64,000 nucleotides of DNA from Elusimicrobiota bacterium (GCA_043827405.1 JBDRPD010000003.1:64001-128000); one strand, 5' to 3'. Shown: positions 1-64,000, counted from the first letter of the stretch. The notes: generated by a model from the letters alone, not told the origin. Numbers and translations are program-made.

Positions 1-1579
1 ACCAGACGACCATCACGTTGGTGTAGGCGTTGTTGTCGAGGCCGCCCCGCCCGGCGCCGGGATATGCCTCGTGGTACTCATCGGGTCCCATGACGCCCTT
101 GATCTCGTAGCGCTTATGGCGCGGATGGTAGCTCGTCGCGCTCTCCCAGTAGCGGCAGATCTCGACCATCATCTCGGCGCCGCAGCGCTCCATGAATTCC
201 ATGTCGTCGGTCGTCGCGAAATATTTCCAGGTGTTGTAGACGATGGCGATATTGATGTGGCGCTGGAGCCGGCTGTGGTCCGGATCCCATTTATTGGAAC
301 GCGGGTTGTAATGGATGACCTGCGTCTCCTCGCTGCCGTCGCTCGAGCTTTGCCAGGGGAACATCGCGCCGCGCAGCCCTTCGGCTCGCGCCAGGGCGCG
401 GGCGGCGTTGAGCCGGCGGTAGCGGTACATCAGCAGGGAGCGTGCGACTTCGGGCAGGCAGCGGCGATAGAACGGAAAGATATAGATTTCGTCCCAGAAG
501 ACATGTCCCCGATAGGCTTCGCCGTGCAGGCCGCGCGCCGGCGTGCTGAAATCCCGGCCCACGGTGTTGGGGCTGGCCGTCTGCAGGAGATGAAAGGCGT
601 GCAGCCGCAGGATGGTCTGGATGCGGCCGGCCGACTGCCGGCGGCCGGGCGCGGGCTTCAGCTCCACATCGCAGCGCGACCACAGGGTCTCCCAGGCGCG
701 GCGGTGGCTGGCCAGCAGCTCGGCGAAGCGTCCGCACAGCGAGAGATGCCGCCGGGCCGAGTCCGCCGGCTCGCATACGCCCGGGTCGAGCGAGGTATGA
801 ACGGCGACGATCTTCTCGGCGGTGACGCTGGCGCCGCGCTTGATCTCGAACTGGAAGTCCTGACCGATGACGTCCGGCTTTTTGACCTGGACGCTGCTCA
901 GCGGCAGCGGCCGGTCTTGGCAAAAAAAGCGCGTGCGCGAGGCCTGCGCCATAACGATCCGCGACTGCGTCGTTTCCGCTTCGAGCCACACGCCTTCGGG
1001 CGCGGCGGCGCCGGACCGGAGCGTCCGCAGATGCCGGTCGCTGAGCTGGCGGTAGCGGGCCACCCCCCGGTTGCGGACGCTGCCGTCGAGGAGCGAACGA
1101 AACAGGATGGTGCCGGACCAGTTCTCCGGCGTGACCGTGTACTCGATCGCCGCCAGGTGCGGATCGCGCATATGCACGAAGCGGCGGATGCGGACGGCGC
1201 TCACGCGGCCCTGGGCGTCTGCGACGCGGAAGCGGCGGATGAGGACGCCTTCCCGCAGGTGGAGCTCCTGCCGGTAGGAGAGGACCTTCATCCGCGACAG
1301 GTCAAGCCAGTCCCCGTCTTCGGGGCGGAAGTTCAGCGGCAGCCAATTCGGGAAATTGACGAGATCCTCATTGTGAATGGTCCGTCCCGAGACCTGGCTC
1401 GGCAGGCGGTTCCAGCCGCCGGCCAGGTAGGTCCCCGGATAGTGGACATCGCCGGCAACCGCTTCCTCCGCGGCGCCGCGGACTCCCAGGTAGCCGTTGC
1501 CCAGCGTACAGAGGGACTCCCGCAGCCCCTCCATCCGGGGATCGAAATCGTCGTAGGCGAGTACCCAGGCGTCTTTCAT
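1..1579 (-). CDS. Glycoside hydrolase family 65 (maltose/trehalose/kojibiose phosphorylase-like), runs off the window start
   Basis: Not in the ORF track. Manual minus-strand translation from ATG at 1579 gives MKDAWVLAYDDFDPRMEGLRESLCTLGNGYLGVRGAAEE...PGTYLAGGWNRL and later ARGLHGEAYRGHVFWDE, both GH65 signatures. The ATG overlaps the stop of the upstream HAD gene (ATGA). Confidence 0.92.
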   Translation of the reverse strand, partial: MKDAWVLAYDDFDPRMEGLRESLCTLGNGYLGVRGAAEEAVAGDVHYPGTYLAGGWNRLPSQVSGRTIHNEDLVNFPNWLPLNFRPEDGDWLDLSRMKVLSYRQELHLREGVLIRRFRVADAQGRVSAVRIRRFVHMRDPHLAAIEYTVTPENWSGTILFRSLLDGSVRNRGVARYRQLSDRHLRTLRSGAAAPEGVWLEAETTQSRIVMAQASRTRFFCQDRPLPLSSVQVKKPDVIGQDFQFEIKRGASVTAEKIVAVHTSLDPGVCEPADSARRHLSLCGRFAELLASHRRAWETLWSRCDVELKPAPGRRQSAGRIQTILRLHAFHLLQTASPNTVGRDFSTPARGLHGEAYRGHVFWDEIYIFPFYRRCLPEVARSLLMYRYRRLNAARALARAEGLRGAMFPWQSSSDGSEETQVIHYNPRSNKWDPDHSRLQRHINIAIVYNTWKYFATTDDMEFMERCGAEMMVEICRYWESATSYHPRHKRYEIKGVMGPDEYHEAYPGAGRGGLDNNAYTNVMVVW

Positions 1580-2487
1580 CGCCGGCTCCTGATGAAGCGT
1601 ACCAGGCGCTCGAGGAAATTTTGGACTTCCCGCAGGCGTCCCGGCGCCGCAGGGCGCACGTGCTCGCGGTTTGCGAAGTGGGCGTTGATCTGATCCAGCG
1701 AGATGAACTGCAGGTCGTCGACTACCATGTCGGCGCCGTTCTCCAGGAGATTGATTCGGTTGCCGCCGCGGTCGATGCCGAGGACCAGCCCGAAGCCCCC
1801 GGCGCGGCCGGCGGCCACGCCGCTGACCGCGTCCTCGACCACTACCGTCTTGGAGCGGCCGACCCCGAGGAGCTCGGCGCCCTTGAGGAAAATATCGGGT
1901 TCGGGCTTGCCGTTGAGCTTCATCGCGATGGAGTTGACGCCGTCGACCCGGATTTCGAATAGGTCGAGCAGTCCGGCGCGCTCAAGGATCGGCTTGCAGT
2001 TCTTGCTCGAGGAGACGATGCCCACTTTGATGCCGGCGGCCTTCATCTCCCGGATCAGGCTGACGGTGGATTCAAATACCTCGGCGCCCTGCTCGCGGAG
2101 CATGCGGTTGAAGTTGGCGTTCTTGATGTCGCCCAGGCTGTAGATGGTCTCCCGGTCCGGGCCGTCGCCGGGATCGCCCTCCGGGAGCTCGATCCCTCGC
2201 GACTGCAGGAAGCTGGCGATGCCCTTGCCGCGCGGCTTGCCGTCGACGTAGAGCTTGTAGTCCTGTTCGGCGTCGAATTCCTTGAACGGCGGGCCGCCGC
2301 GCGCGGCGCGCTTCTTCAGGTAGTCGTCAAAGAGCTGCTTCCAGGCGGCGGCATGCAGACTGGCGGTGCGGGTGACCACGCCGTCCAGGTCGAATAGGGC
2401 GGCATCGAACGAGAGCGCGCGGTCTTTACTTGTCTCTCGTGATTGCAAAGCAAGTATAGGGTAACTTATGCGGCGCCTTCTCGCCAA
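1576..2487 (-). CDS. HAD-family hydrolase, beta-phosphoglucomutase-like
   Basis: Motifs FDLDGVVT, GKPEPDIF, VVVEDAVSGVAAG; coupled to the GH65 gene. True start is probably somewhat downstream of 2487. Confidence 0.88.
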   Translation of the reverse strand: MARRRRISYPILALQSRETSKDRALSFDAALFDLDGVVTRTASLHAAAWKQLFDDYLKKRAARGGPPFKEFDAEQDYKLYVDGKPRGKGIASFLQSRGIELPEGDPGDGPDRETIYSLGDIKNANFNRMLREQGAEVFESTVSLIREMKAAGIKVGIVSSSKNCKPILERAGLLDLFEIRVDGVNSIAMKLNGKPEPDIFLKGAELLGVGRSKTVVVEDAVSGVAAGRAGGFGLVLGIDRGGNRINLLENGADMVVDDLQFISLDQINAHFANREHVRPAAPGRLREVQNFLERLVRFIRSRR

Positions 2488-2560
2488 CCTGGCTCCTTCC
2501 GATAATAATAAGATATATAAATTGGTCGCCTGGACAGGCGCAACCTATTAGGGAGGAAGC

Positions 2561-3901
2561 ATGAAGAACTTTCTTGTACTCACACTTTCACTGTTACTGA
2601 CCGCACCGGCGTACGCCCAGTGGGCCTCGCTCAACGCCCCGATCGGAGAGTCCGCGCCGTCCGCTCCTCAAGAAAAGGGGGGGAGTGAGTTCGATTTCAG
2701 CCTCGGCGGGAACTTCGGCGCGGCCTCGGTGCTTAATCCAAGGACCGGCAAGATGGAGATATACAATACGATCTCCTTTCAGCCCGAGCTGTCCTTCGGG
2801 AAACTGGGCCTGGGACTCGATCTCTACATCTACTTCGACGCCGACGGCAAGCTTCGCGATGAGGATTGGGATACGACTTCGGACATCATCAGCAAGATCT
2901 GGTACGTGCGTTGGGCCCAAAAGGGCGACCCCATCCACGCCCGCCTCGGCGGCCTTTCAGGCACGACGATCGGCCACGGCCTGATCATGGGCAATTACTC
3001 CAACCGGCTCGGCTACCCCGACGTCCGCAAGGTCGGCGGCGTGCTCGATGTCGACGCCGGCTGGGCGGGTTTCGAGTCGGTCGTGACCGACGTTATCCGC
3101 CCAACGATCATCGGGGGCCGCGTGTTCGCCCGGCCGCTGTACGGTTCGGATATCCCCCTGCTGAAGAATCTGTCGTTTGCGGCGAGCGCCGTGACCGATA
3201 CCGATCCCGACGGTTTTTCGCAGACGAAGAGCGACGAGGTCTCCGTTTACGGCGTGGACCTCGACCTGCCCCTGCTCAAGAACGACGCCTTCAGCTCCGT
3301 CCTTTACGCGGACGCCGCGATGATGCAGCTCGGGAAGCGCTACACGGCGGCCGGCAGCAAGAACCACGGCAAGGGCGCCGCCGCGGGCGTGCAGGGCAAG
3401 GTGCTCTTCTTCGACTACAAGGCGGAGATGCGTTCGACGCAGGCCAACTTCATCCCGACCTTCTTCGATTCCTATTACGAGGTCGACCGGGCCACCGGCA
3501 GCATACGGAAGGCCGACGGCATCGTCACGACCGCCAATCCCCAGGCGAACGGTCCGCTCGTCTCGCTCTATGCCAATATCCTCGAGCGTGTTCGGGTGGG
3601 CGGTTCCTACGAGAGCCTGAGCTACGATCCGCTCGATATCTTCCCCCGCGTGCGCGCGGAGATACGTACCGACCCCCGCCTGCTTTTTGATCGGTTCTAC
3701 GTCGCTGCCGCTTACGAGCAGCGGAACCTCGAGATGATCAAGCGGATCGGGCGGACGCAGGACTCCAATACCCTGATCACGGCCGAGATCGGCTACAAGC
3801 CGAACCCGAACCTCGCGCTCGTCGTGGTCCAGAAGCAGACCTACGACCGCAGCGGCCGTCCGGAACGGACGACCCAGGTCCGGGCCGACGTGCGTTTTTA
3901 A
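2561..3901 (+). CDS. Secreted protein, probable outer-membrane beta-barrel, function unknown
   Basis: GGAGG RBS, signal peptide ending AYA-Q, amphipathic beta-strand pattern, C-terminal ...ADVRF. Confidence 0.65.
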   Translation: MKNFLVLTLSLLLTAPAYAQWASLNAPIGESAPSAPQEKGGSEFDFSLGGNFGAASVLNPRTGKMEIYNTISFQPELSFGKLGLGLDLYIYFDADGKLRDEDWDTTSDIISKIWYVRWAQKGDPIHARLGGLSGTTIGHGLIMGNYSNRLGYPDVRKVGGVLDVDAGWAGFESVVTDVIRPTIIGGRVFARPLYGSDIPLLKNLSFAASAVTDTDPDGFSQTKSDEVSVYGVDLDLPLLKNDAFSSVLYADAAMMQLGKRYTAAGSKNHGKGAAAGVQGKVLFFDYKAEMRSTQANFIPTFFDSYYEVDRATGSIRKADGIVTTANPQANGPLVSLYANILERVRVGGSYESLSYDPLDIFPRVRAEIRTDPRLLFDRFYVAAAYEQRNLEMIKRIGRTQDSNTLITAEIGYKPNPNLALVVVQKQTYDRSGRPERTTQVRADVRF

Positions 3902-3912
3902 AAGGAGCTGCG

Positions 3913-4860
3913 ATGACGACGGCGGATAAGAACTGCCGGGAGATTCTCGAGAAGGTCGACGCGAACATCCAAAAGGTCATGAAGGGCCAGACCGCGGCGG
4001 TGCGCAAGCTCCTCGCCGCCTTGGTCAGCGGCGGCCACGTCCTTATGGAGGATTTTCCCGGCACCGGCAAGACGACGCTGGCCAAGTCTCTCGCCAAGTC
4101 CGTGGGCGCCGTTTTCAACCGCGTCCAGTTCACCCCGGACCTCATGCCGTCCGATATCCTGGGCGTCTCCATCTTCGATCAGCAGGAACGGGCCTTCCGC
4201 TTCAACGAAGGGCCTATCTTCACCAATATCCTGCTGGCCGACGAGATCAACCGCACCTCCCCGCGCACCCAATCGGCCCTGCTGGAAGCCATGGCCGAGA
4301 ACCAGGTCAGCGTGGACGGGAAGACCTATAAGCTCGACGAGCTGTTCTTCGTCATCGCGACGCAGAACCCCGTTGAGACCCATGGGACCTATCCCCTGCC
4401 CGAAGCGCAGATGGACCGCTTTATGATCCAGTTCAGCCTCGGCTATGTCCCGCCCGAAGATGAAGTCGCCATCCTGACGGATCAGGAGAAACGCCATCCG
4501 GTCGACGACGTCCAGGCCTGCGTGGAGCTTGAGGATATCCTGGCGCTGCGGCGGCGCGCTCAGGATATCCGCATGAGTCCCGAGATCATGCGCTACGTCG
4601 TGGACATCGTCGGGAAGACACGCGGCGCCGACGGCGTCGCGCTGGGCGCGAGCCCCCGCGCTTCGCTCTCTCTGATGAAAGCCGCCCGGGCGCTGGCGCT
4701 GATGGACGGCCGGGACTTCGTCGCTCCGGACCTCATCCAGGAACTGGCCGTTGGAGTCATCGCCCACCGCCTCATGCTCGATCCCCAGGCCAAGTTCTCC
4801 GGAGTGACGGCGATATCCGTGGTCGAGGAGATCCTGAAATCCATCCCGGCGCCCGCCTAA
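3913..4860 (+). CDS. moxR: MoxR-family AAA+ ATPase
   Basis: GHVLMEDFPGTGKT, RVQFTPDLMPSD, LADEINR, ATQNPVETHGTYPLPEAQMDRF. Confidence 0.95.
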   Translation: MTTADKNCREILEKVDANIQKVMKGQTAAVRKLLAALVSGGHVLMEDFPGTGKTTLAKSLAKSVGAVFNRVQFTPDLMPSDILGVSIFDQQERAFRFNEGPIFTNILLADEINRTSPRTQSALLEAMAENQVSVDGKTYKLDELFFVIATQNPVETHGTYPLPEAQMDRFMIQFSLGYVPPEDEVAILTDQEKRHPVDDVQACVELEDILALRRRAQDIRMSPEIMRYVVDIVGKTRGADGVALGASPRASLSLMKAARALALMDGRDFVAPDLIQELAVGVIAHRLMLDPQAKFSGVTAISVVEEILKSIPAPA

Positions 4861-4866
4861 GCCGTC

Positions 4867-6273
4867 ATGCGGCTTGAGCGTTGGCGCTACCGCGGACTCT
4901 GGTACGTCTACACGGCGCTCTATTGGCTGCGCCGGCGGTTCACGACGGCCGGCCAGCTGGTATTGATCGCTCTCGTCGTTTCCGCCTTGGTGGGCTTCGA
5001 CACCGACCAGAACGTCGCCTATCAGATGTTCACCTTTATGCTCGCCTTGACCGCCGCGGCCATGCTGCAAAGCCTGTTCTTCCGCGATGACTTCGAGGTG
5101 CGCCGGACCCTGCCCCGGTTCGGCACCGCGGGCAAGCCCCTGCCGTATACGGTGTCGGTCCGCAGCCGCAGCGGGGAGGCGCAACGGGGCTTGAGCCTGC
5201 TGGAGGAAGCCGCGTTCGTCCTGCCGACCTTTGACGAGTACCGGCTCTCTTCCCCGCCGCCGCGGGAGGAGCAGACCCCGCTCGGCCGCTTGACGGGAAA
5301 CGACCGCTGGCAGCGCCTGCTCAGCCGTTCGCGGGTCGCATCCGGCGAGGAACACCCGCTTGCGGATATCCCGCCGCGCGGCTCGGCCGCGGTCACGCTC
5401 GAGCTCACCCCCCGGCGCCGGGGGAAACTCAGGCTGGACGCCGCCTCCGTGGCCCGGCCGGGAACCCTTGGCCTGTATAAGTCCTTGCGCCCCTGTGTCG
5501 AGGAGCGTTCCGTCCTCGTCCTGCCCAAGCGATATCCCGTGCCGCGCGTCTCGCTGCCGGGACTGCGCCGGTACCAGAGCGGCGGCATCGCCCTCTCCTC
5601 ATCGGTGGGGGATTCCCAGGAGTTCATGTCGCTGCGGGACTACCGTCCCGGCGATCCGCCCAAGCGCGTGCACTGGAAGAGCCTGGCCAAGACGGACAAG
5701 CTCATCGTCAAAGAATATCAGGACGAGTACTTCGTGCGCCACGCCCTGGTGCTCGACACCTTTGCGCGTCCCGGCCGGGGCGCGGCGTTCGAGGAAGCCG
5801 TGTCCGTGGCGGCGTCTTTCGCGTGCTCGGTCCTGACGCAGGAGTCCCTGCTGGACCTGCTGTTTGTGGGCGGCGAGTCCTACTGCATCACCGCGGGCCG
5901 GGGACTGGGCGGGCCGGACAAGCTCCTCGAAGTCCTGGCTTGCGTCGAGAGATGCGAGGATAAGCCGTTTACGGAGCTCGATCACGCCGTGTCGCGAAGG
6001 CATGCCGCCTTGAGCGGCTGCATCAGCGTCCTGCTCGCCTGGGACGAGGAGCGCCGCGCTTTTATCCGGCGCTTGGGCGCTCTGGGCGTGCCGGTCTTGG
6101 CGGTGGTCGTCGCCGAGCCGGTCGACCCGCCCATCGACGAGCCGGGCGTTCATCGCCTGGAAGTCGGCCGCATTGCCGAAGGCCTGGCGGCCCTCCCGGC
6201 CGGCCGCCCTCCAACAGCGTGCGGAGGCGGCACTTCCTCACGTAAGGGTTCGGTCGGCCGGGGGGCTGCATGA
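4867..6273 (+). CDS. DUF58 domain protein (MoxR-associated)
   Basis: EFMSLRDYRPGDPPKRVHWKSLAK motif, N-terminal TM segments, directly after moxR. Confidence 0.9.
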   Translation: MRLERWRYRGLWYVYTALYWLRRRFTTAGQLVLIALVVSALVGFDTDQNVAYQMFTFMLALTAAAMLQSLFFRDDFEVRRTLPRFGTAGKPLPYTVSVRSRSGEAQRGLSLLEEAAFVLPTFDEYRLSSPPPREEQTPLGRLTGNDRWQRLLSRSRVASGEEHPLADIPPRGSAAVTLELTPRRRGKLRLDAASVARPGTLGLYKSLRPCVEERSVLVLPKRYPVPRVSLPGLRRYQSGGIALSSSVGDSQEFMSLRDYRPGDPPKRVHWKSLAKTDKLIVKEYQDEYFVRHALVLDTFARPGRGAAFEEAVSVAASFACSVLTQESLLDLLFVGGESYCITAGRGLGGPDKLLEVLACVERCEDKPFTELDHAVSRRHAALSGCISVLLAWDEERRAFIRRLGALGVPVLAVVVAEPVDPPIDEPGVHRLEVGRIAEGLAALPAGRPPTACGGGTSSRKGSVGRGAA

Positions 6274-8246
6274 GCGCGCCGCCGCTTCTCATCGGCGCGG
6301 GGCTGCTCTTTTGGGGGTATCAGACCGGGATGCTTATCCCGGCCGCGGGCATGGCGCTGCTGCTGGAAGCGAGCCGGGCGCTGCCTCGCCGCCTTGACCT
6401 TTCGCGGTCGAACTTCCACCGCATGTCGGACCTCTGCGCCCTGATCTTTACCGCCGCGGCGATCTACTCCTATGCCGTCGACGGGGCGTCGGACGCTTTC
6501 CGCATGATCTCGCAGCGCATGCCCATGTTCCTTTTCCCGCTGATCGCGGCGCAGGCCGGCAGCGTCCAGCGGGGGGTGGACGCCAGCACCTTCTTCTGGT
6601 CTTTCCGCAAGCGGCAGCAGGCGCGCGGCCCCCGCAGGTTCGTGGACTTCACGTACCTGTATTTCACGGCCTGTCTCCTTGCCGCCGGCGCCGCCAACCT
6701 GAGGTCGCCGGTGTTTTACGGCGGCATGTTCCTCCTGACCGCTTGGGCGTTGTGGCGCGTTAAACCCGTCCGGACTTCGGCCGCGGCCTGGGGCGCGATG
6801 CTCCTTATCGCCGGCGCGGCGGGATATCAGGGGCAGTTGGGGCTGCATGGGCTGCAGCGGCAGATGGAGCAGGTGGTCGCCAAAGTCGCGATGGGCTTGG
6901 TCGGCGTGCGCAAGAATCCCTTCAAGAGCAGCACCGCCATGGGCACGATCGGGAAGCTCAAGCAGAGCGACAATATCCTGCTCCGGGTGAAAACGCCGGG
7001 CGGCGAGTACCCGCCGGCTTTGCTGCGCAATGCCGCCTACAATAAATATAAAGGAACGTCGTGGTTCGCCGGCAAGGCGAGTTTCAGGGAGCTCGCGCGC
7101 GGTACGCGCGAAACCACATGGGAGATCGCGGCCACTACGCGGGCGGCGAATCGCGTCCGCATCTCGGGCTATCTCCCCGGCGGCGAAGGGGTCCTCGCAC
7201 TGCCGCACGGCGCCTCCCGCATCGACGGCCTATTGGCCTCCGCCGTCAGCGTCAACGATCTCGGTTCGGTCAAAGTGGTGGACGCGCCGGGTCTGGTCGT
7301 CTACGCGGTGAGCTACGGACGCGATGAGGCGCGCGACGGCGCGCCGGACGAGGATGACCTCGCCGTTCCCCCGCATCTGCGCAGGATCCTGGCGCGGATA
7401 TCCGGCGAACTGAGGCTGAGCGCGCAACGCCCTCGCGAGGCCGTGTCCGCGCTGTCCGCCTATTTCTCGGAGGGGTTCCAGTATTCCATCTTCCAAAAGG
7501 AACGCCCGCTCGGCGCGAGTCCGGTGGCGGATTTCCTGGAGCGGACCAAGACCGGCCACTGCGAATTCTTCGCCGCGTCGGCGGCCCTGCTGCTGCGTGC
7601 CGCCGGAATCCCGGCGCGCTACGCGACCGGCTATGCGGTGGAAGAGTTCAGCGCTCTTGAGAACGCCTATGTCGTGCGCCAGCGCCACGCCCATGCCTGG
7701 ACCCGGGTTTATGTCGACGGGAAGTGGCAGGACCTGGATACGACGCCGGCCACATGGAGCGAGGTCGAAAAAGAGGACGTGTCGGCGCTGCAGCCTCTGC
7801 GCGACGCCCTGTCCTGGCTCAAGTTCCGCTTCTCGAAATGGCGCTGGTCCGGCTCCGAGGAAAGGGATGGCTCGCGCGTCGGCTGGATCCTCATCCCGCT
7901 CATCCTGCTCATGGCGTGGCGGGTCTATGCCGCGCTGCGCTCGGCCCGGCTTAAGCGGGAAGAAGAGGAAAACGCCGCCCGTGTCGTCGTCCCCGGGGAG
8001 GACTCGGAGTTCTACGAGATCGAGGATGTTTTAGCGAAGTCCGGCCGCGGCCGCAACTCCTGGGAATCGCCGTCCGGCTGGCTCAAGCGGCTTGAGAATA
8101 CCGAGGGCGGGCTCATCAGGCCGCTGCGCGTTCTTGTGGATCTGCATTACCGCCACCGCTTCGACCCCGAGGGGCTCGACGCGGAAGGCCGCGCGGCACT
8201 GCGCGAGGGGGTGCGGACCTGGCTCGAGGAACAGAAACATGAATGA
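6270..8246 (+). CDS. Membrane transglutaminase-like protein (DUF3488/TgpA type)
   Basis: Multi-TM N-terminus; GHCEFFA, AHAW and DTTP motifs give the Cys-His-Asp triad; typical third gene of moxR-DUF58 operons. Confidence 0.9.
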   Translation: MSAPPLLIGAGLLFWGYQTGMLIPAAGMALLLEASRALPRRLDLSRSNFHRMSDLCALIFTAAAIYSYAVDGASDAFRMISQRMPMFLFPLIAAQAGSVQRGVDASTFFWSFRKRQQARGPRRFVDFTYLYFTACLLAAGAANLRSPVFYGGMFLLTAWALWRVKPVRTSAAAWGAMLLIAGAAGYQGQLGLHGLQRQMEQVVAKVAMGLVGVRKNPFKSSTAMGTIGKLKQSDNILLRVKTPGGEYPPALLRNAAYNKYKGTSWFAGKASFRELARGTRETTWEIAATTRAANRVRISGYLPGGEGVLALPHGASRIDGLLASAVSVNDLGSVKVVDAPGLVVYAVSYGRDEARDGAPDEDDLAVPPHLRRILARISGELRLSAQRPREAVSALSAYFSEGFQYSIFQKERPLGASPVADFLERTKTGHCEFFAASAALLLRAAGIPARYATGYAVEEFSALENAYVVRQRHAHAWTRVYVDGKWQDLDTTPATWSEVEKEDVSALQPLRDALSWLKFRFSKWRWSGSEERDGSRVGWILIPLILLMAWRVYAALRSARLKREEEENAARVVVPGEDSEFYEIEDVLAKSGRGRNSWESPSGWLKRLENTEGGLIRPLRVLVDLHYRHRFDPEGLDAEGRAALREGVRTWLEEQKHE

Positions 8247-8733
8247 GCCGCCTCAGGCGCCGGAACCCCAAAAGAGGGGGGGTTGCGTAAAAGGCTGTCT
8301 GACCGTTGTGGCGATCGGCGCGGCCTTGTTCGCTTTGTCTGTCTATAGGTTTATGAACCATCCCTCTGGTGTTAGGAACGGGGAAAACGATGTAAGAATA
8401 AATCTGGGCAGTATCCGTACCGCGCTTTCCGTTTATTATGACGACATGGAGGGTGTCTATCCCGCGGACCTGGGGACGGTGGGCGCAAGCCTGTACAATA
8501 AACGCATTCCTCGGATATGGAGCGGCGATGACGTCACCGACAGCTTTTTCCCCGCGCGTAGGCCCGACGTGCCGCATCCTTTCAGCGCCGAAGTTGAGTA
8601 CTTCGACGAGCGCATCCCGCGCGACTCCGGCCGCTGGGGTTATGTCAGCAATCCGACCGACGCGAACTTCGGCACGGTCTTTGTCGACTGCACCCATACC
8701 GACAGCAGAGGCGACTTATGGCATACCTATTGA
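8239..8733 (+). CDS. Pilin/pseudopilin-like membrane-anchored protein, paralog 1 (CTHTD family)
   Basis: ATG at 8239 (MNEPPQ...), one TM, then NLGSIRTALSVYYDDMEGVYPADL...DSGRWGY...VFVDCTHTDSRG. Confidence 0.7.
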   Translation: MNEPPQAPEPQKRGGCVKGCLTVVAIGAALFALSVYRFMNHPSGVRNGENDVRINLGSIRTALSVYYDDMEGVYPADLGTVGASLYNKRIPRIWSGDDVTDSFFPARRPDVPHPFSAEVEYFDERIPRDSGRWGYVSNPTDANFGTVFVDCTHTDSRGDLWHTY

Positions 8734-8742
8734 GTAATAGAT

Positions 8743-9234
8743 ATGACTGAACCACCCCCCACGCCGAAACCCCGTAAGAAGAGCGGCTGTCTGAAGGTTC
8801 TAGCGATCGGCGCGGCCCTGTTCGTCTTGTTCATCTACCAGTGGGTGAACAATCCCGCCGGAGTCATGCATGGCGAATCCGATGTTAAAATGAATCTGGG
8901 CAGCATCCGTTCGGCGATATCCATCTACTATGGGGACATGGAGGGACTTTATCCCGCGGACCTGGGGGCGCTGACGGTCGGCGGGAGGTACATCGAGCGC
9001 ATCCCCCGTGTATGGGATAACGACGGCGGCCGCAGCGGCGACAGTCTATTCCCGGCGAGTAAGCCCGCTGTACCGCATCCCCTCAGTGCCGAAGCGGAGT
9101 ACTTCGATGGATTCGTCCCGCGCGACTCGGGACGCTGGGGCTATGTCAATAACCCGGCGAGCAAGGAGTTCGGCGTGGTCTTCGTCGACTGCACCCATAC
9201 CGACAGCAAGGGCACCTCATGGCATACCTACTAG
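8743..9234 (+). CDS. Pilin/pseudopilin-like membrane-anchored protein, paralog 2
   Basis: NLGSIRSAISIYYGDMEGLYPADL...DSGRWGY...VFVDCTHTDSKG; clear paralog of both neighbours. Confidence 0.72.
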   Translation: MTEPPPTPKPRKKSGCLKVLAIGAALFVLFIYQWVNNPAGVMHGESDVKMNLGSIRSAISIYYGDMEGLYPADLGALTVGGRYIERIPRVWDNDGGRSGDSLFPASKPAVPHPLSAEAEYFDGFVPRDSGRWGYVNNPASKEFGVVFVDCTHTDSKGTSWHTY

Positions 9235-9243
9235 GAGCGCATT

Positions 9244-9708
9244 ATGAGTGAAGAACCCAAGAAGGGCTGCCTTTCACAGTTGATCCGTGCCGGCGGCGTT
9301 TTTGTCCTGGTAATCGGCGGCTTTATGGTCTTCAGCTATTCTGTTTTCATGCGGCCGATGCTCAAGAAGCGCGCCGAGGGCCGTGTCAAAGGCAGCCTGG
9401 GGATGATGCGCACCGCGCTCTCGATCTATTATGGAGATAACGAGGAGGTCTATCCTGCGGATTTCCAGGCGCTGCTGCAAAAGCCTGAATGGCTGCGCGA
9501 GATTCCTCAGACCTGGACGGGAGTCGAGGCGCCCAAGGTGAATGTTCCGCATCCCATCAGCCGCGACGTCGAGCAGAAGCCGGACGGAAAGTCCGGCGAC
9601 AGCGGCAAGTGGGGCTATATCAATGATCCCGCCGACGCGAACTTCGGCTTTGTCTTCGTCGACTGCACCCATACCGACAGCCGCGGCAACGCATGGAACA
9701 CTTATTGA
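9244..9708 (+). CDS. Pilin/pseudopilin-like membrane-anchored protein, paralog 3
   Basis: AGGAG RBS; SLGMMRTALSIYYGDNEEVYPADF...DSGKWGY...VFVDCTHTDSRG. Confidence 0.72.
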   Translation: MSEEPKKGCLSQLIRAGGVFVLVIGGFMVFSYSVFMRPMLKKRAEGRVKGSLGMMRTALSIYYGDNEEVYPADFQALLQKPEWLREIPQTWTGVEAPKVNVPHPISRDVEQKPDGKSGDSGKWGYINDPADANFGFVFVDCTHTDSRGNAWNTY

Positions 9709-9712
9709 GCTG

Positions 9713-10585
9713 CTACCAGCGGCCCGGATCGTCGGCCAGGCGCCGCAGCGCGCCGAGGGACTGGGAGGTGCGCATCAGGCCCCGGCTCGACTGAAACGGT
9801 TTGACCAGCAGCGGCTCCTTGCCGCCCTGCTGCTTGCGCGTGAGCGGCACGACCGGTTCGCCGCTGCGCCACTGGCCCAGGACCCAGGAGTAGAGGCGGC
9901 GTTCCGCCAGGCGGATGCGCTCGATGTTCTCCCAGCCGAAAGGAAAGCCCGTCTGTACGCTCAGGCCCCGGAGATCGTCGAGGTAAACGACCGGGCTGCC
10001 GCCTTCCTCTGTTCTCCGGACTTTGATGCGCACGCTGCGCAGGAAAGCCATCATGCGCTTGGCCCGCGCGTTGAAGTAGCTGACGTGATCCTGCTCGAAG
10101 ACGAGCGCCGCCTGGCGGCGGCCGAGGATCATCGCCTTCATCCAGAAAGGATTGCCGAGCTCATCGACGCCCGAGAGCGGGGTCGTCAGGTCGACCACGA
10201 AGGCCTCGTCGATCAGGCGCAGCGTCGCGGCGCGCAGGTAGAAGGCGCATTCGCCCTGAAAGCCGGGATCGGCGACGAAGTCGACGGCGCCCCAGCCTTT
10301 CTGCGCGGCGTCGTCGATGATGTCAAAAGCGACGGCGTCCGGAATCTCCCGCAGGTCCACCTTCAGGCGGTAGCTGTTCTTGCCCGTCTTGGCGAAGAAG
10401 TCGGGGGCGCCCCGGAGGACGTCCAGCAGGGCGCTTTGGTCCGTTACCTGAGGCAGCGACGCGCACAGGTCCGGCGGCAGGACGGACTCCTGGGCGAAGC
10501 CGCGCGCAGGAAGCAGCGCCGCGGCCGCCAGCGCTCCCCAGAGAAGGAGCCGAACTCTCACGTTCCCATTTAAGCATGCGGGCAA
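9713..10585 (-). CDS. Hypothetical secreted protein
   Basis: Signal-peptide-like N-terminus (likely GTG start at 10561); fills the gap between neighbouring genes; no family recognised. Confidence 0.6.
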   Translation of the reverse strand: MPACLNGNVRVRLLLWGALAAAALLPARGFAQESVLPPDLCASLPQVTDQSALLDVLRGAPDFFAKTGKNSYRLKVDLREIPDAVAFDIIDDAAQKGWGAVDFVADPGFQGECAFYLRAATLRLIDEAFVVDLTTPLSGVDELGNPFWMKAMILGRRQAALVFEQDHVSYFNARAKRMMAFLRSVRIKVRRTEEGGSPVVYLDDLRGLSVQTGFPFGWENIERIRLAERRLYSWVLGQWRSGEPVVPLTRKQQGGKEPLLVKPFQSSRGLMRTSQSLGALRRLADDPGRW

Positions 10586-10724
10586 AAATTGTTTACGGAG
10601 CGATGGTCCTAGAGGCGGCGCGGCGATGGGCCCGGACGTTTTTCCGGGTTATCGACGACAAATGAGTGAAGAAATTATATGATGGCCTCTCAGTAAATTG
10701 ATTCGTACCGGGAAAGATACCGAT

Positions 10725-12704
10725 ATGCCAAAGACTCCAACGACGTCCCCCGTCCGGAAGCGCAGCGCTCGTCCTTCGATCGGGCGAACCGCCGCCGAGA
10801 TGGGCGCCAGCCAGCGGGAGATTTCCGTCTCCGAGTTCTTTACCAAGAACCGCCATCTCCTGGGCTTCGACAGCCCGCGCAAGGCGCTGCTGACCTGCGT
10901 CAAGGAGGCGGTGGACAACGCGCTCGACGCCAGCGAAGAGGGGGGGATACTTCCCGAGGTCGTCATCAAGGTGGAGGTGGCCGCCGAAGGCGGCGCGCCG
11001 CTTCTGCCTCCCAGCCAGGCGAAGCGCTTTCGGGTCACGGTGATCGACTATGGCCCCGGCATCATTCGTCAGCAGATTCCGCGCATCTTCGCCAAGCTGC
11101 TTTACGGCTCGAAGTTCCACCGCCTGCGCATGAGCCGCGGCCAGCAGGGCATCGGCATCTCGGCCGCCGGCATGTACGGGCAGCTCACTACGGGCAAGCC
11201 GGTGCAGATCATCTCCCGCACCGGAGAGAATAAGCCCGCGCACTACTTCGAGGTTCAGATCAATACCAAGAAGAACGAGCCCCGTATCCTGGAGAAGAAA
11301 GAGATCGAATGGGAGAACCACCGCGGCACCCAGGTCACCATCGAGCTCGAGGGACGCTACCAGAAGGGCCGCGCTTCAATCGACGAATATATCGAGCAGA
11401 CCTCGATCGCCAACCCGCATGTGAAGCTGACCTATATCACGCCGGAAGGCGAGACCAAGGAGTATCCCCGGACTTATCATCAGCTGCCGGAACAGCCGCG
11501 CGAGATCAAGCCGCACCCCTATGGGATCGAGTTCGGCATGCTGCTTAAGATGCTCCACGACACCAAGAGCCACTGGCTCTCCGGCTTCCTCAGCAGCGAC
11601 TTCAGCCGGGTTTCCACGCGGGTCGCCGAGGAGATCTGCGCCAAGGCGGAGCTGACTTCGCGCAAGCGGCCGCGCGATATCCACGGCGTCGACGCCGAGC
11701 GGCTGTACAAAGCGATTCAAGAAACCAAGATTATGGCGCCGCCCACCAACTGCATTGCGCCGATCGGTGAAAAGGCCATCCTCTACGGCCTGTACAAGCA
11801 GATAAAGGGGGATTTTTATACCGCGGTGACCCGGCCGCCGGCGGTCTATCGCGGCAATCCCTTCGTGATCGAGGCGGGTCTTGCCTTCGGCAAGGGCGTG
11901 CAGGAAAACGCGAAAGAAGCGCAGAAAGTGAAGATGCCGCTCGCCGAGGGTGAGGAGGCGGGCAAGGGCGGCGAGCTGGCGCGCGTAATCCGCTATGCCA
12001 ATCGCGTGCCGCTGCTCTACCAGCAGTCGGCCTGCTGCACCTTTAAGTCGGTGCTTGAGATCGTCTGGCGCAACTACGGCCTGTCCCAGTCGCGGGGGGC
12101 GCTGCCCGCCGGCCCCATGGTCATCTTCATCCATATGGCCTCGGTCTGGGTGCCGTTTACCAGCGAGTCCAAGGAGGCGGTCGCCGACTACGACGAGATC
12201 CGCAAGGAGATCAAGCTCGCGGTGCGGGAATGCGGACGGCGGCTCGGCATCTTCCTCAAAAGGAAGGAGCGGGCGAAGAGCGAGTACAAGCGGCGCAATA
12301 TCTTCGACCTATATATTGAGGAAGTCGTCGAGGCCTGCCGGCGGCTCAAGGGCGGCCGCATCCCCGCCGAGCGGCTCAAGAAGGAGCTGCATATGATCGC
12401 CATGAAGCGGACCGGCGGTGAGAAAACCGATGAGCTGCTGGGGACGAGCGGCGGGCCGGAAGGGCTGCCGCATTCCATCATCGTCACGCCGGACGGTCCC
12501 GAGGGCGAGATCCCGGAGACCGGCGAATCCAGCCCTCCCGAGGAGGCGGCTCCTGAGCTTCCGCTGCAGCTGCCCGAGCCGGAGAAAGCGCCGCCCACAG
12601 AGAAGGCGCCGGCTAAGCTGAAGAACCCGGCGAAAAAGAAGATCAAGAAGGCGGCGCCGGCCAAGAAAAAGCCCGCGCCCAAGCCCAAGCGAGCGAAGAA
12701 GTAA
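10725..12704 (+). CDS. top6B: DNA topoisomerase VI subunit B
   Basis: QREISVSEFFTKNRHLLGFD, KEAVDNALDA (GHKL), LLYGSKFH...SRGQQGIGISAA, RYANRVPLLYQ, VPFTSESKEA. Start placed at ATG 10725. Confidence 0.96.
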   Translation: MPKTPTTSPVRKRSARPSIGRTAAEMGASQREISVSEFFTKNRHLLGFDSPRKALLTCVKEAVDNALDASEEGGILPEVVIKVEVAAEGGAPLLPPSQAKRFRVTVIDYGPGIIRQQIPRIFAKLLYGSKFHRLRMSRGQQGIGISAAGMYGQLTTGKPVQIISRTGENKPAHYFEVQINTKKNEPRILEKKEIEWENHRGTQVTIELEGRYQKGRASIDEYIEQTSIANPHVKLTYITPEGETKEYPRTYHQLPEQPREIKPHPYGIEFGMLLKMLHDTKSHWLSGFLSSDFSRVSTRVAEEICAKAELTSRKRPRDIHGVDAERLYKAIQETKIMAPPTNCIAPIGEKAILYGLYKQIKGDFYTAVTRPPAVYRGNPFVIEAGLAFGKGVQENAKEAQKVKMPLAEGEEAGKGGELARVIRYANRVPLLYQQSACCTFKSVLEIVWRNYGLSQSRGALPAGPMVIFIHMASVWVPFTSESKEAVADYDEIRKEIKLAVRECGRRLGIFLKRKERAKSEYKRRNIFDLYIEEVVEACRRLKGGRIPAERLKKELHMIAMKRTGGEKTDELLGTSGGPEGLPHSIIVTPDGPEGEIPETGESSPPEEAAPELPLQLPEPEKAPPTEKAPAKLKNPAKKKIKKAAPAKKKPAPKPKRAKK

Positions 12705-12712
12705 GAGGCAAT

Positions 12713-13816
12713 ATGGCAAAGACCAAAAGGAGCAGTACCCGGGTCGGCAAGAAGCTCGTCGGGCTGGCGGACATCGTAATCAACGCGGCGGCGCGGAAAA
12801 AGGATCCCACGATCCAAATCCCGGTGCGTTCGCTGTCGAACGTCAAATTCAACGAAAGAACGGGCATTATTGAGATGGGCCGCAACAAGCAGGCCCGCAC
12901 TTTCTTCAACGTCGGCATGGCCAAGAAATTCATGCAGACCATGCTGGTGGCCGACGCGCTCAACGAGCTGCAGAGCTCGGATCTGACGACGTCGCTCAGG
13001 GAAATTTACTACCGCACCAAGCATACCATCAAGGACTCGCACGAGAATACCTTCGACGGCCAGAACGAGTCGGATCCGGTCATCGAAGATCTCGAGGTCG
13101 CCTTGGAGGCGCTGCGCGAGGAGCTGCACGTGCGCGCCGATAACGGCGGCACCGTCGTCGGTCCGCTGACGCTTATCGACGACGGCGATACGGTCGACTG
13201 CACCAAGCTCGGCAAGGGCGGCTACTCCATCCCCTCGATCGTCGAGCCCGAGTACCTGCGGATCAAGAAGTGCACGGCCAATTTTATCCTTTTGGTCGAA
13301 AAAGGCACGCAGTGGAACCGCCTGTCGGAGGATAAGTTCTGGCGAAAGTACAACTGCGTCATGATTACCGGCAACGGCCAGCCGCCGCGCGGCGTGCGGC
13401 GCCTGACCCGGCGCCTCCATGAGGAGAAGAAGCTCCCCGTCTACGTGCTCGTCGATAACGATCCTTGGGGCTACTATATCTACTCGGTCATCAAGCAGGG
13501 CTCGATCAACCTCGCCTTCGAGAGCCAGCGCATGGCCATCCCCAAAGCCAAGTTCATCGGCCTGTCGAGCGTCGACCCCCAGCGCTACGGCCTGCCGCGC
13601 AATGTCGGCATCAAGCTTAACGATAAAGATGTCAACCGCGCCAAAGAGCTGCTGAACTACCCGTGGTTCCAGAAGAAAGAGTGGCAGAAGGAGATCAAGC
13701 ACATGCTCTCCTCCGGCCTCAAGTATGAGCTCGACGCGCTGGCCAACAAGGACTTCCAGTTTCTGACCAAGCAGTACCTGCCCAAGAAGCTCAAGGACCG
13801 GGACTGGCTGGACTAG
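12713..13816 (+). CDS. top6A: DNA topoisomerase VI subunit A (Spo11-like)
   Basis: SLREIYY (catalytic Tyr region), TOPRIM motifs LLVEKG and VDNDPWG, terminal ELDALA; adjacent to top6B. Confidence 0.96.
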   Translation: MAKTKRSSTRVGKKLVGLADIVINAAARKKDPTIQIPVRSLSNVKFNERTGIIEMGRNKQARTFFNVGMAKKFMQTMLVADALNELQSSDLTTSLREIYYRTKHTIKDSHENTFDGQNESDPVIEDLEVALEALREELHVRADNGGTVVGPLTLIDDGDTVDCTKLGKGGYSIPSIVEPEYLRIKKCTANFILLVEKGTQWNRLSEDKFWRKYNCVMITGNGQPPRGVRRLTRRLHEEKKLPVYVLVDNDPWGYYIYSVIKQGSINLAFESQRMAIPKAKFIGLSSVDPQRYGLPRNVGIKLNDKDVNRAKELLNYPWFQKKEWQKEIKHMLSSGLKYELDALANKDFQFLTKQYLPKKLKDRDWLD

Positions 13817-13853
13817 AGCGTATAGGCTGAGTTTTACACTAGTGAAGCTCTGT

Positions 13854-13876
13854 GCCGGCCGAAGTCATCGGCCGGC
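13854..13876. terminator. Hairpin between convergent top6A and ygiQ-like genes
   Basis: GCCGGCCGA-AGTCA-TCGGCCGGC, perfect 9-bp stem; no clear U-tract. Confidence 0.45.
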
Positions 13877-13886
13877 CTAAGGCGGA

Positions 13887-15590
13887 TTACTTCCTTTTTT
13901 CGCGGGGCGGCAGGCAGACGGCGTCTTTCTGCCGCTCCTTGCCCGCCGCGCCGCGCTCGACGAATACCTCTGCGCCGGTGAAGGGATCCCGTCCGGTATA
14001 GTACATGAGCGTCGAATAGGTCGACGGCGTGGGGGTGAATATCTGCACCTGCTCGGGGCGCAGGCGCAGCTTTTCCCGGGTGAAGCGTTCGAGCTTCGCC
14101 ATATCCTCTATCGTGCACCCCGGATGCGCGGCGATGAAGTAGTAGGTGAGAAACTGCTTCTTGCCGGCCTCTTTATTCGCCTGCGCGAACAGCCGGCGGA
14201 AGCGCTCGAGGTTTTCGCCGTCGGGCTTGCCCATCAATGCCAGCACCCGGCGGTCGCAGTGCTCCGGCGCGATCTTCAGCTGGCCTGAAACATGGTGCGC
14301 CGCCAGGTCTTTTAGAAAGCGCGTTCCAGATTCGCCCGCCTCCAGCAGCAGGTCGTAGCGGATGCCCGAGGCGACGAACACCTTCTTGACGCCGGGGATT
14401 TGCCGCAAGCGCGCCAGAAGCTCCGTGTAGCGTGCGTGGTCGCGGCGCAGGGCTTTGCAGGCGCCGGGAAACAGGCAGCGCTTGTCATCGCACAGCGCCT
14501 GGTCCGGCCGGGCCCCGCAATCGGTGCCGTACATGTTGGCCGTCGGCCCGCCGGCATCGGCGATGACGCCCTTGAACGCCGGATGGCGCGCGATCGCTTC
14601 CGCTTCCCGGACGATGGAGTCCTCGCTGCGGGAGATCACGCGGCGCCCCTGATGCGAGGCGATGGCGCAGAAGCTGCATTCCGCGTAGCAGCCTCGATGG
14701 GTGGTGATGGAGAAGCGGATGGTCTCGAGCGCGCGGATTTCGCCGCCCCGCCGGCAGCGCGGATGCGCATCGCGCTCGTAGGGCAGGCCGTAGGCATAGT
14801 CGAGCTCCGCGGAGGTGGGGTGCGGGGCGGGCGGGTTATGGATGAGCCAGCGGCCGCCGTGACGCTGCGTCAGGCCGCGTACGTGATGGGGGTCGCCGCC
14901 GCGGTAGAAGGCATGGAACATCGCTTCGAACGTTTTCTTGTCCGCCGCGGTTTCTTCATAGGAAGGCAGTTCCAGAAAGCCGTCCTTCGGAGCTTTCGCG
15001 ATATAGCAGAGGCCCCGGATGCCGGAGGGGTCCTCCTTGTTCTGTAAGGCCTGCGCCAGCCGCAGGGCGGTCATCTCGCCCATGCCGTAGACGAGGTAGT
15101 CGGCTTTCGCGTCAAACAGGATCGAGCGGCGCAGGCGGTCGCTCCAGAAATCGTAATGCGCCGTTCGCCGCAGGCTCGCTTCGATCCCGCCCAGTACGAC
15201 GGGCGCCGTGTTCTTGCAGGCGCGGCGGATCAGGTTCGTGTAGGCGATGCAGGCCCGGTCGGGCCGCCGGTCGTTTTTGCCGCCGGGGGTGAGATCGTCC
15301 TGCCGCCGCCGGCGGCCGGAAGCGGTGCGGTTGGATACCAAAGAGTCCATGCAGCCGGCGGTGACGCCCCAGAATAGTGCGGGTTCGCCGAGGCGCATGA
15401 TATCGGCGGTGCTTCCGGTTTCGGGCTGGGCGATAATTCCGACCCGGAAGCCGTGATCCAGAAGGACGCGCCCGACCACGGCCGTGCCGATAAAGGGGCT
15501 GTCGATATAGGCGTCGCCCGTGACCAGAATGACGTCGAGCCGGTCCCAGCCGCGGGCTGCGGCTTCTTCGCGGGTGGCGGGCAGAAACAT
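13887..15590 (-). CDS. ygiQ: YgiQ-family radical SAM protein (UPF0313)
   Basis: Starts MFLPATREEA...DVILVTGDAYIDSP; THRGCYAECSFCAI; GGPTANMYG; EQVQIFTPTP. Start set to ATG 15590. Confidence 0.93.
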   Translation of the reverse strand: MFLPATREEAAARGWDRLDVILVTGDAYIDSPFIGTAVVGRVLLDHGFRVGIIAQPETGSTADIMRLGEPALFWGVTAGCMDSLVSNRTASGRRRRQDDLTPGGKNDRRPDRACIAYTNLIRRACKNTAPVVLGGIEASLRRTAHYDFWSDRLRRSILFDAKADYLVYGMGEMTALRLAQALQNKEDPSGIRGLCYIAKAPKDGFLELPSYEETAADKKTFEAMFHAFYRGGDPHHVRGLTQRHGGRWLIHNPPAPHPTSAELDYAYGLPYERDAHPRCRRGGEIRALETIRFSITTHRGCYAECSFCAIASHQGRRVISRSEDSIVREAEAIARHPAFKGVIADAGGPTANMYGTDCGARPDQALCDDKRCLFPGACKALRRDHARYTELLARLRQIPGVKKVFVASGIRYDLLLEAGESGTRFLKDLAAHHVSGQLKIAPEHCDRRVLALMGKPDGENLERFRRLFAQANKEAGKKQFLTYYFIAAHPGCTIEDMAKLERFTREKLRLRPEQVQIFTPTPSTYSTLMYYTGRDPFTGAEVFVERGAAGKERQKDAVCLPPREKRK

Positions 15591-15595
15591 GCGCG

Positions 15596-16393
15596 TCAGC
15601 TCCGCCGCCGAATGCCGAGGATTTTGTCCGACTCCCGGTTGAGCATTAGGATCCAGAAGAACACCAGCATCACGGGGCACAGCATATTGAAGAGCCACCA
15701 GCCTTCGAGGTCCATCATCAAAGGAACCGCGGGGTTGAGCGCCGCGCCGAGAACCGCGCTGGCCATGGCGACTTCCCAGTAGCCGCGGCACAGTGCGAAG
15801 TAAACGCTGTGCGCGCAGACGAGGCAGACGACGACGCGCATGGCGCTGAAATAGCCTTTGAATATCGTAACGTCGATGAAGTAGAAGAGCGCCAGGGTGA
15901 TGATCGCCAGCAGGTAGGACGCGCCGAGCTGGAAGAGCCCGGCGAAATCCGGTTCATCGGCCGGCATGCCGTGCCGGAAAGGCGACCATTCATGCGGCCG
16001 GCGGCGCAGTTCGGCCTCTTTGGCGAATTCTTCGTCGAAGCGGGTGATCCCCGGCTCCGCCTCGTCCACCGGTTCGGGCTCCGCCCAGGGCTCTTCTTCG
16101 GCGGCGGCATCGCGGCCGTAGCGGGCGGCCAGGTCCGGTTCCGGCTCGTCGTATTCCGGCGGCGGCGCAGCGGCGTCCGGCGCGGGCTCGTCGGGTGCGA
16201 TATCGCGCAGGAACTCGTAGGCTTCGTTGATCTGCTGCATTCTGCGTACGCAGCTCTGGCGGGAGACGTCATCGTAGGGATAGAGGTCGGGGTGATAGGT
16301 CTTGGCCATGGCGCGAAACGCCCGCTTTATTTCCTGGCGGGAGGCGCCGGGCTCGAGCTCCAGAATCTGGTAGTAGCGTTTGGCGGCGGACAC
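15596..16393 (-). CDS. J-domain (DnaJ-like) membrane protein
   Basis: YYQILEL...EIKRAFRAMAKTYHPD...MQQINEAYEFL, acidic linker, C-terminal TM helices. Confidence 0.88.
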   Translation of the reverse strand: MSAAKRYYQILELEPGASRQEIKRAFRAMAKTYHPDLYPYDDVSRQSCVRRMQQINEAYEFLRDIAPDEPAPDAAAPPPEYDEPEPDLAARYGRDAAAEEEPWAEPEPVDEAEPGITRFDEEFAKEAELRRRPHEWSPFRHGMPADEPDFAGLFQLGASYLLAIITLALFYFIDVTIFKGYFSAMRVVVCLVCAHSVYFALCRGYWEVAMASAVLGAALNPAVPLMMDLEGWWLFNMLCPVMLVFFWILMLNRESDKILGIRRRS

Positions 16394-16429
16394 GCCTTAG
16401 GATAACAGTCTAAACGAAGATTTGGTAGT

Positions 16430-17818
16430 ATGGACCCACTTCGTATTTTGGGGAAAGTCATGGAGAAAGCGGCGATATCACGCGGTCAATGGGCCAGCCG
16501 GATGGGCTTTATTCTGGCCTGCGCCGGCTCCGCGGTGGGCCTGGGAAATATTTGGAAGTTTCCGTACGTCGCCGGCATGAACGGCGGCGGGCTTTTCGTC
16601 ATCATCTATCTGCTCTGCGTCGTTTTTATCGGCCTGCCCATCATGATCTGCGAGTTTTCGATCGGGCGCACGACCCAGCGCTCTCCGGTGGACGCCTTTC
16701 GCGCGCTGACGTCTCCGGGCGGCTGGTGGCAGTGGGTGGGCTGGATGGGGGTGTTCGCGGGCTTCATTATCCTTTCCTATTACAGCGTGGTGGCGGGCTG
16801 GACCCTGCAGTATGTGGTGATGGCGCTCAAGGGCTTCGGCGGCGCCACCGACCCCGACACCGTGGCGGGCTTTTTCGGCAAGCTGTACGGCAGCGCGTCC
16901 TTGAACCTGTTTTGGCATATGGTCTTTATGTCGATGACGATCGGCATCGTGATCGGCGGCGTCAAGGGCGGCATCGAGAGAGCCTCCAAGATTATGATGC
17001 CGCTGCTGTTCGTCATGCTGGGAGTGCTTTTCCTGCGGTCGATTTCGATGCCGGGCTTCGGCAAGGCCCTGACCTTCGTGTTCAGCCCGGACATCTCCAA
17101 GCTCACTCCGGGGGCCGTCATCGAAGCCATGGGCCAGGCGTTTTTCTCGCTGAGCCTCGGCATGGGCGCCATGCTGACCTACGGCAGCTACCTTACCAAG
17201 GAGACGGATCTGGCCAAGTCGGCGCTCATCGTGGCCATCATGGATACGGGCGTGGCGCTGATGGCGTCTCTGATCATGTTTCCGATCATCTTCTCCTTCG
17301 GCATGAGCCCGCAGTCCGGCCCCGGGCTGGTGTTCAAGAGCCTGCCCATCGTTTTCGTGCAGATGCCGGGCGGGATGTTCTTCGCCGTGGTGTTCTTTCT
17401 GCTTCTCGCCTTCGCGGCCCTGACCTCGGCCATCTCCCTGATGGAGGTGGTGGCGTCGTTCTTTATCGATACGCTGAAGTGGGACCGCGTCCGGGCGACG
17501 CTGATCCCGGGGCTTTTGATATTCGTCTTCGGCGTGCCCTCGGCTCTGTCGGGCGCCGATACCTCCGGGCTTGATCTGCTGCCGGGCAAGAATGTCTTTG
17601 AGTCGATGGACTATATCGCTTCCAACTGGCTGCTGCCGCTGGGCGGGCTCTTTATCGCCCTCTTCGTCGGCTATCGTATGGATCCCAAACGGGTCAAGAC
17701 CGAGTTCCAGCAGCATTCGGTCTTCAAGCATCTGTTTATCCCCTGGCTCTACTGCGTCCGCGTGCTCTGCCCGCTGGCCGTCGCCGCCGTCTTCATCTAC
17801 GGCCTCATGCCTAAGTAG
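16430..17818 (+). CDS. Sodium-dependent transporter, NSS/SNF family
   Basis: RGQWASRMGFILACAGSAVGLGNIWKFPY; GQAFFSLSLGMG. Confidence 0.95.
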   Translation: MDPLRILGKVMEKAAISRGQWASRMGFILACAGSAVGLGNIWKFPYVAGMNGGGLFVIIYLLCVVFIGLPIMICEFSIGRTTQRSPVDAFRALTSPGGWWQWVGWMGVFAGFIILSYYSVVAGWTLQYVVMALKGFGGATDPDTVAGFFGKLYGSASLNLFWHMVFMSMTIGIVIGGVKGGIERASKIMMPLLFVMLGVLFLRSISMPGFGKALTFVFSPDISKLTPGAVIEAMGQAFFSLSLGMGAMLTYGSYLTKETDLAKSALIVAIMDTGVALMASLIMFPIIFSFGMSPQSGPGLVFKSLPIVFVQMPGGMFFAVVFFLLLAFAALTSAISLMEVVASFFIDTLKWDRVRATLIPGLLIFVFGVPSALSGADTSGLDLLPGKNVFESMDYIASNWLLPLGGLFIALFVGYRMDPKRVKTEFQQHSVFKHLFIPWLYCVRVLCPLAVAAVFIYGLMPK

Positions 17819-17961
17819 TCGGGCGGCTCCGGCTGTCGCCTGTCCTTCGCGCTTGGCAAGGTCTACGCTTCGTCAGAAGGGTTCCCTCCTCCCGCTTTAT
17901 GGCGCCCCGGATTCATAGTTGATATAATCCGGCTACCTTCCTTACGCAGAGAGAGCGATTA

Positions 17962-18924
17962 ATGGCAAAGAAAACATGGCTCGTAACCGGCGGCGCCGGC
18001 TTCATCGGTTCGCATATCGCGGAAACCCTCGTTCGCAAGGGCGAGAAGGTCCGCATCATCGACAATTTTTCATCCGGCAAGAAGTCGTTCATCGCGCCGT
18101 TCGCCTCGAAGATCGAGCTGATCCGGGGCGATATTCGCAGCCTCGCGGCCTGCCGGCGCGCGGCCAAGGGCGCGAGCTACGTCATCCATCAGGCGGCGAT
18201 CCGCTCGGTGCCCAAGTCGATGGACCATCCGACCGCTTCGCATGACTCCAACGCGACGGGGACCTTGAACCTCCTCATCGCCGCCCGGGACGCCAAGGTC
18301 AAGCGTTTCGTCTACGCTTCCTCGAGTTCGGCCTACGGCGAGTGCCAGCGCTTTCCGCAGCGGGAGTCGTTTAAGACCGCGCCGGTCAGTCCCTATGCCG
18401 TCGCCAAGCTGTGCGGCGAGCACTATGCGATCATGTTCGCCAAGGGGATGGGTTTGGAGACGGTGTCGCTGCGCTACTTTAACGTATTCGGTCCGCGCCA
18501 GGATCCGGAGTCGATGTACTCGGCGGTGATTCCGAAGTTCATGGAGCAGGCTTATCTCGGCCTGCCGCTCGAGGTGCACTGGGACGGAAAGCAGAGCCGC
18601 GACTTTACGCATATCGACAATGTGGTGCACGCCAACCTGCGGGCGGCCCAGTCGCGCACCGGCGTCGGCGAGGCCTTCAATATCGCCAACGGCAAGACGT
18701 ATTCCCTGCTCGACATCGTCCATGCGATCGAGAAATTCGTCGGCCATAAGCTCGAGCGCCGGCACTCGCCCAAGCGCAAAGGCGACGTGCGCAAAACCCA
18801 GGCCGACATCTCCCGCGCCAAGCGTCTGCTCGGCTATAAGCCCACGGTGAATTTTGAAGAGGGCATGCGGGAGACCTGGGACTACTTCGTGAACTCCTAC
18901 TTCGCCAAGCGCAAGCGCCGGTGA
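17962..18924 (+). CDS. NAD-dependent sugar-nucleotide epimerase (UDP-Glc/GlcNAc 4-epimerase-like, extended SDR)
   Basis: TGGAGFIGS, YASSSSAYG, SPYAVAK, LRYFNVFGPRQDP. Confidence 0.9.
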   Translation: MAKKTWLVTGGAGFIGSHIAETLVRKGEKVRIIDNFSSGKKSFIAPFASKIELIRGDIRSLAACRRAAKGASYVIHQAAIRSVPKSMDHPTASHDSNATGTLNLLIAARDAKVKRFVYASSSSAYGECQRFPQRESFKTAPVSPYAVAKLCGEHYAIMFAKGMGLETVSLRYFNVFGPRQDPESMYSAVIPKFMEQAYLGLPLEVHWDGKQSRDFTHIDNVVHANLRAAQSRTGVGEAFNIANGKTYSLLDIVHAIEKFVGHKLERRHSPKRKGDVRKTQADISRAKRLLGYKPTVNFEEGMRETWDYFVNSYFAKRKRR

Positions 18925-19931
18925 AGCTGCTGGTCACGGGCGGGCTCGGCTTTATTGGGTCGAACTTTGTCCGCTATTATTTGGACCGGCATCGCCGGGA
19001 CCGGATCGTCAACCTCGATTGCCGCACCTATGCGGGCAACCCGGCCAATCTCAAGGGTATGTGCGGCGCGGACCGCCACCGCTGGGTGCGCGGCGATATC
19101 GCCGATCCCAAGGCCGTTGATCGCTGCATGCCGGGCGTCGATGTCGTGGTCCATTTCGCGGCGGAGACCCATGTCGACCGCTCGATCCAGGACGGAAACG
19201 CCTTCCTGCGCACCAATGTCACAGGAACCAAGGTGCTGCTCGACGCGGCGCTGCGGCATAAGGTCCGGCGCTTCGTTCATGTCAGCACCGACGAGGTTTA
19301 CGGCAGCGTCGCGCGGGGCTCCTCGCGCGAGGGAGATCCCCTGCTGCCCAACAGCCCCTATGCCGCGGCCAAGGCCGCTTCCGACCATATCGTGCGGGCC
19401 TATCATGTCACTTACGGCCTGAACACGGTGACGACCCGCTGCTCGAATAACTTCGGGCCGTATCAGTTCCCGGAGAAAGCCCTGCCGTTGATGATCACCA
19501 ATTGGCTGACGGGCGAGCCCTTTCCTCTTTACGGAAAGGGGCTGAATATCCGCGATTGGATCTATGTTCTCGATCATGTGCGCGCGCTCGAACTGCTGCT
19601 GCGCCGCGGGAAGGCGGGGGAGGTCTACAATATCGGCGGTACGGCCTCGCTGCGCAACAAGGATCTCGTCGCCCGGGTGCGCCGTATCATGAAGGTGCCC
19701 GAGAACCTGGTGCGCCGGGTCCCGGACCGGCTCGGCCACGACCTGCGCTACGCGGTTGACTGCCGCAAGCTCAAGCGTTTGGGTTTCCGTCATTCCCTGT
19801 CGTTCGATGCGGCGCTGCGGCAGACCGTGACGTGGTACGGCGAGCATGCGCCGTGGTGGAAGGCGATCAAGAATAAAGCGCAGTTTAAGCGCTATTACAA
19901 AAGACAGTACAGGACCTTGGTGAAAAAATGA
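18921..19931 (+). CDS. rfbB: dTDP-glucose 4,6-dehydratase
   Basis: HFAAETHVDRSI, HVSTDEVYGS, PNSPYAAAKA, NNFGPYQFPEK, DRLGHDLRYA. Confidence 0.93.
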   Translation: MKLLVTGGLGFIGSNFVRYYLDRHRRDRIVNLDCRTYAGNPANLKGMCGADRHRWVRGDIADPKAVDRCMPGVDVVVHFAAETHVDRSIQDGNAFLRTNVTGTKVLLDAALRHKVRRFVHVSTDEVYGSVARGSSREGDPLLPNSPYAAAKAASDHIVRAYHVTYGLNTVTTRCSNNFGPYQFPEKALPLMITNWLTGEPFPLYGKGLNIRDWIYVLDHVRALELLLRRGKAGEVYNIGGTASLRNKDLVARVRRIMKVPENLVRRVPDRLGHDLRYAVDCRKLKRLGFRHSLSFDAALRQTVTWYGEHAPWWKAIKNKAQFKRYYKRQYRTLVKK

Positions 19932-20527
19932 ACGCGATATCAGCTCGTGCCAGCGGCAGTCCGGACCTCGTCCAGCCGTGCGGCCTTTCCCATGGCTGGA
20001 TCGAAGTCGTCTGCGGGAGCATGTTTTCCGGCAAGACCCAGGAGCTCATTCGCCGCCTGCGTCTGGCGAAGATCGCCAGGCAGAAGGTCCAATCCTTCAA
20101 CTCCAAGCTGGATACCCGCTACGGCAAAAGCCAGATCATCTCGCACGATAAGCTGAAGATCCCCTGCGTCCCGGCGAAGAATGCGCGCGACATCCTGTCC
20201 AAGGTCGACGACGACACCCAGGTCGTGGGGATCGACGAGGTCCACTTCTTCGGCCCAAGCATCGTCGAGGTGGCGGAAAAGCTCGCCGATCAGGGCCGGC
20301 GGGTTATCGTCGCGGGCCTCGATCAGGACTATCGCGGTCGGCCCTTCGAGGCCACCGCCAATCTCATGGCGGTAGCCGAGTTCGTGAGCAAGCAGCTCGC
20401 GATTTGCGTGGCCTGTGGGAACCCCGCCAACAAGAGCCAGCGCTTGTCGCATACCCGCAAGCGCATCAGTGTCGGCAGCACCGACCAATACGAGGCGCGC
20501 TGCCGGGGCTGCTTCGAAAAGGGCTGA
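19928..20527 (+). CDS. tdk: Thymidine kinase
   Basis: GSMFSGKT, IDEVHFF, AGLDQDYRGRPF, zinc Cys pairs, YEARCRGCF. Confidence 0.96.
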   Translation: MNAISARASGSPDLVQPCGLSHGWIEVVCGSMFSGKTQELIRRLRLAKIARQKVQSFNSKLDTRYGKSQIISHDKLKIPCVPAKNARDILSKVDDDTQVVGIDEVHFFGPSIVEVAEKLADQGRRVIVAGLDQDYRGRPFEATANLMAVAEFVSKQLAICVACGNPANKSQRLSHTRKRISVGSTDQYEARCRGCFEKG

Positions 20528-20533
20528 ACCGGC

Positions 20534-21436
20534 TCAGTCGCCAAACAGCAGGTTGGAGAACCAGGTGTGGAGCGCCAAGCGCGTCCGCGCCAGGCGGTCG
20601 TCTTCTTTTTTGACTGCGGGTTCCGGCGGCGGCTCCGGCACTTGCGGCAGCCGCATCTGCGGACGCCGGTAGCCCTGCTCGATCATGTTGAGCTCGGCGA
20701 TCTTCGCTTTCCGGTCCTCGCGGCGGCCGCCCGCTGTGCCGCCGCCGGCGGCGACGGCTCCGGCGGCGAGCGCGTCGCGGCCGCCCAGCATGCCGCCGAG
20801 CTTGCCGGCGTCGAGCTGCGCGATGCGGCCGCGGTCCATCAGGCGCTGCAGCGCGTGCGAAATCTCTCCATTGTCCAGCACGCTGCCGGCCTTGCGGGAC
20901 TCCCTTTTCGCGCGGTAGGCGAGCTCGCCGCCCGCGGTGTAGTCCAGCTGAGCGCTCTGCAGCCGGTCGCGCATCATGAGAGCTCCGGATTCCCGGTGGT
21001 AAATATTGCCCCGGTCATCATGCGTGAAGCCGTCGGCGCGCAGGAAGGCGGAAAGCTGCGGGCTGAGCTGGAAGCGGTCCGGCGCCCAGGCGACCTCGCC
21101 CGGGATCTCGGCCAGCCGGCGCTCCAGTTCCCAGGGCGGCATCAGGGAGACATGCTCGTCGCGCGCCGCGGCCGCCCTGCCGTCCGTAACGTCCATGAGG
21201 ACGCCGTCATCGCTGTACTGGAAGTTCGCCGCGCTGAGCGCATCCCGGCGGATGCGGCGGTGCGCGACCTCCAGGTCGACGAGATCTCCGTTGTAGTCGA
21301 TCGAGTAGCCGGCCTGCCGCAGGGTTTCCGCCGCCACGGGGCGCGGCGCGGCGGCGCTTAAATGAACAGACGGCAGGAGAAGCAGCGCCGCCGTCAAAAC
21401 CACCAGCTTTCTCCCGCCGTCCGCGTCCATCACCAC
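20534..21436 (-). CDS. Hypothetical secreted protein
   Basis: Signal-peptide-like N-terminus; no family recognised. Confidence 0.6.
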   Translation of the reverse strand: MVMDADGGRKLVVLTAALLLLPSVHLSAAAPRPVAAETLRQAGYSIDYNGDLVDLEVAHRRIRRDALSAANFQYSDDGVLMDVTDGRAAAARDEHVSLMPPWELERRLAEIPGEVAWAPDRFQLSPQLSAFLRADGFTHDDRGNIYHRESGALMMRDRLQSAQLDYTAGGELAYRAKRESRKAGSVLDNGEISHALQRLMDRGRIAQLDAGKLGGMLGGRDALAAGAVAAGGGTAGGRREDRKAKIAELNMIEQGYRRPQMRLPQVPEPPPEPAVKKEDDRLARTRLALHTWFSNLLFGD

Positions 21437-21454
21437 CCCCGGTACTCCTAGTTT

Positions 21455-21574
21455 GAGCCTAAAGGCCCGGGTGTTCCAGACACAAAGGGCCTAATTGAAA
21501 ATAGGCCCAAAGACCTATTTTTGGAAAGATTGCGTCGGGAGAAGGCGATTCGCGCCGAGGGGTCTATAGGCCTA
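21455..21574. promoter_or_regulatory. Three copies of a pseudo-palindromic motif (RGYC-N4-GRCC) in a divergent promoter region
   Basis: GAGCC-TAAA-GGCCC (21455), AAAATAGGCC-CAAA-GACCTATTTT (21498-21521), GGGGTC-TATA-GGCCTA (21559-21574). Confidence 0.4.
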
Positions 21575-21631
21575 GCCGGCACTAGGTCGGACTCACCTGG
21601 AGGAGCGCGGCCGTCCCGCTAACCTATAAGC

Positions 21632-22783
21632 ATGAATCGCTTGGCCGCGCTCCTCACGCTGAGCCTGTGCTGTCCGCCGGCGCAAGCCGCGCCGGGCGTC
21701 GGGCGGGGTGAGGTGTGGAACGAGCTGTTCGCGGCGCGCGAGCAGCGCGTCCTCTCCGCGATAAACGCCGATCCCGCCGCCAACCGGGAATTCTGGAGTG
21801 GTCTGCAGGCGGTTGTCGATAAGCAGCAGGACGCCGACAAGTTCGAGCAGGCGAAGCGCCGCTTTCAGATCAGGTGGTTTGAGCGGATCAAGGATTTTTC
21901 CGGGCAGTACCGCCGCAGCGATGCCGCGCTGCGCCAAAAGATGGCGGGGCTCGCCAAGCCGGACAGCAAGGCGGTCGGCCAGGATAAACTGCTGCAGTGG
22001 TTCGCCGATTACGACCGCGACGTCTGGGCCGGTCAGCTCGTTCCCGCGATATGGAAGCATGCCGATCCATACCACCTCGCCTATAACATCTCCTCGATGC
22101 GGGCGATGAACAAGGCGCAGCGGGACTCCCTCATCGCTCGTTTCGACAAGGGCAAGGACCATTGGCTCAAGCCGTCGGCCGAGACCGTGGCGGAAATCGC
22201 GGTTGAAGAAAGCCGCAAGGAGTTCGTCAAAGAACTGACGCAGGCCGAAAGTGAGATCGTCGCGCGCTTCCGCAGCGTCAAGGAACAGCTCGCGGCCATC
22301 GATCTCAAGCTGGGGGCGGCCGCCTCGATTATCGCCAAGGGCCCGCAGGCGGGCAGCGACGAGGCCTTGGCGGAAAAAGGAGCCGATTTCGACGGCGCGC
22401 TGCCGTCCAAGGACAACGGCAGCGCGGTCGTAGATGCGCGTCCGGACAGCGCCGAGCAGGCTGCCGCCGGCGCGGCCGTCGCCGACGATAAACCCAATAG
22501 CGGCCTGCAGCGCAGCGCCGAGACGGCGCCGGCCGCGGAGCAGGGAGTCCATTTCGGTGAACCGCCCGCTCCGAAGACGGACGAGTCGCAGAATCTCGCG
22601 GCGGCGGAGGAGCCCGGCTTCGGCTCCAAGCTTCGTGCCGCCTGGAAGAGCCCGAAGGTCAAGGCGGGAGCCGGCGCGCTGCTCGGCGGCATTCTGGGCT
22701 TTATCTTCGGCGGACCGATCGGAGCGCTGATCGGCGCCGCGGCCGGCGCCGCCGCGATGTACGGCGCCTCCAAACTCCTCTAA
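21632..22783 (+). CDS. Secreted protein with C-terminal glycine zipper
   Basis: Signal peptide ending AQA-A; C-terminus GAGALLGGILGFIFGGPIGALIGAAAGAAA. Confidence 0.7.
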   Translation: MNRLAALLTLSLCCPPAQAAPGVGRGEVWNELFAAREQRVLSAINADPAANREFWSGLQAVVDKQQDADKFEQAKRRFQIRWFERIKDFSGQYRRSDAALRQKMAGLAKPDSKAVGQDKLLQWFADYDRDVWAGQLVPAIWKHADPYHLAYNISSMRAMNKAQRDSLIARFDKGKDHWLKPSAETVAEIAVEESRKEFVKELTQAESEIVARFRSVKEQLAAIDLKLGAAASIIAKGPQAGSDEALAEKGADFDGALPSKDNGSAVVDARPDSAEQAAAGAAVADDKPNSGLQRSAETAPAAEQGVHFGEPPAPKTDESQNLAAAEEPGFGSKLRAAWKSPKVKAGAGALLGGILGFIFGGPIGALIGAAAGAAAMYGASKLL

Positions 22784-22834
22784 ACAAGTACCGGTACTTA
22801 TTACTTGAGTCGACGGCGGGTGCGGAGTTTCGGG

Positions 22835-24118
22835 CTAGTCGGCGGGGCCCCAGCTGGGGGTGAAGGACTGGCTGGGCATATCGCCGAGCGCGTGCGGGGC
22901 GCTGCCGTCGCGGTCCATGATGAAGATGCGCCGCCGTTTGCCGCGCGTCGAGGAGAAGGCGATGAATCGCCCGTCGGGCGACCAGGTCGGGTCCTCATTG
23001 GAGCCCTCGCCGTGGGTCAGCTGTACGATGCGGTTGCCGGTGATGTCGGACAGGTAGATGTCGAATTTGTCTTTCGGATTCACCCGGCCGGCGAAGGCGA
23101 TCCACTCGCCCGTGGGCGACCAGGCCGGAGAATCGCACCAATTGAGCCGGGACAGGCGCCGGGAGCGTCCGGTGGCGATTTCCATGCTGTAGATCTGGGG
23201 ATTGCCCGAGCGGTCGGTGACATAGGCGATCTGCTCGCCGTCGGGTGAGAACGTGGGCGAAGATTCCAGGCCGCTGCTCGAGGTGATGCGCTTGCTCTTC
23301 CCGTCGCGGATGTCGACGAAGTACGCCTTGGGCGTACTGCCTTGCGTCAGAGTCGCCGCCAGCCGCGAGCCGTCCGGCGAGAAGCCTCCGGCGAGATTCA
23401 GCCCTTGGAGGTTCATGATGGGACGGACTATTCCCCGGCCGAGGTCGAGGAGAAAGATGTCCGGGTTGCCGTCCTTGTAGCTGGTGAAGGCGAGGCGGCG
23501 CCCGTCGGCTGTCCAGCGAGGCATCAGGTTGATCGAGTTGTTGGCGGTGACGCGCTTGGTCCGAAAGCCGTCATAGTCCATCAGGTAGACTTCTTTGCTG
23601 CCGGTCTGGTCGTTGACGAAGGCGATGCGCGAGCGGGCGATTCCCTTTTTTCCGGTCAGTTGGCCGACGACATCGTCCGCGACGCGGTGGGCAAGGGTGC
23701 GCCAAAAATCGGCTTTCTGCCGGTAGTAGCGCGACAGCATCGCGTCGCCTGAGGCGAGGTCGCGGACAACTGCGGTCAGCTCGATCTGATCATTGACGCG
23801 GGCGACCTTGGCTTCCAGCAGGAAGCCCGCTCCCAGCTTCGTCCATTCACGGTAGGCTTCGGTGGTTCCTCCCGCCGGACCGCCCTCTTTCAGATCGAAG
23901 TAGCGGGAAAACAGCAGGTCGGCGCGCACGATTTCGCGCAGTTGTCGTCCGGTTTCAGCGTCGGCCGGGAGCCGGGCGTCCTGGGGGAAAAAAGTGTCGA
24001 TCCCCAACGCCCAGCGGGGCGATTTCGCGCGCTCCACTCCAATGTAGATGTCCGAGGCCGCGGCGGGGAACGGCTGGGCCGCCGTCAGCAGGAGCGCGCA
24101 GCAAAGAACGGTCCTCAT
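22835..24118 (-). CDS. tolB: Tol-Pal beta-propeller protein TolB
   Basis: TolB N-domain (AHRVADDVV..LTG..G...SRIAFV) plus PD40 repeats (PTFSPDG, PAWSPTG, PTWSPDG). Confidence 0.92.
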   Translation of the reverse strand: MRTVLCCALLLTAAQPFPAAASDIYIGVERAKSPRWALGIDTFFPQDARLPADAETGRQLREIVRADLLFSRYFDLKEGGPAGGTTEAYREWTKLGAGFLLEAKVARVNDQIELTAVVRDLASGDAMLSRYYRQKADFWRTLAHRVADDVVGQLTGKKGIARSRIAFVNDQTGSKEVYLMDYDGFRTKRVTANNSINLMPRWTADGRRLAFTSYKDGNPDIFLLDLGRGIVRPIMNLQGLNLAGGFSPDGSRLAATLTQGSTPKAYFVDIRDGKSKRITSSSGLESSPTFSPDGEQIAYVTDRSGNPQIYSMEIATGRSRRLSRLNWCDSPAWSPTGEWIAFAGRVNPKDKFDIYLSDITGNRIVQLTHGEGSNEDPTWSPDGRFIAFSSTRGKRRRIFIMDRDGSAPHALGDMPSQSFTPSWGPAD

Positions 24119-25020
24119 GGAGCCGCTTTCTCGGCCGGCTCCGGTTCCGGCAGAGCATCGCCGTCTTGGGCGGATTTGATGTTCTTCTCCCAGGAGCGGA
24201 GCAGCTCGGAGGCTTTCTTCGCTTCCGGGGACTTCGGGAAATCATCCGGAATGGATTCCAGGTAGCGTTTGGCTTCCTCAAGAAGCGTCTTCATCTTCAT
24301 CAGGCATAAAGCGTAATGCAGGCGGGCGGACGGCGTGATGTCGCTCTTGGGGTAACGGTCGAGCACCAGCGCGAAGTTCCTGGCGGCCAGCTTCCATTGC
24401 TTCTGCGCGTAGCGTACCTTGCCGAGGTAATAGGTGGCGATGTCGACCATCTCGCCCTTGGGGTACTCGTTAACGTAGAGCTTGAAGCCTTCGGCTGCCA
24501 TGGCGTACTTCTTCTGGCTGTACTGAACGCGCGCCTTGTGATATATCTCGCTCGGCGCGGGTCCGGCGGCCTGCGGGGTCGTCGCAGTTTGCGCCTTCTC
24601 TTCCTCTTGCTTGCGGCGCTCCAGTTCCCGCTGCTCCTCCTCCTTTCTCAGCCGCTCCTGCTCCTCTTTCTTTTCGCGCTCTTGGAACAGCTCGCGGCTC
24701 TGCTTGATGGAGGTGTCCAGGTTGGTGAACTTGTGGCCGAGTCCAGCGCCTACGTCATCCATTTTCGCCGAAAGGTTGGACATGGCTTCACGGTTGTCCT
24801 TGAGGTTCTCATTAAGGACGGTGATATCCGAGCTCATCTGCTCGAGCTTGGAGTTGAGATCGGCCTGGTTGGACTGCAGGTTGGACATGATTTTTTTCAG
24901 CTGATGGACCTGCAGATTCATGCCGTCGGTCTGCTGGGATAAATCGAGGATGTCTCTTTGCGTCGCGACACAGCCGGCCAGAACTAGCGCCCCCAGCAGC
25001 GGAAAGATCGCGCGGCGCAT
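24115..25020 (-). CDS. cpoB: CpoB/YbgF-like coiled-coil plus TPR lipoprotein
   Basis: Lipobox LAGC, long coiled coil, TPRs ending FPKSPEAKKA; lies between pal and tolB. Confidence 0.82.
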   Translation of the reverse strand: MRRAIFPLLGALVLAGCVATQRDILDLSQQTDGMNLQVHQLKKIMSNLQSNQADLNSKLEQMSSDITVLNENLKDNREAMSNLSAKMDDVGAGLGHKFTNLDTSIKQSRELFQEREKKEEQERLRKEEEQRELERRKQEEEKAQTATTPQAAGPAPSEIYHKARVQYSQKKYAMAAEGFKLYVNEYPKGEMVDIATYYLGKVRYAQKQWKLAARNFALVLDRYPKSDITPSARLHYALCLMKMKTLLEEAKRYLESIPDDFPKSPEAKKASELLRSWEKNIKSAQDGDALPEPEPAEKAAP

Positions 25021-25026
25021 GGCGTC

Positions 25027-25665
25027 CTAACGGGTCTCGCGGCTTTCCGATGCCGCGTTTTCCGGAAGGATGGCCTGATCGCCGCCTTCGTGCTGGTTGC
25101 GCGCGAGCGTCGCGGCGCGCCGGTTCTGCCGCCAGCAGTCATCGGTCGATTCGACGCAGACCGGCTTTTCCTCGCCGTAGGATATCGTGCCCACCGCCGT
25201 TCCGTCGACCCCGAGCCGAATGTAGTATTCGCGCACGGTTTTTGCGCGCTTCTGTCCGAGCGCCAGGTTGTAGCCCAGGGTGCCGCGCTCGTCGCAATGT
25301 CCTTCCACCAGAATCTGCAGTTCGGGGTGGCTTTTGAGATACTGCGCATTGTTTTTAAGCGTGACCCGCATGTCGGGAGTGAGCGTGTAGCGGTCGTATT
25401 CGAAAGTGATCGGCCGCAGGTCGGGGATGTCGGTGAAGCCCTCGCCGCGGATGTCGGCTTCGGCCACGTCGACATTCGGATCGTTGAGCCCGCCCTCATC
25501 GCCGTATAGCGAACCTCCCGCATAGTCCTTGCCGTCTGCGTCGGCTCCGGTCGCCGGGCCGGCGGTGCGGACGGTCTTTTTCGCGCAGCCGGCCGCGGCG
25601 AAAACCGCGCACAACAGCACGGCCGCGATGATGTGCGGATCAAAATAGGAGCTGCGTTTTTGCAT
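25027..25665 (-). CDS. pal: Peptidoglycan-associated lipoprotein
   Basis: Lipobox AAGC; EGHCDERGTLGYNLALGQKRA; ISYGEEKP; NRRA. Start at ATG 25665 after GGAGG. Confidence 0.94.
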   Translation of the reverse strand: MQKRSSYFDPHIIAAVLLCAVFAAAGCAKKTVRTAGPATGADADGKDYAGGSLYGDEGGLNDPNVDVAEADIRGEGFTDIPDLRPITFEYDRYTLTPDMRVTLKNNAQYLKSHPELQILVEGHCDERGTLGYNLALGQKRAKTVREYYIRLGVDGTAVGTISYGEEKPVCVESTDDCWRQNRRAATLARNQHEGGDQAILPENAASESRETR

Positions 25666-25748
25666 CAATCCTCCAACGTCGAAAATTCTATTTACTTCTT
25701 CGAACACATTCTACCCTACCCACCCAACACTGTCAAGTTATAAGGAAT

Positions 25749-25782
25749 AGCAGACTGCGCGGCGCCGGCCGCGCAGTCTGCT
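25749..25782 (-). terminator. Strong hairpin, probable terminator of the 26181-25807 gene
   Basis: AGCAGACTGCGCGGC-GCCG-GCCGCGCAGTCTGCT, 15-bp perfect stem just downstream of the stop. Confidence 0.6.
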
Positions 25783-25806
25783 GTAATCGCAAGTCGGAGC
25801 GGCGGT

Positions 25807-26181
25807 CTATTCCAGCTCCGGCTCAGGTCCGTCATCGTCGTTCATCTCGCCGCAGCGCTTCGCCCGACGTTCCTTCCGGCCGCGCTTGCGCCGTTCCTGC
25901 CGCTTGCTCATCCGCTTCTCAAACCGGTCCTTGAGTTCGGGGTTGGCGGCGAGGAATGCGTCTCTCTCCTTCTTCATCTCTTTTTGGAACGTCTCCCGTT
26001 TGGCCTTCATTTCCTCACGGAACTTCTTGCGCTTTTCCTGCTGCTGTTTGAAGAAAGCCTTGGCTTTCTCCTTCGTCTCGGCTTTCACCGCCTTGGATTC
26101 ACCTTTTTCGGTTTTTTCCTTGGCGTAGAGTGCCGGGACGCAGAGGGCGCCTACGAGCATCGCAGTCATTAGGTATCTCAT
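25807..26181 (-). CDS. Small secreted, highly charged helical protein
   Basis: GGAG RBS, signal peptide ending LYA-K, K/E/R-rich helix. Confidence 0.7.
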   Translation of the reverse strand: MRYLMTAMLVGALCVPALYAKEKTEKGESKAVKAETKEKAKAFFKQQQEKRKKFREEMKAKRETFQKEMKKERDAFLAANPELKDRFEKRMSKRQERRKRGRKERRAKRCGEMNDDDGPEPELE

Positions 26182-26299
26182 TTCATCTCTCCCGAGGGCG
26201 GCTATGCACCCCTCACCACGTAGTACGAGCGACCCCCCATTTTAGTTCCCTGCCCCCGGGAACTTTATTTTGCGCTTATTTCTGCTAGACTTTATCCAG

Positions 26300-27046
26300 A
26301 TGCCCGAGAAGATTCTCATTGTCGAAGACTACGAGCCCTGGATCGAGCTCCTGCAGGTATGGCTCAAAGGCGCCGGTTACGAGGAGATTTACGTGGCGCG
26401 CTTCGGCAAGGACGGCGTCGAGCTCGCCCGCAAATGTCTTCCGGACTGCATCCTCCTTGATCTGGGCCTGCCGGATATCGACGGCATGGAAGTCTGCAAA
26501 ATGGTCCGTTCCATCCCGGCGCTCGGCAAGACGCCGATCGTGATGATCACGTCCCACCGCAAAGACAAGATCCTGGGGTTGGAATACGGAGCCGATTACT
26601 TCGTGCAGAAATCGGAGAATCCCGCCGAATTGCTGGCGACTCTGCGCGCGGTGTTCCGGCGCCGTGAATTGGACCAGAATATCGTCCGGGTCAGCGACGT
26701 CGCGGTGCATATGGAGACGCGCAAGGTCTACTTCCGCGATCTCGAAGTGGCGACGCTGACGCCCAAGACCTTCGAGCTTTTCTATATCCTCATCGAGCGC
26801 AGCCCCGAGCCGGTGCACAAAGACATCCTGTTCTCGGCGGTCGAGGGCAAGCCCATGCCGGAGCTCTCGCGCGCGCTCGACATCCTCATGAACCGCCTGC
26901 GCAAGGCGCTGCCCGTCATCCTGGAAAAGCGCATCATGGCGGTCAAGGGCTTCGGTTACGTCTACATCAAGCCCGGCAATAAAGACGAGAAGCCGGCTTC
27001 CCCCGAGAAGCTGGCTCCCAAAGTTCCGCCCCGTAAAAAGAAGTAG
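26300..27046 (+). CDS. OmpR-family response regulator (no adjacent kinase)
   Basis: KILIVED, ILLDLGLPDIDG, GADYFVQK receiver domain; winged helix RLRKAL...VKGFGY. Confidence 0.9.
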   Translation: MPEKILIVEDYEPWIELLQVWLKGAGYEEIYVARFGKDGVELARKCLPDCILLDLGLPDIDGMEVCKMVRSIPALGKTPIVMITSHRKDKILGLEYGADYFVQKSENPAELLATLRAVFRRRELDQNIVRVSDVAVHMETRKVYFRDLEVATLTPKTFELFYILIERSPEPVHKDILFSAVEGKPMPELSRALDILMNRLRKALPVILEKRIMAVKGFGYVYIKPGNKDEKPASPEKLAPKVPPRKKK

Positions 27047-27053
27047 GGGCGTT

Positions 27054-27512
27054 CTACTTAAACTTTATCCCCTCCAGCCGGCGCAGGCGATTTTTCGGCA
27101 GCTCCATAACGACGACGGCGCCGTTGTCGCTGGTGAAGCGCGTGCTGACGATCTGGGCGCCCCGGATAATGTTCTTGACCCGCGAGGCGAGCGCGGAGTC
27201 CGTCTCCATGGCGCGGGAGACCGTAATGCCGCCTTCTATCTCCACCCCTTTGACCACGGTAAGCATCTCGTACTGGGCGGCGACGATGGCGGCGTTGCGG
27301 GCGGTGGCCTTGCGCTGGGTGTCGGTCGCCAGCGCCGGGTCGGCGGCGCCGATGCCGACCGCGCGGATGTGCGTGCGGGTGACCATATTCTGCTCGATGA
27401 CGTCGACGACCCTGCCCTTCTTGACGTACTTCGGCGCGCAGCCGGTCAACGCGACGGCGGCGATAACGGCGCCGGCCGCCGTGGCGATCAGTACTCGGTC
27501 GATATTTTTCAT
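27054..27512 (-). CDS. Lipoprotein, LPP20-like
   Basis: GGAGG RBS before ATG 27512; lipobox LTGC; AVGIGA...ARNAAIVAAQYEM...IRGAQIV pattern. Confidence 0.65.
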   Translation of the reverse strand: MKNIDRVLIATAAGAVIAAVALTGCAPKYVKKGRVVDVIEQNMVTRTHIRAVGIGAADPALATDTQRKATARNAAIVAAQYEMLTVVKGVEIEGGITVSRAMETDSALASRVKNIIRGAQIVSTRFTSDNGAVVVMELPKNRLRRLEGIKFK

Positions 27513-27550
27513 GGCGTGGCCTCCCCGGGTCCGGCTGAAATCGTTGATCA

Positions 27551-28456
27551 TTAGTAGTAGCACTCCTCGAGGATGCGCTCGACTTGGCGGTCGGCCGCAT
27601 CCAGGCGCTCCTTGGCGTGCACCGTGACTCCGGCGGTGAAATTCTGCGTGTAAAGCTCCTGGGTGCGGCTGTAGAACTGCTGGCGCAGGCCGAGATCGCG
27701 GATGTTCGAACCGGGGTTGCGCGTCAGGGTGGAAGCCCGGAAGCCCGGCTCATGCAGGCGCGCCGCCCAGAAGCGGGCGCGCTGCTCGATCGTTCCTGAT
27801 TGGACGGCGCGGACGCGGTCCTCCCAGTCGTCGCAGGAGTTGATATCGGCCAGGGCGTCGCGCATGTCCGGGATGCCTCCCAGCGACGGCGCGCCGAAGC
27901 CGACGATGGAGGGCGGCGGCGTGTCCCAGACGTCGGCGGAGGCGATCATGATTTCATCCTCCCACTCTTTCTCGACCTTGGCGGTGGCCGCGCCGAGGAC
28001 GCGCGCCGTCTCGGTGTCGATGAGGCGGGCGTGCACTTCCAGCTTGCCGCGGCGGAGCTTGAGATAGGTCCCGGTGACGATCGCGTCCACGCCCAGCACC
28101 TGGCCGAGCTCTTTGGCCTGCTCAGCCCGGACTACGCCTTTATAGCTCAGCCCCTGCTCTTGCAGCACCTGGTCGAGGAGGGCCCGCTCGACGATCTTGA
28201 TGTCCCGGCTCATTGACAGCCGCGAGGTGAGGCGGGCGGCGAGGATTTCGCCGCTCTGCGCGCCGCCGCCGGTGATCGGCTGCAGCGGCATGACCGCGAG
28301 GCGCTGGTAGCCGGTCTGGCGGGCGATGTCCGCGAGGTCGCGGGCGAGCTGTTCGTAGGGGTCCGCCTGAGCCGGCAGCCCGAGCCCGACGATCAGGGCG
28401 GCGAGGGCGAGGGTCTTGGCTTCGGCGGTCATTTTTTCGGCTCCTGCTAAGTTCAT
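27551..28456 (-). CDS. CsgG/FlgO-like (TolB-N fold) secreted protein
   Basis: IVERALLDQVLQEQ...AKELGQVLGVDAIVTGT...HARLIDTETARVL signature. Confidence 0.78.
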   Translation of the reverse strand: MNLAGAEKMTAEAKTLALAALIVGLGLPAQADPYEQLARDLADIARQTGYQRLAVMPLQPITGGGAQSGEILAARLTSRLSMSRDIKIVERALLDQVLQEQGLSYKGVVRAEQAKELGQVLGVDAIVTGTYLKLRRGKLEVHARLIDTETARVLGAATAKVEKEWEDEIMIASADVWDTPPPSIVGFGAPSLGGIPDMRDALADINSCDDWEDRVRAVQSGTIEQRARFWAARLHEPGFRASTLTRNPGSNIRDLGLRQQFYSRTQELYTQNFTAGVTVHAKERLDAADRQVERILEECYY

Positions 28457-28546
28457 AGCAGGCGGAGTCCGTTACGTCAATTCACAGGCATGTAACCGCC
28501 GGTAACATGAATGTTACTTTGGTCACAGGGTGAAGTGAACGGCCGG

Positions 28547-29404
28547 CTATTTGCGACGGGGCGCGCAGCGGCGGGCGATTTCGTCCCAGGCGGGTTCGAC
28601 GCCGCGTTCGCGGCTGATGCGGTGGAAAACATCGAGAAAAATCTCCAGCGCGCGGCTGCCATCGGTCTCGATCGAGGCGTTATGCTCGCGCCCCTCGTCA
28701 AGGCAGGCGCGCCATTCCTCGGCGTCCAGTTCGATGTCGCGGCGGAAGCCCGCCTCCTCGCCCTTGGACTCGAAGATCGTGACGATGCTGCCGCAGCGCA
28801 CGCAGGCATCGACATAGCGGTCGACTTCGGGATCGCTGAGGTCCATGATGCGGTGGATGAAGTACGGCTGATTCGGGATGTCGTAGAGATTGAACAGCAG
28901 GCCGATGAGCGCTCCCTCCGGCATAAGGAAGAGGCGCGTCTGCACCTGGTAGCGTACGCCGCGGAAGCGCGAGGGCTGCACCGTCTTCAGCCGCCAGGCG
29001 GGGCGGGTGTCCTCGTAGTCGAGCGTGATCGTCCGCGCCGGCCCCTTGAGCGGTGGGGCGCCGCGCAGCCCCGCGGGGGGCGTCTGTTCGGGGTGTACGG
29101 GGTGCTGCCCGTCGACGAAAATAATCCGTACCGGTTCGCGGCAGAGAGCGCAGCTGACGGCATAGGCGTCGACGATGCAGCCGCCGGCGCCGGCGCCTCC
29201 CGCGTGTCCGGGCGAATCGGGACAGGCGCCTTCCACCGAGCCTCGCCGGCTGATTTCCAGCCGGTGGCCCTTCGCGCAGGTCCAGCTTTCAAGCATCGCC
29301 CGGGCGTCGGCGGGGCCGGCGGACAGCAGGGGATTGCGCGGCGACCAGCCCCGGGGCTTGCCGGCGCCGCCCCAGCCGCTGAACAGCCGTCCCAGCAGGC
29401 TCAT
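28547..29404 (-). CDS. Hypothetical protein with Cys-rich N-region; paralog of the N-domain of 34411-35532
   Basis: SRFRGVRY...LFLMPEGALIG...LYDIPNQPYFIHRIMDLSD aligns with 34411; overlaps the stop of the upstream gene. Confidence 0.72.
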   Translation of the reverse strand: MSLLGRLFSGWGGAGKPRGWSPRNPLLSAGPADARAMLESWTCAKGHRLEISRRGSVEGACPDSPGHAGGAGAGGCIVDAYAVSCALCREPVRIIFVDGQHPVHPEQTPPAGLRGAPPLKGPARTITLDYEDTRPAWRLKTVQPSRFRGVRYQVQTRLFLMPEGALIGLLFNLYDIPNQPYFIHRIMDLSDPEVDRYVDACVRCGSIVTIFESKGEEAGFRRDIELDAEEWRACLDEGREHNASIETDGSRALEIFLDVFHRISRERGVEPAWDEIARRCAPRRK

Positions 29405-30510
29405 GCGGGCTTCTCCTCTTCCCGGGGCAGCTGCAGGCGCAGCCGCACGCGTTCGGCGAATTGTCCCGGGATCGTGAGGACTTGGACATTGAGCCCTTTA
29501 TAGCCCGAGCTTTCCGAGAAGCAAATCAGGCCTTCCTGCTGGCGGGTGCGCTCGGCGATGTCGAGGGCGGCCAGGTGCTTGATCCGCGTCAGCAGCGCCC
29601 GGTACAGCGTACGCGGAAACTCCACGATGGGACGAATCTCGCGGCCGATGCGGTACTGCAGCAGGGCGGAGGCCTCTCCCGCCTCGATATAGACGTCGCG
29701 GATTTGGCGCTGCGCGGCGTCACGGAAGATGCGGTCCAGCAGATGGTTGGTGGGACGCGAGTCCTCGTCGGAATCTTCCGGGGTCCCGGCGAAATTCAAG
29801 TCGCCCAGCGTCCGGTCGCCCAAATGCGGACGGATCTCCGCCAGGATGCGGCGCAGATCCGAATAATCCTCCTGGGTCACCGTTTGCAGCAGGCAGGGCG
29901 CGGCGCCGTCAGGCGGACGGTCGTCGCCGCCCCAGGCCGCGCGCTCGGCCTCGACAACGCGCGCCAGCGCGCGCGCGGTGCGGTCCACCGCGGGGTAAAT
30001 GTCGCGCAGGCGGCGCAGGGTCGCTTTGGCGGGGGCGTCATCGAGAATGGAGGCGAAGCGGTCGCGCGCTTCGGAGGCCCATTGCGGGTAGGGGCCGTTG
30101 AGGAAATTCTCGGCCTGCCGCCGCTCGCGCAGCAAGCTTTCAGCGGCGTCGCTGCGCAGGGCCTTGTCGATGGACTGCAGCATGTCCAGCGCCAGTCCGG
30201 TTCCGGCGCGCAGGGTGGACAGTTCGTCTTCGGCGACATCGGGCACATCCTGCTCGGCCGCCGCTTCCGGCGGCTTCGGCGGTCCCGTCAGGAACTCGAC
30301 ATGGCGTACACCCTGCCCTTTCTGCAGCAGCATCTGTTCCACCGAGTACTGGATCGCCCGCAGGTCTTCCTCGGTGGTGTTGGAAAGCGGTTTATGCAGC
30401 AGCTCGACCACGCCGAAGTCGGCGTCAAAGAAATAGACCTCGATCGCCGCGCCCGAGGCTTCGATATAAGGACGCATGCGTTTGATGATATCGTCGGCGG
30501 TTTCTTTCAT
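29401..30510 (-). CDS. Protein with a C-terminal PilB/GspE N2-like domain and no ATPase domain; degenerate Nfu-like N-terminus
   Basis: IFRDAAQRQIRDVYIE...YRIG...RIKHLAALDIAERTRQQEG...TIPGQFAERVRLRL, then stop; N-terminus IIKRMRPYIEASGAAIE. Confidence 0.7.
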   Translation of the reverse strand: MKETADDIIKRMRPYIEASGAAIEVYFFDADFGVVELLHKPLSNTTEEDLRAIQYSVEQMLLQKGQGVRHVEFLTGPPKPPEAAAEQDVPDVAEDELSTLRAGTGLALDMLQSIDKALRSDAAESLLRERRQAENFLNGPYPQWASEARDRFASILDDAPAKATLRRLRDIYPAVDRTARALARVVEAERAAWGGDDRPPDGAAPCLLQTVTQEDYSDLRRILAEIRPHLGDRTLGDLNFAGTPEDSDEDSRPTNHLLDRIFRDAAQRQIRDVYIEAGEASALLQYRIGREIRPIVEFPRTLYRALLTRIKHLAALDIAERTRQQEGLICFSESSGYKGLNVQVLTIPGQFAERVRLRLQLPREEEKPA

Positions 30511-30650
30511 GACTCGGCGCACAACGGGGGTCCGGAGTACGGAAGGTCAGCTGAATCTAGTGTATGCGGTATTCGCGGCGCGCGCAAGGCCCACCGGGGG
30601 TGACCAATGACGGGTGGCGGGAAATCGCGGGCCGAGCTATGATATCGGGC

Positions 30651-31532
30651 ATGGTTATCGATTTCGCGGCCGTTTGCGACGTCGGCCCGGTGCGCAGCGA
30701 GAATCAGGATCGCTACGTGGTCTCGGATTTTGCGATTACGTTTACCGCTACCCAAAGCAGCAAGCTCCGTATCGGCGAGCAATCCGACGAAGTGCTCCTG
30801 GCCGTGGCCGACGGCATGGGCGGAGTCGCCGGCGGCGCGCAGGCCGCGGAGGTCGCGCTCGAGACGATCGCGGCGGACTATATCGAATATGCCGATACCC
30901 GCAGCACCCAGGACGCGCTGTCGGGCGCGATCGAGGCGGCGCATCACGCCGTCCGCGACCGCGCTGATGAACAAGGCCTGACGGGCATGGGGACTACCGC
31001 CACGGTCGTTCTGCTGCGGGGCGACATGCTGTATCTGGCGCATGTTGGGGACTCGCGCGCCTACTTGTACCGCGGCCGCGAGCTGGTTCGGCTGACGACC
31101 GATCACGGCTATTGGTCGAAGCTGCGCGGCTACGATGGAGACGACGTCCGGAACCTGGCGGGAGGCAATGTCCTGGCGCAGTGCGTCGGCGGCATCGCCG
31201 AAAGCGTCCTGGTGGAGGTGTCCCAGGTCGAGCTTTGCCGCGGCGACCGGCTGCTGCTGTGCTCGGACGGCCTGCACGGCGTAGTCGACCAGGACGATAT
31301 TCGCCGTCGTATGGCGGGCGGGGGTCCGTCGTGGACGGCCGGCGCGCTGCACATGGCGGCGCTCGCCGCCGCGACCCAGGACAACGTGACCGCCGTGGTC
31401 GCCCACCTGATCGATGAGGAGCTGCCGGAAGCCGCGGAGGGGGAGACGATCCGCCTCGAGCCCGTGGTCGAGGTGGTCTACGATAAAAAGACGCACAACT
31501 TGGTCCGCCGGATCGTCTCGGGCGTGGACTAA
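30651..31532 (+). CDS. PP2C/PrpC-family Ser/Thr protein phosphatase
   Basis: DVGPVRSENQD, VADGMGG, GMGTT, HVGDSRAY, LLCSDGL, DNVT. Confidence 0.93.
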   Translation: MVIDFAAVCDVGPVRSENQDRYVVSDFAITFTATQSSKLRIGEQSDEVLLAVADGMGGVAGGAQAAEVALETIAADYIEYADTRSTQDALSGAIEAAHHAVRDRADEQGLTGMGTTATVVLLRGDMLYLAHVGDSRAYLYRGRELVRLTTDHGYWSKLRGYDGDDVRNLAGGNVLAQCVGGIAESVLVEVSQVELCRGDRLLLCSDGLHGVVDQDDIRRRMAGGGPSWTAGALHMAALAAATQDNVTAVVAHLIDEELPEAAEGETIRLEPVVEVVYDKKTHNLVRRIVSGVD

Positions 31533-31545
31533 AGCCGGTGCGGCG

Positions 31546-31569
31546 GCAACTGTTGCCGGCAACAGTTGC
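31546..31569. repeat. Perfect 24-bp nested palindrome
   Basis: GCAACTGTTGCCGGCAACAGTTGC equals its own reverse complement; each half is GCAAC-W-GTTGC. Confidence 0.7.
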
Positions 31570-31622
31570 TAAAAAACCGCTCCGCGCGCATATTTCCCGC
31601 GAAGGTTTGATAAGATAGGTCC

Positions 31623-32486
31623 GTGAGCGAGGACAAGCCCGCCGGAATCTGGGTCCGCTACGTGGCGCATTGCATTGATGTCGCCGTTTTCGCGCTGGTC
31701 TGCGCCGCCGCCTTCTTCTTTCTCGGCCTGCTCCAATACCTGTTCGGTTTCGGCGACGCGCTGGCGGGCTTCCTGTTTCTCGCCGTCTGCGCCCTTCTAT
31801 GGGGCATCAACTGGATCTACTATTTCCTCTGGCACTGGAACGGCGGGCAGACCCTCGGCAAGCGCTGGCTCGGGCTCATGGTCGTGGGCGATGCGCATCC
31901 TTTGCTCGACTTTCGCCAGGCCAACCGGCGCTGGCTCGCCTATCATCTAACCTATTTGACCCTGGGTATCGGCTTCATCGCCGCCGCCTTCCGTGACGGC
32001 AAGCGCGCCCTGCACGACGGTTTCGCCGGCACCCGGGTGATCCATGTCGACCCCCGCCGGATTTGGCTCGAGATTCTCGCCGTGCTTCTGCTGGGCCTGC
32101 TGCCGCTGCTGATGCCGCTGATGATCGTCAATACGGCGTGGTCGACTTATAAGTACTACTTCACGGTGCAGCCCGATCTCGTCGAGATCGCGGCGCGCAA
32201 CTCGCTGGGGGCGCTGCGGGAGTCCGTCTACCGCTACCGGCTGGATACCGGGGCCTTTCCCCCGCAGCTCGACGCCCAAACCTTTCAGGGCAAGGACGGC
32301 TATGTGGAAGTTATCCCGCCGTTGGACCTTTCACATCATGGGCACGCGGTCGACAACAGTGTAGTGCGCGGGCCGCGGGTGATTGAAGACAGCGGCCGCT
32401 GGGTTTACGATCCCGAAAGAGGGCAGGTCTTTATCGACTGCTCTCATACCGACATAAACGGCGCCACCATTTACAACGGCTGGTAG
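31623..32486 (+). CDS. RDD-family membrane protein fused to a CTHTD-family pilin-like domain
   Basis: RDD motifs RYVAHCID, GQTLGKRWLGL, RALHDGFAGTRV; C-terminal SLGALRESVYRY...DSGRWVY...VFIDCSHTD. Confidence 0.82.
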   Translation: MSEDKPAGIWVRYVAHCIDVAVFALVCAAAFFFLGLLQYLFGFGDALAGFLFLAVCALLWGINWIYYFLWHWNGGQTLGKRWLGLMVVGDAHPLLDFRQANRRWLAYHLTYLTLGIGFIAAAFRDGKRALHDGFAGTRVIHVDPRRIWLEILAVLLLGLLPLLMPLMIVNTAWSTYKYYFTVQPDLVEIAARNSLGALRESVYRYRLDTGAFPPQLDAQTFQGKDGYVEVIPPLDLSHHGHAVDNSVVRGPRVIEDSGRWVYDPERGQVFIDCSHTDINGATIYNGW

Positions 32487-32495
32487 GCGTTCCCC

Positions 32496-33038
32496 TCAGG
32501 TCTTCAGCTGGAAGGTCTTTTTCGCGTGCGCGAAATCGGCGCGGTATTTCTCGAACACCTTGCTGTTGGCGCGATATTCGAGCACGAAGTAGGCGGCGGG
32601 CGCGTCGATGACGACCCCCTCGGCGCGCATGGGGATGCTGAGGTCTTCGATCTGGTATTGGTACTCGGTTACATAGACGCGCGCCTCGAAGCCCGCGAAC
32701 TTCGCCGGTTCGACGCCCGGGAGCTTGGTCGTGAACAGGGCCCGCTCCAAATCGGAGCGGTCTGCGCCTTTCTTTACCCGGGTTAGCGAGATATAGGCGC
32801 CGAGGATGACGCCCTCGTGCTGGGGGAGGCTCTCGGCGATAAAGCGCGTGAAGGCGGGGCCGTTGGGCGCGCCGCCCAGGCCGTTCCAGCGGGCGCCGAA
32901 CTGCCGCCAATCCTTCGGCACTTCGAGGCTCAGGTTCTCCTCCGCAACGCGGTAGCCCGCGTACTCCGAGCCGGCGGGCTTGGCGCAGCCGCTGAAGAGG
33001 AAAGTGCCGAGCAGCGCCGGCAGGATCAGCCTTCGCAT
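32496..33038 (-). CDS. Hypothetical lipoprotein (possibly PsbP/DcrB-like fold)
   Basis: Lipobox FSGC after MRRLILPALL; SLEVPKDW motif. Confidence 0.62.
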   Translation of the reverse strand: MRRLILPALLGTFLFSGCAKPAGSEYAGYRVAEENLSLEVPKDWRQFGARWNGLGGAPNGPAFTRFIAESLPQHEGVILGAYISLTRVKKGADRSDLERALFTTKLPGVEPAKFAGFEARVYVTEYQYQIEDLSIPMRAEGVVIDAPAAYFVLEYRANSKVFEKYRADFAHAKKTFQLKT

Positions 33039-33051
33039 GGTCAAAGGATAC

Positions 33052-33954
33052 CTATTTCTTCATCGTCCCGAGCCTTATTCCCAGCTGTTCGAGCCGGTCT
33101 TTGGCTTCTAGCCGCGCGAGCTGCCTGGGCGGGAGCGCGCCGGCGCCGTTGCGCGCCCCCCACAAGCCGCCCGCCATGGCGCCGATGGTGTCGGTATCGC
33201 CGCCGAGCGAAATGACAAACTCCATCATGGCGGCGAAGTCGTCGTGATGCCGGCAGAAGGCGTAGACGGCGGTGACCGCTGATTCGTGGGCCCGGACCGA
33301 ACTGCCGAGCTCTCCGCGGACCGCCGCCGGCTCCGGCGCTCCGTCAAGAAGTTCGCCGGCGCGCGCCAGCCGGCGGCGATACTCCTCGTGTCCGGCCCGG
33401 GTGAGAAGTTCGGCGATAAAGTTCCGGGCGCTGAACGGTTCGCACAGGGCGAGCGCCGTCGCCCGCGCGATGAGGACCCCGCCCTCGACGCCGAGCGGGT
33501 GGGTATGGGTGATGGCGGCGGCCTCGGCGGCCGCGCGCTCCAGGGCCGCCGCGTCGCGGCGATAAAATAGTCCGAGCGGGGCCGCCCGCATGGCCGCGCC
33601 GTTGCCGAAAGATCCGTCGGGGAAGACATTTTTATTGGCGTTCCGCCAGTCGGCTCCGCCGCGGATCAGCTTGAGCATCTTGGCCGCGCCCGGTCCGTAG
33701 CCGCGCGACCATTCCATGGCCGCGGCCCAGCTCGCGGCCAGGCGGTCGGCGTCGAGTCCGGCGTTCTCGAGCAGCGATTCGGCCAACACCATGGCCATCT
33801 GGGTGTCGTCGGTCCAGCGCAGGTCCTCGCCGGAGACGGCCACGATCGCCTTCCAGGCGGCGCGCTCCATGAGGCTTCCTTCGTAGGGGGCGCCCAAGGC
33901 GTCCCCGAGCGCCAGGCCGAGCATAGCGCCGGCGCAGCGTCGCGGGATATCCAT
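33052..33954 (-). CDS. ADP-ribosylglycohydrolase (DraG/ARH family)
   Basis: GLALGDALGAPYE, WTDDTQM, GNGAAMRAAP, GGDTDTIGAMAGG. Confidence 0.95.
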   Translation of the reverse strand: MDIPRRCAGAMLGLALGDALGAPYEGSLMERAAWKAIVAVSGEDLRWTDDTQMAMVLAESLLENAGLDADRLAASWAAAMEWSRGYGPGAAKMLKLIRGGADWRNANKNVFPDGSFGNGAAMRAAPLGLFYRRDAAALERAAAEAAAITHTHPLGVEGGVLIARATALALCEPFSARNFIAELLTRAGHEEYRRRLARAGELLDGAPEPAAVRGELGSSVRAHESAVTAVYAFCRHHDDFAAMMEFVISLGGDTDTIGAMAGGLWGARNGAGALPPRQLARLEAKDRLEQLGIRLGTMKK

Positions 33955-33966
33955 GCGGGTGGAGTG

Positions 33967-34293
33967 CTACTTAAGGATGGCCAGCCAGTCTTTGAACAGC
34001 TCGGCCGACATGCGCGCGCCGGCCTGTTCCTGGTTCTCGCGTTCCTCGGCCGTGAAGTTGTTCATGAGGAAGCTTTCCCACTGGGTGCTCACGTCGTCGG
34101 CGATCTTGAAGGCTTTCTGGGTGAGCGGATCGGCCTTCTCGCGCTGCTTGCCCTCGGCGTGCTCCCACCAGAAACGGTAGCACCAATGGACGATCGCCTC
34201 ATGTGAGTGCTTCGACTTCGCCTTGGCCCCTTCCGTGAGGACCTTCTTGAAGTTTTTTACGTTGAGCGGCAGTTTAATCTCGTCGTCCGGCAT
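33967..34293 (-). CDS. Hypothetical protein
   Basis: Likely ATG 34293 (MPDDEIKLPL...); same strand as, and 12 bp upstream of, the ARH gene. Confidence 0.62.
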   Translation of the reverse strand: MPDDEIKLPLNVKNFKKVLTEGAKAKSKHSHEAIVHWCYRFWWEHAEGKQREKADPLTQKAFKIADDVSTQWESFLMNNFTAEERENQEQAGARMSAELFKDWLAILK

Positions 34294-34410
34294 GGGCGTG
34301 AAACGATTCCTCCCGGGATTTGTCAGCATTGGTGTATAAATTTGCGAGCAATAATTCAACTACCTTGCCGCAAATCCGTCGTTTGAGTACAGTATTACTA
34401 GTGACGGCAG

Positions 34411-35532
34411 ATGAGTGTTGAGATCCATTATTACGACGACGCCCCGGCCTGGAAGATCCTGGCTTCCGACCCCGCCCGCTTCAAAGGCGTCAATTATGAT
34501 TTGGAGATCAAGCTCTTCCGCCTGCCCGAAGGGGGGTTGGTCGGCGTCTGGCTGCGCCTGTACGATGTCCCGGACCAGCCGTTCTTTCTGCACCGGGTGC
34601 TTGATCCATCCGACGCGACGATCGGGGCTTATCTGGACGCGCTCGGCAAGACCGGCAAGCTGATGCTTATCTTTGAAAGCCCGGGCGAGCAGGAAGGATT
34701 TGTCGTCGAGCTGCCGGTCGATTCCCGCGGTCTCCGCGAGGTCCTCGCGGGCGCGCGCTCGCACAACGAGGCGTTGGGCGAGACGGCGCACGGCGAAAAT
34801 GCCGTAGCGGAATTCCTGAAGATCTTCAGCCCCGCGCTGAAGGAGGAGAAGAGCGTGGCGGCGGCCTGGGAGAGGGTGCGTCAAGAGCGGCCCTATGTCC
34901 CGCCGGCGCCGCCGCCGGAGGCTCCGGCGGTAAGCACTTGGGGGGGAATCGTGAAGCTGCTCCTGGGGGCCGTCCTCTGCATCGGGGGGAACTTCTTCTT
35001 CCGATCGCTGACGCCGCTGGCGGACAACGCGGCCCTCGAGAATAAGGTCGTTCGTCCCGGCTATGCGGTCAAGATTTACCTCGGCAAGAGCCTGCGCTCG
35101 ATCGGCGGCCGCTGGAGCGGCGAGGCGCCGGTGTTTACGGTCGAGGAGGGAGAGCAGAGCTTCATCGATTCGGTGAAGACGCATTCCGACAGCTGGGAAG
35201 GGCGGCTGACCGAGATGCATGAGCGCAAAAGCGACCCGCCCGCGTTCAGACCCTATATCGAGGTGCGCCTTAAGGACACCCCGGACCTCTCCGGCAAAAC
35301 TCTCAACGGTACCGCCTCTTTGCGCGGAGTCTATCCGGTATTCTCCGGCGTCGTCTACAAGGAGATGTCGGGCACCTGGAGTAAAAAAGTTTCGTTTACC
35401 GTATTCACTTTTCCGCAGTTCCTTCTCGCGCGAGCGGCGCCGGTGCTGCTGACGGCGGGGATATTCCTGGTGGTGCTGACCTTGCTGGCGGTTTACGGCC
35501 GGCTGAAGGAAGAGTCTAATCCAGACGAATGA
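34411..35532 (+). CDS. Membrane protein with an N-terminal domain paralogous to 28547-29404
   Basis: PARFKGVNY...LFRLPEGGLVG...LYDVPDQPFFLHRVLDPSD; two TM segments flank an extracytoplasmic region. Confidence 0.75.
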   Translation: MSVEIHYYDDAPAWKILASDPARFKGVNYDLEIKLFRLPEGGLVGVWLRLYDVPDQPFFLHRVLDPSDATIGAYLDALGKTGKLMLIFESPGEQEGFVVELPVDSRGLREVLAGARSHNEALGETAHGENAVAEFLKIFSPALKEEKSVAAAWERVRQERPYVPPAPPPEAPAVSTWGGIVKLLLGAVLCIGGNFFFRSLTPLADNAALENKVVRPGYAVKIYLGKSLRSIGGRWSGEAPVFTVEEGEQSFIDSVKTHSDSWEGRLTEMHERKSDPPAFRPYIEVRLKDTPDLSGKTLNGTASLRGVYPVFSGVVYKEMSGTWSKKVSFTVFTFPQFLLARAAPVLLTAGIFLVVLTLLAVYGRLKEESNPDE

Positions 35533-36436
35533 GGGCTTTTTCCCGGTAGGGAGTCGGCGTCGTCGACAGGCTGATCTTCCGGCCGACCAAGGCGGGCGAG
35601 GGGATCTTGCCGATACGGCCGTCCTGCGCGTCCTCGTGATTGGCGATATCCAGGTCGGCTAGAATCTTGAGCCGGATCACCGCGACCTTGGTCACTTCGG
35701 GCGGCACTTCGAAAAAGGGCGTGAATTCCTCCTCGTCTCCGATGCGGTACTGGATCAGACCGCGCCAGGGTCCGGGCACAATCTCAATCTCGCTGACGCC
35801 GCGGACAGCGGCGTCGGCCAGCAGCGCATCGACGAAATCCACGATCGGCATGTCGGCTTGGTCTTCGCTGCCTTCTTCCTCCTCCCGGCACTTGACGTTG
35901 TCGTCCAGCCGTGTCGACAGTTCGGCCTCAAAGCCCTGGATGGCGTTGCAGTCCTCGAAAGTTACCTGGAAGTGAAAGGTCTTTTTCTCGGCGAGATCGG
36001 CGTGCCGCAGCAGCTCCTCGATATCGGGGTCTCCCAGCGCGGGCCTAAGGCTGTCGGCGAGCTGCTTAAGCTCGCGGAGCAGGGGACGGTAGTCCGTGAG
36101 GGAATCCTCGAGCCATACAAAGTCCTCGAGGTCCCAATAGTCGATGGTCTTGAGGGCTACGTCCTTGCCGGCGCAGTACTCGTACTGGCACAGCCGCACC
36201 AGGGCGCGCATGATGCGATCGATGTGGAGATAGGCGGTCTTGAGGTCCGCAAGTTGATCGCTTTCCGCTTTTGCGGCCGCGAGTTTATACCAGTCATCGT
36301 AGGGCCCGGCCAAAAAAAGCTGACCCTGCTCGGCCTCGAAGCCGCCGTTGGTGATGTCCCGGTTGACGTAGGCCATCAGCGTCTTCACGTTGCCGAGAAT
36401 AAATTCCAGGCCGGCCTGCAGCTTGGCGTTGGACAT
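35516..36436 (-). CDS. Second protein ending in a PilB/GspE N2-like domain with no ATPase domain
   Basis: FVDALLADAAVRGVSEIEI.P...YRIG...RLKILADLDIANHEDAQDGRI...LSTTPTPYREKALIRLD-stop. Confidence 0.72.
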   Translation of the reverse strand: MSNAKLQAGLEFILGNVKTLMAYVNRDITNGGFEAEQGQLFLAGPYDDWYKLAAAKAESDQLADLKTAYLHIDRIMRALVRLCQYEYCAGKDVALKTIDYWDLEDFVWLEDSLTDYRPLLRELKQLADSLRPALGDPDIEELLRHADLAEKKTFHFQVTFEDCNAIQGFEAELSTRLDDNVKCREEEEGSEDQADMPIVDFVDALLADAAVRGVSEIEIVPGPWRGLIQYRIGDEEEFTPFFEVPPEVTKVAVIRLKILADLDIANHEDAQDGRIGKIPSPALVGRKISLSTTPTPYREKALIRLD

Positions 36437-36474
36437 GTCCGCTAAGTTTAAGTGGAAAACGCGGTCTTTTCAAG

Positions 36475-36559
36475 TTTAGATAAGGTGCCAGGCAGGTTAT
36501 CTAAAGCTAGTACTAACTCAGCCTGATCTCTTCAGATAACCTGCCTGGCACCTTATCTG
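36475..36559. repeat. Inverted doublet of the 23-bp REP-like repeat (REPIN-like)
   Basis: GATAAGGTGCCAGGCAGGTTATC (36479-36501) and its exact reverse complement (36535-36557), separated by an AT-richer spacer. Confidence 0.85.
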
Positions 36560-36582
36560 GGCAAATTGGTAGAATAGCGCCG

Positions 36583-37536
36583 ATGTTGGCCATTCCTGCC
36601 GTCGACGAATCCCTGGAACGCGTACGCGAAGGGTTGGAGCGCCGAGTCGTCACCCTCGGGGGACGCGTCGGCGATCATTTGGCCGAATATATCGGCCGCC
36701 CGGGCAAGATGCTGCGCGCGCGTTATACTTTGCTGCTGGGCGCCGCGCTGGGCGCGGACCAGGGCTTGTGCGAGAAAGTCGCCCGCGCCGTGGAACTGGT
36801 GCACAACGCCTCGCTGCTGCACGATGACTGCATCGACGAGGCCCTGCTGCGCCGCGGAGTGCCGACCCCTAACGCCCGCTTCGGCGACCGCACCGGCATC
36901 CTGCTGGGCGACCTGGCCTTCACCGAGGGGATGGCGGAGGCGGCCGCGGTCTCTCCCCAGGCGGTGGCCGAACTGGTGCGGGCCGTGCGTGAGATGACGG
37001 TGGGCGAGCTTCAGGAGGAGTACCTCTGCGGCAGCCTCAACGTCTCGCTGGAAGGCTACTACGGCGTCGCCGTGCGCAAGACCGCGGCGCTTTTTGACTG
37101 GGCGGGGCGCGCCCTGTCGGGTTGCTCGCCGCTTGAACATGACCGGGAGAACCCGGCCAAGCTCGGCCGCTCGGCCGGCATCCTGCTGCAGATCATCGAC
37201 GACATTCATGACTACACCCTGGATGAGGATACCGCGGGCAAGGATCCCGGCCAGGATTTCGCCAACGGCCGGCTGACTTTACCGGCGATCCTGGCCTTGG
37301 ACGACGAGGAGACGCGTCCGCGCTTTCTGGAACTGTGGCAGAGCCGGGCGCGCGACCCGGAGGCCTTCGACAAGGCGCTCGCGCTGCTGCAGGAACGCGG
37401 CCATCTCGAAGCGGCGCGCGGCATCGCGCGCGAGATCATGGAGGGCATGATCCCCATGGCGGAAGCGCTGCCCGAGCGCGAGGCGGCCGGCCGGATGAAG
37501 GAATTTTTGCAGCTGCTGTTCGCGCGGGAGTTCTGA
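36583..37536 (+). CDS. Trans-polyprenyl diphosphate synthase (long-chain type)
   Basis: GKMLRA, FARM NASLLHDDCIDEALLRRG, KTA, SARM QIIDDIHD, GKDPGQD. Small residues before FARM are typical of long-chain enzymes. Confidence 0.92.
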   Translation: MLAIPAVDESLERVREGLERRVVTLGGRVGDHLAEYIGRPGKMLRARYTLLLGAALGADQGLCEKVARAVELVHNASLLHDDCIDEALLRRGVPTPNARFGDRTGILLGDLAFTEGMAEAAAVSPQAVAELVRAVREMTVGELQEEYLCGSLNVSLEGYYGVAVRKTAALFDWAGRALSGCSPLEHDRENPAKLGRSAGILLQIIDDIHDYTLDEDTAGKDPGQDFANGRLTLPAILALDDEETRPRFLELWQSRARDPEAFDKALALLQERGHLEAARGIAREIMEGMIPMAEALPEREAAGRMKEFLQLLFAREF

Positions 37537-37988
37537 TGGGGTCCCGCTACCAGAAGTTGGTGCGCAATGCCTGGAAGTCGGGCCAGTACAAGGCGGAGAC
37601 CGGCGGCGCCGAAGACGGCGGCGGCGGCGACGCCGCGAACCTGCGGACCCTGCTGCGCTCGAGAATGGAGTGGATCGTGGAGCGTGAGGCGTACGAATTC
37701 AAGGGGGCCGAGCTTCAGCCCAAGGAGAAACCTGCGATGAAATTGGCGCAATATGTGAAGTACCGCGAAGAGAAGTTCGGCGGCGTGCTCTTTGAGACCC
37801 GTTCGGAGAAGGTGTTCACTTTGAGCCCGACCGGTTCGGCGATCGTCAAGGAGATCGTGGCCGGCGGCACCAGCGAGGAGATCGCCTCGCGCCTGAAGGA
37901 TAAGTACCAGGATAAAAACAGCGCGATCGAGAAAGAGGTCGCCGAATTTATCGGCTCGCTGAAGGAAAAAGGCCTGGTCACCGAGTAA
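37536..37988 (+). CDS. PqqD-family RiPP recognition element (MftB/PqqD-like), with a possible 67-aa N-terminal extension
   Basis: MKLAQYVKYREEKFGGVLFETRSEKVFTLSPTGSAIVKEI...EEIASRLKDKY...EVAEFIGSLKEKGLV matches the PqqD pattern. Alternative start at 37737 has an AAGGAG RBS; ATG 37536 is coupled to the upstream stop (TGATG). Confidence 0.85.
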   Translation: MGSRYQKLVRNAWKSGQYKAETGGAEDGGGGDAANLRTLLRSRMEWIVEREAYEFKGAELQPKEKPAMKLAQYVKYREEKFGGVLFETRSEKVFTLSPTGSAIVKEIVAGGTSEEIASRLKDKYQDKNSAIEKEVAEFIGSLKEKGLVTE

Positions 37989-38972
37989 GTGGAAACGGCC
38001 AAGAAAGCCCTGCCCTCGGAGAGCCCGGCCGATACCGGCACGGGGGATCTCGGCGCGCCCCTCTATGTCGCCTGGCAGATAACCAATGAGTGCAACTTGG
38101 CCTGCCTGCACTGCATCGAGGAGAGCGGCCCGGGCAAGGCATTCAAGGACGAGCTGCCGAAAGACAAGGTCTTCGCTGTGCTCAAGGAGCTGCTCGACGC
38201 CGAGGTTCCGTACCTGGCGTTTTCGGGCGGCGAGCCGATGATGCATCCGCACTTTTTCGAGATGGTCGAGTTCGTTACCCGGGGCGGCTCCGAGCTGAAG
38301 GTCGAGACCAATGCGCATCTGCTTGACCGCGACGCCTGCCGGCGTCTGGCCGGCTGCGGCATCCGCGCCGCCCAGGTCAGCATGGACGGCGCTTCCGCCG
38401 AGACCTATCAGCGCCTGCGCGCTCGCGGCAGCTTCGACAAGATGCTGGAGGGCGTGCGCGGCCTCAAGGACGCGGGTGTTCCTATCGAAATCAACTACTC
38501 GCCGACCAAGTTCAACGCCGGAGAGATTTCCCGCGCCGTCGACCTCGCCTACGAGCTCGGGGCCGAGAGCTTCTTTACCGGGCGCACCATGTACACCGGC
38601 AATGCCGTGCGCGCCTGGGACCATATCGCTCCTTCCGCCGAGCAGTATGAACGCTTCTTCGCGGATCTGCGCGCGGCTTGCGACAAGTACGAGGGGAAGC
38701 TGCGCGTTCACTACCACGAGATGGGACTCGTTGAGGAGCTGCGCTACCGCATCAAGCATCCGGCGGCCCTCTTCATTGTTCTGCCCAACGGCTTGGTCAA
38801 GCTTATCAACGCCCTGCCCTTCGTCTGCGGCGACCTGCGCGAGGACTCGGTGCTCGAGGTGTGGCGGAACTTCCAAACCGCCTGGAAAAATCCCCAGGTC
38901 GCGGAGTTCGTCGAGTCTCTGGCGGCCGAACCCAAGCTGACCTCGGAGCTGCATAAATGGGTGCGATTGTAA
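37989..38972 (+). CDS. Radical SAM enzyme 1 (PqqE/MftC-like clade)
   Basis: APLYVAWQITNECNLACLHC, FSGGEP, ETNA, QVSMDG. Confidence 0.92.
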   Translation: METAKKALPSESPADTGTGDLGAPLYVAWQITNECNLACLHCIEESGPGKAFKDELPKDKVFAVLKELLDAEVPYLAFSGGEPMMHPHFFEMVEFVTRGGSELKVETNAHLLDRDACRRLAGCGIRAAQVSMDGASAETYQRLRARGSFDKMLEGVRGLKDAGVPIEINYSPTKFNAGEISRAVDLAYELGAESFFTGRTMYTGNAVRAWDHIAPSAEQYERFFADLRAACDKYEGKLRVHYHEMGLVEELRYRIKHPAALFIVLPNGLVKLINALPFVCGDLREDSVLEVWRNFQTAWKNPQVAEFVESLAAEPKLTSELHKWVRL

Positions 38973-39901
38973 AAGATCCGCCGCATTATCAGCGTCCCGC
39001 AGGCGCCTGGGGCGCTTGGGCCCTGCTGTGGAAGATATTCAGCGTGGTGCGCTACCGGTTCTTTCTCTATGCCGGGCTGCTGCCGTACTTGCTGGGCGCG
39101 GCCTGGGCTTATGTCGTGGGCGGCGCCTTTAACCCCCCGGTGTTCTGGATCGGGTTCTGCGGCATATTCCTCTCCGTTGTCGGGGTCGAGGCCTTCAACG
39201 AGTACTTCGACTCGCGTCTGGGGACCGACCGGGTATTCAACCCGGAGGACGAGGATCCGATTCCCGCCTGGGTGCTGGGGCTCGGCATCGCCGCCTTCGC
39301 CGCGGCGGCGGCGACGGGCATCTATCTCGCCAAGGCCGGCGGCTGGCCGGTCATCCTGTACATGTGCCTGGGCGGCTGCGCCGCGGTGTTTTATGTCGGC
39401 CCGCCGATCCGCTGGGTGTATCGCGGGCTGGGCGAGACCATGATCGCCCTGTCCTATGGGCCGTGGATGGTGCTGGGCAGCCTGCACCTGCAGACGCACG
39501 CTTTCTCCTGGGGAGCGCTCCTGGCGTCCCTGGTTCCCGGGCTGCTGATCATGAGCCTGGCGGTGGTTAACGCGATCCCCGATTTCCATCAGGACCGTTT
39601 GGTCGGCAAACGCAATATCGTCGTGCGCGTCGGCCGCTATAACGGCGTCCTCGTCTATCTCGGCTGCTCGCTTCTGGGGCTGGGTATCCCGGTCTTCGGC
39701 GCGGTGCTCGGCGTCTTCAGCAAGTGGACCTTGCTGACCCTGCTCGCCCTGCCCTTGTGGTGGTCCAGCCGCCGCGCGGCCCTGGCGCACTACGATACGC
39801 CGCGCGATTTCGTGCCGGCGGTGCGCGCGATCGTGCTGTGCTATCTGACGGCAACGAGCTTGTTTATCGTCTCGCTGTTTCTGAGCCTGATTAAATGGTG
39901 A
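38957..39901 (+). CDS. UbiA-superfamily prenyltransferase, MenA-like
   Basis: NEYFDSRLGTD, YVGPPIRWVYRGLGE, NAIPDFHQDRLVGKRN; multiple TM helices. Confidence 0.9.
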   Translation: MGAIVKDPPHYQRPAGAWGAWALLWKIFSVVRYRFFLYAGLLPYLLGAAWAYVVGGAFNPPVFWIGFCGIFLSVVGVEAFNEYFDSRLGTDRVFNPEDEDPIPAWVLGLGIAAFAAAAATGIYLAKAGGWPVILYMCLGGCAAVFYVGPPIRWVYRGLGETMIALSYGPWMVLGSLHLQTHAFSWGALLASLVPGLLIMSLAVVNAIPDFHQDRLVGKRNIVVRVGRYNGVLVYLGCSLLGLGIPVFGAVLGVFSKWTLLTLLALPLWWSSRRAALAHYDTPRDFVPAVRAIVLCYLTATSLFIVSLFLSLIKW

Positions 39902-40881
39902 GCACGGCGCACATCGACAGCCTGCGGGCGCCGCTTATGGTTTCCTGGCAGCTGACCCGCGGCTGCAACCTCGCCTGCCTGCACTGCTGCACCGAATCCG
40001 CGCCGGGTAAGGTCCTGGAGGGCGAGCTGAACCGGGCCGAGGCCCTGCGCTTCGCCGCCCGGCTCATCGAGGCGGATGTCCCCTATGTCATGCTCTGCGG
40101 CGGCGAGCCGTTCACCGTGGAGTGGTTTCTCGATGTCGCCAGCCGGCTCGGGAAAAGCGGCGTGCAGCTGAAGATCGAGACCAATGCCCAGCATCTGGAA
40201 GGGTTCGCGCTCGATGTCCTCGCCCGCCTGCCGGTGCGCTCGATCCAGGTCTCCTTGGACGGCGCGTCGCAGACGGCCTACGGCGCCCAGCGGGCCGGCG
40301 GCGATCTCGAGAAGGCGCTCGACTCCTGCCGGCGCATCCGCGCGGCCGGCCTGCCGCTGGAGATCACCTTCGCTCCCACCGTCTATAATATCCACGAAGG
40401 AGAAGCGGTCCTGCGCCGGGCGGTAGAGCTGGGAGCCTTCCGCTTCAATACCGGCCGCCTGATGCGCATCGGCACCGCCGCCAAGTTCTGGGACAAGCTC
40501 GATCCGCCGGAGCGTCATTGGCATGAGTTCCTGGAAATCCTCGAACAAGCGGAACGGGAGTTTTCAGGAGAGATCGAACTTTGCTATCGTCCCTTTACGA
40601 TCCAGGAAGGTTTGCGTGAAGGCTTGTCGGCGCCGCCGGCGACCCTCCTGGTTCTGCCGCACGGCAAGGTCAAGGTGGCGGCTTCGTTGCCTTATATTTG
40701 TGCGGACGTGCGTCGGCAGTCGATCGCGGAATGCTGGGACGCCTACCGGGCGGCTTGGCGGCGTCCAGAGGTGCATAAGGCGATCGAAGCGGTGCTGAAG
40801 GATCCGGGCTTCCTCGAAGAAGCCAACTGCTGGCGGCCGTTGGACGAAGAAGAGCAGTCCGTACCGATTTCCCGCACCTGA
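39895..40881 (+). CDS. Radical SAM enzyme 2 (paralog)
   Basis: APLMVSWQLTRGCNLACLHCC, LCGGEP, ETNA, QVSLDG. Confidence 0.92.
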   Translation: MVSTAHIDSLRAPLMVSWQLTRGCNLACLHCCTESAPGKVLEGELNRAEALRFAARLIEADVPYVMLCGGEPFTVEWFLDVASRLGKSGVQLKIETNAQHLEGFALDVLARLPVRSIQVSLDGASQTAYGAQRAGGDLEKALDSCRRIRAAGLPLEITFAPTVYNIHEGEAVLRRAVELGAFRFNTGRLMRIGTAAKFWDKLDPPERHWHEFLEILEQAEREFSGEIELCYRPFTIQEGLREGLSAPPATLLVLPHGKVKVAASLPYICADVRRQSIAECWDAYRAAWRRPEVHKAIEAVLKDPGFLEEANCWRPLDEEEQSVPISRT

Positions 40882-40947
40882 GGGTGCGGAACAGATCTGC
40901 CGCCGGTCCATGGGCCGGTAGTGGAACTCCGTGATCATGGAGATCGT

Positions 40948-41058
40948 ATGAACGAGAAGAACATCGCGATTAAGGTTGAGAAGCTCGAGTGGGAGACGCC
41001 CTGTCTTGAGGAAGTATCCCAGCGGGTGATGGCTCAGCCCTACATTCGCTTCACGTGA
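40948..41058 (+). CDS. Putative RiPP precursor peptide, 36 aa: MNEKNIAIKVEKLEWETPCLEEVSQRVMAQPYIRFT
   Basis: Below the ORF-track cutoff. GGAG RBS 5 nt before the ATG; TGA overlaps the GTG start of rSAM3 (GTGA); contains a W-x-x-P-x-L leader-type motif; lies inside an RRE plus rSAM operon. Confidence 0.85.
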   Translation: MNEKNIAIKVEKLEWETPCLEEVSQRVMAQPYIRFT

Positions 41059-42038
41059 GCAATCAGAGGGGGGCATCGGTAGGCGACTACCGCGCCCCCC
41101 TCTTTCTCGCGTGGCAGCTGACCAACCGCTGCCAAGCGCACTGCCTCACCTGCTGCGAGGAGTCCGGGCCGGAGAATGCCTGGAAAGACGAGCTCGCGGA
41201 GGATGAGGCTGTTTCTTTCGCCTGCCGCATCGTCGAATCCGGCATCCAGTACGCGGCTTTCGGCGGCGGCGAACCATTGGCCGTTCCCCACTTCTGGAAG
41301 ATCGCCCGCATTCTGGCCTCGGGCGGCGTCGAGCTCAAGCTCGAGACCAACGGCCTGCCCATTGACGACGAGAAGGCCGACATCCTGCAGGCGCTCAAGG
41401 TCTTGTGCGTGCAGATTTCCGTCGACGGAGCGAGCAAGGAAACTTTCGAGAAGGTGCGTCCCGGCGGCGACTACGACGGCGTCATCGCCGCGATCAAGCG
41501 GCTGGTCGCGCGCGGCCTGCATCCCGAATACGTCTTCGTGCCCAACCGGCTCAATGTCCATGAGGCGGCCGCGGCCTACGATCATGCCGTCGACCTCGGC
41601 TGCCGCACCTTCGTCACCGGGCCGATGATGCGCCTCGGCCGCGCGGCGGCGGGCTGGGACGAACTGTCTTTAAACGATGAGCAGTGGAAGGCCGCGGAGG
41701 AAGCCCTGCGTGAGCGCGAGGCCGCGCACCGGAAAGCGGTCAAGCTTTCGATTTATCCCTGGGACATTCGCACCGAGCTGGAGAAGCGCCTGCTCGAGCC
41801 GCAGGCCCTGCTTCTGGTCGTGCCCAACGGCAAGGTCAAGCTGCTCAACGCCCTGCCCTTCGCCCCCGCCGATGTCCGCCAACACAATATCGAGGAAGCC
41901 TGGAGACTCTACAAGGAAGCCTGGAAGTCCGACGAAGTCGAGCACTTCATCAAGGCCTGCCGCACCCGCCCGGAGCTTCTGCTCCACGCCAACGAAACCT
42001 GGCCCATGGGGCAATGGGCCGCACTTAATCCCGCCTAA
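41055..42038 (+). CDS. Radical SAM enzyme 3 (paralog)
   Basis: APLFLAWQLTNRCQAHCLTCC, FGGGEP, ETNG, QISVDG. Confidence 0.92.
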   Translation: MSNQRGASVGDYRAPLFLAWQLTNRCQAHCLTCCEESGPENAWKDELAEDEAVSFACRIVESGIQYAAFGGGEPLAVPHFWKIARILASGGVELKLETNGLPIDDEKADILQALKVLCVQISVDGASKETFEKVRPGGDYDGVIAAIKRLVARGLHPEYVFVPNRLNVHEAAAAYDHAVDLGCRTFVTGPMMRLGRAAAGWDELSLNDEQWKAAEEALREREAAHRKAVKLSIYPWDIRTELEKRLLEPQALLLVVPNGKVKLLNALPFAPADVRQHNIEEAWRLYKEAWKSDEVEHFIKACRTRPELLLHANETWPMGQWAALNPA

Positions 42039-42050
42039 TCCCCCTCAGTA

Positions 42051-43053
42051 AAGGTGCCAGGCATGTTATCCAAAGGAACTTTTTTTCCTGCGGGTCGTAC
42101 TCGGAGATGTACGTCCTTGGTTTATATGCCTCGAATCCCCAGACCTGATAGTGCGAGAGCCTTTGTGCATGTCGTCGCTCGCGGCAATAACAAGGCGCGA
42201 ATATTCCTTGATGTAATTGATAATTCGGAGTTCGTCAGGTTGCTCTCCTTGGGGATTTCACGTTATGGGGCGGAGCTGCATGCTTATTGCTTGATGCCGA
42301 ACCATATCCATTTACTGCTTCGCGATGCTTTAGGCCGGCTGTCGGATATGATGGAGTGGACTCTGGGGAATTATGCCAGAAAGTTTAATAAGCGCCATGG
42401 AAGAGTCGGACATGTTTTCCAAGGCAGGTACCGTGCAAAATTGATTATCCGGACAACCCACTTCTATGTGGCAGGTCGCTATATCCACATGAACCCTGTC
42501 CGAGGAGGGTTGTGTGAACGACCGGAAGATTACCCCTGGAGCAGTATGAGGGCATATCTTGGATTGGAAGAGGCCGGCTTGTTGTCGAGAGAGTCATTGT
42601 GGGCGCCGTACTCAGATTTGGGTTTGGGGTCTGTATCCGCGATGTATGAGTTTACGACGCGCACTCCGTATGCTTCAGATCATGCCGCGTCAGCAGTGCC
42701 CGATGGAGTGGCCGGTAATGCGCTACGTGCCGCCGTGGTAGCTCGGCCTCCAGGTGAGATGCGGGTGATCGAAGAAGTCGCGAACCTCTTCGACGCAAGT
42801 GCCGGCGCGTTGTTGGAGCGCAGCAGAAGACGCCGCTTGAGGATCGCTCGATCAGTCGCGATGCTGGCAGTTAGGGATAAGATCGGAATGCCGCTCGCCG
42901 ATATCGCACGAATTTTCGGTATGAAATCCCAAAACGGCGTCTCGCTTGCGATTAACCGGCTGCGTAAACGAGCATGTGCCGATCGTTGTCTGGTGAATAG
43001 GCTGACAGATTTAGGTTTGACCACGATTGGATAACCTGCCTGGCACCTTATCC
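42051..43053 (+). mobile_element. RAYT-type locus: transposase gene flanked by inverted REP-like copies
   Basis: AAGGTGCCAGGCATGTTATCC at 42051 and GGATAACCTGCCTGGCACCTTATCC at 43029-43053; the interior is visibly more AT-rich than the flanks. Confidence 0.75.
42126..43034 (+). CDS. REP-associated tyrosine transposase (Y1/HUH, IS200-like) with a DnaA-C-like HTH tail
   Basis: MPRIPR...HVVARGNN...AYCLMPNHIHLL...GHVFQGRY...YIHMNPVRGGL...YPWSS; tail ARSVAMLAVR...LADIARIFG. Confidence 0.88.
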   Translation: MPRIPRPDSARAFVHVVARGNNKARIFLDVIDNSEFVRLLSLGISRYGAELHAYCLMPNHIHLLLRDALGRLSDMMEWTLGNYARKFNKRHGRVGHVFQGRYRAKLIIRTTHFYVAGRYIHMNPVRGGLCERPEDYPWSSMRAYLGLEEAGLLSRESLWAPYSDLGLGSVSAMYEFTTRTPYASDHAASAVPDGVAGNALRAAVVARPPGEMRVIEEVANLFDASAGALLERSRRRRLRIARSVAMLAVRDKIGMPLADIARIFGMKSQNGVSLAINRLRKRACADRCLVNRLTDLGLTTIG

Positions 43054-43067
43054 CTTATCTACCTTAT

Positions 43068-43694
43068 CTATTGGGAAAAGCGGCGGTCGGCGTTCTCGAA
43101 TACCTTCAGCACCCGGTCCTCGGTGTTGCCGCGCAGCAGGCGCAGCGGCACCAGGTAGTAGAAGAGCCAGTGCGAGCGCGCTTCTGCTGTTAATTCGATA
43201 TCGAGGTGTTCGGGGCTGTCAGTTCGTTTAGATAACATGCCTGGCACCTTATCTGAAGGATGGAAGGTCAGCTCGCAGCGGACGTCCTGGACCAGGCGCG
43301 TCGGCGTTTCGAGCTTGGCGATCAGACGCGGCGGCTTCTCATCGAGGCGGTCCTCGACCAGCAGCGTCAGCGAGTGGGACCCCTTGAAGTAGCGGCTGAA
43401 GCTGTAGTCGAAGCGGAAGCGCCGGTGCGCCGCCTCATAGCGCAGGCCGTCGATGGATATCATGTACGCCTTCTCGCGGCCGGCGCGCGGTTCGTTGATG
43501 TCGCGCAGCGCCCACTTCTCGTAATCCGCGAAGCCGCGCAGCACCGGCAGGGCGCGAATAAAATTAACGCTGATGGGCCCCGCGCCGGTTAGGTGAAATC
43601 GTCCATCGCTCTTTGTCAGGCGGGCGGAAGCGGCTTCGAGGGGCGCGCAGAGTAGGAGAAGCAGCCCCGCCGCCGTTAGTGGCAGGCGGCGCAT
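43068..43694 (-). CDS. Hypothetical secreted protein containing an in-frame REP copy
   Basis: ATG 43694 (MRRLPLTAAGLLLLLCAPLEA), overlapping the end of the cytochrome gene. Confidence 0.65.
   Translation of the reverse strand: MRRLPLTAAGLLLLLCAPLEAASARLTKSDGRFHLTGAGPISVNFIRALPVLRGFADYEKWALRDINEPRAGREKAYMISIDGLRYEAAHRRFRFDYSFSRYFKGSHSLTLLVEDRLDEKPPRLIAKLETPTRLVQDVRCELTFHPSDKVPGMLSKRTDSPEHLDIELTAEARSHWLFYYLVPLRLLRGNTEDRVLKVFENADRRFSQ
43231..43253. repeat. Fifth REP-like copy, intragenic
   Basis: GATAACATGCCTGGCACCTTATC, one mismatch to the 36535 and 43030 copies. Confidence 0.85.
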
Positions 43695-44320
43695 TTTAAG
43701 GTGCCGGTCGGCTTCTTCCAGTGCGCGGGCGCCGGATCGCGGCGGTGGCAGTCCATGCACCAGCCCATGGACATGCGGCTGACCTTCTGTACGCGATCCA
43801 TGGTCTGCACCGGACCATGGCATTCCTGGCACAGGATATTGTTGCCGATATGGCTCTGGTGGCTGTATCTTACGTAGCCGGGAAGCCGATGCACCCGGAT
43901 CCATTCCACTTCATCGCTCGTTACCTTCAGCGCTTCGCGGTCATGGCATTGCAGGCAGTGATTCAGTTTCGGATAGCCTGTCTTCTCGCCTTTGCCGGCT
44001 TCGCGGTGGCAGCTCCAGCAGGCCAGACCCAGGTCACCCGCATGCTTCTTGTGTGAAAAAGCAACCGGCTGCTCCGGCGCGAAGCCGAAGTTCAGCCCCA
44101 CGCCGCCGAAAGCCCAAAAGGCCGCCAGCAAGCCGGGAAGCATGACCGCGCCCGCGCCGCCGGGCTGTCCCTTGCGCAGCAGCCAGATCGCGACCGCCAG
44201 AATGATAAGCAGAAAAAGCAGGCCGAGGATGGATATGCTCTCGCCGGTATCCGGCAGGGGCAAGGTGCTGAGATCGATGCTTAGCGCCGCCTCGTTGTAA
44301 ATCTCGGAGATGTTTTTCAT
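43676..44320 (-). CDS. Membrane-anchored pentaheme c-type cytochrome (ActA/cytochrome c3-like)
   Basis: Five CxxCH motifs (CWSCH, CLQCH, CQECH, CMDCH, CAACH); PEQPVAFSHKKHAG, WIRVHRLPGYV, SMGWCMDCH; two N-terminal TMs. Confidence 0.9.
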   Translation of the reverse strand: MKNISEIYNEAALSIDLSTLPLPDTGESISILGLLFLLIILAVAIWLLRKGQPGGAGAVMLPGLLAAFWAFGGVGLNFGFAPEQPVAFSHKKHAGDLGLACWSCHREAGKGEKTGYPKLNHCLQCHDREALKVTSDEVEWIRVHRLPGYVRYSHQSHIGNNILCQECHGPVQTMDRVQKVSRMSMGWCMDCHRRDPAPAHWKKPTGTLKCAACH

Positions 44321-44449
44321 TAACCGAGCATATTATGCAAAATGCGGCCGCCGGGCAGGCAAAGGGCCCAATTTCGCCTGCATCCAATGGCGCTATTCGG
44401 GGATACCAAAAGCCCCCTGTGCTGATTTCTTATACCGCCATACTTTAGT

Positions 44450-47400
44450 ATGCGGATAGCGAACAGGCTCTTGGCCGCGTTTATCGCTTGCTCTTTAGCG
44501 GCGCAGCCCGCGCTGGCTCAAGTCAAGGTTGTCGGCGTAAAGGCTGTTGCTCCGAATGTCTCCGCAGCCGCCGGTGCCGCAGGGGTTAAGGCGCTCGCAC
44601 CGCTGAGTTTTACCCCGACATCTCTGCAGCTGAACTCCGCGGTTCTGCCCAGCGTCGAAAATCTTCAGCTCCAGCCGTCAAGTCAGCTCAAGCAGCTCTC
44701 GCAGCCCGCTGCCGTCGTCGGGCCCTCCGCATCGGCGGTCAAAGAGACCGCGCCGGCCAAGACCGTTTTTCAGAAGAAGCTTAATGCCATCGGCAAAGCG
44801 GTCGAAGACGCCGGCCGCGGCGCGGAGAATAAATCCGCCGAAGGCGGCAAGCTCGCCGCGGACAAGCAGTTCCATGCTCTGGGTATCAGCGCCGGCGAAG
44901 AGGACTTCGCCCAGCTCTTCGAGGAGAGCCTCTCGGCTTGGGAAAAGGGCGCGCTCAAGCCCGCCGCCGGCGGCAGTACCGCCAAAGAGCTCCTGGCCGA
45001 AGATACGCCGCATTTTACCGGCGAGCAGCTGCAGCATATCCGGCAAGCCAGCCGCGCCATGGAAGCCGCGGTGACCAAGGCGGCCGCGCAGCTTTTGCCG
45101 GGAGCCGGTATCCGGGCGGTGTCGCGCGGTTCGAGCGCGCGCCTCACGCAGGACGACACGCGGGTGGACTACGACATCATGGCGGCGCTGCCCGCCGACT
45201 GGTCCGCCGACAAGGTTCACAGCTTTATGCAGGAGCGCCGCAAGGACTTGAGCGCCGCCTTGGAGAGCGCGATCCGCGAGGAGGCCGCGGCGCTGTTTCC
45301 CGGGCAGGATATCGAGGTGGAGGCCGGCTCTTATGTCCAGCTGTCCGATCCGGTGACGCATTCTCCCGATAAGGGCGTCTATATGCTGCCGGTTAAAGTG
45401 CTCAGCGCCGAGGGGAAGGTCCTGCTCGACGCCGACGTAACCTTTACCAATCTGGCGAAGTACACCAACGACTATCCCGGCTACTTCGCGGCGCAGCTGG
45501 AGCAGGTGGCGCAGCTGGGCGGCCAGGGGGCGGTCGATGAGGTGCTCGGTTCCATCCGCCTGGCCAAGCGGATGTTCAAGGAAGTCGTGGGCGCCTACAA
45601 GGTCTGGCGCGGCGGCCCCAGCGGCGTCGGCGTCGAGCAAATGATCATGCAGTCGGGCCGCGTCGAGAGCGCCGACAAGGGACAGACCGTGCTCGAGCCC
45701 GGCGACTTCGACAAGTTCATGGATCGCATCAACGATATCGCTTTCGACCAGGACGGCCGCTACCGCGGCCTCAAACAGGCGGCGCGATTGTGGAGCGTCT
45801 TCAACCCTTTCCGCGAGCCGGTCAATTTTCTGACCCACCTCAGCGACAAGGCCTGGCGGCGCCTGGCCGACGCGGCGCGCAATTACCGCATGGCCAAGGT
45901 CGCGGGCCGCCCCGTTTCCTTCAAAGAGCTGGGCTACCGCCGGCCGGATCCGCAGGCGGCGTTGGCCGCTTCCAAGCCGGCCGAATTGCCGGTGCGCGAG
46001 ACAACGACTTTAGCCTTCGGCTTCACGTCCGCGCAGGAGAAGATCAATATGCAGCGGGCGGTGCGCGAGGCGGTGCGCGCGCTGCCCGAATCCAAAGAGA
46101 AGATCGCGGCGGCGACGCTGACCGGCGGCCGGGCCAACAAGACCAATTCCTACCAGCTGTCGCTGGTGGTCGAGGGCGGCGCCGGCATGGAGATCACCCA
46201 GCTGCTGCGCGACCAGCTGAGCTTCAGCGACCGCTCAGTCGAATACGAGGGAGAGGCCGCGGTGCGGAAGAACCGCGATCTGCTCGTCTTCTTCCGCGCC
46301 CAGGGCAAGTCGTACCAGCCAAAAACTCTCGACCTGGTGCAGAAGGCCGCCAAGCGGCTGGCCCGGCACTTCAAGAGCAGGGGGAGCGTCACGGTCGGCC
46401 AGCGCCCCGGTCCGGGCGGGGAGTTTATGGCGGTGGTTAAGCTCGAGCCGAACGCCGAGGCGGCGGCGGTCGGCAAAGAGATTCAGGAGTTCTTCCGCAC
46501 GGCGGGCGGCGGCATGCGCCTGACCGGGGTTTCGTTGCCGGCCGGTGTTCCCACCTCCCAGGCCCGGGCTCCCAAGGAAGACGCCGGCGAGGAGAGCGCC
46601 GGCAAGGGGAGCGCCGGCAGAGAGAGCGCCGGCGGGGTCACGCTTGAGATGCTGGAAAAGTTTACCACCCACGGCCCCAAGCCTTCCCGGCGCGGCGACG
46701 CCTATCTTTACGCCCAGGGCGCCAAGGTCCTGCCGGCGGGTTTCGAAGCCGCCTGGGCGAACCGGCCGGAGGCCGGGTCCGGCGGCGGCGACACAATACA
46801 GCGCAGCCTGCTGCTGCGGCGGGGCGGCAAGACTTACGTCCTCGTGCCCACCATCCGGAGCGACGGCGAGCCGGGAATGAAGCCCGCCAATGTCTCTCCC
46901 GAATTGGCCGCGGGAATTATCACCGATACTCTGGTTGAGGCCGAGCTAAGGGACGGCCAAGTCGTTTCGGTTAAGCCGATCGGCTCTTATGCCATGGACA
47001 TGATGATCGGGCGGGCGAGAAAGAATAACGGCCGGTGGATGCTCGATGCCTTGCTGCGCGACGGCAAGAATCCCAAGACGCTTTACGGCCGCATGCCGCT
47101 GGCCGGCGCTGAGAACCTTAAGGAAGGCGAGATCGTGCAGGCCTTCATCAAGCCCGACGGCCGCGGCTACTCCGCCGAGGCCATGCTCGACCTCGGAGCG
47201 GAGCTCACTCCCGAGATCGTCGCCCGCGAGATCGCTCTGCGCCATGGCGCGCGCGGCTACTTCGAGAAAGCCGTGATCGAGCAGGCCGAGAAGGCGGGGG
47301 CGAGCGGGAAAGCGCCGCCCAAGTTCCGGGATTTGCGCGAGTTCGCTTTCGTCACCGTCGACCCCATCGGCGCCGGCGATCTAGACGACGCCTTCTATGT

Positions 47401-48748
47401 CGAGAAGCATGCCGACGGCGGCTATACCTGGTACCTGGCGACCGCCGACGTCGACCAGTTCGTGCCGCCGGGAACGCCGGCCTTCCGCACCGCCGCCCGC
47501 ATCGGCAATACCTTCTACTCCATCGACAAGGACGGGGTGCCGGAATATCCCATGAATCATCCCGTGGTCTCGAAGTATGCGGCCAGCCTGCTGGCCGGCA
47601 AGGACAGCCTGGCGATGATTACCCGCATGCGCTTCGGTCCGAACGGCGAGTTCCTCAAGGACGAGTCCGAAGTCTTCCTCGGCGAGGTGCGGGTGCAGGG
47701 ACGCTACACCTATGAGCAGGTCGTGGATTTATGGCAGGACCGCGCCGGTCACGGTATCGAGCATGTCGAGCAGATCACCCTGGCCCGCGAGCTGGCCTCC
47801 AAGCTCGACGCCAGCGACGCTCAGCGCGGCAAGCTGGCCTTGCGCTTCCAGCAGGTCGCGCACAGCCCGCAGGCGGACGGCACCTGGCGGAGCGCGGTCG
47901 TGGAGGAGGACCCGCACCTAACCGAGTCGCACAAGCTCATCGAGGAGCTCAAGGTCTACGGCAACCGCGCCATCGCCAAACTTCTTGAACGCATCACCGC
48001 GGAATACGGCGTCCCGCATATCAGCCGCGTCCATCCGCAGCAGGAGGAGGCGATCAACCGCAAGCTGCGCAAGAATATCCAGAAGCTTGGACTGCGCTGG
48101 GAGAAGGACGAAAACCTGTGGGACTTCCTGCGCGGCCTGCAGGAGCGCGCGGACCTGACCGACGAGGGGCGCGAGGTCGCGCAGATGCTTGCTTTGATGA
48201 CGCGGCGCACCGCGCAGTACGAGATCAAGGATGCTGACGGCCATGAGGGGCTGGCGCTGGAGGCCGGCATGTACGACCACCCCTCGACGCCCATCCGGCG
48301 CTTCGCCGATATGTATAACCGGGCGATTCTGGAAGCCTACCTTGAGGGCCGCGACCCGCGCGAGCACTACGCCGCGGTGCAGAAGGACCTGACCGATATG
48401 GGCTTTCGCGGGCTGGAAGAGTATATGCTCCACCTCAACGGCCGCGAGGCGGCGTCCAAGCTGATGGACCGCGAGGTCGACGAGTTTATGTCGATCTACG
48501 AGCTGGCCAAGCCCGAGCACCAGGGCAAAACCTACCGCGCCTATGTGAAGATCTTCCGCGACGGCCGCAACCCGCTGGCGGTGCTGCAGCTGCGCGACCT
48601 GCCGGTCAGCATCACGCTGAAAGGCGACGAGGTCGGCGACTGGAAGCTGCTCGACGAGCTGGAGCTGACCATCCACGGCGCCGATCCTGAGCGCGCCAAG
48701 GTCGACGCCTCGGTGCGCAAGCTCGGCCGCCTGCCGGCGCTTAAGTAG
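44450..48748 (+). CDS. Large signal-peptide protein with a Pol-beta-type nucleotidyltransferase domain and a C-terminal RNase II/R (RNB) domain
   Basis: Signal ending PALA-Q; RGSSARLT...VDYDIM; IRLAKRMF...GGPSGVGVEQMI; RNB motifs TVDPIGAGDLDDAF, SHKLIEE, HEGL...STPIRRFAD. Confidence 0.85.
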   Translation: MRIANRLLAAFIACSLAAQPALAQVKVVGVKAVAPNVSAAAGAAGVKALAPLSFTPTSLQLNSAVLPSVENLQLQPSSQLKQLSQPAAVVGPSASAVKETAPAKTVFQKKLNAIGKAVEDAGRGAENKSAEGGKLAADKQFHALGISAGEEDFAQLFEESLSAWEKGALKPAAGGSTAKELLAEDTPHFTGEQLQHIRQASRAMEAAVTKAAAQLLPGAGIRAVSRGSSARLTQDDTRVDYDIMAALPADWSADKVHSFMQERRKDLSAALESAIREEAAALFPGQDIEVEAGSYVQLSDPVTHSPDKGVYMLPVKVLSAEGKVLLDADVTFTNLAKYTNDYPGYFAAQLEQVAQLGGQGAVDEVLGSIRLAKRMFKEVVGAYKVWRGGPSGVGVEQMIMQSGRVESADKGQTVLEPGDFDKFMDRINDIAFDQDGRYRGLKQAARLWSVFNPFREPVNFLTHLSDKAWRRLADAARNYRMAKVAGRPVSFKELGYRRPDPQAALAASKPAELPVRETTTLAFGFTSAQEKINMQRAVREAVRALPESKEKIAAATLTGGRANKTNSYQLSLVVEGGAGMEITQLLRDQLSFSDRSVEYEGEAAVRKNRDLLVFFRAQGKSYQPKTLDLVQKAAKRLARHFKSRGSVTVGQRPGPGGEFMAVVKLEPNAEAAAVGKEIQEFFRTAGGGMRLTGVSLPAGVPTSQARAPKEDAGEESAGKGSAGRESAGGVTLEMLEKFTTHGPKPSRRGDAYLYAQGAKVLPAGFEAAWANRPEAGSGGGDTIQRSLLLRRGGKTYVLVPTIRSDGEPGMKPANVSPELAAGIITDTLVEAELRDGQVVSVKPIGSYAMDMMIGRARKNNGRWMLDALLRDGKNPKTLYGRMPLAGAENLKEGEIVQAFIKPDGRGYSAEAMLDLGAELTPEIVAREIALRHGARGYFEKAVIEQAEKAGASGKAPPKFRDLREFAFVTVDPIGAGDLDDAFYVEKHADGGYTWYLATADVDQFVPPGTPAFRTAARIGNTFYSIDKDGVPEYPMNHPVVSKYAASLLAGKDSLAMITRMRFGPNGEFLKDESEVFLGEVRVQGRYTYEQVVDLWQDRAGHGIEHVEQITLARELASKLDASDAQRGKLALRFQQVAHSPQADGTWRSAVVEEDPHLTESHKLIEELKVYGNRAIAKLLERITAEYGVPHISRVHPQQEEAINRKLRKNIQKLGLRWEKDENLWDFLRGLQERADLTDEGREVAQMLALMTRRTAQYEIKDADGHEGLALEAGMYDHPSTPIRRFADMYNRAILEAYLEGRDPREHYAAVQKDLTDMGFRGLEEYMLHLNGREAASKLMDREVDEFMSIYELAKPEHQGKTYRAYVKIFRDGRNPLAVLQLRDLPVSITLKGDEVGDWKLLDELELTIHGADPERAKVDASVRKLGRLPALK

Positions 48749-49011
48749 CGGGTTCCTATCTGTCCCAATTCATGCTGGGCCCAATTACCTCGCCGCTCTA
48801 GTCTGTTCGGCTCTAGGACGCTGCGGAGGCCCGGTGCTGCCATGATCGTACGCTATGAATAACATTATCGTCGTTATCGCGATGGCCGGCTCCTTGAATA
48901 TCTGAGCCGGGAGCCCGACGTCTTCGCCGTGCGCGCGGCATATTAACCGCGGGCCAAAGTTTGTACAATCCTCGCACGCATCCGCCGTATTTCCCTGTTT
49001 GAGGAGAAGAT

Positions 49012-49818
49012 ATGAAAACGATCCTGTCCCCTATTGCCGTTCTGCTGGCCGCCGCTCTATGCATCCCCGCGGGGGCCGCCGAGAAACTCACCGCACGCCA
49101 GATCATGCAGAAGCAGAAGGATCTGCATAAGACGACGAGCGAGATCGAGTTCCAGAAGATGATGCTCATCGACCGCAAGGGGGACAAGGAGCTGCGCGAA
49201 CTGCGCCGCTACAACCTCGAGACCGGCAAGGACCTCTATAAATATCTCCTCGTCTTCCTCTCGCCCAAGGATATCCGGGGGACCTCGCTTTTGACCTGGC
49301 AGAAGGAGGGCGGCGAGGACGACCAGTGGATCTACATGCCGGCCTTGGGGCGCAAGCTCAAGCGCATGGCCAAGGGCAGCAAGAAGGGCTACTTCATGGG
49401 CACCGACTTCACCTACGCCGACCTGTCGCCGGAGCCGCTTGACGACAATACCTACAAGCTTATCGGCGAAGAGAAGCTCGAGGGCCAGGAGGTCTGGATC
49501 ATCGAGTCAACGCCCGTCCCGGCGAAGCTGCAGGCAAGCGCCTATTCCAAAAAAGTGCTGCGCGTGCGCAAGGACATCTTCTTTACCGTCCAGATCGAGT
49601 TCTACAACCCGCGCGGCAAGCATATCAAGACCCAGACCATGTCCGGCATCAAGCAGATCCAGGGCACGATCCACCGCGCCGACAAGGCCCTGATGGACCA
49701 TCTCCAGCGCGAGCACAAGACGGTCATGATGGTCACCGAGCGCGAGCTCAACGCCAAGGTCGATCCGGAGATCTTCAGCGAGCGCTCGGTGCTCAAGGAA
49801 GAGACGCTCGGAAACTAG
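49012..49818 (+). CDS. Outer-membrane lipoprotein-sorting (LolA-like) protein
   Basis: FLSPKDIRGTSLL...DDQWIYMPAL...FMGTDFTYADL signature; signal peptide. Confidence 0.88.
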   Translation: MKTILSPIAVLLAAALCIPAGAAEKLTARQIMQKQKDLHKTTSEIEFQKMMLIDRKGDKELRELRRYNLETGKDLYKYLLVFLSPKDIRGTSLLTWQKEGGEDDQWIYMPALGRKLKRMAKGSKKGYFMGTDFTYADLSPEPLDDNTYKLIGEEKLEGQEVWIIESTPVPAKLQASAYSKKVLRVRKDIFFTVQIEFYNPRGKHIKTQTMSGIKQIQGTIHRADKALMDHLQREHKTVMMVTERELNAKVDPEIFSERSVLKEETLGN

Positions 49819-49856
49819 TCCAGGGCGACCGTCGAGCCGGTTAAAGGAGCGCGAGC

Positions 49857-52586
49857 ATGAAGAAAATCATCAGCTTTGTTATGCGGCAGCCGAAGTCCGT
49901 CTTTATCGGCCTGCTCGCCGTCTCCTTGGCCGCGGCTACCCAGCTGCCCAAGCTGACGATCAACGTCGGCGCCGACGGACTGATGGTGTCGGACGACCCG
50001 AACCGGGCCTTCTATGAGGAGACCCAGAGCAATTTCGGCTCCGACAATATCACGGTGATCTTCGTTGAGGACAAGGACCTCTTCACCCCCGAGAAGCTCG
50101 CGGCCGTGCAGTCGGTCGCCGGCGCGCTCGAGGACGTCGAGGGCGTCATCAAGGTCGACAGCCTGTTCACGCTCAAGAACTTCAAGCATTCGGAGGGCGG
50201 GCTGGAATCGACGCCGTTCTTCGAGGAGGTGCCCGATTCCGAGGAGGCGATCGAGGAGTTGCGGCTCGACGCCCTGCGCAACCCGCTGATCGCCCGCAAT
50301 GTCATCTCGGCCGACGGCACCGCGATGGCGATCAACGTCTATGTCCGCAACGACGCGGGAGTGAAGGACTTCGACGCCAAGCTCTCCGGCGACATCGAGC
50401 AGGCGATCGCGCCGCTCCGGGAGCAGGTGGGCAAGGTGTTTCAGATGGGCATGCCGTTCACCCGCGACGAGCTCAGCGGGGCCATCATCAACGACCAGAA
50501 GCTGATCACGCCGCTGGCGGTCGGCGCCTTGATCGTCGCCTTGGCCCTGGGGCTGGGGACGTTCAACGGAGCCATCGTGCCGATGCTGACCGCGGGCCTG
50601 AGCATCCTGTGGACGCTGGGCTTTATGGGGCTGGTGGGCCTGCCGATCAACATGCTGACCGGGATCGTGCCGGCGCTGATCATCGTCATCGGCTCGACCG
50701 AGGATATCCACCTGCTCAGCGAATACGCGGAAGGCGTCGCCGAGGGGCTCGACCGGCCCAACGCCATCATGTACATGGCCGGCAAGCTCGGCCTGGCCAT
50801 CTTCCTGACCTTCATCACCACCTATCTCGGCTTCTTCTCGGTCGCGCTCAATAAAATCCTGATCCTCAAGCAGTTCGGCGCCGTGGCTTCCAGCGGCCTG
50901 CTGTTCAACTTCATGATCACTATCACCGTGGTCCCGCTCTACCTGGGGGTCTTTGGCAAGAGCGGCACCGAAAAGAAGGAGGTCGAGAAGGAAGGCGAAA
51001 AGAAGGAGGAGGGCGGATCGGTCTTCGCCAAGAGCGCCGACATCCTGCTCGAGATTATCCGCCGCAACCGGACCGGGGTGCTGGTCGGGGCCGCCGTGAT
51101 CAGCGTGGTGATCGGCGCCGGGGCCTTCAAGGTGAGGGTCAATAACAACTCGCTCGGATACTTCAAGGAAGACTCCCAGGTGCGGGTGCGCGCCAATACG
51201 CTCGCGGAACGCCTCACCGGCATGCAGTCGTTCTATGTCGTCCTCAAGACCGAGAACGGGGAGGCCTTCAAGGATCCGCAGCTCCTGGCGGAGATCAAGA
51301 AGGTGCAGGACTTCATCAAGCAGATGAAGCTCTTCGACGCCAGCTTCTCTTTGGTCGACCTGCTGTCCTTGATCAACCGCGAGATGAACAGCGGCGGGGA
51401 AGAGCACTCCCGCATTCCGGCCTCGACCGAGCTGATCAACCAGTATCTCGCGGTCTTCTTGAGCAGCGACGATACGGGGCAGTACGTGACTGCGGACTAC
51501 TCCACGGCCAATATCCTGGTGCGCCACCATCTGTCCGCCTCCTACGATCTGACCGCGGCGCTCAAGCGGCTCAAGGAGTTCACCGACACGCTGGACAAGC
51601 GGATCGAGGTCCGCGTTACCGGCGAGGAGATTCTCACCAACACCGCCGCCGACTCGATGGCCTCCGGCCAGGCCAAATCCCTGTCGAGCCTGATTCTGAT
51701 CATCTTTGTGATGATCTCGATCGTGTTTCTCAACGCCAAGGCGGGACTGCTGTCGCTGATCCCGAACGTGATCCCCATCTGTGTCCTGTTCGGCCTGATG
51801 GGCTATCTCAATATCCCGCTGGACGTCGGGACGGCCATGATCGCGGTCATCGCCATCGGCATCGCCATGGACGACACCGTGCACTTCATGGTGCGCTACA
51901 ACAAGGAAGTGCGGGCGACGGCCGACGAGAAGACCGCCCTGGAGAATACCGTGCGGGCCGAGGTCACGCCGGTGATCTCGACCTCGATCGCGCTGGCACT
52001 GGGCTTCGGCGTCCTCATGGCCTCGAGCTTTGTGCCGATCATATACTTCGGGGCGCTGACGGCGCTGATGATGGTGGTCGCCCTGCTCTCGGATCTGCTG
52101 GTCACGCCGATGCTGCTGACCACGGTGCGCTTCGTCACGCTGTGGGACATGGTGGCCTGCCAGGTCGGCAAGAAGGTCATCAGCAAGTGCCCGTTGTTCA
52201 AGGACATGCGCACCTGGCAGATCAAGCAGATCATCCTGATGTCCAAGGTCCGCGAGGTCCCGAGCGGCGAGACCTTCATCAAGCAGGGCGCCATGGGCCA
52301 TGAGATGTTCGTCGTCCTCGAGGGGCACGCCAAGGCCGAGAAGGTCGCCGCGGACGGCAAGCGCCGCCTGCTGGGCGCCGTCGGCGAAGGCGACGTTATC
52401 GGCGAGATCGCCTTGGTCTCCAAGGAGGAGCGCATGGCCGATGTCGTCGCCGAGTCGGATATGCGGCTGCTGGTGCTCGAGTGGAAGGCGCTCGAGCAGT
52501 TGGGCCGCTACCTGCCGATGATCTCGACGCGGCTGTTCCTCAATATCTCGCGCATCATCGGCAAGCGCTTGGCGGCGGCGAAATGA
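49857..52586 (+). CDS. MMPL/RND-family exporter with a C-terminal cNMP-binding domain
   Basis: Two TM halves (IGSTEDIHLL, GIAMDDTVHF); tail FIKQGAMGHEMFVVLEG...GEIAL...RMADVVA. Confidence 0.9.
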   Translation: MKKIISFVMRQPKSVFIGLLAVSLAAATQLPKLTINVGADGLMVSDDPNRAFYEETQSNFGSDNITVIFVEDKDLFTPEKLAAVQSVAGALEDVEGVIKVDSLFTLKNFKHSEGGLESTPFFEEVPDSEEAIEELRLDALRNPLIARNVISADGTAMAINVYVRNDAGVKDFDAKLSGDIEQAIAPLREQVGKVFQMGMPFTRDELSGAIINDQKLITPLAVGALIVALALGLGTFNGAIVPMLTAGLSILWTLGFMGLVGLPINMLTGIVPALIIVIGSTEDIHLLSEYAEGVAEGLDRPNAIMYMAGKLGLAIFLTFITTYLGFFSVALNKILILKQFGAVASSGLLFNFMITITVVPLYLGVFGKSGTEKKEVEKEGEKKEEGGSVFAKSADILLEIIRRNRTGVLVGAAVISVVIGAGAFKVRVNNNSLGYFKEDSQVRVRANTLAERLTGMQSFYVVLKTENGEAFKDPQLLAEIKKVQDFIKQMKLFDASFSLVDLLSLINREMNSGGEEHSRIPASTELINQYLAVFLSSDDTGQYVTADYSTANILVRHHLSASYDLTAALKRLKEFTDTLDKRIEVRVTGEEILTNTAADSMASGQAKSLSSLILIIFVMISIVFLNAKAGLLSLIPNVIPICVLFGLMGYLNIPLDVGTAMIAVIAIGIAMDDTVHFMVRYNKEVRATADEKTALENTVRAEVTPVISTSIALALGFGVLMASSFVPIIYFGALTALMMVVALLSDLLVTPMLLTTVRFVTLWDMVACQVGKKVISKCPLFKDMRTWQIKQIILMSKVREVPSGETFIKQGAMGHEMFVVLEGHAKAEKVAADGKRRLLGAVGEGDVIGEIALVSKEERMADVVAESDMRLLVLEWKALEQLGRYLPMISTRLFLNISRIIGKRLAAAK

Positions 52587-54016
52587 CGGCGGCGCGGCTG
52601 CTTCTGGCAGCGGCACTCCTGGCGGCTGCGGCGCCCGGCGCCCGGGCGCAGGACGACGTCGACGACATCTTTGCCGAAATGGCGGCCGGCACGCAGCAGC
52701 AGGCCGAGAAGCCCGCCGGCGGCCTGTGGGCCAGGATGCGCAAAGGCTTCGAAGCCACGGCCCGGCTGCGCACGCAGAGCTTCCTCTACGACAACCGGGG
52801 CGACGACCGCGATTCCACCCACAACTTCTTCGAGACCGGGGTCGATTGGAAGTACAAGTTCAGCGGCGCCGGCAACATCTTTTTCACCCAGGGCTGGATC
52901 GCGGGCGGCAACGCCCCCGACACCTACGGCCAGATCGTCAACTCGCCGCGGGACCTCAAGCGGACGCGCAACATCATCGAGCTCGCGGAGCTTTACTACA
53001 CGCGCGAGCTTCCGGGGGTCGACGTCACGGTGGGCAAGCGAATCGTGGAGATGGGCCTCGGCAACCTCTACTCGCCCTCCGACCGGCTGACGCCGCAGGA
53101 CCTCAACGACCCGACCGACGGCAAGAAGCTGGGGCTGTGGCAGGCCGGCGCCGACGCCTGGATCAAAGGCGTTCTGCTGGGCGTGAAGGTGCTGCCGATG
53201 TTCCAGCCCAGCAAGTTTCCCAGCCGGCAGACCCGCTGGGCCGGTCCCGAAAGCGGCGGCTCCGGCGGCGCCGTGGACTTCAACTACTTTTCGAACTCCG
53301 GGGTGACGATCGAGGACCGCTACCCGCGCGCCGTCACCTGGCGCAATACCGGCGTCAGCGGCAAGACCAAGACCACGTTTCGCGGCTGGGATGTCTTCGC
53401 GGCCGGCTACTATGGGCCCTCGCCGCACAGCGTGCTTACGCGCCGCTCGTATACCGCGCTTGAGCTGCTGCTTGACCCGGCTCTCGCCAGCCGCTACCGC
53501 AAGGTTAACGAGCCGGTGGTCCATATCAGCGGCGGCTTCGCGACCACCTACAAGAAGCTCGAGGTCCACGGCGAGACGCTGTCGCAGACCAGCCCCGAGA
53601 GATACGACGACGACTTCGTCAATACCGTCTTCGGCTTCTCCTTTCCGTTCGACGAGTTCGGCGAGGACTTCCCGTTGGAGAAGATCACCGTCCACGGCGA
53701 TTTCGCGTGGGAGAACCTGACGGCGCCGGCCGGGCACCCGGAGTCGATCCAGAGCTCGCGCGCCGGGCGGGCGGCGCAGGAGACCTGGATGGGCTTGCTC
53801 GAGTTCCAGTTTTCGGACGACCTGAAGCTTGGAACCGGCGTCACCTATGAGAACAACGACGCCGGCCATACCGAAATCTTCGGCGGCGAGTACCGTATCA
53901 TGTCGGGGCTGGTGTTCAAGGCGGCGCTCGAGCTGTTCAACGGGCCGTCCTCCAGCAACCTCGGCCGCTGGGACGCCGCCGACCGCATCACCACGACGCT
54001 GGAATATTCCTTCTAG
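52583..54016 (+). CDS. Outer-membrane beta-barrel partner of the MMPL module (DUF1302-like)
   Basis: ATG 52583 overlaps the MMPL stop; signal peptide; ELY...VGKRIVEMG...SPSDRLTPQD; C-terminal LEYSF. Confidence 0.75.
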   Translation: MTAARLLLAAALLAAAAPGARAQDDVDDIFAEMAAGTQQQAEKPAGGLWARMRKGFEATARLRTQSFLYDNRGDDRDSTHNFFETGVDWKYKFSGAGNIFFTQGWIAGGNAPDTYGQIVNSPRDLKRTRNIIELAELYYTRELPGVDVTVGKRIVEMGLGNLYSPSDRLTPQDLNDPTDGKKLGLWQAGADAWIKGVLLGVKVLPMFQPSKFPSRQTRWAGPESGGSGGAVDFNYFSNSGVTIEDRYPRAVTWRNTGVSGKTKTTFRGWDVFAAGYYGPSPHSVLTRRSYTALELLLDPALASRYRKVNEPVVHISGGFATTYKKLEVHGETLSQTSPERYDDDFVNTVFGFSFPFDEFGEDFPLEKITVHGDFAWENLTAPAGHPESIQSSRAGRAAQETWMGLLEFQFSDDLKLGTGVTYENNDAGHTEIFGGEYRIMSGLVFKAALELFNGPSSSNLGRWDAADRITTTLEYSF

Positions 54017-54080
54017 GACGCGCCGCCGCCCGCGCGATTTTGCCATGAAGCCCGCCGCCGCGAAACCCAGGAGCGTTTCC

Positions 54081-54572
54081 ATGCTGATTCCGACAATTAT
54101 TTTCTTTATCCTTGCGGTCGTGCTGCTCTATTACGGGCATGCCCGCGGCCAAGGCGAGCATATCGTCGGACTCAAGGCCGCGGCGCAGCTGCTGTGGCAG
54201 ATTATCCCGCTGCTGCTATGCGCCTTCATCGTCGCCGGCATGGTGCAGACCATGCTGCCGCACGACAAGGTCGCGCACTGGGTCGGGCAGGACTCCGGGC
54301 TGCGCGGCATCATGATCGGCGCCTGCGCCGGTGCGCTGACGCCGGGCGGACCCTTCGTCAGCATGCCGCTGGCCGCCGGCTTCTATCATTCGGGGGCCAG
54401 CGCGGGAACGGTCGTCGCCTATTTGACCGGGTGGTCGGTATGGGGGCTGACGCGCATCCCGCTCGAGGTCGCCATCCTGGGCTGGCGCCTGGCCTTGATC
54501 CGCATGGCGAGCTGCCTGCTGCTGCCGCCGCTGGCCGGCGGCATCGCCTACGTGCTGTTCCGGCGCTTTTAG
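54081..54572 (+). CDS. Predicted permease (DUF318/ArsP-like half-size protein)
   Basis: AGGAG RBS before ATG 54081; GALTPGGPFVSMPLA...E..ILGWRLALIR. Confidence 0.78.
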   Translation: MLIPTIIFFILAVVLLYYGHARGQGEHIVGLKAAAQLLWQIIPLLLCAFIVAGMVQTMLPHDKVAHWVGQDSGLRGIMIGACAGALTPGGPFVSMPLAAGFYHSGASAGTVVAYLTGWSVWGLTRIPLEVAILGWRLALIRMASCLLLPPLAGGIAYVLFRRF

Positions 54573-54665
54573 GGGTGTGCGGACGGCGCCGCGGCCGCCT
54601 AAAATCGGCGCCGATCGGCCGCGGCGGATTTGCCCGATAAGCTCTATCGTTGATATGCTCAGGGT

Positions 54666-55304
54666 ATGGGATTGCTGGCGATCATTGCGGGCAGCGCGGC
54701 CGCCTTCGGCGTCTTCATGTACGTCATCCCCGCTCTCCGGCGCCGGGTGCGCGCCAACGACTTCGAGAAGTCGCTCGTCCGCGTCAGCTTCAACCGGGAG
54801 GAGCCGACCGCAGAGCTGCTTAATTCCTTTCACGGCCTCGATCTCTTCGCGGCCGGCGACGCTAAAAAGATTCTGCACCTCGCTCGGGGCGAGCGCCGGG
54901 GCGTCCAGATGCTGCTGTTTGATCTCGATTTCTGGCAATCCAGTCTCCATCGCGGCGCCCGCCACTCCATCGTCACCGTGGCGGCGTTCCAGACCGAGTT
55001 CGCCGGCCTGCCCATGATCCACGCCCGGCCGCGCAACTACGTCTTCGACCAATGGGACTCGGAATTCCTGGACTTCCCGGAGGACGAGGACTTCGAGAAA
55101 GCCTACCTGGTCAGCAGCGAGCAGGGCGCGATCCGCGAGTTCTTCAACCGCCGGGTGCGGGCGCACCTGCGCCGGTCGTCGACCCTTGTGCTGCAGGCTC
55201 GCGGCGAATGGGTCATTCTGTTTCGCAACGACGTCACCATCCCGCCCAATAAAGTGGCGCATTTTCTGGACCAGGCCGCGCTGATCTTCAGCGCCGTCGC
55301 TTGA
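54666..55304 (+). CDS. Hypothetical membrane-anchored protein
   Basis: N-terminal TM; LDFPEDEDFEKAYLV...IREFFN motif; coupled to the next gene. Confidence 0.68.
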   Translation: MGLLAIIAGSAAAFGVFMYVIPALRRRVRANDFEKSLVRVSFNREEPTAELLNSFHGLDLFAAGDAKKILHLARGERRGVQMLLFDLDFWQSSLHRGARHSIVTVAAFQTEFAGLPMIHARPRNYVFDQWDSEFLDFPEDEDFEKAYLVSSEQGAIREFFNRRVRAHLRRSSTLVLQARGEWVILFRNDVTIPPNKVAHFLDQAALIFSAVA

Positions 55305-55786
55305 TGGAGAATCTCTTCGGCGCGCAGGCCGCCAACGTCATCCAGTTCCTCAAGTACGCCGTCGCCGGCGGCGTGGCCACGGTCACGCACATCTTCTTCT
55401 TCCACCTATGCGCCTGGAAGGTGCTGCCCGCCCTGCAGGATAAGGATTGGGCGGTCAGGTTTTTCCAGCTGCCGCCGGCCGCTCTTACCGACTCGGTGCG
55501 CGCGCGCAATTCCATGATCGACAACTTTCTGGCCTTCATGGTCGCCAACATGGTCGCCTACCTCATCAACGCCTATTGGGTATTCGAGGCGGGCCGGCAT
55601 CATTTTCTGGTTGAGCTCGCCCTGTTCTATGCCGTATCCGGCATCGCCATGGTTATCGGCACCGGGATGATGGGCTTCCTGATCAAGCGTTTCGGCATGC
55701 TTACGACCTATGCCTTCTGCGCCAATATCGTATCCGCTCTTTTGATAAACTACGCGGCAAGGAAGTTCTTTATTTTCAAAGGGTAG
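55301..55786 (+). CDS. GtrA-family membrane protein
   Basis: QFLKYAVAGGVAT...AYLINAYWVF...INYAARKFFIFK. Confidence 0.85.
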   Translation: MMENLFGAQAANVIQFLKYAVAGGVATVTHIFFFHLCAWKVLPALQDKDWAVRFFQLPPAALTDSVRARNSMIDNFLAFMVANMVAYLINAYWVFEAGRHHFLVELALFYAVSGIAMVIGTGMMGFLIKRFGMLTTYAFCANIVSALLINYAARKFFIFKG

Positions 55787-55800
55787 CGCCGGGGGGCGTT

Positions 55801-57348
55801 ATGATGAATAATCGACTTTTTTCAATAGTTTTCCTGACGGGAATATTGGGGCTGGCGCCGGGTCTGCGGGACGCGGCGGCGCAGGCCAAGCGCCCGCATG
55901 TCGACGACTATATCGAGGCCGCCCTGGTCAAAGACGGCGGTTTCGACGAGGCCGAACGCGGCAAGCTGATGGCGGCTCTGCGCAAGAGCTTCGCCGGCTA
56001 TGCCACGCAGATCGTCAAGCCGGAGAAGCCCGACGCGGCCAAGGTCGCCCTGCGCATGATCGTCGAGGGCCATTTTGACGGGGCTTCCTATGAACGCATG
56101 GCCGATGTCGCCTTCGCCGCCTTCCAGGCCGTCAACCGCGGCGCTCCCGCCGACGTGGCCGAGGGGATCGGCCTCTACGGCTACCGCAAGAAGCTCCCGG
56201 CGGACAAGATCAGCGACTGGTGCAACGGCTACCACCATATGGTGCAGCGCGGCGTCGAGCCGGTGGTCGCCGCCGACCTGGTGCGCAATGCCATGGAGAA
56301 CGACTGGGAAGCGCCGCTGTTTAACGCTTTCAAATGGGCCTTGGCCGAAAGCGCCAAGCTGAAGTTCGACGGCAAGGACTATGCCGCCTATCTGTTCGGG
56401 CATTACCTGAAAGGCGGGCGCAATCCCGGCGAACTGACGCGGGAAGCCCGCATCTACTTCGGCAAGCTCCAGAAAACCGGCGGCAAGCCGGACCTCCCGC
56501 CGTATGAGGGAATCTTCAGCCGCAAGCCGCCGCCCTCCATCCTTTACGACGTGCTCAACAAGCGCATCAACGCCCAGGTCGACGCGCCGGAGACCGCACC
56601 GGAGCCGGCCGCGGTGGAGCCTGAGCCGGCCGCGGCCCCCGAGGCCAAAGAAGAGGTGAAGACGGAGGCCAAGACCGAGAACGAGCCCGACCCGATGGGC
56701 GAGCTCAAGAAATGGCTGCTGGCCAAGCTCGAACGCTGGCCGGTGATTGAGGAGAAGGTTAAGCCCTATCTCGAGGAGCCGGCCAAGGAGCAGCCGGAAG
56801 AGGGAGCGGGCGCGGCCCAGGTCGCGGGAGAAGAGACCGCCGAACCGGCGGCCGAAGAGCCGGCCGCGCCGGCGGCTGAGGAGAAAAAGGCCGAACCCGC
56901 GGCCGTCGTCAAAACATTCAAGCCCAAAACCCAGCAGCAGGCCAAGCTCGAGGATGTCGGCCTGATCATGAACATGCTGTGGCCGAACCTCGAGAAGTCG
57001 GTCAAGTCCTATCTCGGTACGCCCTATGTATGGGGCGGTACGACCCGTAAGGGCATCGACTGCTCGGCCTTGATGCAGAACAGCTATCTCGACAATCGCA
57101 TCGGCATCCCGCGCGTGAGCAAGCAGCAGTGGATGGTGGGCGATCCCATCCCCAAGGCCAAGCTCCAGGAGGGGGACCTGGTTTTCTTCAATACCTTGGG
57201 CGTCGGGGTGTCGCATGTGGGCATGGTGGTCTCCGCCAAGCCGACCAAGGTCATTCACGCTTCCTCGTCGCGCGGCGTGGTGATCGATCCGCTCGATACG
57301 CGCTACTTCGCGCCCCGCTATCTGGGCGCGCGCCGGGTGATCAACTAG
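55801..57348 (+). CDS. Secreted NlpC/P60 (C40) peptidase with a long N-terminal region
   Basis: YLGTPYVWGG...GIDCSAL...GDLVFF...SHVGM...IHASSSRGV. Confidence 0.92.
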   Translation: MMNNRLFSIVFLTGILGLAPGLRDAAAQAKRPHVDDYIEAALVKDGGFDEAERGKLMAALRKSFAGYATQIVKPEKPDAAKVALRMIVEGHFDGASYERMADVAFAAFQAVNRGAPADVAEGIGLYGYRKKLPADKISDWCNGYHHMVQRGVEPVVAADLVRNAMENDWEAPLFNAFKWALAESAKLKFDGKDYAAYLFGHYLKGGRNPGELTREARIYFGKLQKTGGKPDLPPYEGIFSRKPPPSILYDVLNKRINAQVDAPETAPEPAAVEPEPAAAPEAKEEVKTEAKTENEPDPMGELKKWLLAKLERWPVIEEKVKPYLEEPAKEQPEEGAGAAQVAGEETAEPAAEEPAAPAAEEKKAEPAAVVKTFKPKTQQQAKLEDVGLIMNMLWPNLEKSVKSYLGTPYVWGGTTRKGIDCSALMQNSYLDNRIGIPRVSKQQWMVGDPIPKAKLQEGDLVFFNTLGVGVSHVGMVVSAKPTKVIHASSSRGVVIDPLDTRYFAPRYLGARRVIN

Positions 57349-57352
57349 CGCG

Positions 57353-57868
57353 ATGCCGGCGATCAAGCCGCCCGAACTGGATATCCCGGCGCACTGCGAG
57401 CCGATTGATCCGTTCGCCGGCTTTACCGCCGCCCGCAGCTTCATCTCGCGCAACGCCGACGACGACCGCCTCTCCATCCGCTACTTCCGCGATCGCCGCG
57501 ACGGCGCCATGACGTCCTGGGCCTGGTTCGGTCCCGGGGCCGAAGGCGCGCCCGGCCGCATCCACGGCGGCAGCGTGTCGGCCATCCTCGATGAGGCCCT
57601 GGGCGCCGCGGTGTGGACCGCCGGCATTCCGGTGGTGACCGTGAAGCTTACGGTCAAGTACCGCCGGCCGCTCAATGTGGGGACGCTGTGCACCATCGCG
57701 CCCGTGATCGTCCGCCAGAGCGGCAAGCGCGTGCGCGTCATCGGGACGCTTAATGAGGAAGGCAACGGCGTTATCGCCGAGGCCGAGGCGGTCTACTACC
57801 GGCTGTCGGATGCGGAAATTCCCCAGGAGGCGGTCCGGATCATGCGCGAGCGGCGGGGAGAGGCTTAG
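57353..57868 (+). CDS. PaaI/hotdog-fold thioesterase
   Basis: EGAPGRIHGGSVSAILDEALG...TVKLTVKYRRP. Confidence 0.9.
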   Translation: MPAIKPPELDIPAHCEPIDPFAGFTAARSFISRNADDDRLSIRYFRDRRDGAMTSWAWFGPGAEGAPGRIHGGSVSAILDEALGAAVWTAGIPVVTVKLTVKYRRPLNVGTLCTIAPVIVRQSGKRVRVIGTLNEEGNGVIAEAEAVYYRLSDAEIPQEAVRIMRERRGEA

Positions 57869-58791
57869 GCGGCGGGAAGGCCGAGCTTCTTCATTACTTC
57901 CAGGCGGAAGTCGATGATCACGCGCACGTAGAACTCGTAGTGGTTGTAGGCCCAGATGGCTTTCCAGATGCTCGATCCCCGCGCGAAGTCGGTATCCCCG
58001 GGCCGGTAGCCGTTCCTTATCAGGTAGTTGGCGATCGAGCCCAGAACGTCGGACCATTCGTCATGGCGGCGCACCCCGTCGCCGTCGTAGTCGACGGCGT
58101 AGTGATTGAAGCTTGAGGGGATGAACTGGCCGAAGCCGAAGGCTCCCGCATAGGAACCCATGATCGACTGCGGCTCGACCTTGTCGCGCCAGCAGTACAT
58201 CAGGTACTCGGCCAATTCGCGCGCCGCCCATGCCGAACGCCGCGGCACCTTATGCGCCGTCGTATAGAGGGCGTTGAAGACGGTGTATTTTCCCGTATAG
58301 CTGCCGAAGTAGGTCTCCACTCCCGGAAAGGCGACGAGCAGGAACTCATCGACGTCGTAATGCGCGGCGACGTTTTTAATAAGGTCCTTGTTTTCGCGGT
58401 AGAACTTTTCGCCTTTCTCGATGCGGTGCGGCTTGATGAAGATGCCGCGGTAGTCTTCATAGGTTCGCTCGGGCCGCGGCACTTCGGGGCGCTGCGGCGG
58501 GTCCCAGCGGCGGACCACTTCGGGAATGATCATGACCTGCGGATCGGCGAAGGCGCCGCGGATGAAATCAATGGGGACGCCCGAGCCTTCAAGATGCTTG
58601 AGGACCGCGGTATAGACCGGGTCGACCGAGCGGTTGTGCAGCCGCGATGTTCGCTTTATGTCGAGGAAATCGCGGCGGATTTCGCGCAGGTCGTTGTGGA
58701 AGACGGAGCTGCCGAAGGCGCCGCCGGCGCGGACGGGAGCGGCCGCCAAGGCGGCCAGCGCGATCGCGGCCGGTATTTTATTCCACCCCAT
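57865..58791 (-). CDS. Lytic murein transglycosylase, MltB-like
   Basis: GVETYFG, GSYAGAFGFGQFIPSS, VDYDGDG, SIANYL, YNH. Confidence 0.92.
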   Translation of the reverse strand: MGWNKIPAAIALAALAAAPVRAGGAFGSSVFHNDLREIRRDFLDIKRTSRLHNRSVDPVYTAVLKHLEGSGVPIDFIRGAFADPQVMIIPEVVRRWDPPQRPEVPRPERTYEDYRGIFIKPHRIEKGEKFYRENKDLIKNVAAHYDVDEFLLVAFPGVETYFGSYTGKYTVFNALYTTAHKVPRRSAWAARELAEYLMYCWRDKVEPQSIMGSYAGAFGFGQFIPSSFNHYAVDYDGDGVRRHDEWSDVLGSIANYLIRNGYRPGDTDFARGSSIWKAIWAYNHYEFYVRVIIDFRLEVMKKLGLPAA

Positions 58792-58904
58792 GCGCGCGTA
58801 TTATATCCCGTTGTGCCCAAATGTAATATGGGCCCTTTGGGGAAGGTCCATCCCGGGTCCTCTGCCTCATAACATCCAGGGGCGATGGGCCTATAATAAA
58901 TCCA

Positions 58905-61136
58905 GTGGTTAAGAGTCTCGCGGTCCTCATCGCGCTGAACCTGGCGGCCTCTCCGTCGGCGGCATCCCCGGTCTTCACTCCGCTCAATATCGAGGGCGCG
59001 GCGGTAACAGGCTGGACGCCGGCGGCTCCCGACGATGATCCCAACGAGAATGTCCCGGGAGCGCCCGAGCGGGCCGGCTTCTGGGACCGCATGCAGGACA
59101 AGGCCTTCGACCAGATCTGCAAAAACATCAAGCTCAAGCAGGGGCAGAAGCTCGACCTCCCGGGCGCCGGCGCCGCCGGCGTAAGCGTCCAGCGCTACAT
59201 GCAGCGCACCGCGGCCGGGACCTTCGCCCTGGTCGACCGCGCCGAAATCTCGCTCGACGCCGGCTATGGGCAGAGCATATTCGACTCGCCCAATGGCCCG
59301 GTGTCGATCAGCGTCGGCGCTTCGATCCGCGGCGAATCGGTCGTGGTGCGGCCGCTGGGCACCAAGAAGTCCTGCGACGAGCTCGGCCGCCTGGCGAACC
59401 TCTTCGATATCAAGACCGCCGTCCCGCTCTCGCCCGAGCGCATCTCCCGGATGGAGATCGGCGAGATCTGGAAGCTGCCGCTCACTTTGCATATCGGCGC
59501 GGGGATCGGCACCGGCCTGCGCTTCGATGAGGTCCCGGTCGCGATATCGCTGGGCCGCGGCAAGTCGACGCGCGCCTCGGTCACCCTTTACCGCATGGCC
59601 GAGGATCAGCTGCGCTTCCGCCTGCGCGTCGACAAGATGGACATCCGCGATAAGGGCGGCGACATCGTCTACTCGGTCCCCGGGGCCCTGCTCGGCTTTC
59701 CCGAGACCGAGACCGTCGTCCTTGAGCAGCTGGTGCGCCTGGTCAACCGGCAAATCGCCAAGACCATATCGCGCTACCTGACCGCCCGCGTCGGCCTGCA
59801 CTTCGGCAAGCGCCAGGGGCGGCAGCTGATGATCGAGTTCGTTCTCGACCCCAATGACGCCGAGTCCATGGCGGCCCTGCGCCAGCTTATGCGCGGCGAC
59901 CTCAACGCCCTGTCGGTGCTCCAGGAACTGCTGCGCCGCGCCAGCCGGGTCTTTGATAAGGACCAGGACGCCCGCCAGGAGGCGGGGGAGCTGCGCGACC
60001 GCCATGCCGGCGAGCTCGGCAAAGACGCGAGCTTCGTCGGCGCCGACGACTATACCCGCGACAGCTCGCGCTTCGGCTTCAAGATCCCGATCCTCGTCGA
60101 CTACGACCGAATCAACGGGCGCGAGCGCGACCGCATCGTTATCGTCGATGAGAAAGGCGGGCAGTTCGACGTGCATAAGGCCGATAAGCGCAATGAGACG
60201 GGGCTTATCGACGTGCCGTTTTTGGGCGAGCTGCATAAGCACAACAAGCAGCGCACCGCCCAGGTCATCACCTACCGTGACGCCGCGGGCAAGGTCTCGG
60301 AGCCGGTCGCCGTCTTCGTGCGCCAGGAGGGCTTCCTGCGCTCGAACTCGACGACGGCCCGCAATATGGTGGTCGAGGCCGATGCGATCATGCGCCTGGC
60401 CGGGACGCGCGGCGAGGGGGAAAACGCGGAAACCTCGCTGCCGGTCGACGAACTGTTTCCCCAGGAAGAGCTCTACCTGCCCGAGCGCGGCGGCGGTCCG
60501 CGCAGCGGCGACCATGGGGGCCCGCAGGCCAAGAGCTATCATCGCGGCATCAGCGCCTTTACTCTGGTTTTCAGCCAAAAGGCGATCAAGGACATCCTGG
60601 CCGCCTCGGTCGAGACGGTCTATAAATCCTTTATCCGTACTTTGCAGGATTGGGAGCGGCGGCTCATCGCCAAGGTTATGCCGGTCGCCGCGCTGCGCGC
60701 CGACGGCGCCCTCGACTATAAGACGCACGACGCCCTTAAGGCCCTCGGCCATTGGAGCTGGCATGACGAGGAAGCGCGCGACGACATGAACACTCTCTCC
60801 AGCCTCGCCCACAAGGCGGCGATGATCTGCCGCGATCTGGCGGCGGTGCGCCAGGCCAAGACCGCCGAGGAGCGGGCCGAGAAGTTTCTGGCGGTGCTGG
60901 CCGGCGACGGGAAAAGCAAGCTCGCCTACGAGGCCATCCTCAAGGTCCTCGTCCAAATGGTGGACCCCGCCGACATGGCCGGCGAGTTCTTCATCAACGT
61001 CGAGAAGAAGCGGAAGGACGAAAAAGACGTCGCGACCCGTCTGGTCCTAAACGACAAGCTCGACAACGGCGGCATCATCGCCGGCGCCAGCCGCAACCGC
61101 GCCCGCTTCGCCGAGCCCTCGGTTCTTACCGACTAA
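58905..61136 (+). CDS. Large hypothetical secreted protein
   Basis: Signal-peptide-like start, 743-aa ORF with host-like codon use; no family recognised. Confidence 0.75.
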   Translation: MVKSLAVLIALNLAASPSAASPVFTPLNIEGAAVTGWTPAAPDDDPNENVPGAPERAGFWDRMQDKAFDQICKNIKLKQGQKLDLPGAGAAGVSVQRYMQRTAAGTFALVDRAEISLDAGYGQSIFDSPNGPVSISVGASIRGESVVVRPLGTKKSCDELGRLANLFDIKTAVPLSPERISRMEIGEIWKLPLTLHIGAGIGTGLRFDEVPVAISLGRGKSTRASVTLYRMAEDQLRFRLRVDKMDIRDKGGDIVYSVPGALLGFPETETVVLEQLVRLVNRQIAKTISRYLTARVGLHFGKRQGRQLMIEFVLDPNDAESMAALRQLMRGDLNALSVLQELLRRASRVFDKDQDARQEAGELRDRHAGELGKDASFVGADDYTRDSSRFGFKIPILVDYDRINGRERDRIVIVDEKGGQFDVHKADKRNETGLIDVPFLGELHKHNKQRTAQVITYRDAAGKVSEPVAVFVRQEGFLRSNSTTARNMVVEADAIMRLAGTRGEGENAETSLPVDELFPQEELYLPERGGGPRSGDHGGPQAKSYHRGISAFTLVFSQKAIKDILAASVETVYKSFIRTLQDWERRLIAKVMPVAALRADGALDYKTHDALKALGHWSWHDEEARDDMNTLSSLAHKAAMICRDLAAVRQAKTAEERAEKFLAVLAGDGKSKLAYEAILKVLVQMVDPADMAGEFFINVEKKRKDEKDVATRLVLNDKLDNGGIIAGASRNRARFAEPSVLTD

Positions 61137-61699
61137 GGCATGAGCAAAACGATGCGCAGCCGCTGCGCCTGGGCGGAAGGCGTGGGCGATTTCTACGTGC
61201 AGTATCACGACGCCGAATGGGGCGTGCCGGTGCACCGCGACCGCAAGCACTTCGAGTTCCTGATCCTGGAAGGCGCCCAGGCGGGACTGAGCTGGGCCAC
61301 CATCCTCAAGCGCCGGGAAGGCTACCGCAAGGCTTTCGCGGACTTCGACCCGGTCAAGGTCGCGCGCTATACTCCCCAGAAGCTGGCCAAGCTGCTGCTG
61401 GATCCCGGCATTATCCGCAACCGTTTGAAGGTGCATGCCGCGGTGACCAATGCCAGGGCTTTCCTCGCGGTGCAAAAGGAGTTCGGCTCTTTCAATAAGT
61501 ACGTTTGGCGCTTCGTCGGCGGCGAGCCGCTCGTTAACCGCCGCCGCACCATGAAGGATATCCCCGCCGTCAGCCGCCAGTCCGACGCCCTCAGCGCGGA
61601 TTTGCAGAAGCGGGGCTTCAAGTTCGTGGGCAGCACCATTATCTACGCCCATATGCAGGCGACGGGCATGGTCAACGACCACGTGATGAGCTGCTTCCG

Positions 61700-62191
<492 letters not shown>

Positions 62192-62195
62192 GGCG

Positions 62196-62846
62196 TCAGT
62201 GGACGGTCGTTTCGTCCCAGCCTTCCAGGTTTTCGGGCGGAGGGGAGGACCAGGCCAGCGCCGTGATGATCACAATAAACAGCGGCGCCGTCACCGCGGT
62301 AAACCACGGCGGGATCAGCTCGCCGACCGCCAGCCGCGCCATGAACTCCTCCATCGACTGCGGGTCGGCGGGATGGATGAAGAGCTTGCACAGCCAGACG
62401 CCGGTGATGAAGTAGAACAGCAGCAGGTAGTCCCGGCGCAGGCGGGCGCATACCGCCGCCCGCCAGCGGAGCAGCAGCCGCGGCTTGCGCAGGTCGGCCG
62501 CCAGCTCCTCGCGCCAGCTCTGATCGTCGTGCTGCTCGACCGGGTGGAGCTGCTGGGCGAAGTAATTGGTCTCCATGAGACGCAGGCGCCAGCGGCTGTG
62601 GTGCAGGTGCCGGTAGCGCTGGGCTTCGAGCAGCAGCGAGATGGCGATTACGTTGAGGCCGAGCAGCAGGATGAAATGCGGCACGCCGGGCGCGCCGAGG
62701 CAGAAGGTCGTCAAACCCATGGTGATCAGGATGGCCCAGTTGCAGGTGATGTCGAGCCGCTGGCGCCAGACGGTCATGCGGTTCATCTCCCCGCGGTAGA
62801 GATGCGCCATCATGGTATGGGTCGAGGGATCGTCGGATATTTTCAT
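62196..62846 (-). CDS. DUF2270-family membrane protein
   Basis: MAHLYRGEMNRMTVWRQRLDITCNWAI...EAQRYR...ARLRRDY. Confidence 0.88.
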   Translation of the reverse strand: MKISDDPSTHTMMAHLYRGEMNRMTVWRQRLDITCNWAILITMGLTTFCLGAPGVPHFILLLGLNVIAISLLLEAQRYRHLHHSRWRLRLMETNYFAQQLHPVEQHDDQSWREELAADLRKPRLLLRWRAAVCARLRRDYLLLFYFITGVWLCKLFIHPADPQSMEEFMARLAVGELIPPWFTAVTAPLFIVIITALAWSSPPPENLEGWDETTVH

Positions 62847-62876
62847 GGCTGACTAGAGTAGCAAATGCCGGGCGGC

Positions 62877-63839
62877 TTAGTAGGTGTAGGTGCCGTTGCA
62901 GACGATGTCGTAGGAGCTGCCGACCAGCACCGCCGGAATCTTGGAAAAGCCGGTCGGGTCGCGCGGCTCGAGCCGGCCGTTGACCTTGAGGATCGAGGGG
63001 GGAAAAGAGATCTCCATCAGCTCGGTCAGCTGATGCGGCGGGAGCTTGGAGAACTCGACATTGAGCATATCGTCGGGTCCGCCGAACTTGGGGGCGAGAG
63101 CGATGGCCGCCGGCTTGCGGTCGATCTTCACCCAGGACATCACGCCCAGCACGCCGATCCACTGTTCCATGTACTTTTCCGGATCGGCCTTGAGCTCCGC
63201 GATGGTGACGTTCTCAAATACGGTGCGCTTGCCCTCGAGCTCGGCGAAACGTTCGCCGCAGCGCTCGCCGCTGGCGGTCACGGCGCGAGCCGCGAAGACG
63301 GCGAGCGCTTGGTCGGGTTTGCGCGTCACCCATTCGATGCGGTCGGCTTCGATACGATGGCGGTGAACGGAACGCCGCAGGCTCTTGTTCTCCTGAAAAG
63401 TTCCGCGGGCGATGAAGACATGCACCTGCAGGGGGTCTTTTTTTGTCCGCTCCTCGCCGGCTGCATTGATGTCGCGTACCAGCGCCCGCTCTTCCTGCGC
63501 CGGCTGCGGCAGGCGGACTTGGACATAGGCGCCGAGGCCCCAGCCGTTGGCCAGGGCGAATGTCAGGCCGTCGGCGGAGAGGGCCTCGTTGAGGTCGCGC
63601 GCTATTCCCATGGTCGCCACGCGCATTCCCAGGTACTCGGCCGGGTCGGCATGCAGCTTTACCAGCGGGACAAAGACATATTCCTTATCCTCCTGGAGAA
63701 TTTGCCGCCGGCGGTGCAGGATTTCGACGAACTCCTCCAAAGTCGGGATATGCCGGCGCAGAAACCAGAAGTCCGAACGCTCGACCGCCCGGGCGGGAGC
63801 GGGCAGCAAGCAGGCGGTGATGAGCAATAGGCGGAGCAT
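62877..63839 (-). CDS. Secreted hypothetical protein with two internal repeats (OB-fold-like)
   Basis: LVKLHADPAEYLGMRVATMG and IAELKADPEKYMEQWIGVLG. Confidence 0.68.
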   Translation of the reverse strand: MLRLLLITACLLPAPARAVERSDFWFLRRHIPTLEEFVEILHRRRQILQEDKEYVFVPLVKLHADPAEYLGMRVATMGIARDLNEALSADGLTFALANGWGLGAYVQVRLPQPAQEERALVRDINAAGEERTKKDPLQVHVFIARGTFQENKSLRRSVHRHRIEADRIEWVTRKPDQALAVFAARAVTASGERCGERFAELEGKRTVFENVTIAELKADPEKYMEQWIGVLGVMSWVKIDRKPAAIALAPKFGGPDDMLNVEFSKLPPHQLTELMEISFPPSILKVNGRLEPRDPTGFSKIPAVLVGSSYDIVCNGTYTY

Positions 63840-63877
63840 GCTGGTAAAAACCGTTGAGAGAGGATAACATAGAGGGG

Positions 63878-64000
63878 ATGAGATCAGCCCTGCTTCTGGC
63901 CGGCCTGTTGGCAGCCTCCCCGGCGGCGGCCGAAAAGCCCGAATGCGTGCGCAATATCGAATGGGCGCTCAGCCAATTGCGCGCCGGCAAAGAGGTGCGG
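63878..64000 (+). CDS. 5' end of a secreted protein (truncated by the window)
   Basis: GAGGGG RBS then MRSALLLAGLLAASPAAAEKPECVRNIEWALSQLRAGKEVR, open to the window end. Confidence 0.6.
   Translation, partial: MRSALLLAGLLAASPAAAEKPECVRNIEWALSQLRAGKEVR

Follow-up and report, generated by a model that had tools for sequence, protein, structure and literature searches.

The locus described here lies in a 64,000-nucleotide window (the whole stretch of DNA that was analysed) and consists of seven ORFs, all on the + strand, whose coordinates we verified in agreement with the earlier note. The first encodes a 317-aa long-chain trans-polyprenyl diphosphate synthase (36583..37536; PF00348, 150 bits) and is followed by an RRE ORF (37536-37988) that joins a 67-aa N-terminal extension (37536..37736; no Pfam family) to an 83-aa PqqD-type RRE (37737..37988; PF05402, 45.5 bits), the PF05402 match being confined to residues 84-148 of the ORF. 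Next come radical SAM paralogue 1 (rSAM1, 327 aa; 37989..38972; PF04055), a MenA-group membrane prenyltransferase (314 aa; 38957..39901; PF01040) and radical SAM paralogue 2 (rSAM2, 328 aa; 39895..40881; PF04055), and the operon ends with a candidate 36-aa precursor peptide recognised by translation (40948..41058) and radical SAM paralogue 3 (rSAM3, 327 aa; 41055..42038; PF04055). All of these Pfam assignments exceed the cut-offs. The junctions are those claimed before, namely TGATG at 37534-38, TAA abutting GTG at 37986-91, ATGGTGA at 39895-901 and GTGA at 41055-58. The rSAM1 and prenyltransferase genes overlap by 16 nt, and the sole intergenic gap in the operon (66 nt) lies 5' of the peptide gene, which has GGAG immediately 5' of its ATG. 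A scan of the locus gave no usable promoter or terminator signal.

Among the best 25 NCBIfam models per protein, none was at cut-off for any of the seven; the peptide matches no Pfam family and no NCBIfam model. Similarly, no pathway with this gene set was found in the full-text literature, a coverage from which subscription journals are mostly missing.

The peptide combines a W-x-x-P leader with the C-terminal tail V(M/T)AQPYIRFT. It was found in 86 of 96 genome loci, and the tail AQPYIRFT-stop is unchanged in all 86, preceded by VM in 80 and VT in 6, while the leader W is kept in 85. Synonymous changes are present at every one of the nine tail codons across these 86 loci. Tail invariance in a further 120 metagenome loci was left out of the conservation count, since the search pattern itself fixes the tail. 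A viral-contig match to the peptide was rejected as chance because it has neither leader nor stop. Four soil metatranscriptomes gave no expression evidence, yielding small shares of the Rhodopila globiformis cassette, as short contigs of relatives. The 83-aa RRE has its own Shine-Dalgarno sequence and ATG at 37737, internal to the longer ORF; a purine-rich, ribosome-binding-like stretch precedes this internal ATG in 18/18 synthase-bearing loci, and in Proteobacteria the RRE is stand-alone. A short precursor with a leader, an RRE and a radical SAM enzyme, the broad features of RRE-dependent radical SAM RiPP systems, thus occur in one operon, and RiPP-type logic is supported by the RRE, the W-x-x-P leader and the invariant tail.

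Conservation of synteny, as anticipated in the earlier note, was evident in the long loci (at least 3.2 kb of DNA downstream of rSAM1), where all six core genes of the ~4.3 kb cassette are present in 67 of 68, the exception (L059) missing rSAM2. The prenyltransferase, which that note had taken as part of the cluster, occurs in 79/79 loci with DNA 3' of rSAM1 and is wedged among the radical SAM genes in 67/68 long loci, and the position of rSAM3 directly after the peptide is conserved. A one-rSAM cassette with the same peptide tail exists in one genome (G258, 98% complete) and six metagenome loci. Gene order across these loci shows that peptide, RRE, one to three radical SAM genes and the MenA-group prenyltransferase move together as a unit. 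The intact core in 67/68 loci, together with an invariant tail that carries synonymous variation, indicates a linkage beyond chance. Plasmid sequences gave no match to rSAM1 or the prenyltransferase. These data bear on mere co-regulation, in which one anaerobiosis operon would simply house a RiPP locus together with an ordinary MenA unrelated to it. Two metagenome loci (L195, L232) that have the peptide without adjoining cassette genes are in line with such an arrangement, but the prenyltransferases of the one-rSAM and three-rSAM architectures form one clade (100/100) and follow a radical SAM gene in both gene orders, and no men genes that could feed an ordinary MenA were found in 49 of 50 cassette genomes. 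The remaining genome (G015) has MenD above cut-off in a men operon, located in a stretch of 44-48% GC vs 63-66% GC at its cassette. Co-regulation is largely refuted by synteny, and we regard it as very improbable.

Of the operon's seven genes, the synthase stands apart. It adjoins the cassette here, as the earlier note had it, but just 6 of the 77 first-set loci with enough upstream DNA have it next to the cassette, making it a lineage-specific add-on rather than a core gene. It has both DDxxD motifs and small residues (A, S) immediately before the first, the usual sign of long products; its best NCBIfam models are solanesyl, heptaprenyl and octaprenyl synthases, all below cut-off. The second of the two PF00348 genes in the host genome is IspA-like. 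The 67-aa RRE extension is present in 18/18 loci with the synthase directly upstream and absent in two relatives without it. A complex model of synthase and extension scored 0.66 (best of three controls 0.01), with the mark for such scores being reached by 116/157 solved pairs vs 2/215 mismatched pairs; runs shared at least 86% of contacts, with a partner pLDDT of at least 53. The extension is therefore predicted by modelling to bind the synthase.

The three radical SAM proteins are paralogous, rSAM2 and rSAM3 being 37% and 35% identical to rSAM1, respectively. rSAM1 carries CxxxCxxC and lacks the SPASM/Twitch cysteine cluster; the SPASM Pfam domain was not found in any of the three, and the C-terminal part holds 1-2 Cys in 109/109 sequences. 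The best NCBIfam models for rSAM1 are AhbD (125 bits) and MftC (119 bits), both below cut-off, and its structure model (pLDDT 82.7) has SkfB and PqqE as nearest folds. Matches in the ESM Atlas were to generic radical SAM clusters only.

The prenyltransferase had been called MenA-like, and it does fall in the MenA group by tree (support 99/96), as its own clade. It shares 24% identity with E. coli MenA, has both acidic motifs and scores 64 bits against TIGR00751 (cut-off 102) and 100 bits against NF004751 (cut-off 264). Its sole PDB sequence match, a distant one, is UBIAD1 (8DJK, E 6.7e-5).

The host genome (97.97% complete) encodes NqrA, B, C and F above NCBIfam cut-offs (Na+-NQR) and an ACIII-like operon comprising a multihaem cytochrome, a molybdopterin/Fe-S subunit, an NrfD subunit and a haem-copper oxidase. 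MenD, MenC and MenH were not found in this genome, MenB and MenF had no match above cut-off, so that the MenF, D, C, E, B set was not recovered, MenG/UbiE had none at 1e-15 (UbiE giving weak partial matches only), and the futalosine route was likewise not found, searches for MqnA/D and MqnC having no match. UbiA, B, C, J, T and V gave no tblastn match. Host UbiD/UbiX were rejected as quinone genes because they sit in a mevalonate operon, and a 716-aa U32 protein was rejected as UbiU, being below the UbiU cut-off with UbiV and UbiT not found. There are three UbiA-family genes, a haem O synthase-like gene in the oxidase operon, a HAD-UbiA fusion and the cassette enzyme. The earlier note held that a cassette prenyltransferase that is the genome's only menA would speak against its proposal. 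The cassette indeed holds the host's sole quinone-type prenyltransferase; since the host genome yielded no route to DHNA, this instead counts for a role in quinone synthesis.

A phylum sample of 251 genomes contains the cassette in 18 genomes with three radical SAM genes and in one with a single gene, MqnA plus MqnD in 15 and MenD above cut-off in 2, with no overlap between these and the cassette genomes. A haem-copper oxidase/NOR subunit is encoded by 32 genomes; the cassette is present in 15 of these, the futalosine route in 12, both in none and neither in 5, the last having one UbiA-family gene each. The p value of this contrast (3e-5) overstates its strength, as in essence a single order is being compared with other families. 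Within the window's order the cassette is found in 17/19 other genomes. MqnA/D (PF02621) was detected in 0/50 cassette genomes and 0/19 of those in the phylum sample, and MqnC above cut-off in 0/5.

Three cultured phototrophs bear the cassette or its first radical SAM gene. Rhodothalassium salexigens, which we take to contain MK-10, has a second MenA-like gene outside its cassette (L123). Nothing on MK-10 in this species was found in PMC11762602, and the literature search returned no source for it. Rhodovibrio salinarum, known here from rSAM1 alone, has an orthologue at 81% to the Rhodothalassium protein, and its quinones are Q-10 and MK-10, with six other strains tabulated without menaquinone (PMC11316597). 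The third phototroph, the purple bacterium R. globiformis DSM 161, carries the cassette (L066), whose enzyme is the sole MenA-like protein among five UbiA-family genes in the draft genome. Searches of that draft for MenD, MqnA/D and MenF had no match; a MenB-like match was rejected as BadI and an MqnC-like match as CofGH. The structural report on this species describes menaquinone in HPLC analysis of its membranes and places it at QA in a map at 2.24 Å (PMC9640540). The species also has UQ and RQ. According to Chobert et al., menaquinone in Pseudomonadota is made by the Men pathway only (PMC11707229); with no men or futalosine core genes found, this conclusion leaves the menaquinone of R. globiformis unexplained.

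The prenyltransferase might make a respiratory quinone from a head that is not derived from the peptide. This head could be DHNA or menadiol taken up by scavenging, or else a product of radical SAM metabolism for which the peptide acts as a reusable carrier or activator. UBIAD1 prenylates free menadiol, and the placement of the cassette enzyme in the MenA group with UBIAD1 as its only PDB match would suit such a reaction, as would the sufficiency of a single radical SAM gene in some lineages and the lack of a conserved protease nearby; every observation linking the cassette to quinones fits as well. Against this, 86/86 loci keep the tail unchanged right up to the stop codon, as in the consumed precursors PqqA and MftA, and the prenyltransferase gene is placed between radical SAM genes. 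R. globiformis, moreover, makes its menaquinone in phototrophic pure culture (PMC9640540). On balance we consider a head of other origin unlikely.

Genes within 5 kb of the cassette were counted at 80 loci and include FrdA (quinol:fumarate reductase; 15 loci), DmsE/MtrA (11), MtrC (10), COQ10/RatA-type proteins (10), MtrB (9), NapC/NirT (7) and NiFe hydrogenase (5). Two one-rSAM loci (L226, L230) lie directly 3' of nqr genes, and a third (L218) is near UbiU/V-like, SCP2 and NapC-type genes. No protease or exporter is conserved among the neighbours, extending the earlier observation for the operon, no immunity gene recurs, and the cassette itself contains no hydroxylase or methyltransferase. 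PqqB and PqqC are absent from the recurring neighbours; a PqqC search had no match in 5/5 genomes, with a query that also matched none of the control genomes. In a betaproteobacterial family (151 genomes, 27 with the cassette), FrdA is encoded by 17/27 cassette genomes vs 38/124 others (p=0.003) and lies within ~7.5 kb of the cassette in 13. Alpha- and Betaproteobacteria lack men genes as a rule, and exclusion is not significant in this family sample, the cassette occurring in 0/4 MenD genomes (p=1) and 1/12 RquA genomes (p=0.69). Cassette, MenD and RquA are all missing from 34/55 FrdA genomes of the family.

These distributions could also reflect a prenylated peptide-derived cofactor or lipopeptide outside the quinone pool, such as a signal or a membrane cofactor dedicated to a single family of oxidoreductases. 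The nearest relatives of the radical SAM enzymes (MftC, AhbD, SkfB, PqqE) are compatible with such a product, as are the patchy occurrence in Proteobacteria (27/151, one family), which already have ubiquinone, and the lack of exclusion against MenD or RquA. However, the loci share no one client enzyme, their neighbours being unrelated with pool quinone use as the common trait, exporter and immunity genes do not recur, and the host NQR and ACIII would be left without an identifiable quinone. We therefore hold a non-pool product to be improbable, and the lipopeptide suggested in the earlier note is disfavoured: a host with NQR and ACIII and no other route found, and neighbours that use pool quinone, favour a respiratory quinone.

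The cassette is present in bacteria that respire although searches for both known vitamin K2 pathways failed to find either, which suggests that a peptide-based quinone route may exist. We propose that the operon probably turns the peptide into the low-potential respiratory quinone of the cell membrane, replacing the men and futalosine pathways; the odds between menaquinone itself and a look-alike are about even. The fuller reading, to which we give an even chance, is a third menaquinone route, whose product might also be a new quinone that has passed for menaquinone; here the radical SAM enzymes would excise the ring from a ribosomal peptide and the MenA-group enzyme would add the tail, providing the sole quinone of a whole probable-Elusimicrobiota order and the QA quinone of R. 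globiformis. With the W-x-x-P leader gripped by the RRE, the radical SAM enzymes would convert the aromatic tail Y-I-R-F-T to a small bicyclic aromatic head, and a host peptidase or radical scission would release this head for prenylation by the MenA-like enzyme. The chain could come from the adjacent synthase in the window lineage, possibly tethered via the RRE extension, and from the host ubiquinone synthase in Proteobacteria. Our preferred chemistry, put forward tentatively by analogy and itself doubtful, starts, as modelled on MftC, with the terminal Thr being oxidatively decarboxylated, followed by C-C ring closure onto Phe. Several observations weigh against a peptide-derived quinone. 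The cassette offers little enzymology for a naphthoquinone, having no protease, hydroxylase or methyltransferase and existing in a one-rSAM version, and its radical SAM enzymes lack the auxiliary clusters on which PqqE, MftC and similar enzymes rely for oxidative C-C coupling. Also counting against it are the non-significant exclusion in the betaproteobacterial family, the five oxidase-bearing genomes with neither route, the second MenA-like gene of R. salexigens and the men operon of G015, as well as, for R. globiformis, the draft state of its genome, a menaquinone assignment based on HPLC and map density, and the presence of UQ and RQ.

If true, making a pool quinone from a ribosomal peptide would link RiPP chemistry with the core of bioenergetics, account for menaquinone in purple bacteria without detectable men genes, and amend genome-based respiration calls for uncultured soil, groundwater and sediment bacteria.

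Two menaquinone routes have been described, both starting from chorismate. The cassette shares with the Men pathway a MenA-group prenyltransferase, a long-chain polyprenyl synthase, a link to low-potential respiration and occurrence in menaquinone-containing species, but MenF, D, C, H, B and MenG were not found in the host and its prenyltransferase is a separate clade. The futalosine pathway is likewise an alternative menaquinone route with radical SAM chemistry and takes the place of the cassette in sister families within the phylum, whereas the cassette radical SAM enzymes are not MqnC/E and that pathway involves no peptide or RRE. UBIAD1, the animal MK-4 synthase and the only solved structure matched by sequence, if distantly, prenylates an already methylated head; similar use of a methylated head would fit the absence of MenG in the host. 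PQQ biosynthesis resembles the cassette in its W-x-x-P leader, PqqD-type RRE, PqqE-like fold and core Tyr. The cassette radical SAM enzymes nevertheless score 49-81 bits against TIGR02109 (cut-off 381) and lack SPASM, the tail has no E-x-x-x-Y, the PQQ precursor motif (the residue four before Tyr is Met or Thr), and the product is predicted to be lipid-anchored. Mycofactocin differs in that the cassette radical SAM enzymes reach 86-119 bits against TIGR03962 (cut-off 265) without SPASM cysteines, the RRE 18 bits against TIGR03967 (cut-off 33), and the tail ends in RFT rather than Tyr, the MftA precursor having a conserved Val-Tyr tail; the cassette also has a polyprenyl transferase, and its neighbourhood does not conserve a peptidase, an oxidase or a glycosyltransferase. 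The two systems share a short precursor with an invariant C-terminal tail and a stand-alone RRE, TIGR03962 is the first or second best model for all three radical SAM enzymes, and mycofactocin is a peptide-derived redox carrier, to which we liken the putative cassette product.

The cassette comprising a PqqD-type peptide-binding domain (RRE), a radical SAM enzyme (rSAM1), a MenA-like prenyltransferase, rSAM2, a 36-aa precursor peptide and rSAM3, headed in the window by a polyprenyl synthase (36583..42038, + strand), is real, widely conserved and apparently undescribed. The seven reading frames, strand and junctions read in an earlier note were all reproduced, as were its family labels, with Pfam cut-offs exceeded for the synthase, the PqqD domain, the three radical SAM enzymes and the UbiA-family domain. 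Among the matches listed, no NCBIfam model reached its cut-off, so that none of the operon genes can be assigned by name to a known pathway. The rSAMs are paralogues (35-37% identity) that all keep CxxxCxxC and have no SPASM/Twitch cysteine cluster; cysteines after position 230 number 1-2 in 109/109 paralogue-1 sequences, with means of 2.4, 1.2 and 1.8 in the other groups. The predicted structure of paralogue 1 (pLDDT 82.7) is closest to the folds of SkfB and PqqE.

The GC content of the operon (64.6%) matches that of the genome (63.3%). Upstream lies a 29-nt inverted repeat (36478-36558; 97% complementary), a third copy of which lies at the start of a downstream Y1_Tnp and DnaA_C gene (42051-43034); a 13-mer from it occurs 22 times genome-wide, and repeat and gene resemble a REP element with its own RAYT-type tyrosine transposase. 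Two other proteins in the window seem to end in an isolated GspE/PilB ATPase N-terminal domain without the ATPase domain (35516-36436, weak PF00437; 29401-30522, as read from the sequence), and a 1432-aa protein (44450-48748) has its RNB (RNase II/R) domain (residues 960-1299) preceded by a long N-terminal region that opens like a signal peptide and matches no Pfam family.

Of 5146 candidates, 1324 are related to paralogue 1 at E<=1e-30. The best 80 of 234 related stretches in a scan of species-representative genomes, taken as the locus set, belong by title to Elusimicrobia, which hold the loci nearest to the window operon and are thus probably the phylum of the window's genome, and to Beta-, Gamma- and Alphaproteobacteria, including Rhodopila globiformis DSM 161 and Rhodothalassium salexigens DSM 2132. 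Within this set, the order from RRE to rSAM3 is complete in 67 of the 68 loci that extend 3.2 kb or more downstream. The expected linkage of prenyl genes to the cluster holds for the prenyltransferase, which follows rSAM1 in 79/79 loci with DNA there, but not for the synthase, which adjoins in 6/77 (five titled Elusimicrobia and one 'bacterium'). The short reading frame is likewise conserved: 86 peptides were recovered from 96 genome loci (the best 80 of 234 plus 16 further), every one ending AQPYIRFT-stop, preceded by VM in 80 and VT in six, and with a leader W in 85. Since this tail is invariant despite synonymous variation at all nine codons, the peptide itself is under selection. One locus (L059, 11895-12152) is a two-rSAM version without rSAM2, in which the matches to prenyltransferase and peptide lie 257 nt apart, and in another (L092:7840-9342, genome G236) a 500-aa gene, the start of which seems to resemble Fic-family proteins, is inserted between peptide and rSAM3. 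Peptide genes that have no RRE, rSAM or prenyltransferase next to them occur at L195:8001, where an insertion-sequence-like stretch follows, and at L232:1194.

A metagenome pattern scan (at least 120 loci) revealed a second architecture of peptide, RRE, one rSAM and MenA-like gene, at times with a synthase further on; a single rSAM followed by the prenyltransferase was seen in six loci. In one genome (G258, 98% complete) the rSAM family has a single member, and relatives of a one-rSAM enzyme are named Planctomycetota, Phycisphaerales and Sedimentisphaerales. The existence of this version indicates that the minimal unit is peptide, RRE, one rSAM and prenyltransferase.

Parts, linkage and distribution of the cassette are established directly. 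On sequence grounds, we further propose that the cassette probably turns its peptide into a prenylated pool quinone, with true menaquinone (MK) and a look-alike about evenly balanced. The window's genome (97.97% complete) encodes NqrA, B, C and F, each exceeding its cut-off, and an ACIII-like operon linked to a haem-copper oxidase, as well as Rnf-like, nitrate-reductase-like and multihaem genes read from sequence; enzymes of these kinds require a pool quinone. Searches of this genome did not find MqnA/D or MqnC of the futalosine route or MenD of the Men route, MenB and MenF gave nothing over cut-off, MenG/UbiE had no match at 1e-15, and tblastn did not find MenC, MenH or UbiA, B, C, J, T and V. 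As for a separate menA, the cassette gene alone among three UbiA-family genes is of quinone type, and only the cassette enzyme of the two polyprenyl synthases is long-chain. The main rival keeps the pool-quinone role and takes the head group from elsewhere; we consider it unlikely. The UbiD-family decarboxylase and UbiX were rejected as quinone genes, being located in an archaeal-type modified mevalonate operon in this bacterium (L282, G000:C54:96700-104300), together with genes for an FMN-dependent IDI-like protein, HMG-CoA reductase, a GHMP kinase, both AcnX subunits (large and small) and an amino-acid-kinase-family protein.

Cultured carriers bear on the peptide-to-quinone proposal. HPLC reportedly shows ubiquinone, MK and rhodoquinone in R. 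globiformis DSM 161, with MK modelled at QA (PMC9640540). Searches of this strain's draft genome did not find MenD, MqnA/D or MenF, and the only MenA-like enzyme among five UbiA-family genes is that of the cassette; a MenB-like match is BadI, encoded within a bad/ali cluster (464 versus 318 bits), and an MqnC-like match is CofGH. According to Chobert et al., the Men pathway is the only MK route possible in Pseudomonadota (PMC11707229). Rhodovibrio salinarum, a putative carrier by its rSAM1 orthologue, has Q-10 and MK-10, unlike the six strains tabulated with it (PMC11316597; PMC7179689). The passages searched in PMC11762602, 10.1101/587956 and PMC6295460 gave nothing bearing on the quinones of cultured carriers. 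R. salexigens has the cassette, and MenD, MqnA/D, MenB and MenF gave nothing over cut-off there. This species presumably contains MK-10. A second, orphan MenA-like gene (L123:271-2798) is flanked in R. salexigens by genes for a NapC-type tetrahaem cytochrome and a COQ10-like protein, away from any men genes, and its product could use the same head group.

Pool-quinone use is the common feature of the cassette neighbours. Within 5 kb in the best 80 of 234 loci, we found quinol:fumarate reductase FrdA (15) and FrdB (10), DmsE/MtrA (11), MtrC (10), MtrB (9), a COQ10/RatA-type protein (10), NapC/NirT (7) and NiFe hydrogenase (5), counts that are not independent because the loci are mutually related. 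In two one-rSAM loci the cassette comes after nqr genes (L226, where NqrB, C and D exceed their cut-offs, and L230), and in a further locus (L217) a thiosulfate-reductase-like operon precedes the peptide. The earlier note had remarked on the lack of a protease or exporter, and indeed none of the recurring neighbour families examined is a protease, an exporter or an immunity gene. A prenylated non-pool cofactor or lipopeptide, part of the wider suggestion made there, seems quite improbable beside these respiratory neighbours. Upstream of one one-rSAM cassette (L218:5558-8549) are genes for a U32 protein like UbiU/UbiV, an SCP2 protein like UbiT and a multihaem cytochrome of NapC type; this set, seen at one locus, is a possible oxygen-independent hydroxylation partner.

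Among 50 cassette genomes, drawn from 50 of the 80 loci with preference given to long contigs and named isolates, MenD exceeds its cut-off in one (G015) and PF02621 (MqnA/D) was found in none. The complete men operon of that genome (L141, C11:785000-800000) has 44-48% GC, versus 63-66% at the cassette, and adjoins an NTP/NDP exchange transporter, which together suggest foreign (Chlamydiae-like) DNA or a chimeric bin. A 251-genome phylum sample contains 18 genomes with three rSAMs, one with one rSAM, 15 with MqnA and MqnD and two with MenD over cut-off, without overlap. A haem-copper oxidase/NOR subunit is present in 32 of them (15 cassette, 12 futalosine, five neither), or 15/19 cassette genomes versus 17/232 others. 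This lack of overlap and the oxidase association suggest that the cassette occupies the slot filled by futalosine in sister families, in a pattern near one evolutionary contrast, so that p-values overstate it. The five with neither (G124, G240, G176, G264, G298; 90-99% complete) have a single UbiA-family gene each, and men, futalosine and cassette genes were not found in them; they may be incomplete assemblies or use yet another quinone strategy. In a betaproteobacterial family (151 genomes; rSAM threshold 1e-100, at which one-rSAM versions would be missed), the cassette occurs in 27 and MenD in four with no overlap (p=1), and RquA in 12, one of which overlaps the cassette (p=0.69). The absence of men is the baseline there, and there is no exclusion signal. 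FrdA is enriched with the cassette (17/27 versus 38/124 genomes, p=0.003) and lies within about 7.5 kb of it in 13 genomes; 34 of the 55 FrdA genomes have none of cassette, MenD and RquA.

Both acidic motifs are retained in the prenyltransferase, which shares 24% identity with E. coli MenA and has UBIAD1 as its sole PDB match. In a 20-row tree, two rows of which have skewed composition, the eight cassette enzymes group as a single clade (100/100) within the MenA group (99/96), outside which UbiA, CyoE and BchG fall, in keeping with the MenA-like label. The RRE frame carries a 67-aa extension in 18/18 loci with a synthase directly upstream (15 picked up by pattern, three read from tblastn match length) and lacks it in two relatives without synthase; an internal ribosome-binding-like stretch and ATG would allow a plain RRE too. 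The extension is predicted to bind the synthase: the complex model scored 0.66 (0.68, 0.34 and 0.66 in the separate runs; at most 0.01 in three controls), with at least 86% of contacts shared between runs and partner pLDDT of at least 53, at a mark reached by 116/157 solved complexes and 2/215 mismatched pairs, counts that are only rough for the alignments used here. Such binding would tether chain supply to the peptide chaperone, or make the extension a small synthase subunit.

We hypothesise that the RRE binds the peptide leader, that radicals remodel the Y-I-R-F-T tail, and that a small aromatic head is released, polyprenylated and used as pool quinone. The profiles closest to the cassette rSAMs, among the matches listed, are AhbD and MftC, which are oxidative decarboxylases; decarboxylation of the terminal Thr with ring closure onto Phe is a guess by analogy on this basis, and a doubtful one. 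One peptide would be spent per quinone, and the one-rSAM version would have to manage this chemistry with a single enzyme without auxiliary clusters. The scheme would also have to account for the quinone oxygens and for the methyl group, MenG not having been found in the window's genome.

As the earlier note supposed, the gene set was not found in the literature covered, which mostly excludes closed-access papers. Should the peptide-to-quinone link be true, the cassette would be a new category of pathway. It belongs to none of the mycofactocin, PQQ and menaquinone pathways by their membership tests, but resembles the biosynthesis of mycofactocin or PQQ coupled to the final step of the menaquinone route.
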